This document shows positions 1-64,000 of a stretch of DNA of 64,000 nt, piece by piece; position 1 is the stretch's first letter, and each line of letters opens with the position of its first letter. Position numbers and translations under genes: made by a program. The DNA is from Eledone cirrhosa (Eukaryota), in the NCBI GenBank assembly GCA_964016885.1, contig OZ024743.1:336536001-336600000 (forward strand). The letters are read 5' to 3'. The notes under the pieces are model-generated. The model was not told the origin of the DNA. It did not search any database and saw only the letters and a list, made by a program, of their open reading frames with translations.

Positions 1-1019
1 TATCTTTTTTATCGATTGTAAATAAGGGATAACATAATAATTAAGTATTTCCTATGGATAATAAAAATAACTGCGTTACATTCATTGAATAGTTTACGGT
101 TATAGCGATTTGTTATTTAAAATTTTAAATGTAACCACTTATGTCATATTTTAAAGTAAAATTTCTCTTCGAAATAAATGCCGATCTCTAACTAAACAAA
201 TGAAATTTAAATATCAAAGGTAGCCTAAAATGTGTTTGTAATGGGTGATATTTATGTATTGTACATTATATTATAGAATATCCAAACATCAATTAAATGT
301 TTAATTATCTAAGAGTGTTTGGGCCTCAAACAATACAGGTGTTGTATGATTCTATTTGAAGGGCTAAAGAGGAGGGGTAATAATTCCCTTGTGTAGCAAC
401 CACTGAGGTATTCAATGTACAAGAATATAATACGTTTGGAATCGATGTGTGAGTGTATTGATGTGTGTGTGTGTGTGTAATATACTAATATATATATGCG
501 CATATGTATATATGTACGTAGGTATGTATGTGTCCGTGTATGCATGTGTATATGTATGTAGGAATTCATTCATACATATACACATGCATATCTATCTATA
601 TATTACTAAAAGTATGGGATTACTTGCTTGTCTGTAATGTAATAGGGCGCATAATGGGAAAAAGAATTTGTCCCTGAAATGGGAATACAAATGAAATAAA
701 ACAAGTTTCGCGTAAATCGAAGCACGGGTTCCCAAGATATGGCGTTTTCTGGGGACCTTCATAAACAGAAAGAGAGAAGGGTAGAGAGAAATAGATAGTG
801 GTTGTGAGAGAGTAGATAGAAAGAGAGACATAGAGAGAGGGATAGGAGACAGAGAAGGAGAATGGAAGAGAGAGAGAGAGCTGGTGTTGTTGTTGTGTGT
901 ATATATATATATATGTGTGTGTGAGTGTATGTGTGTATATATATGTGTGTGTGTATCTGTGTGTGTACATATTTGCCAGGCCTGCCAGACAGCCAGTAAA
1001 TTTGGATGAAGGGAAAACT

Positions 1020-1175
1020 TGATTAAATCAACTCCAGTACTTGATTGGTTCTTTATTTTATCGAACCAGAAAGATGAAAGGCAAAGTTGACCTCGGCAGA
1101 ATTTGAACTCAGAATATAAAGCTCCAGAACAAATACCGCAATGGCATTTTATTTGGCGCTCTACTAATTCTTCCA
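1020..1175 (-). mobile_element. tRNA-derived SINE, octopus OK-like family, degraded
   Basis: Reverse complement contains gagttcaaattctgccgaggtcaactttgcctttcatc (B-box-like GAGTTCAAAT). The same core occurs at 2228-2410, 43840-43950 and 44512-44706. Confidence 0.7.
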
Positions 1176-1869
1176 ATTTATTAACTCTAACAGATGGATA
1201 ATATAGATGTGACGACACCGTACACTTATCAGTGTGGTCACTTCCCCTGTTATTAAAGCCTCATACGTACACGAAAATGTAGCAAGTTAGCCTATTTCAT
1301 GATGGCTCAGATCGACTATTGATTACATCGATCCCAGTACTGGGATCGTATCATAATTTATTTCACTTGATGAAAGGTACGGGTGGTTTCGGGGAGATAT
1401 GAACACAATAAGTAGAGAGCCGGAACAAAGACTGGTTACTAATTTATTAAATTGTGTATATTTCTATGTATTCTCATGTGTTGGTTGAAAATCTATCTAT
1501 AGATAGTCGCTAGTACAATATAATTTTGTAAATATTATTCACATTTTGTTTCAACTATTGGCATTATGCTTATTAAACATTTGCTCTGTAAACTTTGCCA
1601 ATATGTATTCAAGTATTCTTATCACCAAATATGGTTATTTTCTGTTAAAGGAGAAATGCAGATATGTGAAACGAGTTATCGTCGACGTTTCGTATGTCTG
1701 GGGAATTAACTTAGTTAATAATATTTTTTTTTTAAGTATGTTTAAAATATATTTTCAAGAACATTTTATTGGATTTACTTGTAATTTAAATAGAATTAGG
1801 CTCCGAAGAAGACTGGGAAAAGAAAAAAGAAAAAATTTTATATTCGGGTATATAAAATGGACCTCCATT

Positions 1870-2200
1870 GGTTTCGGCGATAAGTGTTCAATCGGCGGAA
1901 CAGCCTGCTCATGAAATTAACATATAAGTGGCTGAGTATTCCAGAGGCAAGTATACTCTTAACGTATTTCTCAGGGAGATTCAGCATAACACCGTGTGAC
2001 AAGGTTGGACCTTTTTGTTTACAGATACAGTCCATCCAACAGGCTTCCAAACAGTTTCTTTCTACTCAATTTCATTCACAAGGCATGACTTGACCCAAAG
2101 CTATAGTAAATGACACCTGCCCAAGATACCAAGTAATGGAATTGAACCAGGAATGTAATTATTGCGAAACGAGCTTCTCAACCATTTCACCATGCTGTGT
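1870..2200 (-). mobile_element. Second tRNA-derived SINE family (OR-like), degraded
   Basis: Minus strand reads ggttgagaagctcgtttcgc...ggttcaattcc...cttgggcaggtgtc...ctatagc. A homologous copy lies at about 15990-16270. Confidence 0.6.
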
Positions 2201-2227
2201 CCATTTCTTTGTTAATAATTGCTATTA

Positions 2228-2410
2228 CATTTGGGCACAAGGCCAGCAATTTGTAGGGGAAAGGAAAGTCGATTATTTTGTCGTCTCCCGGAAGGATGAA
2301 AGGCAAAGATAACCTCGGCGATATGTGAAATCAGAACGTAAAGGGCCATGATTATATGCCACAAAGCATGTTGTCCGACATTCTATCAATACTGCCAATC
2401 CACCGCCCTT
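2228..2410 (-). mobile_element. OK-like SINE
   Basis: ggcggtggattggcagt...cgccgaggttatctttgcctttcatcctt...tggccttgtgcc, matching 44512-44706. Confidence 0.7.
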
Positions 2411-2529
2411 TTTTGTTAACAGCTTTCAAAGCGATTTTATTGTATTTATTTGCATCTTAAATAAATTTTCTTTCAATCATTCAGTAATAAAGCACAATCT
2501 TCATATTCAGGTATTATTTTCATATTTCT

Positions 2530-3318
2530 GCTCTCTTCCCGATTGAGCACTGTTTTCCTTTTTTCTTTTTCACACTTAGAGATATTGCTACATACACATA
2601 TTGCTCCTATGTGGAATTCTTGTGCAAACCATCGCATTTTATTTCGACTGACTCGTATTTTTTCTACGCGTTTTGTTGCGCACTCTTTGGACAGATATTT
2701 TCATCGTTGCTACATAGACGAGATTAATTATTCAATCAAAAACATAATGACACCTACCAACACCTCTTACACCCAAATCCTTCTCGACAAAGTAGAAGAT
2801 GTACGTCAACGGTCACCACAGCCACCGAAAAATTTAACATTAATTCCAAGATTATTTCGAAGATACTTGAAGTATCTAGTCCTTACACCAATGGCGCCAA
2901 GAATTATCGTCTATGTCTTATTGACAAATTTCGAATATTACAATGTTTGTCATCTCCGAACAATAACTATTTGAATTGAAAGGGCGAAGTTTTTAGAGAA
3001 TGCATCCAACAACTGCTTGTTACGTGGAAATACTCAAGAAATTCGACTGAATTCCAATCATCTTAATTTTATTTATATACTTACAGAATATTCTTTCTTT
3101 CTCTTTCCACACTTACATAATACAATGTACTTTCATACTGCTCTACTCCATACCTTAATAAATATTACCATCTTTATATTACATACCACCACATAATACT
3201 ATACTTCTGCGATTTCAAATTTACATCTTGGGGTTTTAGTACGCATTACCTTTAACGGTATCTTATAAACTCGTATAAACGCCTGAATACAGGACACAAT
3301 TCTGAGGCCTCTTACATT
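2530..3318 (+). mobile_element. Internally deleted PLE remnant, interrupted by the Gypsy element and continuing at 8681-8845
   Basis: NYSIKNIMTPTNTSYTQILLDKVE resembles the PLE N-terminus (compare SLKNIPIPSRNTYEKLL at 24.2 kb). 2530-2600 is directly repeated at 8775-8845. Confidence 0.55.
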
Positions 3319-3817
3319 TGTACAGCCACCGGAAATAACATCTGTGAAATATACAGCGCCATCTACCTGTTAGCTAGCTACCTCAACGTGAAACAAAAGA
3401 ACCCTTCAAAGCTACCAGAATAAACGCCTACACAACGGCTAAACATCAAACGATTATTTCTGTATAAATAGAGTGGTTCCAAACACTTCAGCAGTCGACA
3501 TTTGGCAGAGTCAACTCGCGTATCGTTGTCCCTCGCCTCTGCCACGCTTTGTCACTCGCACACGCCTTGTACCTCGTATCGTCGCTTCATGTGAAAATAA
3601 ATAGCTGATTGAATTTACATCTCGCCTTGCTTCGTCCTTTCAACTTGTGCTTTCGTCTGTCCATCCTCAACAGTCCTTTTAAGGGCTATATGCGACAACA
3701 GTTCTTTTAAGGGCTATCTTCAGATCTGATCAGACCGTGTGCGATAACAGTCCTTCTAATGGCTATTCTCGGATCTGATCAGAAGTAGTGACCAGACTGA
3801 CTAACCACGTCGCTACA
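3319..3817 (+). repeat. 5' LTR (499 bp)
   Basis: TGTACAGCC...CGCTACA, near-identical to 8198-8680. Contains TATAAATA and AATAAA. Confidence 0.95.
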
Positions 3818-3819
3818 AT

Positions 3820-3851
3820 TGGTGACCCCGACGGGATTCGAACGCGCAACC
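3820..3851 (+). promoter_or_regulatory. Primer-binding site, tRNA-Trp
   Basis: TGGTGACCCCGACGGGATTCGAACGCGCAACC directly after the LTR, complementary to the 3' end of eukaryotic tRNA-Trp. Confidence 0.85.
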
Positions 3852-3882
3852 AGACAGCATCTAGGAAGATACCAACATAGAC

Positions 3883-4884
3883 ATGTCACCACCAACGACA
3901 GAGGCCGAGATTTCAGAGCTGCGGGCTATGGTCAGAGAGTGGGCTGGTCAAATTAAAGCCCTCTCAAATCAAGTAGAGAACCTGACCTTTCAAATACACT
4001 GACGACGCAGCAACAGTCGATCCAGGCCTTTTCACAGTCGAAGATCCAGAAGTCCCAGTCAAAATCGTGTGCCTGGCAACCTCTGCTGGTATCACACAAA
4101 ATTCGGCGCACAGGCATCTAAGTGCAAAGCCCCGTGCTCTTTCCGGAATACCACCCAGGGCCTAGCGACGACGTTCACCCCTGGTACTGAAAAGAAAAGT
4201 CGTCTATTTTTTATTAACGACCAGGCGACAGGCATCCGTTACCTCGTGGATACAGGAGCCCAGGTTAGTGTTATTCCTGTTTCACTAATCTCGGGCAAAA
4301 GACACCCAACACCGTCCTTTCTGCAGGCAGTGAACCGATCGTCAATTCCGACTTTCGGGGGGAAATCCCTAACCCTCAATTTAGGCCTGAGGTGGCGTTT
4401 TCAATGAGTGTTCGTCGTGGCAGACCTGCCGACCCCTATCCTAGGAGCCGATTTTCTCCACCACTTCAACCTTCTAGTGGACATAAAGAACCGGAGGCTC
4501 ATCGACACCACCACAAACCTCACTGTAAGAGGTATATTTACCACGCAATCCATAGTGAGCCCTGTAATTTGCCAGTCAGAGCCTTCGCGGTACAACGGCA
4601 TTCTCCAGAAATACCCAGACATCACTCGCCCGGTATTTAAGGATGGACCTATTAAGCATAATGTCACACACCACATCGAGACAAGAGGACCACCCACAGC
4701 TGCCCGACCAAGGAGACTGCCTCCAGACCGATTGAGAATCGCCAACAGGAGTTCCAACACATGCTGGACCTCGGAATCATTCGCCCTTCCTCCAGCAACT
4801 GGTCTGCACCCTTACACCTTGTTCCTAAAAAAACGAGAATGATTGGCGACCATGTGGGGATTATCGTGCACTTAACATTCTACA
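3883..4884 (+). pseudogene. gag: Truncated gag, aspartic protease and RT N-terminus (stops and frameshifts)
   Basis: CWYHTKFGAQASKCKAPC, LVDTGAQVSVIP and ILGADFL motifs. In-frame TGA at about 4000 and 4405, frameshifts at about 4745-4840. Confidence 0.85.
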
Positions 4885-7083
4885 GTGCCCGATAATTACC
4901 CTGTACCTCACCTGCACGATTTTTCTGCCTCTCTGCAAGGCGCACGCATCTTTTCCAAGATAGATTTGGTGCGTGCATACAACCAGATACCTATGGAGCC
5001 TGAAGATATTCCGAAGACCGCAATCACAACGCCGTTCGGTTTATTCGAATTCCTGCGAATGCCGTTCGGTCTGCGCAACGCTGCACAAACTTTTCAGCGG
5101 TTTATTGACATCGTGTTATGCGATCTACCCTTCGTATACGCGTATATTGACGACGTGCTGGTAGCAAGTACTTCCGAGCAAGAACACGAGAAGCACTTAG
5201 ATCTCCTTTTCCAACGTTTGGCTGAGTACGGTATCATCATCAACCCCAGCAAGTGCCTTCTCGGCGTTCCTTCACTGTCCTTTCTCGGGCACATCATCGA
5301 TAAAGACAGCATTCGTCCACTTCCCGAGAAAGTAGAAGCTATCCGCAGTTTTCCCGCACCTACATCACTTCGGAAACTGCGTGAATTCCTCGGTCTGGTG
5401 AATTTTTATAGGCGTTTTATCCCTCATTGTTCCGACGCAGCCAGACTCCTCACGAACCTTCTTCGTAACCGGACTCGCAAAAACGAAGAGATCACTCTAA
5501 ACGAGGAAGAATTAACATCTTTTAACCGCCTGAAGGAAATGTTGGCAAACGCTACCATGCTCGTTTTCCCCAGGTCTGGCGCTCCTCTTTCGCTGCTAGT
5601 GGACGCATCAGACACGGGGGTTGGAGGCGTTTTACAACATGTCGACGGCGTGTGGCAACTCTTATCCTTCTTTTCTAAGCGGTTGCAACCGGCAGAAAGG
5701 AAATACAGTACCTTTGGCCGCGAACTCTTGGCAACCTATCTTTCGGTTAAGCATTTTCGGCACATGCTCGAAGGATCAGATTTCGTGATCTACACGGACC
5801 ATAAACCACTAGTTTATGCGTTCCGTACCAAACCTGATCGACATTCACCGAGAGAACTCCGACACCTGGATTTTGTCTCCCAATATTCAACTGATATTCG
5901 GCATATCAAGGGATCAGACAACGTAGCAGCCGACGCCCTGTCCCGAATGCAACTGAACGCAATACATGTGCATTCAGGCATCGACCTTCAACAGATCGCA
6001 GCTGACCAAGAGACTGACGAAGTGTTTATCAAGCTCCGAGATTCTCCATCTCTCAAGTTTCAGCAAGTTCCCATTGCTTCTTCTCCGGGACAAATTTGGT
6101 GCGACTTTTCTACCGGTCATGAACGACCGTACGTACCACAGATGCATCGTCGACAAGTTTTTTCTGCTTTACACTGCTTGTCTCACCCGGGAATCCGGGC
6201 TACAGAGAAACTCATCTCTGCTCGTTTTGTGTGGACTAACATTAACAAGGACGTGCGCGACTGGTCCAGGAGCTGCATTGCCTGCCAGAAAGCCAAAGTC
6301 CACAGACACATCAAAACTCCACTCGGCACATTCGCGCAACCTGATGCACGTTTTCATCATCTGCATATCGACATCGTCGGATCTCTACCACCATCACAGA
6401 ACTACACACACTTGCTCACCTGCATAGATCGATTTTCCCGTTGGCCTGAGGCTTTTCCCATAAATGATACCTCAGCGGAAACAGTCGCTAAAACTTTGGT
6501 TTTACACTGGGTATCACGTTATGGCGCCCCAGCGAAGATAACAACGGACAGAGGACGCCAATTTGACTCCCACCTCTTCAGGGAACTGACTCGCCTGTTA
6601 GGATGTAAACACATCCGCACGACAGCTTATCATCCGCAAGCTAATGGTCTCGTGGAAAGATTCCATCGCCAATTGAAAGCTGCAATAAAAGCATATCCAG
6701 ACAAGACCCACTGGTTTGAATACCTACCACACATCCTTCTGGGCATTCGATCCACCGTTAAGGAGGAATTCGGACACACACCTGCAGAATTAGTGTACGG
6801 CACCACCCTGGTTCTACCTGGTCAGATGGTTGCTCCCATATCTCCTCGGGATGTTCCAGACCCAGGATCATACGTACACCGTCTTCGACAATATATGTCT
6901 CACCTTGTTCCTGCAAGCACCCGTCAGGAGAACACGTCCACACACGTACCTTCAGACATTAAAGATTGGACACGTTTTCGTTCGAAACGACACCATCTCA
7001 GCTCATCTTCGACCTCCATACTCTGGCCCTTATCGTGTTCTAAAAAAATATCTGAAATATTTTATTCTCGATCTAGATGGTAA
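4885..7083 (+). CDS. pol: Pol: reverse transcriptase, RNase H, integrase (C-terminal frameshift)
   Basis: [41 protein letters not shown] zinc finger and D,D35E (HIDIV, TTDRG, NGLVER). Confidence 0.92.
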
Positions 7084-8183
7084 ACAGAATTCTGTCAGCG
7101 TGGACAGATTATAAAAAGCCATCATGGATACTGTTACAGTCTCTACACCAGAAACTCCAACAGATTGCTGTCCTAGCAGGCCACCTGTTTCATCTCCAGT
7201 CACGAGAAGTGGACGACGTGTCCATTGGCCCGCCAAGTTGGCACAATATATGAATTACCGTTAAGCTCAAGTGAGTTTCTTAATCATTCTTCGTGCAAAA
7301 CATTTCCATTTTTCTTGTGTTTATTATTTCCAGTTTCAAATACAATGAACTTTCTGCTTGAACAATTGCAATTTTTAGTGAACATGTGCTCATGTCACGA
7401 AGAACATTATTTATTGTGAACATTATTTACTACAAACACTATTTAAGAACAAACATTGTGTATATCATTGTGTATAACATTTTTTTTCTTCTCTCTCTTG
7501 TTTTGCAAAATGTTTTATTTTTCTTGTTCTGTAACATTGATTGTGTAATTACCATAATTTTTATATACATACAAGGCGTGTACATATTCTGTTTTTCATG
7601 CACACTACAAAACCACGTTTGTTTCACCTTTTAGTTCATACACTGAGCAATAGATATTTGTGTCCCTCTAACTCTTACACTACAAAATGTTTTCTCTTTG
7701 ATCACGCATTTCACAAATCGCATCCTCAAAACACTGGCCTTCTTTTTTCACGTACACATTCACTCAATAGCTCGAGAATGCCTCGCTATTTTTTTTACCA
7801 CATGCATTCGCTCAAGTCATATGCTGTGGAGCAAACTGTTACTTTTAGGCAGCATGCTTACGGCCATTCAGTTCACACATTACGGTTATCTTCACTGCCC
7901 AGTTAGACTTTTTGTCACGCAATTCACAGGCAGCTCAACCCAAATTGCAACAGGCTCATTCATCACGACTGCATAAATCTGGTCAAAGTCATTTTATAGT
8001 TTATTTCTTTTTTCTCTTCCTGACACACACATCTTGCCATATCATCTCTACATCGACTCTGTCCTGTACTCGATGATCACAAAATTTCACAACGTGCTGG
8101 ACACTCCTGGGGCTATTGTCATGACAAATGCACCACTGGCTCATTACTATACGATATTTCGCTCTTTTGTTGTACAAAAGATC

Positions 8184-8197
8184 AGGCAGGGGGATAA
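8184..8197 (+). promoter_or_regulatory. Polypurine tract
   Basis: AGGCAGGGGGATAA immediately before the 3' LTR. Confidence 0.8.
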
Positions 8198-8680
8198 TGT
8201 ACAGCCACCGGAAATAACTTCTGTGAAATATACAGCGCCATCTACCTGTTAACTAGCTACCTCAACGTGAAACAAAAGAACCCTTAAACGCCTACACAAC
8301 GGCTAAACATCGAACGATTATTTCTGTATAAATAGAGTGGTTCCAAACACTTCAGCAGTCGACATTTGGCAGAGTCAACTCGCGTATCGTTGTTCCTCGC
8401 CTCTGCCACGCTTTATCACTCACACACGCCTTGTACCTCGTATCGTCGCTTCATGTGAAAATAAATAGCTGATCGAATTTACATCTCGCCTTGCTTCGTC
8501 CTTTCAACTTGTGCTTTCGTCTGTCCATCCTCAACAGTCCTTTTAAGGGCTATATGCGACAACAGTTCTTTTAAGGGCTATCTTCAGATCTGATAAGACC
8601 GTGTGCGATAACAGTCCTTCTAAGGGCTATCTCGGATCTGATCAGAAGTAGTGACCAGACCGACTAACCACGTCGCTACA
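8198..8680 (+). repeat. 3' LTR (483 bp)
   Basis: Copy of the 5' LTR with a 15-bp deletion, a 1-bp indel and a few substitutions. Confidence 0.95.
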
Positions 8681-8847
8681 CATTTCTGGGGATATGGTCA
8701 ATATTGGTCCTTGAAACCTTAGGTAACACTTTTGTTCCGTGTATGAATATAAATAAATAATATAATATATCAACTTTCTTCCCGAATGAGCACTGTTTCC
8801 TTTTTTTCCTTTTTCACACCTACGGATATTGCTACATACACACACAT

Positions 8848-8957
<110 letters not shown>

Positions 8958-10162
8958 TTTATTCATTTATTATTTATTCTTTATCATTAAAATTAATATA
9001 AAAAACAATAATCATATATAATTATTTAAAAGCGTTTTACCCAAATTTTTTAGTGAAGGGCCTCAGGTTTCAGCAGGTGAAGGTGCAGCCCTGCACATAT
9101 CTATTAATTACTTCCATTCCACTGTTACCTACCTGGATGTATTAATGACGCGTGTACACTTTTTTCTTAAACATTTTACTTCTTGTCTATCTTAACAAAG
9201 AGCTTTGCTTGAAACGTCAATACTTTTTCCTTTTCTTCATAGCGAAATAAACTGACTTTTTTGTTTTACTTTTCTTTTGTAGTATTTTACTTATTTTGTT
9301 GTGTTTTGTGCAATATCATTTTTGCTTTTTACAAATAAATTAACTGGTGTGAAAAATATTACTTAGTGGAAATCGTTAGCGATTGACAATGAAAAGTGAA
9401 AAAATAAGTTTTTAAAATCTATCTATTTATTTGTTTGTCGGTCTGTCTGTCTGCCTGCCTGTCTACCTATCTATCTGTTTGTCTTGTCTGTCCGTCCGTT
9501 CACCCAACCAACCACCCCTCTACTCACCTAAAACCTATCTGTCTATCCTCTCTTTCTGTCTGTTTGTCCGCCCGCCCATTCATCCTCCCACTCCCATAAA
9601 ACTTCTCTGGGATGGACACACGCATGAAACTTGCTGGGTAAGTTCTACTTAAATTTCTATAGAAATTTTGACTGTGAACCTTCTTTTTTATACCCTTGTA
9701 GAGGGACTGCCAGGTCAAATTTTGATCTGGTCAGTCTTTCAAAATATTCTACGCCTTTAGGCGATATAGTTCATAAAAATTATTTTGGAAAAACTAACGT
9801 TTTTAAAAAAATGGCTGAAAAAATAACAGCTTCTTCACCAACATTCGAAGGATGAAAGGGGAAGATATGCTTACAGCTTCCCCCTTCCACTGTCATAGTA
9901 GCAGATGTCTCAGACAAAGGTCAGCCAGAGGAAGGATTTTGTCCACCTGCTGACCAACAACTTGACGTTGCCATGGCAACAAACCAATACCAAAAGTGTG
10001 AAATAATGAACAAAAACAACACAACCAGCGGCACCACCACCACCACCACCAACAACAACACCAACAAGAACAACTCCACAAAAAAAAGAAACAATTCAGT
10101 TCGCAAAAACTGTCCAAAACACGGAACTATATACACAGATTGACATCTCTAATGCCGGAAAA

Positions 10163-11462
10163 TTGCTAAGAGATGCCAAGCAATACATAACTTTTGGGGA
10201 AAATGGCGCTTTTAGCATCACTTCTCCCCAAGAATTGCGTCGAGAAACTGTCCTGAAAACTATAGTTTTCAGGACAATCTCAAATACTACTAGAAAACCA
10301 GCTCAATTAATTCAAAATGAAACTGAGCTGGTTCTAAGAAACTCCATGAAGGATATTACTTTCATACAGAAGGGAAAACTCTTCGGGAGTTTATCGCTAA
10401 TTATGAAAGACCAATTGACGGCACAGAAATATTCTGTGTCGCCAATTGTGTCCCCTCTCTATACCTTTTTCCTCACATATATGGGAAAAAGGACCCAAAA
10501 AATAAGGGTAACGAGTATCATACCAAATGTAAATATCTGGTGGATATTGAGTGGCTTTATCAACTTTGATGAAAACACAATAATTTCGGTAGATAAGTTC
10601 TCCAGGAGTATATTTAACGGTACTAGCTTAGATGTTCTGGTCCAAATGAGGCCAGAACGAATAGCTAGAATCCCACAACGTGTGCCTCCGGATGGAGTTT
10701 CCTACATAAACATTTTTGTTGAGGGTAGGCGGCCTTCATGTTACCACTGTTTAAGCAGTGGTCACCTGAGGGCCTCCTGTCCTCAATTAACTGCGATAAA
10801 AAATGACACTACTACCGACACCCAACACAACAACAGAACCACCACCACCACAACAACAACACACAAAAATAACCAAAACAAACCAAACCGCAAACACAGT
10901 ACCCCCCCCACACACACCCACCCACCTCCCACCTAAAACAACTCCAAAAACACCTACAAGCACAACAGCTCAAAACGTACCCCTCCCCAATCACACAGAC
11001 ACCACAACGGACGATGCCCCTCATCATCACTCAGTGATGATGAGGGAGAACCCCTCCGCTCCAAAGGGGAAAAAAAGACATAACACGAACAAAAAGACAA
11101 CAAACACACAACCACCAACACAAATAACACAAACATTACAAACAAAAATCCCCCCTCCTGAAAACGAAACAACGACAACACTCCAAACACAAACACCTAC
11201 AACAAAACGAAAACACGTACAAGAACAACAGACAAAAACCAACACAACACAAGAACATTACACATACATAAACAGTGAAAACAAAACCTTAATGGAGGTC
11301 ATCTCCAACGACACTTCGGTGAAAACCGAAGGGAAAACTTTTTCGAACTGTGTAGACAGACCCAATTTAAAGATGATTAGGGTCTCTACGGACACCTATA
11401 AGTCTTTAAAGAAAAACTTTCCTAAGGACGTGAGTAATCCTTGCGTTAAACCCATTAACTGA
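10163..11462 (+). pseudogene. LINE ORF1 (gag-like), frameshifted
   Basis: VEGRRPSCYHCLSSGHLRASCP CCHC knuckle followed by a Thr/Pro-rich tail. Confidence 0.7.
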
Positions 11463-11479
11463 GTCCTTTTAAAATGTTT

Positions 11480-13990
11480 TAAAAGGAACTGGTAGATAAA
11501 GTATAAGATGCACTTAGGAGTGGCAACGTAGCCTGCGTGCTAGCAACGAGAACGGCCTTGGACCAGTTCTTCGACGCAAAGCACGAAGGCTGCATTGTCA
11601 GGAGCAAAATACGTGCTCTGGGAAACGAGGGAGCCAAAGCTGTTAGCTGGGCCCGAATGACAGAGACGAATAGTGGCAACAAGTCCACGATTCGGTCTTT
11701 GAAGGACCAAGACGGACGCAAGATACTTGAGCCGAAGCAGATGTGCGCGGCCTTTCAGCGGCATTTTGCTCAACTGTTCGGGCAGGGTGACGAGACGGGA
11801 GGGGCTATGGATTTCAGTCCATACTTCGACGGCCTGCCGCGACTCTCGGACAGCGAGGCGAAGTTCTGCGAAAGGCAGATTTCGGCCGCTGAGATAGGGG
11901 ACGTACTGAGCCAATGCGGCAAACGCAAATCTCCAGGTCTCGACTGTCTACCCTACGAATTTTACGTAGCAATGCCGGACTTGTTCTCCTGTCTCCTGGA
12001 AGCAGTCTACTGCAACTGGCAGCAGAACGGGAGAATTCCCAGTTCTGTGACCGAGGGCGTAGTCACGTTAGTCAGGAAGGACGAGAATAAGGGGGACGAC
12101 ATAGGCAAATTCCGGCCCATAACTTTGCTAAACACAGAGTTACAGATTTTGGCCAAGGTGTTGGTAAAGAGGCTGGCACTTGTCGTCGAAAACCTGGTGG
12201 GAGTAGCGCAGAGATGCGCAATCCCGACCAGGTCCATACATGATAACCTCCACCTCATGCGATACATCATAGAGAGGGTAGGGTGTGAACTCGGCTTCGG
12301 TGGGGCCCTGATCAACTTGGATCAGTCTAAGGCTTTCGATAGGGTTGACCATCGTTACCTGGATGCGGTGCTCGAGGCGGCAGGCTTCGGACCCGTGTTC
12401 AGGGGCTGTATTGCTGCAATTCACAGCAGCAACATCTGCTCAAGGGTCAAGGTGAACGGCTACCTCTCGGAGCCCTTCCATATCACGCGATCCATCCGAC
12501 AGGGATGCCCTCTCTCCTCCCTTCTGTACGTACTGACTCTCGAGCCACTTTTGCGGAAGTTGGAGCTATTGCAGGGCATTCCTTTGGAACCAGGACTGCG
12601 AAAAGCGGCGTCGGCCTACGCCGACGACATGGTAGTAATGGTGTCGAGCACCTCGCAAATCGGGGAGGTCAGCACCTTACTAAAGGAATACGAAAGGTTC
12701 ACAGGAGCGAAGCTGAACCGGGACAAATCCGTCGGTTTGCAACTTGGAGAGGCAAACCTATGCCTTCCGATGGCGTCGTCGGACGCTGGACGGAAGGACT
12801 GGTAAAGCTGCTCAGGGTCTGGTTTGGTCCGGACCTCCAGGTGGAGAGGAACTGGAACGAGGTGACGGCCAAGGTGTTTGCACTCACCCAGAAATGGGCC
12901 GAGTGCAAACTATCCTTGAAAGGTCGAGCGGAGTTGGCGAACACTTTTATATCGTCCGTCATCTACTACCGGTTGACCGTTGTGCCTTGTCCAGCCAAAA
13001 GGCTCACCAAAATGGAGCGCGCTATCTTCCAATTCCTTTGGAAGAAACGGGCTCCTTTGGTGAGAAGATCCATCTGCTGCCAACACCCTTCAAACGGAGG
13101 GGCTGGGGATGCCGTGGCAGACGATGCGCAAACACGCGCTCAGGCTGCGGCACCTCCACGTATTTCTCACCGGACAACCGGTGTGGGCCCCGTTCGTGAG
13201 GCGAGCCTTCCCACGACTCGTCTCGTTGACCGAGCTGCAGTCCTGGGTCAAGCAAAGACCGAGGAAAATGGGCGACTGGCACATCAAATGTGCTCAGACG
13301 CGCACAGTCCTCTGGCAAACGGACCGGGCGGTCAGTGGAGACTCCACTTCGTCATTCTATAGAGGGTTGATCCGCAGCAAGTGCGACAACGCGCTCGGAG
13401 AAACTCTGGGCGTAGAGGGGGATGAACTGGCCTATCTGTTCGGTAGGACCTTGCGCCCGGGACCGATGGACAACTTCCAAAAATCCCTGGCCTGGCAGTG
13501 CTACTGAGGAGCTCTACCAGTTCGAGACAAGCTCTACAGACATGGGCGCCCGGGCAGGGACCCTTCGAAAAAGATCTGTCCGAGATGCGTGCGCGACGAG
13601 GAAACCGTCGTGCACGCATTTGTACACTGCCCGGGCGTTACCGACCTGTGGGGCTATGTAGAACGACTATTGTCGCGGGTGGGACCAATCCAGTTAACCA
13701 CCGAGTCCATTGTCATGATCAAACCGCTACCCTCCTTCAAAAACGAAGGAGATGCGGTTTTCCTATGTGTTATGGCTATGGTAAAAGAGGTTATATGGTG
13801 GACGAGGTTAAAAGGGCTGAGGTCAGACACCTTTCTGTCCGGCGAACAACTGATTCGTTTTTTTCAAATATCATTTTGGAAGAAGAATCAGGATGGAGAA
13901 AGAGGTGCTGTACACCAGAAAATTTTATAAAAGGTGGGTGAATGTGACAAAGATGGCCCGAGTGGTTGGGCCTTCTCTCTATATAAGCCC
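11480..13990 (+). pseudogene. LINE ORF2 reverse transcriptase, no endonuclease visible, frameshifted
   Basis: KSPGLDCLPYEFY, FRPITLLNTE, LDQSKAFDRV, QGCPLS, AYADD, KLSLKGRA and HAFVHC motifs. Confidence 0.9.
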
Positions 13991-15989
13991 GTAGGTTGAG
14001 GAAAAAGAGGAAGAGAGGAAGGGAGTACTCACTCTTGGTGCTCCTGGAGATGAGGGTTGTACATTTTTTCGAGGTGTGTACAACCCCTGTGTAACGCCTC
14101 CCCCCTATTGGGGATTTCAATTGTTATTTGTTATTTTATTAATAGTTTTATTTTCATATACCTGTATGTAAACTCCCCATTTGTATTTGTCCCCTTCTTT
14201 TGTGCCCTTGTGGCTAATAAAGAAATTTATCTATACATCCATCCATCCATCTATCCAACCAAAACCTTCTAACTTAACAACATAGATACGAACCGTGAAG
14301 CAATCAAATAATCTGACAGACCAGCAAGAAAGACTGCTAGCATGAAAGTAAAAAGTTGGAATTATTATCAGCAGCCTTGTTTATCAATGGCCGCTTCCTT
14401 CAACTTGGGATTTAGCGTGCATTCGTGTTTACTGTACATTGCATTCAGAAATCAGACTGTTTCAAATTCCCATTCATTAATTGCAACGTGAAGCCGGTCG
14501 TCTACTATTAGCAGTTCTAGCGCCTTTTTGCTCTGATCATAATAGGAAGGGATCAAGTTTGTTGCTCATTAGACTTTTCTTTCATCAATTTTGAATGAAG
14601 AAAAAAATACAATAAAACTAGGACGCAGATCATAGGGTGTTTCAGATGATATGGCATTTCAGATAGAGTTAAAACTGTAGGTTCATTTTTTTTTTGTCTG
14701 TTGTTTCTACTCTAGTTCCGCTACAACAATTGTAAATCTCTCTTTTCTCAAAAATAATCGACAAAGTTACATTTGAATTCATTCTTATTTTCTTTCGTTT
14801 TGTTTTTCCTATATAGTAGCAGAATACACGAAGTTACCTAGGTTCAAATGTAACTGTAGTCTAGAATTATTATTATTAATGGAGGCATATTCTGATTAAT
14901 AAGACGCCATTGGTTTTATCATAAAAAGGTATTTTTCGTGCAAGAAATAAATGTGTTTTCTACAACGTTTATCGTAGTTCGCTGTCTTATGCACAATGTT
15001 ACATATAGAGTTCATTAAGAATTTTATATTTGGTAATTCAATCGTGAAAATGTCCTGCAGCTGATTTCATGCATATTAAATAAGAAGACAGGATTAAGTA
15101 AATAAGAAAACTGTTTTGTTTCATTTGAAACTATTACTGAACATAACATTTCATATTTTATTCTTGAAATTCTTTGATCACATTAAAGATTACTATAAGC
15201 CAGAGTGTCGGCAAGTAAACCACATAGGAATAGAATAATTCTTAATACTCGTAGATATCGGAGGGCCTAGAGAAATTAGAATAAGCCGAAGAAAAATCCA
15301 TGGTGGCTTGGTTGTATAGTATACACTTTCCCAAACATAATATTAAGATGGTCTCTTTCTTCCTTCTTCTCCATTGATTGTTGTTTCAAGTATTGTAGAA
15401 CAGAACATGATAATGCATCAACGTTTTTGCAAAGGGATCATGCTAGAACAATTTGAAAAGTTTTGTCAGCGTTGTGATGGCTTTGCAGTTGTTGCTTGAC
15501 AGAAGTAAACCGCGGCGGCTAATTTTCAAATGGAAAGCTTTTTTTGTTATGAAATGGAGAGTGAGTCATATGTTATAATTTGTTTTATTCGAATCGACAA
15601 GATCCCAGGCTTCATCTGGTTACCGAGTGGGGTAGAACTCGTGAGATCGGGGCAAGGAAACATTGCTTGCATTGGTCTTTCTAATTGCTGATACTATCTA
15701 CCGGTCATAACTCATAGAAAAGTCTAAACGGCTCCAGAACACTTCATTGCTGCTGATGTGTTTTGTTCCTGCTGAAAATGAGTATTTTTGTCGCAGCTAT
15801 TTTGCAGTGCTGGAGCACACTCCGTTGCAGTAAATGTCTTGTTGACATATTGGTAGACTATATGATAGTCTTCATTGAATTGTTGAGCACAACATTTATG
15901 TGTGTATTGAATACCTTTGTCAAACAAAAAGATATGAATCTCCATCTATTTCGACGAGGAGTGTCTTAGTTATGTTATCAACGGAGCAT

Positions 15990-16270
15990 CCTGCTCATAG
16001 AATTAGCATGCAAGTAGATGAGAACTCCACTGACACGCGTACCCTAAATGTAATTCTCAAAGAGATTCAGCGTGACAAAGTGTGATTCAGACTGGCTCTT
16101 TAAATTACAGGTACCGTAATTCATCCGGTGAGCTTCCAAACATTTTCTGTCTACCCAATTTCACTCACAAGGCATGGATCGACCAGAGGCTATGGTAAAT
16201 GCACTTGCTACGGAATAGGATTGAACTCGAGACCTAATGATTTCGTATCGAACCCAACAGTACGGCCAAG
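15990..16270 (-). mobile_element. OR-like SINE, degraded
   Basis: Aligns with 1960-2200 (agattcagc...gtgacaa, tcacaaggcat, gctatggtaaatgcacttg, attgaac). Confidence 0.55.
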
Positions 16271-17289
16271 TAGGGAACTATCTATCCATCTGTTATTGAT
16301 ATCCTGCTATCAAACCAAGATTTGGAAGCCTTCAATGGGTGATGTTTTTTTGTAGAGCTAACGGTGTCCACTGGTTTGGATCGCCTTGATAAAACAAATG
16401 GTGTTAGAACCTGTGTATAGCAGTCTTTTGTATTCAATGCAAGAGGAATTCTTATTGAGGGAACTACATGAATAACAAACCATCTAGAGGTCTAACAAAG
16501 AGTGCCTTATCTATTTTAGTACACGGCTCCTCTACTTCTTAGCTGGATTAAATTGATTGGAATGAATCTTACTTTTGAATAAGTTCAAGGTGTGTGCATG
16601 ACTATTGACACAACAAAGCTATAATTGAGTGTGTGTGTCTGTGTGTGTGTGTGTGCGCGCGCGCGCGTGTGTGTGAATGTGTATGTGTGCGTGTGTGTGC
16701 GTGTGTGTGTGTGCGTGTGAGTTTGTGTGTGTTTATGCGTATTCCGAAGCCGTCAATTCCGCTCCTTTGGGAGCTCGTTAAGCATTAAATGAAGGTTATA
16801 AATTATTGCTGTATATAAGGGTGTGGTGACCGACAATGAAGAAACAAAACATATTTAAATTAACAAGCGGTGTTTAATCACGAAAATGGGAAGAGTCACT
16901 CATTTAGAAAAGACAAAAAAGGAAAAAAAAGAAAAACAGAAAGAAAAATATTTTTAAAAACCTAATATGTAATTTTTCAATGTAATCGCCTGATATATGT
17001 GTTTTGGGGGAAAGCAAACTGTGGTTCGATTTTCACTGACTTAAGTAAAATTTCTTCAGCAAGACAATTACGAAATATTTCTTCTATTTTCTTCTAATTT
17101 CTAAAGGATTTTCAAAGAATATTGCAAAAAATAAAATATACACACAAATACACACACATTCGGACAGACAACACACGCATATACATGTACAATCATACAA
17201 ACACACACACACATACTCACAGACACATACACTCACATACATTCGATAGTGTTATTGTGTATATATATATGTGTGAGGGTGTTTGTATA

Positions 17290-17440
17290 TCACCTTGACC
17301 GACCAGTCTATCGGTGTCAATCGGCGCAGCTGGTCACAGCACGTCGTGCTGTTTTAGCCATAAGATAACGCCATCCCACTGGCTGGGCGGGCAGGCCGGT
17401 ACTCATTTCTACAGCTGAGTAAACCGGAGCAACGTGAAAT
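17290..17440. mobile_element. SINE fragment
   Basis: ggtactcatttctacagctgagtaaaccggagcaacgtgaaat, a common mollusc SINE segment. A related piece is at 27425-27490. Confidence 0.45.
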
Positions 17441-18420
<980 letters not shown>

Positions 18421-18435
18421 GTATATATATGTATA

Positions 18436-18842
<407 letters not shown>

Positions 18843-18872
18843 ATATATATATATGTATATATATATATATTA

Positions 18873-18988
<116 letters not shown>

Positions 18989-18989
18989 C

Positions 18990-19048
<59 letters not shown>

Positions 19049-19075
19049 CATATATGAACATATATATATACATAT

Positions 19076-19980
19076 ATGAACCCCCGGATAAACTGTAAAA
19101 CTAGAAACGTAGTCTATAGCATAAGATGTACAGAGGGTACTTGCAGAAACATGACAACAACATACATAGGTGAGACAGCTCGTAGCATAGGTGAAAGGAT
19201 AGACCAACACTGGGGGGAACTAAAAGGACGAAAAAAACGGGTCAGTACTATACGAACATGCTAGACAACAACATGACGGTAACATAGACAACATAGAAAT
19301 TAGAATAATATCTAAACATAGGAATGACCCAGCAGATAGGCAAATCAGAGAGGCCAGTGAAATAGAAATTAGAAGACCAAAGCTAAACAGAAAGAATGAG
19401 TGGAACAACAACAACACCCAAACAAACAACACTGACCTAAGAGAAGTATAAATAAGTAAATAAAATAAAATAAAATAAGATAAATAAATACATACACAAG
19501 CACAATAACAACAAGCACATAAACACACACTAGTCACCCAGCAGACACAACACTATACACACTAGTCACACAGCACACATAACACTATACACACACGCAA
19601 ACGCATGCGCAAAGAAGACAAAATAAAATAAGATAAACAAACAAGCAAATAAATAAATAAATATATAGACAGACTGAATAAAAAATGGCGTAGACATACG
19701 ACACAACAGGAGGAACAAAGAATATAACACCACTGACGATGTTGCAGATGTGCAACGAAAGATTTATGTAAATTATGTAAACCATATATATGTGTTTGTG
19801 TCTATATTGTATCTGTATTATTTTTGACCGTCGGTCAGTCAATGGCAACATTGAGGACCGAGTAAGTTAGATCGCAGATATAAAAGACAGCGAGAAGCGA
19901 AAACCAACCAAACAGTGAGTGTGTTCTGTTATTAATTCTGGCAATATTACGCAAATATGACCCTCCCCAAGTATAACAAT
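19076..19980 (+). mobile_element. PLE 3' fragment: GIY-YIG endonuclease and 3' UTR
   Basis: NVVYSIRC...[12 protein letters not shown]...RQIREASEI..PKLNRKNEW. Degenerate HHR CTGACGA-tgttgcagatgtgcaac-GAAA at 19733-19760. Confidence 0.85.
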
Positions 19981-20062
19981 ATATATATATATATATATAT
20001 TTATTATAAAAATTATAAAAAATAAACCAAAGAAGCCTTCAATACATCAAAAGTCTTTATTA

Positions 20063-20100
20063 GCCAACAATGTTTCGTCCTATTAAGGACTCATCAGGAC
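20063..20100 (-). ncRNA. Minimal type I hammerhead ribozyme
   Basis: gtc-CTGATGA-gtcc ttaata ggac-GAAA-cattg-TT-ggc. Confidence 0.8.
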
Positions 20101-21599
20101 AAGTGAAACTACAAGAAGCACTATCGGCCAATACAAGCCAAAAACTCAGAAGAATATGGAGTATACATCTATTAAAGCTTAGCAAAGATATCAAGGAAAC
20201 GTTGGCTAAGATTAAGAGTGAGCAGTTACAAACATAGATATGGACCAAATAGCAAGGAAGTGATTAACATGTTAAATCCACATTGCAAATATTGTATAAT
20301 GCAAAAACTTGAAACACAAATGGTAACATAATGCGAGAATTACAGTACGATATAGAATAGAATATAATAGATGGTGATAATAAAAAGCTTAATATATGTA
20401 TATATATATATATATATATACATATACACATTAGTACAAATACAAACTAACACTTATTAAGTATTTAAATATATATATATATTGTTTACAGTATAATATA
20501 ATAAAAATAAAAATAAGAATAAAGATAAAGATAAAAATAAAATATAATATATAATTCCCTGTCAGTGTGCATAAACAATATAGAAACATTATAATAACAT
20601 TATAATAACAATATTATAATATATTGGCATCAAAAGATATACAAAATTACATCATACATATAATTCAAGGTTAACAAATAGTATAAAGTTTTACACAGGG
20701 TAAGAAAAAATCATATAGAACTAAATTGTGTTGAAAAAATATCTATACCATTGTAACAAATACACGGAGGTCAAGTCATTTTACATTGGCATAAATATTA
20801 CCAAAATATCACAAAATATTACAAAATATATTTACGTGGTTGACATACAGACATATATTAATGAAATTACATGGTCAGACAAACAGCGTGTGGTAGTAAA
20901 AAAATAAATTAAATAAACCGAAGATCGAAAAACAAAAACAGGTATATATACTTAGGTGTCACAAGCGGTTAAGTAAAAGAAAAAAGATAGAAATGTAGAC
21001 CAGAGAGTTGACTAGAAAACCTTTTTAAATTAATTAATATTAAAAGTATTTAAAATACATATTTAGTCACTTCAAAATTGGCTAGTGTTTAAGTCATCAA
21101 AACCGTATAAGTTTAAGATATCTCAATAAAATTATCAAGAATAAAGTAAAATATGCTTCGTTCTGTCGAATAACGTTATCAAATAAAAGGACTCTAAATA
21201 GAACTATGGTAGACCAATGGGAACAGAAAGAAGATAGGTTGTGGAGGATAGGAAGGAGCATAAAACTAAAATCAATATATTATATAATATCATAAAAAGG
21301 AGCATAAAGGTGAAATTTATATATAGTATAATAGAAGGGGCGGATATTAAGTGTGTAGAGGAGGAGGTTCATTAGTTGAATGAGACTCCAAACAAAGTAT
21401 TTAATAAGATATAAATCATAAGGTGTTAGTAGTGAAACTATAATAATGCTTAAGAAGATAGATAGGGTATGGTAGCCAAAAGACTATGGAAACTAAAATC
21501 GAAAAACTGTAAAAAACTAATAATAATAATGATGATAGTAATCAAAATGAACCTAAACAAAAAAGATAAGGAAATATAGCAGCTAATGGATACGATTTA

Positions 21600-24295
21600 A
21601 ACTACCAGAACTTTTAGGTCTATAATAGAAGAAAGAATTAGAAATGGCATGGGGGCAGGAAGAAAATATCTCAGACTTTCTATTAAGCAAAACTTCCCTA
21701 GAGAAAATTATAGAGTGGGTCTCTAGGATACAGAGATTACAGAATTTAGTGTGTGTTGATAGATTTTTAGAGCGTGCTACTATACGCTAATTAAGGCTAT
21801 ATGGCATACCAGCCCCTTTAAGATCCCAGATATGGTGTGCTAAAGAAGTAGAGTTCTTAAACTTAACATGCTTAAAATTAGAGATATGAGAATTAAACCT
21901 AGTTTTAAAAGTATTAGATGTGGAGCCTATATATGTGCTATTACAAGAATTAGTCTTAACTTCACAAGCATAAACAATGTTCCTAGAGAGGCAGTGACCA
22001 TTTAAAGGGGAGTTAATACTTACTCTACAGTTACACCTCTGGGTGCTATTGACCGGCTGAATGAGTGATGCATCACTCCTAGGGTTATTATAAGATAAGG
22101 TCTGCTCAGGTGGTAAGGCATTAATGGATCCATCAGGACTAGTAGTACGCAAAGAGGAGTAGCTGTCCCTAATTTTTCTATTGTTAGTGCTAGCTAAATG
22201 AGAACTAATATTAGGGGTGGTAGAGAATGATAGTTTAATTACATTTTTATTAAAAATACCATGGTATTTATTAGAAGGAGGGAAATTTTTCTCTAAGATA
22301 GAAAAGAAAGACCTAGGGATGTTAGTTAATACTTCATGATCATAAGGCGGGTTAAAATAAGTATTGAGTCTCCTCCTATTTCTGTCCTTACCAACTCTAC
22401 CGTTATCCAGTGTCCCACTAATAGGATCAGGGTTACTACGAGGACTAGTTGAAACAACATTATTAGAAGCAGCCAAAACCCTATTGAGTCTCCTTCTGTT
22501 TCTACCTTTAGTATATCTACTGTTATCTAGAATCATATCAATAGGATTAGGGTTACTACCAGGATCAGTTGAAACAACACTATTAGAATTAGTAAAAACA
22601 TTACCACTGGGTGAGCGATCAGAGTGCCTAAATTGTTCCCTAGAACTAATCCCGAAATTTGTACCATTAGACTCACTATTACGATTACGGTAGCTTAACC
22701 TATGGATGGGTTCGGATACACCTATGGGATTTCTACGATTCTTATGCTTTCTACTCCCATTCATGGCCATATTATGGGATATTATGTTATTATTATTATG
22801 GGTAAACGGAGACTTTCTAAGGTTGTTCTCATTATAACGTATTTTACCAGAGTAACCAGAGTTAGCTAGGGCATTATTATAGTATTCCGCATGTGAATTA
22901 AATATTCCTATATCCTTAGAGAGTGTGGAAATTCTATTAGATACACCGTTAATTATAGAGCTAATCATAGATTTGGGGTGGTTAGAATTGGGATTAACAT
23001 AAGAGAGTATCTCATTTGGCTTATGGAAGGGTTTATAACTATTAGTGACCAAGTCCAAAGTCACATCTAAAAAGTTGACCGCTCTATCATTTCTATCAAT
23101 CGTGATCGAAAGGTTAACATTTTTAAAAAATGTATAAAGTTTCTTCCTATTATGCTCAATGTTATTGGTGCTAGAGTTTATCACAAACAATGCATCGTCA
23201 CGATAAAGTCCGCCTTTAAGGTGCGGAAAGGTAACATACAGTTCATTTAGAAAGAACAGCCCAACAAGATCAGTTATCTGGGCCGAATCACTCGAACCCA
23301 TTGTAACGTCGAAGTTGTTGGGTGTGTTTTACGCGTCCAGAGTGTATCCTCAAATTTTATGATAGTCCTACGGGCTGCTAGTATAACATCAATCTGCGGT
23401 CGTGTAAGGCTAGATACTCGCATGGCTATAATTAAGGTTTTATTAAGGAGGATAGGTGAAATCGACGTGTAATAGGCATCAATATCAAACTGGATAAACC
23501 TACTAGACTCAAGTTTATAAATACCAGAGAACCAATCTATAACATCCTTAGTGTTCCCCCATAGATTAAAATGAACCATTTCCCTAACGGCTGGTATAAT
23601 CAGGTCAAGGATTTTCTTACTAATTATAGCTATATCAGACTTAGAAGGACTAATGAGTCTAATGAAGTCTACCTTATGATCCTTAAGAGTGAATCTGGTT
23701 CCCTAGGGTAATATGGCTGGGTGTACTTATCAAGGCCCAGGTCCGAAACTATCTTGAGACCCTCATTATTGATATGATCCAAATTATCTTGCGTTGTCTT
23801 TTTGTAATTTTTATGCAGCTCCTTATAAATAAAATTACGGTAAGCATTGTAATCCATAGAGTAAAGATTCTTAGTATTGTCAGTCGGGACAAGAATAGAC
23901 TTATTCCCTTCAAAATCCTTAACGATATTCTTAAGTTTAGACTGGAACCTGTCGAACATATTATAGTTCCCATATCTATTATACGGCCTATACTTTATAT
24001 TTTTGACAAGGGAAAGTAAATCGTTCTCAAAATTATCTAATAGAACATTATGCTGTGGGCTCTTATAAGTCTTGAAGCCAAAGTTATTGAAACGAGTCCT
24101 ATCCCGGAGGTCATTCCCATTCCTATTAATATCAAAGTGAAAAGCACGCCATCTAATCCTTTTTACGAAGGAGTTAACACTAGCAATTAAGAGTTTTTCA
24201 TAAGTATTTCTAGAGGGGATGGGAATATTCTTCAGAGATAAAGGCAGGTAGCTCTTTGTTAGCATACTGTCAGATATATATAAAGGCCAAAACAC
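21600..24295 (-). pseudogene. PLE polyprotein: RT plus C-terminal GIY-YIG endonuclease (frameshifts, one stop)
   Basis: SLKNIPIP, FIQFDIDAYYTSI, MGSSDSAQITDLVG, GLYRDD, NFLDVTL, FNPPY, IVYACEV...YIGSTSNTFKTRF and CNLCILE motifs. Confidence 0.9.
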
Positions 24296-24487
24296 CAGTA
24301 TATAGGAAGAAGCTCAACCAATCGGGAGCCGTAACAAGAATTAAAACACTAGAGTGTGTTGGAGTTAAACACCCTCTTCATATTATAGAAATGACAGTAT
24401 AAGATATAGCTCAATGTAATTAAACAGAGCCGAAGAATTATAAAAAATAAACCAAAGAAGCCTTCAATACATCAAAAGTCTTTATTA

Positions 24488-24525
24488 GCCAACAATGTTT
24501 CGTCCTATTAAGGACTCATCAGGGC
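24488..24525 (-). ncRNA. Minimal type I hammerhead ribozyme
   Basis: gcc-CTGATGA-gtccttaataggac-GAAA-cattg-TT-ggc. Confidence 0.85.
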
Positions 24526-25143
24526 AAGTAAAGCTACAAGAAGCACTATCGGCCAATACAAGCCAAACACTCAGAAGAATATGGAGTATACATCTATTAA
24601 AGCTTAGCAAAGATATCAAGGAAAGGTTGGCTAAGATTAAGAGTGAGCAGTTACAAACATAGATATGGACCAAATAGCAAGGAAGTGATTAACATGTTGA
24701 ACCCACATTGCAAATATTGTATAATGCAAAAACTTGAAACACAAATGCGAGAATTACAGTACGATATAGAATATAATATAATATAATAGATGGTGATAAT
24801 AAAAAGCTTAATATATGTATATATATATATATCTATACATATACACATTAGTACAAATACAAACTAACACTTATTAAGTATTTAAATATATATATATATA
24901 TTGTTTACAGTATAATATAATAAAGATAAAAATAAGAATAAAGATAAAAATAAAAATAAAATATAATATATAATTCCCTGTCAGTGTGCATAAACAATAT
25001 AGAAACATTATAATAACATTATAATAACAATATTATAATATATTGGCATCAAAAGATATACAAAATTACATCATACATATAATTCAAGGTTAACAAATAG
25101 TATAAAGTTTTACACAGGGTAAGAAAAAATCATATAGAACTAA

Positions 25144-25178
<35 letters not shown>

Positions 25179-25191
25179 AAAGTTTTTATTA

Positions 25192-25229
25192 GCCGACAAT
25201 GTTTCGTCCTATTAAGGACTCATCAGGGC
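25192..25229 (-). ncRNA. Minimal type I hammerhead ribozyme (GUC site)
   Basis: Inverted copy of 27176-27213. Confidence 0.85.
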
Positions 25230-27175
25230 AATCAAAACAACAAGAGGTAATTTCGGCAGATACAAGCCAGAAACATTGAAGAATATGGAGTGTACATACA
25301 CTAATGTTTGCCAACACTAATGTTATCATTGGTTTTTGATGACTCTTCATTCTAGCTCTCATAATCATTTGGCCACTATACCATATCTATGTCTTCAGTA
25401 TTACACCTTGTTAGTATACATAAGATTACACACTTTATGCCACTTACGTCATTCTCTTATTATCTTTATATATTCTTTTATTATCATTAACTTTAATTTT
25501 AATTTTAACATTATTTTTATTTTTATTTTTATTTTTAATTCTATTTTTATTTCTAAGTCTATTCTGATTTATCTATCGACACCCCCCCCCCATGCACACA
25601 TAAACTTATTGTCAACCCCTCCAGATTGAATATGATTATATTTAAACCCCCCCCCCCCTCTTTTATGCTCTGTTCTATTATTTATTATAGTATATCGAAT
25701 ATATTTTATGCCACTTCGCACCCTCCATATATTTTGTCAATTCTGTCCCCATTAGCCTACCTTAACTCTACTTAAGTCAGTTTTTTTTTTAGATATCGTT
25801 GCGTATATGATAGTGTAATTTTATTCCTTTTTGTAAACATGTGTAACGATACATTAAAGTTTATATACTTTAATGACTTAAACTATAGTTAATTTTATAC
25901 TACCTTATCGGATGGGTTTGATATTTTTAATATTAATTTATCAGATAGGGTTTGGAGTCATTTAAGATGATCGCTTTCCTTGGTGTTTACCAAATTTCTT
26001 AATGCACGCGAGGCCTAAATGTATATACATTTGCTTTTGTTTTGTAATTTCCGGTTGATTGTATTTATTTGTCTTATTCTATATTCTATTTACTATTCAC
26101 TGTCTGGCTTCGCTCACTCATCCACACATGTCTGTCTACTAACCTTGTAATTATAAGTATTTATATATTTTATGCCAATTTTTAAAATATATTACATTAT
26201 GATATAGATCCTTATTACTTACCGTTTATTATATATAACATTATGATATTTAAACTTTATATATCATGTAAGACGTCTGGATTTTTTAATATTTTAATAT
26301 TGTAATATGTAACATTATGATATTTAGACTTTACATATCATGTTAGATGTCTGTATATTTTTTTCTGTAACATCATATTTTTTCTGTAACATCATAATTG
26401 TTCCCTGTACCATTATAGTTTTTTTTTAGTATTATTGTATTATATTATATGATTTATATTTCCTCATTTATTATGTAACCCAGTATGAATCATTTTGTAC
26501 ATATTGTTTATGGTAATTGTTAATATAATGTTAACATTTTATCATCGTATTTCATTGTGACATCTATATTGTTTCTGTAAATTAACCGGGGATTATCTAT
26601 TCTACTTTATTATATTGTATTGAATTATATAATTTTGTTGTTTATTATTTGTTATAAGTGTTTCTTGTAATTATATCATATTATTGCCTCATGTATATTG
26701 GGTAGATGTATTAGTATTATTTTCACTATTACCATGCTTATTTTTAATATTCAAACTTCTAATAGGGCTTAATTTCTGTGTAATAGAAAATAGATATGTG
26801 TATTGTAATATGTGTGTGTGTGTGTGTGTGTGCGCGCGCACATATATACATGTATATATTGTACCTTTTGATTTTTAATTTAGAATTTTAATGTTGGTAT
26901 AAATATATTATTATTATAATGTATTATATTGTGTTATATATAATTCCTGCTCTATATAACCAAATTTGTTTAGATTTAAGTTGGTGGCTTTGGACTATAT
27001 TTGTAATATGGTTCTTAATGTTATCTACATCCTTAGTTATTATAATTTTATTATTTTTATCTTTATTTTCATTTTTATTATCGTATATCTTTGCAAGACA
27101 TTAGTGTATGTACACTCCATATTCTTCAGAGTTTCTGGCTTGTATCTGCCGAAATTACCTCTTGTTGTTTTGATT

Positions 27176-27213
27176 GCCCTGATGAGTCCTTAATAGGACG
27201 AAACATTGTCGGC
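27176..27213 (+). ncRNA. Minimal type I hammerhead ribozyme (GUC site)
   Basis: gcc-CTGATGA-gtccttaataggac-GAAA-catt-GTC-ggc. Confidence 0.9.
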
Positions 27214-27360
27214 TAATAAAAACTTTTGATGTATTAAAGGATTCTTTGTTTTACTCTCTTAATTTTTTGGCTCTGTTTAACTGCATTGAGCTATACCTTT
27301 TACTGTCATTTCTATAATACGAAGAGGGTGTTTGACTCAAACACGCTCCAGTATTCTAAT

Positions 27361-27425
<65 letters not shown>

Positions 27426-27486
27426 TCAGTTTTCGGAGCGGGTGATGTTTTGTTTTCTTGAGCAAACACTTTATTTCACGTTGCTA

Positions 27487-27537
<51 letters not shown>

Positions 27538-27541
<4 letters not shown>

Positions 27542-28205
27542 CAAATATAAATTATCGAGAATCGCATTTCGGCCCACGAAATAACGAAAAACAACCTCAA
27601 TGATGTGTGGCAAGTGCTCAATGATTCAGATGAACCAGAGCTATAACAAACGTTAAAGGCCGAACACACTGAGACGATGGTTAAACAATCATCCGCATAG
27701 CCAAAAAAAACGATCAAGTAATTCGGGTCAAACAAATAAAAAATATCTGTGATTGATAATTTACCCGGACCCCTGGAAGGTTGGTAAAATCCAGCATTTG
27801 GGTTTCTGCGGCTCCTAAATCAAGTACTGTCCGCTTACTTAAATAATGTTAGGCTTCTGGTAAGATGATTGAACAAGGAAGCCGCTTTCTCAACAGGTTT
27901 TAGTTCAATATTAATACAAGGACTAACTATTGCTGACCCCAGGTGGGGATCGGCAAGGGAGGCAACCCCTATATCAGGCGAATGAATTCAGTTGAGTATA
28001 TTATTGCAAGAATGCAGTTCTCAACAGAGTTCTCAACAGAGTTCTCAACAGAAGGTTTAAAGTTAACATAAGCTATTCATCAGTCAATAGAATCAACTAA
28101 AAAATCAAGAAAATTAACTGGTCAATAGCTAGAGTCTGGAGATTAATACAAATATAAATTATCGAGAATCGCATTTCGGCCCACGAAATAACGAAAAATA
28201 ACCTC

Positions 28206-28207
<2 letters not shown>
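27538..28207. mobile_element. Non-coding element bounded by ~60-bp direct repeats, in (TA)n
   Basis: atacaaatataaattatcgagaatcgcatttcggcccacgaaataacgaaaa at about 27539 and 28146, plus an internal 11-mer (agttctcaaca-g) x3. Confidence 0.55.
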
Positions 28208-28267
<60 letters not shown>

Positions 28268-28272
28268 ATATA

Positions 28273-28304
<32 letters not shown>

Positions 28305-28306
<2 letters not shown>

Positions 28307-28760
28307 CGATATTAAATAAATGGAAACTATATTTATAAAACCATATTTATTTCATTATATATATTTCAGGGATATCATATTAAAAATATGTTATGCCTTC
28401 TTCAGACAAAATACAATATAAACAGTCTTATAAATAGATAGATTCGACATACCTTTCAACTTCGACTTCTATTTGAAAAGTTGATTTGGTAAATCAACTT
28501 TTCAAATAGAAGTCGAAGTTGAAAGGTATGTCGAATCTATCTATTTATAAGACTGTTTATATTGTATTTTGTCTGAAGAAGGCATAACATATTTTTAATA
28601 TGATATCCCTGAAATATATATAATGAAATAAATATGGTTTTATAAATATAGTTTCCATTTATTTAATATCGTAAATATACTCCAAATACTTGTTGAGTGC
28701 TTTTATATCAGTTATAAATATTTACTCGTTGTTAACCCAACAATTTAAATAAAACTTTGC
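28305..28760 (+). repeat. pLTR fragment forming a 183-bp-arm palindrome, HHR in each arm
   Basis: Arms 28305-28487 and 28491-28673. ttttgt-CTGAAGA-agg...cct-GAAA-tatata-TA-atgaaa at 28567-28628, mirrored at 28350-28411. Confidence 0.8.
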
Positions 28761-28784
28761 ATATATATATATATATATATATAT

Positions 28785-29470
<686 letters not shown>

Positions 29471-29563
29471 GTGTATATATATGTATATATATACATATAT
29501 ATACATATATATGTATATATATGTATATATAGATATATGTATATATATATATGTATATCTATA

Positions 29564-30247
29564 TAAGTAAGTTGATTTTTAAAAATGTTCTTATTTTACG
29601 TCTTTCATATAATTGTTCTGCATCCCCCTGCATAGAACCACCTAGGTACTATGACATAACTTATGTATTTGCTAGCATGAGTGTACATCTGTACACATAT
29701 GTTGGTAAATATACTAATTCTCTATATTTATCTCCAAATTATTTATTTGTTGAGCAAACTTGCCAAATCCACTGCTAATTCATTGTAGTGGTAGTAGGCT
29801 CTTGTCATAATAGCACCCCACTCCTACCGACTAGCCTCAGTGTCACGTGATTGATTCTTTAGAATCTGCCACTTGACCAGAGACAGTGAACTTTTTCAGT
29901 GCTATGGAATTCAGTCCCCGCTAGCTGATCCATCCACTGAATTATTATTTTTATATGAGTTCCTAGTGTCCGCGCATCGCCTGGGAACTTAGCTGAGAAT
30001 AGACTCCCTGATGACGTAATGAATTCTCGATAGTTACATTGCGTAACTATATTTATCCCATTACAGAAACTAATTAGTTGGAGTGAAAATTTTAGTAAGT
30101 TGATTTTTAAAAATTTTCTTATTTTACATCTTTCATATAATTGTTCTGCATCCCCCTGCATAGAACCACCTAGGTACTATGACATAACTTATGTATTTGC
30201 TAGCATTAGTGTACATCTGTACGCATATGTTGGTAAATATACTAATT
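29564..30247 (+). mobile_element. Retrozyme-like element, family A copy 2
   Basis: Diverged homologue of 17588-18281, with a direct repeat at about 29564-29718 / 30094-30247. Confidence 0.75.
30003..30084 (+). ncRNA. Type I hammerhead ribozyme with extended stem II
   Basis: actcc-CTGATGA-c gtaatg...cattac a-GAAA-ctaattag-TT-ggagt. Confidence 0.75.
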
Positions 30248-30440
30248 AAGACCCCGACGGCTGAGCTCAAGCCGTTTCGACGGCTAATTCTGGACTAAGT
30301 TCATTTAGTCCAGAATTGGCCGTCGAAGCGGCTTGGGCTCAGCCGTCGGGGTCTTACTGGTTCCTATTACCCACTCTACTGCCCCAAGTATTGAGTACTT
30401 TGGTGCGGTCCACCTGGTTCCTTACCACATTTCCTTCGTT
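30247..30440 (+). repeat. Family B fold-back fragment, copy 2
   Basis: Arms 30247-30299 and 30304-30356. The tail is the reverse complement of 18475-18552. Confidence 0.75.
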
Positions 30441-30443
30441 ATA

Positions 30444-30480
<37 letters not shown>

Positions 30481-30498
30481 GGAAAAAATGAAACGAAA

Positions 30499-30564
<66 letters not shown>

Positions 30565-30568
<4 letters not shown>

Positions 30569-32182
30569 GAAGAGAGAAGAAACATTTAGATATAATTAGT
30601 AATAAAATGTATCATACCTAAACTGCTCCTAAATTCCTCGACTACGTAGTTTCGTGGCATAAACAAAAACAATATATCATGAAGATATAGAGTCCTTGCG
30701 AGGTCTGCCGACTTATCAAGAGGATACCTCATTTTACTAGTCTCAAGAACGCGTCTACACGACGTGAGAAAGAATCCCAAAAGGCGGAGGGGGAGATAGT
30801 CACGCGATATAACGGTCGAGAAACAGAGCTAAGCCTCTTATAACCCCGAAGAAAATACCACGGAGGCGGAGGGGGTATTTATATCGAGGCCGTAGAAGAG
30901 GTGGTGAAGAAGGCAAGAAGTATGAGTAATGGAAGCCTTCCAGCTGTCCCCACACCTCAAAGATTGCTCGACCAGAGGGAGTTATTAACAATATAATTAG
31001 AAACACAAAGATACATGCGGACACACACACATATATACATGAATGCATCCGCACCCAACTGTGAGTTAAGGGTGCCAACTTCACCGATGTTGCTCAATGA
31101 ATGACTGGGACAGACCAATTCAGTTGAACTAGACTGAACCAGTATCAGAGTTAAAAATACATTATGAAGAGAGAAGAAACATTTAGATATAATTAGTAAT
31201 AAAATGTATCATCACGTCGTGTAGACGCGTTCTTGAGACTAGTAAAATGAGGTATCCTCTTGATAAGTCGGCAGACCTCGCAAGGACTCTATATCTTCAT
31301 GATATATTGTTTTTGTTTATGCCACGAAACTACGTAGTCGAGGAATTTAGGAGCAGTTTAGGTATGATACATTTTATTACTAATTATATCTAAATGTTTC
31401 TTCTCTCTTCATAATGTATTTTTAACTCTGATACTGGTTCAGTCTAGTTCAACTGAATTGGTCTGTCCCAGTCATTCATTGAGCAACATCGGTGAAGTTG
31501 GCACCCTTAACTCACAGTTGGGTGCGGATGCATTCATGTATATATGTGTGTGTGTCCGCATGTATCTGTGTGTTTCTAATTATATTGTTAATAACTCCCT
31601 CTGGTCGAGCAATCTTTGAGGTGTGGGGACAGCTGGAAGGCTTCCATTACTCATACTTCTTGCCTTCTTCACCACCTCTTCTACGGCCTCGATATAAATA
31701 CCCCCTCCGCCTCCGTGGTATTTTCTTCGGGGTTATAAGAGGCTTAGCTCTGTTTCTCGACCGTTATATCGCGTGACTATCTCCCCCTCCGCCTTTTGGG
31801 ATTCTTTCTCACGTCGTGTAGACGCGTTCTTGAGACTAGTAAAATGAGGTATCCTCTTGATAAGTCGGCAGACCTCGCAAGGACTCTATATCTTCATGAT
31901 ATATTGTTTTTGTTTATGCCACGAAACTACGTAGTCGAGGAATTTAGGAGCAGTTTAGGTATGATACATTTTATTACTAATTATATCTAAATGTTTCTTC
32001 TCTCTTCATAATGTATTTTTAACTCTGATACTGGTTCAGTCTAGTTCAACTGAATTGGTCTGTCCCAGTCATTCATTGAGCAACATCGGTGAAGTTGGCA
32101 CCCTTAACTCACAGTTGGGTGCGGATGCATTCATGTATATATGTGTGTGTGTCCGCATGTATCTGTGTGTTTCTAATTATAT
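30565..32182. mobile_element. Retrozyme-like family C: 597-bp tandem units in inverted arrangement
   Basis: 30565-31212 minus (about 1.1 units) and 31212-32182 plus (about 1.6 units). Period 31212 to 31809, near-identical copies. Confidence 0.85.
31255..31344 (+). ncRNA. Type I hammerhead ribozyme, U3-A8 core variant (also 31852-31941 + and 30635-30724 -)
   Basis: tcctc-TTGATAA-gtcggca...tgccac-GAAA-ctacgta-GTC-gagga. Confidence 0.7.
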
Positions 32183-32224
<42 letters not shown>

Positions 32225-32227
32225 TAT

Positions 32228-32618
32228 ACGTTATTCCGGGTTGAATCGGAGGTAACCACAGTAAGTAAGGTACTCAATACATAGCAGAGTATAAAAGTTT
32301 TAATATAGATGAGATTCTGCAGGACTGGAACTGTTTCATTCATTGGAAGTCATCGGGAGTCTGGGTATCAAAGGGTAAAAATGGTATTTGTGGGTCTCTG
32401 CGGGTGGTGAGAGAGGGTGGGGAGTGGGATGGGTGTAGGTCATTGGTTGATGGAAGGGGGAATTCATTGAAGGCTAATTCTGCAAAGCTGTAGTTTGTTT
32501 TTATTTGTTTGTTTATGTTTTTGGAGTAGCGGGGGCGGACAGAATTCTGTAAACGGGTTCTGGATGGCATACCATTCCTTGTCATTAGGTTTCTCTTGAG
32601 CTAACAGATGTCTATAAA

Positions 32619-32620
<2 letters not shown>
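32228..32620 (-). mobile_element. pLTR family D copy, A>G hypermutated, HHR core damaged (32312-32362)
   Basis: Inverted homologue of about 33997-34390. The core reads CCGATGA and GCA instead of CTGATGA and GTA. Confidence 0.85.
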
Positions 32621-32654
<34 letters not shown>

Positions 32655-32859
32655 AAAGAATAGAGGTGTAACACACAAGTTATTATATATTGGTAAACGG
32701 AATAGAAAATGCTGACAAATTGTTCACAGTTGAAAAATGGTTTAATTAGGAATAAAAGAGTATTAGTGATTGTATGGGTTAGTATTCAGTTGTGGTTTTA
32801 AGTTTTTAAGTTTTTACCGGTTGCGCATTTCTAAATGCTTTTCAAAAATAATTTTGAGA

Positions 32860-33800
<941 letters not shown>

Positions 33801-33819
33801 ATGTGTCTGTTGATTTTTG

Positions 33820-34388
33820 GCATATAGTTGATTAGTTTAAGAGAAGTTCGAAGATAATTGTAAGATATGCACTCAGTAGTTTGAATCTGTCTACAGAATT
33901 CTCTAAACCTTTGTCACTTAGTAGAACCTTAATGATTTTAGCTTTTAAAGAATCTCCCTTTTCTTTAATTCTATCGACCATGACTGACCCCCCACTGATT
34001 TTATAGACATCTGTTAGCTTAAGAGAAACTTAATGACAAGGAATGGTATGCCATCCAGAACCTGTTTATAGAATTCTGTCTGCCTTTGTTACTCTAAAAA
34101 CATAAATAAATAAATAAAAATAAACTATAGCTTTGTAGAATTAGCTTTTAATGAATTCCCTTTTCTATCAACCAATGACCTACACCCATCCCACTCCCCA
34201 CCCTCTCCTACCACTTGTAGAGACCTATAAATACCATTTTTATTTTTTGATACCCAGATTCCTGATGATTTCTAATGAATGAAACAGTTCTAGTCCTGTA
34301 GAATCTCATCTATATTAAAACTTTTATACTCTGCTATGTATTGAGTACCTTACTTACTGTGGTTACCTCCGATTCAACCCGGAATAAC

Positions 34389-34390
<2 letters not shown>
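33820..34390 (+). mobile_element. pLTR family D
   Basis: Homologous to 57160-57718 and 48986-49070, and contains a diverged internal duplication. Confidence 0.8.
34256..34306 (+). ncRNA. Type I hammerhead ribozyme (also 49002-49052 - and 57584-57634 +)
   Basis: agattc-CTGATGA-tttc taat gaat-GAAA-cag ttctagtc ctg-TA-gaatct. Confidence 0.85.
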
Positions 34391-34461
<71 letters not shown>

Positions 34462-34501
34462 CATATATACATATATATATATATATACATATATACATAT
34501 A

Positions 34502-34535
<34 letters not shown>

Positions 34536-34548
34536 CACATATATATAT

Positions 34549-34597
<49 letters not shown>

Positions 34598-34649
34598 CAT
34601 ATATTTATATACATATATATATACATATATATATACATATATATATATA

Positions 34650-39010
<4,361 letters not shown>

Positions 39011-39051
39011 TATATATACATATATATATATACATATACATATACATATAC

Positions 39052-40040
<989 letters not shown>

Positions 40041-40065
40041 AGATGTATATATGTATATATGTATA

Positions 40066-40101
<36 letters not shown>

Positions 40102-40112
40102 CATATATATAA

Positions 40113-40234
<122 letters not shown>

Positions 40235-40689
40235 AAGGAAGATGTTGCCGAAGGGTATTATATGTTTAATCAAATCCGTACCTAACTAATAAGTGGGTAT
40301 AACCATAAATATTTTAAAGATGAATATTTATAATATCACTTTAAAAGAAAAACGTTTGAGAACCAGACCAGTCGAGAATTTTGTTTTTAATTTGTTCTTT
40401 TGCTAGCTAGAAGTTTCCTTCTGTTTCAAGAGACTCTGGCTTCGCAGCCACTCAACATTAAATCCCGACGGTGAGGCAAGACGCAGAATTGATCTTAGGC
40501 CCACGCCTGTATGGGGTTCGGCGACGGAACCGCGAATGGCTGACACTCATATCTTCGATAGCGTCGGACCGTCATGCCTGGTCGGCCTTCTTTCGGATAC
40601 GGTAAATTCGTTGGACGGAGCCGGCTCAACCAACCAAGCGTGAATGCCGCCACACACACACTCACACACACACAACATTTTATTATGAA

Positions 40690-41070
40690 GGACGTGATTA
40701 TCATGCTTCTCAGAAAGCTCGATTAGCCTAATTTGTGTAATGGGATGCGTATGGCTGTGATTGAACAACAGCCTCACGTTATCGAAGCGAAAATCGTCAC
40801 TGGATGTGGTGAGACATCGTATTTATACCTAGAATACCACTAATACCAACAGATGTCCCCCTTCGTTTCAAACGGTCATTGCAATTTCCTGTGAGGATCA
40901 GTTACTCAAGTCCCAATATCAAACATTGCAAGTTGTTGGTATTCATCTATAAGAGGGCTATTTCTCAGTGTCAATTGTATATTGGTTCTTCCAGAGTAGG
41001 AAGCCCCAACAAACTCTATCCGTGCTCCGAAGAATAGAGTTAAAAATATTGTATATACCGAAGTTCAGTA
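40690..41070 (+). pseudogene. Helitron PIF1-like helicase C-terminal remnant
   Basis: IMLLRKL..NLCNG, IEAKIVTG, FIPRIPL, QFPVR and KNIVY, with stops and frameshifts. Confidence 0.7.
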
Positions 41071-41373
41071 AACGTTTCATAATTTTCGAATTTATAATGT
41101 TTGAATCCAGATTAGTTGAAAACACGAAAAACCTTGATTATTACCAATTGTATTTAGTGTTATTTGCAGTCAACAAACAAATAAACATTTTTTTAATAAG
41201 TATTATATATATTTATTCCTTCTGCAAGTGTGTTTTATATTTACAGTCAAAATTTGTTTCATTATTTTCCACTCCCTACTTGAATTACAATTGTTCAATC
41301 CAAACATTCAGTACCATGTATCGGATGATTAATTTTACTTCAATATAAAGGAGGTTTCTAAGAGCTTGCATTG

Positions 41374-41568
41374 TCATTTACAACAACATTTACCACCCCA
41401 CTGATTGTCGGTTTCAAACAGACCTCTCTGCATACTGGCCTCGTAGTAGGTGTTACAAACAGCACCATTTACTTTAAGAAGTTCATCAAATACTTGAGGG
41501 CCTCTAACTTCATTAAGCAATATCCTCAAGTGGAAACAATATGGTGATTTGAGCATGTCAGGGTTCAT
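41374..41568 (-). pseudogene. Helitron Rep-helicase remnant
   Basis: HLRILLNEVRGPQVFDELLKVNG..CNTYYEAS..RGLFETDNQW. Confidence 0.7.
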
Positions 41569-41703
41569 TATAATTATTGATGTTCTATGAAAGCTTCGTT
41601 AATGAAGGAATACAAACTTCGAAAAAATCTTGTGTACGATAATTTCTCATTGCTAATAAATTTATTTAAATGTCAATTGTTGCCTCTCTCTCTCTCTCTC
41701 TCT

Positions 41704-41755
<52 letters not shown>

Positions 41756-41785
41756 CCTTCTCTCTCTCTCTCTCTCTCTCTCTCG

Positions 41786-41821
<36 letters not shown>

Positions 41822-42137
41822 ATTTCCCCACTCTCTCTATCTCGATCTTTCTAATACTATTGGTTTTTCTTTCTTGACTAGACAATAACCACATTGCCAC
41901 TTTTAATATCACTTTTAACTTCACTTCAGTAAATTTTAACAATGGAAACTTAGAAGACAATAAGCTGTTTAATAATGGAAACGATATCTATGCTTAATTG
42001 CGCTGTTGGGTACGATAAGTAATCATTGGTAATGAATATATATATATGTATACACATATGTATAAATATATATGTGTATACACACATGTATAAATATGTG
42101 TATACACATGTGTATAAATATATATATGTATACACAC

Positions 42138-42234
<97 letters not shown>

Positions 42235-42743
42235 GTTTTGCGAGGTTTTTTATATGAAATCGTGTGTCGAAACAAATATTGTTATACTTGGGAGGGTCAT
42301 ATTGTTGTAATAATATTGCCAGAATTAATAACAGAACACACTCACTGTTTGGTTGGTTTTCGCTTCTGTATCCTTTATATCGGTTAATTTTTTCGGTCCT
42401 CAATGTTTACCATTGACTGACCAACGGTCAAAAATATTGATATAATATAGAGACAAACACATATATATAGTCTACCAAAGTTCTTTCGTTGCATATCTGC
42501 AACATCGTCAGTGGTGCTATTATGTTTCCTCCTATTGTATTGTATGTCTACGCCATCTTTATTTCATCTGTTTATTTATTTATTTTTTTATTTTTGTCTT
42601 CTTCTCTGCGCAAGCGTTTGCGTGTGTGTATAGTGTTTGATGTGTGTTCGTGTTTGGGTGACTGTGTTTTGGTTATTGTATTCTATCTTACTTTACTAGT
42701 GCGTGTTTATATGTGTTTGTTGTTATTGTGCTTGTGTATGTAT

Positions 42744-42790
<47 letters not shown>

Positions 42791-43380
42791 TACTTCTCTT
42801 AGGTCAGTGTTGTTTGTTTGGGTGTTGTTGTTATTCCATTCATTTTTTCTGTTTACCTTTGGCCTTCTAAGTTATATTTCGCTGGCCTCTCTGATTTGCC
42901 TATCTGCTGGGTCATTTCTATGTTTAGATACTATTTTAATTTCTATGTTGTCTATGTTACCGTCATGTTGTTGTCTGGCGTGTTTGTATAGTACTGAACC
43001 ATTTTTTCGTCCTTTTAGTTCCCCCCAGTGTTGGTCTATCCTTTCACCTATGCTTCGAGCTGTCTCGCCTATGTATGTTGTTGTTATGTTTCTGCAGGTA
43101 CCCTCTGTACATCTTATGCTATAGACTACGTTTCTAATTTTACAGTTTATCCGGGGGTTTACTTTACATATAATACATTTCCTATTAGTACAGTGGGTTT
43201 TCTTAAAAGGGTATGTTTTGCTGATCAGGGATTTTATGGTGGTTCCTGGCTTTTCTACCACCTTAATCTTTAAGTGGGTCTTTCTCAGGGCCTTTCTACA
43301 CTGGTCAGCTAATTTCCCTCCAGGGGTAGCATCCACGAACATGACACTCTGGTATCTCTGGTTGTCGTACCATGATGTTC
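42235..43380 (-). mobile_element. PLE 3' fragment (GIY-YIG), sister of 19076-19980, HHR at 42474-42515
   Basis: ORF 42872-43342. acca-CTGACGA-tgttgcagatatgcaac-GAAA-gaac-TT-tggt. Confidence 0.85.
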
Positions 43381-43734
43381 TGGGTTTGTGTGTGTGTGTG
43401 AGTGTTTATGTGTGTGTGTTTGTGTGAGTGTCTGTGTTTATGTATATGTTTGTGTGTGTGTGTGTATGCGTGTGTATGTGTGTGTATGTGTGTGTATATG
43501 TGAGTGTGTTTGGAGTTCCTTTATATTAAAAGTTGAAGATTATTTTAGAGTTTGTAGATAAACATAAGAATAAAAATACAAACAAGGATATAAAGATTTG
43601 TGGAAAGGGGAAAGGGTTCTTTTGGGGGAGAGGTGTTACATTTGTCAAAACAGAAACTTCTAGAAGTTCTATTGAAAATGTTTGGGGGAAAATATTATTT
43701 TCTCTTGTGGTGTGTGTGTGTTTGTTCACGGAAG

Positions 43735-43781
<47 letters not shown>

Positions 43782-44511
43782 ATACATAGGTCTGTTTACA
43801 GATGTGTGTAATTTTGTTGTTCTCAGCAATTGACCATTATTTCCCGCCGAGGTTAACTTTGCCTTTCATCCTTACGGGGTCGATAAAATAAAGTACCAGT
43901 AATGCACTGGGTAATTGCTGCCCTTGTGCCAAAAGTAGAAACAATTATTTAATACCTAATGTCTTATATTTGTTAATAAATAGTTTTTTTGTTTACAACA
44001 CACAAACACAGACACACACAGTAAAAAACACACTAAACATACACCTACACAATCACACACACTAGAGAAAGTTACTTCCCTTGATAATAAACCAGTTTGA
44101 GTTGCGTCCCTTGAAAACACAATTTAGTTGTTTCCAGCCGTGTCGTTTACGTAGATAATATTTACACCAGGAAACAAATAGTGGGATCACTTTATGGTAT
44201 AAAGTATATAAGCCATGGATAGACCAGTATTTACGTTATACAATACACACAAAAAATGTATTATTTAAGGAAAGGAATAGGGAATGTTAATTTCATCATG
44301 TTTCTTCACCAAATTGAGAACACGTAATATAAAATTAATTATTCTAAATTCCATTTATTCCTCAAAATTGAGGTACATGATGAAATTAATTCTGAATTCA
44401 TGATACAAAAATGATAAAAATGAAAATACGAAATATTTCACTTTTATGAGGGGAGATAAATTCCATCTTTGAGAATTACATTTCAGCTTACACATGATGA
44501 ATCTTCCTGAT

Positions 44512-44706
44512 TGCGGTGGATTGGCAGTATCGGTAGAGTGTCGGACGCCATGCTTTGACGCATGGAGTTACCACCCTTTATGATCTGAGTTCAAATCCCG
44601 CCGAGGTTAACTTTGCCTTTCATCCTTACCGGGTCGATAAAATAAAGTACCAGTAATGCACTGTGATAATTCCTGGCCTTGTGTCAAAAGTAGAAACAAT
44701 TATTTC
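44512..44706 (+). mobile_element. OK-like SINE (partial duplicate at 43840-43950, tail fragment at 59905-60000)
   Basis: A/B-box-like tggcagtatcgg...gagttcaaatccc, ending ggccttgtgtcaaaagtagaaacaattatt. Confidence 0.75.
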
Positions 44707-45039
44707 ATTTAATCGTAAACATGCTGAATCTCCTTGAGTATTAGATTTAAGGATACACATGCGGAATCTCCCTAAGAATCAACCGTACACATGCAGAAAC
44801 TCACTGAGAATTTATGAATTTAAATAGATACATGTATAACACATGTATAAATATATATGTATGTATACTCATATGTATAAATATATATACATGTATAAAT
44901 CAATATGTGTATACACACACATGTATAAATCAATATGTGTATATAACAGTTATTGGCAAATAGTGTAAATTAATCTTTAAAAATGTATAAGTGAGTAAAT
45001 TCCTCTTGACTAAAACTATTAGTATACTAGATGGTGATC

Positions 45040-45800
45040 AGTTGACACCTCAGACTCTCTCTTAACAGGATCATCCAGCACAGAATCGATACAGCAACAA
45101 AATCTATTATTGATGTCAACCCCTGATTCCCTTTATACAATGTATATTTATGGATGTCTTCGTGCTGGACGATTATGTTCTAGAAATTGAGTCAATTTCA
45201 AGAACAGAATTATAAGGCTCCTCCATTCGTATTTACATCTGGGTCGACGTTCCTTCCAACCAATTCTTTCCATGTCAGGGGTTCAGTGCCAACATGCGCA
45301 TTGAAGTCCCCATCATGATATCTGTTGGGTCGTAACTACATCTGGCTCTGCAGTGACTTCATCAAGGAAGGATATGTATTCGGACTCCTTGTTTGGTGCA
45401 TTAACTTAGAAACCTATCATTCAGCATAAGCTTCAAGGGGAAAATCCTCTCTCCCAATTGATTTCAGTTCATAACACATTCTGACAGCCGGTTGCATGTA
45501 TGTCTCCCCACACCCGGCTGTACCGTCAATTCTGGTGCCACACATGAATAGTGGAGTTTCTATCCTCCATCCAATTCTACCGAACCAGAGCCACGGAACT
45601 TTGTTGAGGAAACCCCGGCTATATCTAGCCGGTAGCAATTTGCCTACTCTAATTGTTTCTGCTCCTTACCTATAATGGTTGTGATGTTCCAGGTTTCAAT
45701 TATCATGGTTTGCTTCCTTATGAACCCGGTCTGGGGTCTCAGGATACATAATCTTGAGCGTCCATTCCACGCCTCCCAGGACAGGTCACAGGCCCATCTC
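45040..45800 (-). pseudogene. Degraded LINE 5' region with APE endonuclease remnant
   Basis: Minus-strand peptides IETWN, VNAPNK and IMMGDFNA. Confidence 0.45.
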
Positions 45801-46111
45801 CAGTTTTTGCAGCATGAAATGGAGACTGCAATATATTTTTCAAACAGGTCCCTCTACCTAAGGCTTGAACGCGTCCCTTTTGTATATATATGTGAAAAAA
45901 AACAAATAAAGATAAAAAATAAAAATAAAGCATGATCAGAATACAAGGAATGAGAAAATTTAAAAATAAAGGCATGATCAAAATAAACTGAAATTAAAAG
46001 GGGGGTAAACAGGTGGTGGAAGGGTGTGGGGTGAGTAGGGGTGGTGGCGGGTGGAGTGGGGAGAGGGAGACGGGTGTCCGAGCGGGGAGGGCTGAAGGTG
46101 GTGTGTGTGTG

Positions 46112-46147
<36 letters not shown>

Positions 46148-46789
46148 TAAGGGTTGGGGAAAAACGGGGTTGCATGTTCAGGAAGGGGTGTGTGTGGGGG
46201 GTGTTTTTGTGGGTCGGAGTGTCTGTGCGTGTGTGGATAGGGGGTGGGGGGAGAGGAATCACGAGGCTGAGGGTGTAAATATGTGGTGGGAAGCACGTGT
46301 GTGTGGGGTTTAAGCGTGTTGTGGGTGTGGGTGGAGTGTGGAGAAAAAAATGTTGGGGGGGTGTGTGTGCGGGTGAGTTATATAGGTGATTACGCAAGAG
46401 GATGGTTGAAAAGTTGGTAAGTTCCAAGGATGTTCAGTAGATTGTTTGTAAGTCAAATTCTGCGTGTGGGTAATCCATGAAGTGGTGGTCGGAAGAGGAG
46501 AGATGTGGGTGCGCGCGCAACAGGAAGTGGTAAGCAGTGGGAGTGCTGTGGTCTGTTGGTGCTGGGAGGTGGCCAGAGGGCACAGCAGCAGTCAGTGGAA
46601 TGGTAGGCGGCGAGGATGGGTAGGTGTGAAAGTTGGAGTGAGGAGGGTGTGTATGTGTGTATTAGTAGGGGTGTTAGTGGGATGAGTGAGTGTGGAGTGA
46701 GGGTGTGGGTGGAGTGGGGAGAGAAGGGTGTGTGTGTGGTTCTATGGAGGGAGTGTGGTGTACTGGTGTGTGTGATATATATATATATA

Positions 46790-48270
46790 CGTGGGAAAGT
46801 AAGAAATCGGAGAATAGACCGTTAAAACATGTTTATTTAAAACAGCAACCTACGTACGTTTCGCCCAGTTGGGCTTCTCAAGGGCATAAATAATCAAAAG
46901 TGTTCCTTACATTGCTCGGAAAGAGTATTGGGGGTTAAATCCACGTCAAGGTTCATTGCTCGCAAAAATAGCTTGTTTTGATTTTGCAGCAGGTCAAGGG
47001 AGGTAACTCTGGCCGGTGTTAGGTCAGTCTTTCCCGGACAAATGTTTTTATCCGCTACGAGATGAGGTTACAACCTTACCATTGTCGATACGCATGTAAT
47101 CAACGCTTATTTTGAGAATTTCTTTTGCCGCATCTGTTTGTCTGAGTCGTTTGAGGCTGGATCTGGTATGCAAGGATAGTTTCCTGGGTGTTCTTTTGCA
47201 GCCCCTGCCCGGTGGGGTGTTAAGACTTGTTGCAGGGAGATCCGGTGCACGGTTTCACCCCACATCCTTAACCCATCTGAAGAAGGATATTTTTAAGCGA
47301 TGTGTACAACTTATCGCTGTTTCAGCTCTGCTGTTGATGAACTCGTGGGGTGCAGTTATGATGTGGTAGAGCTCCATGAGGCAAAGATCGCATTTCCTCT
47401 TGAAGTTGTACGGTGCAGTCCTGCCGACAATATCCCAGTGCGTGGAGAAGCTGATGTTTAAGTACTTTAGTGATGTGATCTAATCCGCGAGCGAAGTGGA
47501 GTGTCTTAGTTTTTTATTTGTGAAAGAATGGAGATGTGTTCGAAACCTAATTTTGAACGGGCCGGAGGTAGCCCCTATATAATGTTTAACGCTATTGTGG
47601 CTAGTCATAGTGCATCTATATATAACCCTATCAGTCAAGCAGTATCCTCTAAGGGGGCAGCGTCCTCTGTCGCGGCAGTTGGAATTTCTGTCGCGGTTCC
47701 GTCTATTTCCCACGGTAAGGCTCTCATTGTTGCTGCCTAAGTTGTTACCTACGCTACCGCAGCTGTCGTTAGCACCATTACAACCCACAGCACGCGGGGT
47801 GGTGTGATTGTTATTCCGCACGTCATGTCCTGCATGTTCCCCAATCATTTCGCGGTTATGCTGGTTGCGTCTGCGGATGCCGTTGCCAACACTATTGGAT
47901 GCTGCCAGGGAGTTGTTAAGGCCGATATAGTTATTGTCAGGTGTAGGTGCGTCTGTGTCGAGGTGCTGTGTCTTGGTGATCTTACTGTGGTTCGTTGTTC
48001 CTATGATGTCTGCTAGGTTAGGAGTAGTAGAGAAGGATATTTTTATATTGTTCCTAATAAGAATTTTTCTATACCTATGGTTGGGCGGGAAGTTCTTCTC
48101 TAAGGCTTCAAAGAACATCCGTGGTATGTTGGAGGCCACACTCTGAGGGTAGTGGGGTGGAAATATAGGACGTTACGGTGGCGATTACGTGTCCTTGTAC
48201 GTTTGCTACGGGTGGTTCCATCTAGGTGACCGCTCTTATGTGTGTTAATGCGCAGTCGCCCGTTCGGTGC
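46790..48270 (-). mobile_element. PLE 3' fragment (linker, GIY-YIG, pLTR with HHR at 46849-46883)
   Basis: IKISFSTTPNL, CPLRGYCL and VIYRC..YIGATSGPFKIRF. cc-TTGAGAA-gccc aact gggc-GAAA-cgtacg-TA-gg. Confidence 0.85.
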
Positions 48271-48434
48271 CCCTTTCACTTTATGCTCGGGTGTACTCTT
48301 CTTCCCTCTTCCATGTTTATGTACAGGAAGATGTTGGTTGGAAGGCGTTGGTAGAAGGCCGTCGCCTTTGTTGATTTTGTAATAGGGGAATAGTTCGAGT
48401 AATCTACAGTGGTCACCGTCGCCGGGGTCGTGAT

Positions 48435-48507
<73 letters not shown>

Positions 48508-48901
48508 AATACATTAACAGAGAAAGCTTTTAGCAATACTCCGACCGGCTTCCGTCTCACTCAACAAACATTAGGATATAGCTTAGTATAATCCCAATTA
48601 TACGTTTGGGGTGCTAACTATACGTATTTTGCGGATAGCCAGTTGTATTATTTTATATGAGACATAATTAAAATACATCTCTCTTTCCAAACGATCGTTT
48701 CATTATAAGTTTTCTACAAATTGGGAAAATAATGTCCAGGTTATGTAGAAGCCTACACATAGTCCGTAGGAATATATGTAGGTGGGCACTTATAAATCAT
48801 CAGTTGATGCCCGACAAATATCGATATAAAAAAAACCTTACCGATATTAATGTTCAGCGATGGTACCTCTCCGTGCTAGAATGACCGACAAATTTGAAAT
48901 T

Positions 48902-48985
<84 letters not shown>

Positions 48986-48989
<4 letters not shown>

Positions 48990-50230
48990 TTAATATAGAT
49001 GAGATTCTACAGGGCTAGAACTGTTTCATTCTTTAGAAATCATCAGGAATCTGGCTGTCCAAAATAAATATTGTGGTTTCCGTAATCTAGGATTTAGTAT
49101 AACTATAGAATCTAATATGACTAGGGGCAACTTTTTAGATGTCGCACTCGACCTAGATACTTCCTTCTATTACCCGTACCACAAACCTAACGAGTCCCTT
49201 AGATATATTAATGTTAATTCTAACCACTCCAAAAACATCACTGATAACTTAGTAAAAAGCGTCTCTATTAGAATCTCCGGCCTCTCGGCCAATGAAGATC
49301 TATTTAGCGCCTCTACCTCCTACTACAATGACGCCCTCGCTCGCAGCTGATTTAAAGAAAAGATAACTTACCTAGAAACCACCGCAAGACCGCATAGGAG
49401 GAATAGGAATAGGCAGATTAGCTGGTATAACCCTGCCTTCAATAGGGAGGTCTCTATACCTATAGCCAGGATATTCTTCACTTTGCTGAATACACACTTC
49501 CCCATACAACATAGGTACTACACCATATTTAATAAGAACACAATAAGACTCTCCTACTCCACTACACCTAACCTAGCTAGAAATATAGCCAATCTCAATT
49601 TTAAAAAATTAAATAAGCCAACCACCTCCAAACCCAATCCCCGGACTGAGGCCTTGTGCAATTGCCTAAATAAGAAAGCCTGCCCACTTGAAAACAAATG
49701 CCTGACAAATGATATCGTATACAAATGCGATGTCATCTCAGGCACCGATGATTGCAACAACATAAAGACTTACATCGGCATGACCTCCAATAAATTTAAG
49801 ACCCGGTGGTGTGCCCATACCCACTCTTTAAGGAGACCGGACAAATCAAATCACACTACACTCGCCTCCTATGTTTGGGACCTCAAAAGGAACACCTCTC
49901 CCTTCACGCTTAAATGGAAAATACTCCAGAAAGCGCGCTCATACAACGGAGGACACAAGTGCTGCGACCTTTGTATCTCAGAGAGCTATGAAATTTTATT
50001 CGCCAAAGGTCCGCTACTGAACAAACACTCTGAACACTGCCCGAACTGCATGCACAATAACTTTGCAACTTTCAAATACCTTAAGCCAGTTTTAATGCCA
50101 TGTGGCTAAAAATGACTTCCCCCTTTTTTTTTAAACGCCACCCGGCAAAATAGCCCCTCTACTTCCTCCCCACCCTACCCCTACACCTTCTCGACCTGAA
50201 ACACGGCACTATCCTTATGTAAGTACATCA
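48986..50230 (+). mobile_element. 5'-truncated PLE preceded by an inverted family-D pLTR piece
   Basis: NFLDVAL, WYNP, CNCLNKKACPL, IVYKC..YIGMTSNKFKTRW and CDLCISE, with one in-frame stop at 49348. Confidence 0.88.
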
Positions 50231-50463
50231 TACCTATCTGCATTTTCTGCCTTTAGAGGTGTATTTATGTGCCTGTGTATTTATGAGTACATGTATGCAT
50301 GTATTCGTATGAGTGGCCGTTCGTTTGTATACGTATGGTTGTGTGTACGTGCGTTCTTATGTATCTGCATATGTGCATGTATGAGTATGTTTGTGTGTGT
50401 ATATATATATATATATATATGTATATGTATGTGTGTATATGTGTATATATATGTATATATATG

Positions 50464-50539
<76 letters not shown>

Positions 50540-50617
50540 CATATGTATGTATATGTATGTATATATGTGTATATATATATATATATATATACATATGTAT
50601 ATATATGTATGTATATG

Positions 50618-50664
<47 letters not shown>

Positions 50665-50701
50665 GTGTATATGTATATATATATATATGTGTATATATAT
50701 G

Positions 50702-50785
<84 letters not shown>

Positions 50786-51018
50786 TATGCCCATTCCGAG
50801 CTGAAGATCTGCTAACGTGAAACAATTGTTCTCGGTATGGTGAACTAACTGTTGTGTAAACACTTCTACCTAACTCGTCCCTTGGACTGAGTGCTGTACC
50901 ACTACGGATATACGGATATTACATTCCAGTGTTCCACCACTATATATATATATATATATATACATACATATATATATATATGTGTGTATATTTGTATATA
51001 TATGAATATATATATATG

Positions 51019-51090
<72 letters not shown>

Positions 51091-51505
51091 GGAAAACGCT
51101 GATATAGCACCTGCAACTGAAGGAAAACTCTGATATAACACCTGCAACTCTGATGGTATCCAATGATGTTGACTTGTTCTTCTTTTTGGTAAATATCATC
51201 TTGGTTAAGAGAGTGGGACTGGCTTTGTGCAGTGCCTTTGCTCCCTATAAAAGCTTCAAGGCACAGGCATTGCTTTATATCTGGAGATCTCTCTGCACTT
51301 GTCGTCACATGCTACCATGGGCCCAGCACTATGTGTCAATAATTGTGACAAGTGTAGTGTTTGTACCAGAGTTTTCAAGTCGCTGGCTGGACTAAAAAGT
51401 CACACTCGTTCAGTGCATCGGTAGGGGTTCTCCTACATGGATATAAAGTAGTGGCCGTACTCGAAAACGAGTTGGCAGCCACCATATATATACATATATA
51501 CACAC

Positions 51506-51536
<31 letters not shown>

Positions 51537-51694
51537 CATACATATACATATATACATATATATACACATATACACATATACATATACATATATATATATA
51601 CACATACATATACATACATATGTATACATATATATATATATACACATATACTCATATGCACATACATATACATACATATATATATATATATATT

Positions 51695-51744
<50 letters not shown>

Positions 51745-51751
51745 CATATAC

Positions 51752-51836
<85 letters not shown>

Positions 51837-51980
51837 TATATATATACATACATATACACATATACACACATACATATACATATATATATATATATACACA
51901 CACACAAACATACACATGCATGCACATATGTATGTATATATGTATGTATATATGTATATAAATGTATATATATATATATA

Positions 51981-52885
51981 CTATAAAGTATGTCCATAGA
52001 ATCATTTGATAATATACATACACCTTTTCCTCTCCCAATTAGCATAATTAACCACATAAAAAATCAATTAGACCAGGCTATAAGATTAAAAGGCACCTAT
52101 GAAGAAATAGTAGATGAATAAACGACAGTAATCTCTTCGCGGCCGACCGCCATAGAATATTTACCAAACATTTCAACAGCACGTGGAAATCGACTAAATA
52201 TACCGTCAACCATACACAATTAGGTATAAAATTTTAAGTTACCAGGATACACACTTACCAGGATCATGTCTCTACGCTCGGGTTTCGGTCGCATTTTGAG
52301 ATATCCTATTAAGGATAAAATCTCGTCAGGAAACAAACTCATAGGAGAAGTAATTTTCTAAAGTGATCCCCGCCAGAAACATATTCAAAATGGCTAAGAA
52401 TTGTGACGTGTCAGTGGTCAAGTCAGAAAGAATGTGATTGGTTGCTTACGGCGAGTTGGCTGGTTGTTAGAAAGCGCAGCCCAATATAGCCCAAATTGCA
52501 TCTCAACCTAATGGGAGATTATTAAATATAAAGATTTACATATACACAGATATATATGTTTTTGCAACCATTCACGATGTGGCTCAATGATGACTTAATA
52601 AATTACATAATCAGAGCAATACACTATAAAGTATGTCCATAGAATCATTTGATAATATATATACACCATTTCCTCTCCCAATTAGCATAATTAACCACGT
52701 AAAAAATCTATTAGACCAGGCTATAAGATTATATGATCAGGCTATGAAGAAATTGTAGAAAAATAAACGACAGCAATCTCTTCGTGGCCGACCGCCATAG
52801 AATATTTACCCAGCATTTCAACAGCACGTGGAAATCGACTAAATATACCCTCAACCATACACAATTAGGTATAAAATTAAAGTTA
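51981..52885 (-). mobile_element. Retrozyme-like family G (period 643) with HHR at 52267-52335
   Basis: Direct repeat 51981-52240 / 52624-52885. tgtttc-CTGACGA-...tatcct taat aggata...-GAAA-cccgagc-GTA-gagaca. Confidence 0.7.
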
Positions 52886-52922
52886 GAAGAAATGCATACA
52901 CACTTAAATATATATATATGTG

Positions 52923-52999
<77 letters not shown>

Positions 53000-53213
53000 A
53001 TGTGTGTGTGTATGTATGTGTATGTATGTGTGTGTATGTATGTGTATATTTGTGTGTATATGGTTGTATATGTGTGTTTATATATGTATGTATATGTGTA
53101 TGTGTGTGTATGTGTGTGTATGTGTATATATGTATATATATATGTGTGTATATGTATGTGTGTATGTATATGTGTATGTGTATGTATGTCTGTGTGTATG
53201 TGTGTATATGTGT

Positions 53214-53245
<32 letters not shown>

Positions 53246-53406
53246 GTATGTGTATGTATATATGTATATATATATATATATAAATATATATATATACGTA
53301 TATGTATATGTATATGTATGTGCATATGTATATATATATATGCGTGTATGTGTGTATGTGTGTATGCATATATGTTTATATATGTATATATGTATGTATG
53401 TGTATG

Positions 53407-53469
<63 letters not shown>

Positions 53470-53476
53470 ATGTGTG

Positions 53477-53523
<47 letters not shown>

Positions 53524-53609
53524 TTATATATATATGTGTGTATATATGTGTGTATATGTCTATATATATATATGTGTGTATATGTATATGTGTGTGTATG
53601 TGTATGTAT

Positions 53610-53655
<46 letters not shown>

Positions 53656-53733
53656 TTATACATGTATATATATGTATTTTTATGTATTTATATATATCTA
53701 TCTATATATGTGTATGTGTGTGTATATATGTGC

Positions 53734-55270
<1,537 letters not shown>

Positions 55271-55274
<4 letters not shown>

Positions 55275-56501
55275 CACAAGACTAAATTATAATAGGTCCC
55301 CTGATATGTTCTGAGAGTAGACTGCATTTACAGTGAACTTTGATATAAAGGTATGGCACTTTGTATGGAATATTCAAGTGTAGCACTATATAATAGGGAG
55401 TAATCAACTTCCTATAGATACCTTTAGTACATCATGATAGAGTAGACTGTATTTAAAATTGAAAACTAGATATAAATATATAACCGTCTATATAAGGGAC
55501 TCAATTGAGGCGCCTTATAATGTATGTTAGAACAATGAATTTAGTTATGAGAATCAGCTAGTTACCTCCCCTTACGCATTAACTCCCCTTAATTACACAC
55601 ATACTTCCGGATAATAAACCACTGTAAATTCTCGCAGCAGAATCAACCTATTCTATAAATTTGGATTAAATAACACTGAGCCTCAATACGCTAAAATAAT
55701 TTAATTTAATGCATCAAACATTCAATACGGAATCATCGTTACTTATGTGATGGATGCAAAAACTATTCTTGATTTTTCTGAATGTGAAAATGGTGGTGGA
55801 TACGAAAATTATAACTTTCTTTTGCTTCTTCTTTGTATTTTAATTTTTTTGCACACATACTTTTTTTGTACTATACAAAAAATACCCTCGCACTACAACC
55901 ACCCTAATACTCTTGCTTACCCGCTTAAACTGCATGAATTAGATGTAACACCCTGCCACACAATAATCGTATAAAAATGAGACACACATGCATGTTCCAT
56001 TTGTAACTAACGCATACATTACCTACTAAATATGACTATCAAACTATCCTCTTGCATTATCTGTATTATCTGCCGAATGTATTTTAATTTTGATTTTGAT
56101 TTTAACTTTGATTTTGATTTTGATTTTGAATTTGAATTGCTGTACAAAAATAGTATAGTATAATATATGTCACTCCACTGTACATCAATATATATATATG
56201 TATATGTATGTCTCTTGCGTTGGAAAGGAGGTCAATTATATGTACAAACATTGAAAAATGGTCCGAAGATACCAAGCCTAGGTTTGGATGAAACAATTGT
56301 AAGTGAATAAATGCTTTGAACATAGCTTTGATTCTTGTGAATTCTATATAACTGCTCTGTAGAACAACTGATGTTATTACATTGAGCTATTTATCTCACT
56401 GGTAATAAGGTAGTAATAAATTACTGACCTTCACTGTTTAAGGTTTAAAATATACATAACTATAAAAAGTTTTAATATATACATAACCATAAATAGTATC
56501 C

Positions 56502-56510
<9 letters not shown>
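55271..56510 (+). mobile_element. Family E 3' UTR/pLTR copy
   Basis: Reverse-complement homologue of 35043-36180. Confidence 0.8.
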
Positions 56511-56557
<47 letters not shown>

Positions 56558-56681
56558 GAGTGTATGTATATATGTATGTATGTGTGTGTGTGTACACATA
56601 TATATATATGTATATATATATGTATGTGGGTTATGTGTATATATATATATGTGTGTGTATGTGTGTATGTTTATGTATATA

Positions 56682-56723
<42 letters not shown>

Positions 56724-56881
56724 TATATGTATGTATGTATATGTATGTGTGTGTGTATGTATTTATGTGTATATATATATATATATAAATATATATGTAT
56801 ATATATATATGTATATATATGTGTGTATATGTACGTATATGTGTGTGTATGTGTATGTGTGTATATGTATGTATGTATATA

Positions 56882-56923
<42 letters not shown>

Positions 56924-57015
56924 CATATATATATATATCAGTGTATGTGTATTTATGTATTTATGTATATATATATTTGTATATGTGTTTGTATATTTTT
57001 GTATATGTGTATATT

Positions 57016-57142
<127 letters not shown>

Positions 57143-57159
57143 GTGAATGTGTCGCTTGA

Positions 57160-57717
57160 CACCTGACATATAGCTTAAGAGAAACATGACAATAAGGACA
57201 GGCACACGATATTTGAACTGGTTTATAGAATTCTCTCTGCCTTTGTCTCTCTAAGTAGAACTTTGAAGAATTAGCTTTTAAAGAATTTACCTTTTCTTTA
57301 AACCCATCAACCATGACTGACCCACAGCCATCTTATAGACACCTGAAATATAGGCATTGTTGGCATTGTTGGCTTAAGCGAAACTTAAAAATTAGGAGTG
57401 GCACCTCAATTTAAACTTGTTTATAGAATTATTTCCTCCTTTGTCACTCTAAATATAAATTATAGCTTTAAAGAATTAGCTTTTAATGAATTCCCTTTTC
57501 TTTCAACCAATGACCATCCCACTCCCCACCCTCTCCTACCACCAGAAAAGATATAAATACCACAACATTTATTTTGGACAGCCAGATTCCTGATGATTTC
57601 TAAAGAATGAAACAGTTCTAGTCCTGTAGAATCTCTTCTTTATTAAAAATGTTATACTCTGCTATGTATTATGTACCTTACTTACTGTGGTTACCTCCGA
57701 TTCAACCCGGAATAACT

Positions 57718-57718
<1 letters not shown>
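57160..57718 (+). mobile_element. Family D pLTR, diverged copy
   Basis: Homologous to 33820-34390, with an intact HHR. Confidence 0.8.
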
Positions 57719-57799
<81 letters not shown>

Positions 57800-57803
<4 letters not shown>

Positions 57804-58570
57804 TAGAACACTGGAAGGTAATATACGTAGTGGTAGAGCACTCAGTTCATGGGACGAGTTAGGTAGAAGTGGTAACACAACAGTTAGTTCACCATACCGA
57901 GAACAATTGTTTCACCTTAGCGGATCCTCAGCTCGTACTTGACATGGTTATACGGAATAGGAAGGACAACCGTATGAATGCGCATGCGAAGACACGGTCA
58001 CCTCACTCAGGCAAAACAAAACTGCGTGCGAGAGGTGTAAGGGAGACAACTGCGAAAGTCCGAAAGGTTCTAGTTGATAAGAAAATTAGGATGTTGTTGT
58101 TATTCAACCCGGAGCTTTGTAGTTATATAAGAAGTGTTTCCAGACATGTGGACAACGTCTGAAGAATTCACTCTTGAGTTTAGGCCATCGCTATTGCGTA
58201 ATGTCTTTAGAATATTTATCCGTTCATCAATACATAGTCCACAAGACGGATTGCTCCTTGCGTATGGCTTGGACTTAGAGATGGCTTTCCATTGAATGGA
58301 GTAGTCTATACTTGAGTCTTTGGGGAACCATACGTGGCTCGCCAGTTTCAAGGTTGATCGTTTGTCCGGGTACCTAAAGGTCGACTGATGGTTCAGGAAG
58401 CGTTCCTTAAATCAGCCCTCTGCCATATCCACATAGTATTTGACCTCCTGTGGTTGATTTCGTCGGTTGGAAATGCCCACAGCTTCATATGCTACAGCGG
58501 GTGTGTCGCATTGCTGTTGAAGGGACCACTTTCAGGCTTTCGGCAAGAGCACCCTGGTGGGGTGTTGCTC
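57800..58570 (-). mobile_element. PLE GIY-YIG C-terminus plus family F pLTR (HHR at 57898-57935)
   Basis: KLASHVW...YSIQWK...CGLCIDER. cgag-CTGAGGA-tcc gctaa ggt-GAAA-caattg-TT-ctcg. Confidence 0.75.
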
Positions 58571-58573
58571 TTA

Positions 58574-58666
<93 letters not shown>

Positions 58667-59819
58667 CAGGTAAAAGGATTATTAACACATACGATATAAT
58701 AGGGTTTTATTCCAAGCATTAACATGTTTCATTGCCTAATAAGCAATTAATTCATTTTTTGAAATCGCTATCATCAATAGTTGATTGGATTTTGTGAAAT
58801 TCAATTTTAAATGCACAAAACAATGCAGTCACTATATGAATTATCAAAAATACTGATCATGGATTTAGCCTCACATCGGTTTTATACCAAATAACATAAA
58901 CATCAAAATGAAAAATAAAATAAACTGTGAGAAAATTACATACTTGAGTGGGTTGGGGAAATAGGATTAATATATAAAAGTGTAATAATATTTGGGTAAA
59001 AACAAAGAAGGACAAGGAAGCCTGAAAAATACATAATAAATTTAAAAAAAGGTACGGAGCATGTTAGCAGGTTTTAGGTGGGTGTGGCTAGACCTGGTCA
59101 ATGTATTTTACAGCTGATTGGTCAAATGTTCTAGTTCATTTTGGCCAGTCCTGGCATAGTATATTGGTCCTTTGATGTTGTCAAACAAGTGCTTTCTTTA
59201 TAGTGCTGTTAAAATAGTGATAGTTTAGCAGGGTAGAAGTATGATTGGTCGCCACTTTAACAGGGTAGATGATTGAAGGTCGTTAGTTGCCAGTGTGGTA
59301 AGTGATAGTATCCTCGTTGGATTATCTTGTCGACATAGACGTGAGGGAAGGTCCCTCGATCTATTTAGCATCTTTGTATTTACAATATTCTTTTCGTCAG
59401 GTCGCCAATTCCAGCAGCATGGATTATAGATGTTATTGAGACACGAGTAACATAATAATGATTTCAACAGCAGTAATTAGAGATGAAATGTTTGTTTATG
59501 TTTGATGTAGCACAAACAATGTTTGTTAACTTATATGGTTGAAGTTACAGATAAAAAGAGGTTACAAAAGGGAATGTGCCATTGCGCCGGGAAGCCGGCG
59601 AGGCTAGGGGTGCAATATCTCACCGTTACATTATGCGTGTTGCTGGCTTGAAGTTTACGGTACAAGAGAGAGATTCTTCAAATCTTCGCGGGGAATTCCT
59701 TCCTCGGGGCGCGTAGGGATACATCCTCTTCTACTGGCGCTGATTGGCTGAACTGAGCCAAATCACGCACAGAGAATTATGTGAGCCCGCGGAATGTAGG
59801 TCACTACAATAGATAAGAA

Positions 59820-59907
<88 letters not shown>

Positions 59908-60099
59908 TAAGGCTAGTTACGCACTGCGGTCGATTTAATCGACTCTCTCCCCTCCCCCAAAATCGTTGGCCTTGTGCCTATATAAGAAACCAATATTATT
60001 CATGGCGTCACATTTTCTTAAGCATTAAAAGCCTGGGAGTTGTAGAATATTCATATATAAACTGTGAGTACAGTGGGTAGAATCACAGTCTATTGCAGT

Positions 60100-60780
60100 T
60101 TGTAGTTTATGGACGTGTTGGCACATCTATTTCGACAAAATATTGTGCGTTCTATCTTGCAATTTAATAAGGTATTATTATGTTGTAAAATATGGAGTAA
60201 TTCCATATTATACAATCTGCATTGACTAGTCTCATGTGTATGCGCCTTAGTCAATAGTTAATTTACTCCAATGTATTTAGTATTTCTGTTCGTTATCCGC
60301 AAGTTGCCAGATTTTACTGGCCAGAGTTGTGTTCTTGAGTTGCGGTTTTTTATTGAGCGTCTATGCACATACCAACGTTTCTTGAATTCTTTCGCTGTAG
60401 AACCTACATATTACCATTCCTGGTCACCTGATTTTTATGGTACATAGATAAACTAAATTAGATTCTAGGTATTTGTTCTGTAGAGGTCATCTATCTGGTA
60501 GGTAGCAGTTACATTTGGTAGCTTTGCTATGTACTGACTCCAAATTATAACCTGATGTATGGCTTGTATCGGGCTGAGATACTGGTTCGTTTACGTTTAG
60601 GTACGTTGTGGAACATCGATCAAATGGTTGTGATAAAGTTACAATGCTATGTTTGTTATTAGAAGTTATGCTAGTGGTATATATACTAATATATCTAGAA
60701 CTTAGTCTTGAGTTGAGGTTTGTTATGTATGTTTCTATATTTGCTGCAGTAGAATTAAAAAAATTGGTCAGTTTGTGGGA
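60100..60780 (-). pseudogene. Degraded PLE GIY-YIG region
   Basis: KCNCYLPDR*PL, YVGSTAKEFKKRW and NTTLAS. Confidence 0.65.
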
Positions 60781-62840
60781 TGTCATCCTTATGTACCCTC
60801 ATATGCCTTTTAAGGCCAGAGATTGATTTGCAGTTCTTTTTGCACACCACACATATTGTTTCACCTAGCATTGGAGGGATAGAGCTGCATACAGTTGGCT
60901 TTTTATGTTATTTTAAAATGATGTACCTAGATTTAGAGAGCAGTAAACGACCCCATGCCTCACAAATCCAGCTCCTTATGTTTTTATTGAGGTTCACATT
61001 GTGGCCTTTTCGAAGCTGATGTTTTCATTCTGCAGCCCTCCTTCACATGTCCTCTCCATTTACCCCGCTTTAAAGCAAGCACTTCCCAGTTCTGAACTGC
61101 AAACTGTAGATCGTTAAGGTTGTTTTTTATACAATCCTTATATCTTTTTCTTGGTTTGTGCTGAGGGCATTTACCAGTGTGCAATTGACTGTAAAATATT
61201 GTTTTGAGGAGTCTTTCATCATTCAAGTGCACAACATGGCCTACCCAAAGTACTTGAGAGGATATGATGGTATATTCAATGCTCGTGAAACCAGCATCTA
61301 TAAGGATTTGTGTGTCAGGTATTTTTTGTTGCTATATGTTTAGGATTCGTCTCATACACTTTTGATTAAAGTGTTCAAGCAAATTAAGGTGTCAACGATG
61401 TACTTTCCACGTTTCCGAAGAGTACAACAGTGCACTCAGAATGCAGGACTTGTACACTAATCTTGGCCTTGATATTGATGCGAATAATCCGCCCACACTC
61501 TCCTTTCAAGTTTGCCGAAGACTACAGAGGCCTTCTAAATGTGTAGGTGTATTTCTGCATCCAGTGAACCATCCCTTGATAATGCACTGCCCAGGTAAAG
61601 AAAAGTGTCAACTACACCCAACCTAGTTCCAAGCACCATTATATTTGGTTCAATATATGCTTCCCCTGGTGATGGGGTGAACATTACATTGGTCTTTTTT
61701 AGATTAATTTTTATGCCAAAGAAGCTGGAAAATAATCCATTATATGTTGCATGTCATCTTGATAGTGAGCCAGAAAGTCAACATCGTTCTCTAATTAATA
61801 TTTGGAACATCTTGGATTTGAAATTGAACATTCTTAGGTCAAAGATCCTTCCTGTTATTCTAACTTGCAATAGAACACCCTTTGCACAGTCCTGGAATAC
61901 ACGAGTCAGCATCACAGCAAAAAGTATTGAAAATGGCGTGGGAGCCGGGATATTTCCCTGCTTCACACCATCATCAACTGGGATTTCATTGGACAATTCT
62001 CCATTTAAGACAGCCCGAGCCTTCATATTTCTGTGCAGTCGGACGAACATATCAATAAACTTTGGTGGGCACCCTATTTTTCCTAATATTTTCCACAGCC
62101 CACCTCTGTTCACCGTATCAAAGGCGTTTGTCAGATCAACAAAAACCTGATACAGAGGAACCCGCTGCTAAATACACTTCTCCTGTATTTGCCTTGCAGA
62201 GAAGATCACATTAATCGTCCCTCTGCCAGATCTAAAGCCACTTTGTGATTCAGGGATTACTGTAGGACAAATATCCTCCATCAACACCGTGGGACAATAA
62301 TCTAGCAAGAACTTTGCATACAGACTCCAAAAGAATGATGCCACGGTAGTGATCGCAGATTCCTTTATCCTCGTTATCTTTAAATAAGGTCACCAAGATA
62401 CCACCTATCCAGTCTTTTGGTGTAGGAGCTCTAGCCCAGCACTCTGTGATGAGATGGAGTATTGTTTGTGTTATGTTCTTATTACCAACCTTTAACAATT
62501 CCACAGGGATTCCATTTGATCCAGGTGCCTTATCCATGTTTGACTGGTTGATGGCCATGTTAACCTCATTATAATCCGGTAATCGATCCATTTAAAAATG
62601 TATAACACATTGGGAGATGCCATCTAGCACATCATGATCAACTGATGATGGATTATCGAATAAATCAGTGAAATATTCTTGCCAACGCTTAAGGATTTTC
62701 TCTGATTCCTTGATGATGGCATTGTCGCCTTTGGACCTTATGGGAACAATTGGTGACGTTGTTGGACCATATACTGCAAGCAAAAGACTGTAAAACAGTT
62801 TTGAATTCTTTGCTTTTTAAACCATTTAAACATTTTAAAA
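60780..62840 (-). pseudogene. RTE (BovB-like) LINE RT remnant
   Basis: ILKRWQEYF, KAPGSNGIPVE, YRGIILL, FVDLTNAFDTV, GVKQG and RLLKTIFYSQL. Confidence 0.85.
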
Positions 62841-62859
62841 AACCTTTTAAAGAAAACTT

Positions 62860-62961
<102 letters not shown>

Positions 62962-63422
62962 CATACCCACACCTACATATATATGACTTAAAAATTAGGG
63001 TTAATTTAATACAGATAAAAATGTATGAGATAGTTTACCCTAGCGGTATGGTATGAAAGATATATGAGACTAATATTCAATGTGGTTATAAATACTTAAG
63101 GAAGGATGTTAATAGGTATATCTAATCAGTGTCGATGGCGCTGTATATGTAATCGATCGGGTGTATAGTAGACGGCGGCAATTGGATTTGAAAATAGAAT
63201 TGAAATATTTGATATTGCCGTATTTCTATTACTACAAAAAATAGGCTAATAATAAGACCTGTAAAACCCTAAAACGGAAGCAAATTGGACATCGCCATGA
63301 ATGGTAATCGAACCCACAGCTCTTATGTTTCATCCGAATTATACTATAAAGTTATATCTATATAGATAGAGTGGGTAACCAATGTGTAAATAAGTATACA
63401 CATCTAATATGTAAGCATCGAA

Positions 63423-63423
<1 letters not shown>

Positions 63424-63453
<30 letters not shown>

Positions 63454-63850
63454 CTCGGGATACGCTTTCTTTTAAAATTTTATTCCTGGGAGGGTTGTGT
63501 GGGCAGAGTCCTCAAACACTCCTTCCAGTGGCTCCTGTTAGAAGCAACCGTCTCCAACTCATCCAGCTGAATCCCAAAGCGAGACCAGCCAAGCTCATAG
63601 ATGTTATCCAAACATCTTTTCTCTGGGTCTATACCCGGGACCCCTGCCGGTTGGTGTTGTCCGTAAAATCTGCCCAGCGATTCTTTCCTGGGATATTCTA
63701 ACCACATGTTCATAGTATCGGAGCTATTATCGCTCAATTCGGAGAAGTACTAGCTCTACCTGGAGAGACTGTTGTATCTCCAGGCTACGCATTCTATTCG
63801 CGATCATATTCTTTCGGTCATTACCCAAGATAGGTAACTGCTGTCACGAA
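63424..63850 (-). mobile_element. RTE LINE 3' end with (GAA)n tail
   Basis: KRCLDNIYE...ASNRSHWK followed by a (GAA)n tail at 63424-63455. Confidence 0.6.
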
Positions 63851-64000
63851 TATAGAATTGAAAATAGCGAGTTTGGATTTTACACCTTCCGCCTTTCTTC
63901 TGATTGCTGAATATTTAAGCTAGTACCTTATTGCATAAGCTCCTATGAAATTCTTTGTAAATAAAAACAAGTGATAAACACCTTTATTCTATTTTCGGAC

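What the first reader, a model, noticed from the sequence alone, without database searches (positions are those of the whole stretch)
30565..32182. Retrozyme family C: 597-nt tandem units with a U3-A8 variant HHR and multibranch stem II
Seen: three near-identical HHRs read TTGATAA instead of CTGANGA, a double change that preserves the 3-8 core pair as U-A. They have a perfect stem I (tcctc/gagga), palindromic stem III (ACTACGTAGT) and a GUC site. Loop II holds two more hairpins (cct-cgca-agg and tatatc-ttcat-gatata). HHR-to-HHR spacing defines a 597-nt monomer, and the array is inverted on itself. Strict CUGANGA searches would miss it. High identity between copies suggests a recent insertion.
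Basis: partly seen in the sequence, partly recalled or inferred. Interest (0 to 1): 0.72.

Follow-up and report, generated by a model that had tools for sequence, protein, structure and literature searches.

The report
Hammerhead retrozyme with two-ended Penelope insertions
This is one young copy of a 597-base non-coding repeat present thousands of times in this animal genome; it carries a known variant of a predicted self-cutting RNA, and its mirror-image insertions into TA repeats almost always have one short and one long fixed end, which likely records a Penelope-type retrotransposon enzyme copying one RNA onto both sides of a DNA break.

Summary
Mostly confirmed. Three identical type I hammerheads with a U3-A8 core lie in a 597-nt unit, arranged as head-to-head arms (1.09 and 1.63 units) inside (TA)n. 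The genome holds 7,592 exact copies of the cleavage-site 20-mer. U3-A8 is a published natural variant. Stem II is not multibranched: it is one long hairpin (-22.5 against -13.1 kcal/mol; the proposed extra hairpin pairs in only 69% of cells). The real signal is at the ends. Insertions stop about 80 or about 247 nt past the cleavage site, and 61 of 64 scorable two-armed insertions have one end of each kind. Hydra-type Penelope elements with long open frames in this genome show the same pattern (6 of 6). This fits the two internal start sites shown in vitro for a Penelope enzyme, and it adds strict pairing of the two sites. Ribozyme core and short-end motif are about 97% conserved against 84% elsewhere. 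A circular template is likely but unproven; cleavage and expression are untested. This scan reported the same two-ended pattern earlier for other families. Verdict: new member of animal non-LTR retrozymes.

The parts
30440..30564 (.). Left (TA)n target tract; a target-site duplication cannot be read in it
30560..31212 (-). Inverted arm, 1.09 units; 3' end at the short site (80 nt past cleavage), with the terminal G read as A as in other terminal copies; 5' end meets the direct arm with 1 nt of overlap
30635..30724 (-). Type I hammerhead, U3-A8 core; predicted cut between 30640 and 30639
31212..32183 (+). Direct arm, 1.63 units; 3' end at the long site (247 nt past cleavage)
31255..31344 (+). 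Type I hammerhead, U3-A8 core; predicted cut between 31339 and 31340
31280..31316 (+). Single extended hairpin on top of stem II (8 bp + 6 bp), not a multibranch loop
31340..31936 (+). 597-nt monomer from cut site to cut site; non-coding, 42% GC, strongly folded (z = -7.7)
31406..31421 (+). Short start site motif (c67-82), internal copy; 97% conserved in older subfamilies; resembles the short end of the Hydra-type PLE
31585..31590 (+). Long start site (c246-251), internal copy; the terminal copy is at 32182-32183
31693..31793 (+). TATA-like word and two copies of a C-rich box kept in older subfamilies; possible internal promoter, untested
31852..31941 (+). Type I hammerhead, U3-A8 core; predicted cut between 31936 and 31937
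32184..32228 (.). Right (TA)n target tract

Best explanation
This is a young copy of a high-copy, non-coding hammerhead repeat (an animal non-LTR retrozyme) that is likely copied into TA microsatellites by the enzyme of a Penelope-like element, which would start reverse transcription at two fixed sites inside one RNA, one site for each cut DNA strand. Shown by sequence: the 597-nt unit, the hammerhead fold, thousands of copies, (TA)n targets, two fixed 3' ends (about +80 and +247 from the predicted cut), scattered 5' ends, and one end of each kind in two-armed insertions. Inferred: tandem transcripts are cut at the GUC site, probably by two hammerheads pairing through the self-complementary stem III; the monomer is ligated to a circle; a dimer of a Hydra-type PLE protein binds it, nicks both strands of (TA)n and extends each 3' end from one of the two sites; the enzyme can pass round the circle more than once; the two cDNAs are joined head to head, or one arm is lost.
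For: Ends: 56 of 60 position-picked loci have only short or long outer ends. Of 119 loci, 68 are two-armed; 64 have both outer ends at a fixed site, and 61 of these 64 have one short and one long end (the last 15 read by eye; binomial p = 2e-15 against 0.5). Target: TA-type flanks on both sides in 54 of 60 and on at least one side in 60 of 60. Priming scar: the last four bases of the short end read ATAT in 18 of 92 terminal copies against 0 of 180 internal copies (p = 1e-9). Partner: 20 fetched PLE copies picked for long open frames; all 20 have DKT and CxCX5C, 10 of them 895-898 aa from the first Met; terminal repeats up to 99.7% identical; they end at +50-54 or +152-153 in (TA)n, one of each in 6 of 6 scorable inverted copies. 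The PLE short-end sequence scores best against the retrozyme short end, first of 597 windows. Selection: in older subfamilies the HHR half not used to pick the locus is 236 of 244 identical and the short-end motif 179 of 184, against 4,251 of 5,067 elsewhere; stem I shows a U-A to C-G change. One template: rare core variants are shared by both HHRs of one locus in three cases, once across opposite arms; nine sample-private variants in eight loci are in every copy of both arms. Arms over two units in 8 of 60 loci. Stem III self-duplex -12.9 kcal/mol, no hairpin alone. Precedent: two internal start sites, both strands cut and extended, predicted dimer (PMC11167929); circRNA from animal retrozymes (PMC7229834).
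Against: No cleavage, expression or circle was shown here. No blastn similarity between the unit and the 20 PLE loci beyond short weak hits and retrozyme copies inserted next to them. The short-end match wins by a small margin (16.9 against 15.7), and the PLE long end does not pick the retrozyme long end. Other PLE clades were not searched. For the anole PLE, HHR cutting was not needed and uncut RNA was the main template in vitro, and start sites did not differ between strands. Most private variants are in one copy only (117 single, 26 shared, of which 8 only partly shared). The 6.8-unit array L117 has variants with a 3-unit period that fails at the seventh unit, which points to local duplication after insertion. 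Three two-armed loci break the rule (2 short-short, 1 long-long). Covariation does not exceed the shuffled control.
Confidence: 0.62

Rival explanations
1. Same PLE enzyme and same two start sites, but the template is an uncut linear tandem transcript. The hammerhead only frees or trims transcripts or helps bind protein. Long arrays come from long source arrays or from later local duplication.
For: Ends lie downstream of the cut site, which uncut RNA also allows. Uncut RNA was the main substrate for the anole PLE. L117 shows a duplicated 3-unit block; 8 of 26 shared variants are only partly shared.
Against: 5' truncation would shorten arrays each generation, yet 33 of 60 loci have an arm longer than one unit and two arms reach 4.9 + 2.7 units. 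Genome-wide rare variants are repeated within single loci, also across arms. The catalytic core is held at about 97%.
Confidence: 0.25
2. It is mobilised by a different enzyme (another PLE clade or a TA-targeting LINE), and the likeness to the Hydra-type element is convergence on the same target.
For: No extended sequence homology to the Hydra-type element; several PLE clades target (TA)n (PMC8557442); only one clade was searched.
Against: Two fixed internal ends and head-to-head arms are described as PLE traits; the Hydra-type copies are young, abundant (20,885 first-look candidates, 150 scored) and show the same short/long pairing.
Confidence: 0.1
3. It is a DNA-level repeat (satellite or foldback element) with a relic, inactive hammerhead, spread by recombination or DNA transposition.
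For: Inverted arms resemble terminal inverted repeats; no cleavage data; 8 of 9 Xenopus retrozyme dimers did not cleave in vitro (10.64898/2026.07.22.740005).
Against: Fixed 3' ends with scattered 5' ends, a G-to-A scar only at terminal copies, dispersal over many chromosomes and selective conservation of the core.
Confidence: 0.03

Closest known systems
Animal non-LTR retrozymes (Cervera and de la Pena 2020, PMC7229834, parts 2-4 of 6 read; Li, Clavereau and Pollet 2026, 10.64898/2026.07.22.740005, parts 1-3 of 5 read)
   Same: Non-coding tandem units with one type I HHR each, under 50% GC, strongly folded monomer, thousands of copies, co-resident PLEs.
   Different: Unit of 591-597 nt is longer than the 170-400 nt tested in 2020 but inside the 51-972 bp range of 2026. 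U3-A8 core and a 59-nt stem II domain. The parts read do not describe fixed paired ends or (TA)n targeting. No pLTR homology was found here, unlike 24 of 57 Xenopus families matching known elements.
PLE hammerheads with U3-A8 (Cervera and de la Pena 2014, PMC4209133, parts 1-2 of 4 read; Perreault 2011, PMC3088659, one passage read)
   Same: U3-A8 swap, G10.1-C11.1, short stem I, palindromic stem III suited to dimer cleavage, bulge in stem II, HHR pairs on opposite strands 100-700 bp apart.
   Different: Here stem III has 4 possible pairs, there is no extra base between A9 and stem II, stem II carries a long extension, and the motif sits in a tandem non-coding unit, not a pLTR.
Poseidon PLE of Anolis (PAc; Frangieh 2024, PMC11167929, parts 1-3 of 4 read)
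   Same: Two fixed ends downstream of the HHR cut site, AT-rich target, both DNA strands usable as primers.
   Different: The gap between the ends is about 167 nt here, not 30-40 nt; the sites are U-rich, not an AC-rich stem-loop; the element is non-autonomous; the two ends are paired one-to-one within insertions, which the parts read do not report.
Hydra clade PLEs (Craig 2021, PMC8557442, section 11 and passages read)
   Same: The likely partner in this genome has DKT, CxCX5C, C-terminal GIY-YIG, an HHR and (TA)n targets.
   Different: RWR instead of RWK; about 4.9 kb rather than under 3 kb; the retrozyme itself encodes nothing.

Membership tests
Type I hammerhead ribozyme | Core 3-9, GAAA, UH triplet and three helices in type I order | tested here: met
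   core is the U3-A8 form
Type I hammerhead ribozyme | 3-8 Watson-Crick pair | tested here: met
   U3-A8 in 21 of 22 aligned members, including subfamilies at 75-87% identity; no C3-G8 form inside the family
Type I hammerhead ribozyme | Rfam hammerhead model match | tested here: not met
   no hit at gathering score or E<=10; expected for a changed core and long stem II (inference)
Type I hammerhead ribozyme | Self-cleavage at the GUC site | not testable with these tools
   only indirect: selective conservation
Type I hammerhead ribozyme | Loop 1-loop 2 tertiary contact | not tested
   no analysis made
Animal non-LTR retrozyme | Tandem units with one type I HHR per unit | tested here: met
Animal non-LTR retrozyme | No protein coded; GC under 50%; highly self-paired monomer | tested here: met
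   only short open frames, 42% GC; z = -7.7, 65% paired as a circle
Animal non-LTR retrozyme | Dispersed, retrotransposed copies | tested here: met
   fixed 3' ends, scattered 5' ends, many chromosomes
Animal non-LTR retrozyme | Expressed as monomeric linear and circular RNA | not testable with these tools
   only contigs of unrecorded type were available
PLE-mobilised non-autonomous element | Partial tandem plus head-to-head inverted copy with two alternative 3' ends | tested here: met
   61 of 64
PLE-mobilised non-autonomous element | Sequence homology to a resident PLE terminal repeat | tested here: inconclusive
   none by blastn to 20 Hydra-type loci; weak short-end likeness; other clades not searched
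Hydra clade PLE (candidate partner) | DKT, CxCX5C linker, C-terminal GIY-YIG, HHR, (TA)n target | tested here: met
   DKT and CxCX5C in 20 of 20, YIG in 19 of 20, HHR motif in 19 of 20 loci
Hydra clade PLE (candidate partner) | Placement in an RT tree; absence of the CCHH motif | not tested
   no reference sequences on hand
Plant LTR retrozyme | Type III HHR in long terminal repeats, 4-bp target duplication | tested here: not met
   type I HHR in tandem units within (TA)n

The most novel reading that the evidence does not exclude
One PLE protein dimer grips a single circular retrozyme RNA at two non-equivalent sites 167 nt apart and rolls out cDNA from both strands of a cut TA repeat at once. 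This explains PLE tails, head-to-head inversions and tandem arrays by one mechanism, and names Hydra-type PLEs as the enzyme that writes animal retrozyme circles into the genome.
Probability: 0.4. Interest if true: 0.72.

Novelty: new member of a known kind. Interest (0 to 1): 0.45.

Why it matters
How animal retrozymes are copied, and why Penelope elements leave tails and inverted copies, are stated as open in the papers read. This family offers thousands of young insertions, a small non-coding template, two mapped start sites and young PLE copies with long open frames in the same genome, so the question can be tested in vitro with one protein and one 597-nt RNA. The U3-A8 core itself adds little, apart from showing that strict CUGANGA and Rfam searches miss a family of over 7,000 copies. 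The same two-ended pattern has been noted by this scan for other families, so this locus is one more case, not the first.

Tried and rejected
Multibranch stem II: rejected. 3/8 covariation inside the family: none; three genome matches to a C3-G8 pattern do not belong to the family. Selection at positions 3 and 8 from single-change counts: no signal, 12 and 14 against 9 at position 7. Covariation statistics: not above shuffles for the extended structure. Protein coding in the unit: none seen. Homology to the Hydra-type PLE: none by blastn. Simple complementarity to (TA)n as the rule for choosing ends: rejected, since the best TA-like run (c197-216) is used at 5' junctions but not as a 3' end. 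A-to-I editing marks as proof of a re-read RNA (lead from earlier notes): weak, A>G is 6 of 26 shared against 7 of 117 single variants (p = 0.014) but not above T>C (6 against 4, p = 0.21). A trimer circle for L117: does not fit the seventh unit. Sequencing runs: no RNA holder listed; four of six runs laid, all contigs of unrecorded type; single looped contigs in X4 and X6 fit tandem DNA as well as a circle. Rfam low-score hits to microRNA models: treated as chance hairpins. Literature searches with no relevant hit: Penelope + twin priming + inverted + tail + target-primed, octopus + hammerhead ribozyme, hammerhead + C3U + G8A, retrozyme + internal initiation + Penelope from 2024. A recalled 2017 paper on dimer-cleaving PLE hammerheads is not held. 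Supplements were not read; supplementary HHR lists of PMC4209133, PMC7229834 and PMC8557442 may hold similar motifs.

Full report
Observation. The interval holds three copies of one 90-nt hammerhead fold: 30724-30635 on the minus strand and 31255-31344 and 31852-31941 on the plus strand. They are identical. Each has a 5-bp stem I, the core TTGATAA, a 6-bp stem II with one bulged C, GAAA, a self-complementary stem III and a GUC site. The two plus copies are 597 nt apart. The locus is two arms joined head to head at 31212: a minus arm of 653 nt and a plus arm of 972 nt, with (TA)n on both sides. The arms differ at 2 of 653 positions. Rfam has no hammerhead hit. Below, c-numbers count from the first base after the predicted cut (c1 = 31340).

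Stem II. In 22 members chosen to cover the subfamilies (of 76 distinct HHR sequences), the outer hairpin pairs in 69% of cells and the 14-pair extended helix in 95%, mostly through G-U to A-U exchanges; its outermost pair fails in 10 of 22. Stem I shows one two-sided change (U-A to C-G in both arms of L109, with U-G in L105). These counts do not exceed the shuffled control, so they favour one fold over the other but are not statistical proof. Stem III forms no hairpin alone, while two copies pair at -12.9 kcal/mol. This fits the dimer mode described for animal type I hammerheads (PMC4209133).

U3-A8. The swap is published: about 1,300 hits in S. mansoni, and natural covariation with earlier in vitro activity (PMC3088659, one passage). 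In this family U3-A8 is kept back to subfamilies at 75-87% identity. Genome-wide there are 12 non-U3 and 14 non-A8 copies, against 9 at the free position 7, and no C3-G8 member. Single changes are therefore rare and look neutral.

Family. The 3.0-Gb genome has 6,331 exact core 16-mers and 7,592 exact stem III 20-mers, with controls of 2 and 0. HHR spacings of 591, 593, 595 and 597 mark subfamilies. The first 100 matches fall in 48 clusters by my count, which extrapolates to about 3,600 loci. The best copies are 98-100% identical to this one. The unit has only short open frames and 42% GC and folds far better than shuffles (-188.1 kcal/mol, z = -7.7). In eight older loci the HHR core and stems are 97% identical to the window copy and the c67-82 motif is 97%, against 80-88% for other regions. 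The loci were picked by HHR words, so I rescored only the half not used for picking, in six loci: 236 of 244, p = 6e-10 against the rest; the pattern used allowed at most three mismatches a half, which may inflate this slightly. The c67-82 motif was not used for picking. So the ribozyme fold and the short-end motif have been under selection during spread (inference).

Ends. I examined 119 loci: 60 picked by position on one contig (59 from the first matches listed, one long array added), 40 from earlier searches including this locus, and 19 more, mostly multi-unit. The 3' ends fall at c72-82 (short) or c244-255 (long); 5' ends are scattered. Of the 60, 25 are two-armed with one short and one long end, 17 have one arm ending short, 14 one arm ending long, and 4 are irregular. 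Over all sets, 68 are two-armed. Four were dropped (three with a non-standard outer end, one cut by the fetched edge). Of the other 64, 61 have one end of each kind, two are short-short and one long-long; the last 15 were read by eye, one of them aligning to c86. Independent choice would give about half (p = 2e-15). Flanks are TA-type on both sides in 54 of 60. At the short end the internal GTAT reads ATAT in 18 of 92 terminal copies and 0 of 180 internal ones; this locus is one such case. That is the scar expected if the TA primer overlaps the RNA there. Pairing alone does not choose the sites, since the longest TA-like run in the unit is not used as an end. Arm junctions mostly overlap by 0-7 nt.

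Partner. The window holds a broken Penelope-like element. A piece of it found 20,885 first-look candidates, 150 scored. Twenty copies picked for long open frames all carry DKT and CxCX5C, and 19 carry the YIG motif, matching the Hydra clade text (PMC8557442 section 11); no tree was built. Their terminal repeats reach 99.7% identity. They end at +50-54 or +152-153 past their own hammerhead, in (TA)n, and 6 of 6 scorable inverted copies have one of each; L152 could not be scored. There is no blastn homology to the unit. The PLE short-end 23-mers score best on the retrozyme short end among 597 windows, by a small margin, with the long end third; the PLE long end does not pick either site.

Mechanism. 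Frangieh et al. showed that a purified PLE protein cuts and extends both DNA strands, starts at two internal RNA sites that bound the genomic tail, and is predicted to be a dimer; they also found that uncut RNA was the main template (PMC11167929). The two ends here are best read as such start sites (inference). The strict pairing suggests two enzyme subunits placed at two different sites on one RNA. The two arms of a locus differ by 137 of 12,609 positions over 35 loci and are usually closer to each other than to other loci. For a circular template: arms over two units in 8 of 60 loci; genome-wide rare core variants present in both HHRs of a locus in three cases, one across opposite arms; nine sample-private variants in all copies of both arms; and circles shown for other animal retrozymes (PMC7229834). 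Against: most private variants are single (117 of 143), 8 of 26 shared ones are partial, 'private' means only among 119 loci, and L117 shows local duplication. I put the PLE two-site model at about 0.85 and the circle at about 0.6 given that model.

Known and new. It meets the sequence-level features of an animal non-LTR retrozyme; cleavage and circular RNA could not be tested. A PLE origin for such elements is proposed in 2020 and argued in a 2026 preprint. Tails on one end of inverted PLE copies are known (PMC3846280 passages). One-to-one pairing of the two ends in a retrozyme was not found in the parts of papers read or in the searches; subscription journals and supplements were not covered. 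I saw the pattern, before the look-ups, which show that this scan noted the same pattern for several other families in this and other genomes; those notes are unchecked and are not counted as support. A look-up by sequence found nothing.

Verdict. A real, young, high-copy retrozyme; a new member of a known kind. The insertion anatomy is the valuable part and is directly testable. Interest 0.45; most novel reading 0.4 likely, worth 0.72 if true.

Noticed in passing
window 20008-25146 (-): Hydra-type PLE with 727-bp terminal repeats (95.6% identical), a C3-G8 minimal hammerhead in each and a frame broken into three pieces.
   Followed up: yes
window 25171-27364: PLE 3'-end derivative with an inverted copy; the direct end is at +153, the inverted end at only +18 past the cut site, an exception to the short site.
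   Followed up: partly
window 36698-38092, 47480-48172, 49351-50109: Further PLE fragments with RT or GIY-YIG-like sequence, read by eye.
   Followed up: no
window 28299-28679: Near-perfect palindrome with a C3-G8 hammerhead fold on each strand (28565-28630 +, 28348-28413 -).
   Followed up: no
window 53886-53948 (-): Single C3-G8 type I hammerhead fold with a 12-bp stem I next to a TA tract.
   Followed up: no
window 28924-29367 and 30270-30356: Long near-perfect GC-rich palindromes between TA tracts; unexplained.
   Followed up: no
window 4876-7083 and 11507-12805: An LTR-type pol frame (RT, RNase H, integrase) and a LINE-like RT frame.
   Followed up: no
L148, L150, L162: A second tandem hammerhead family (482-484 nt spacing) with a C3-G8 core, long stem II and palindromic stem III; its last copies run into TA at two different distances.
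   Followed up: partly
L151: A PLE flanked on both sides by retrozyme dimers of different subfamilies (595 and 591 nt), probably independent insertions into its TA tails.
   Followed up: partly
L117: 6.8-unit array whose variants repeat with a 3-unit period for six units.
   Followed up: partly
L070: A whole two-armed insertion duplicated 2,554 bp apart.
   Followed up: no
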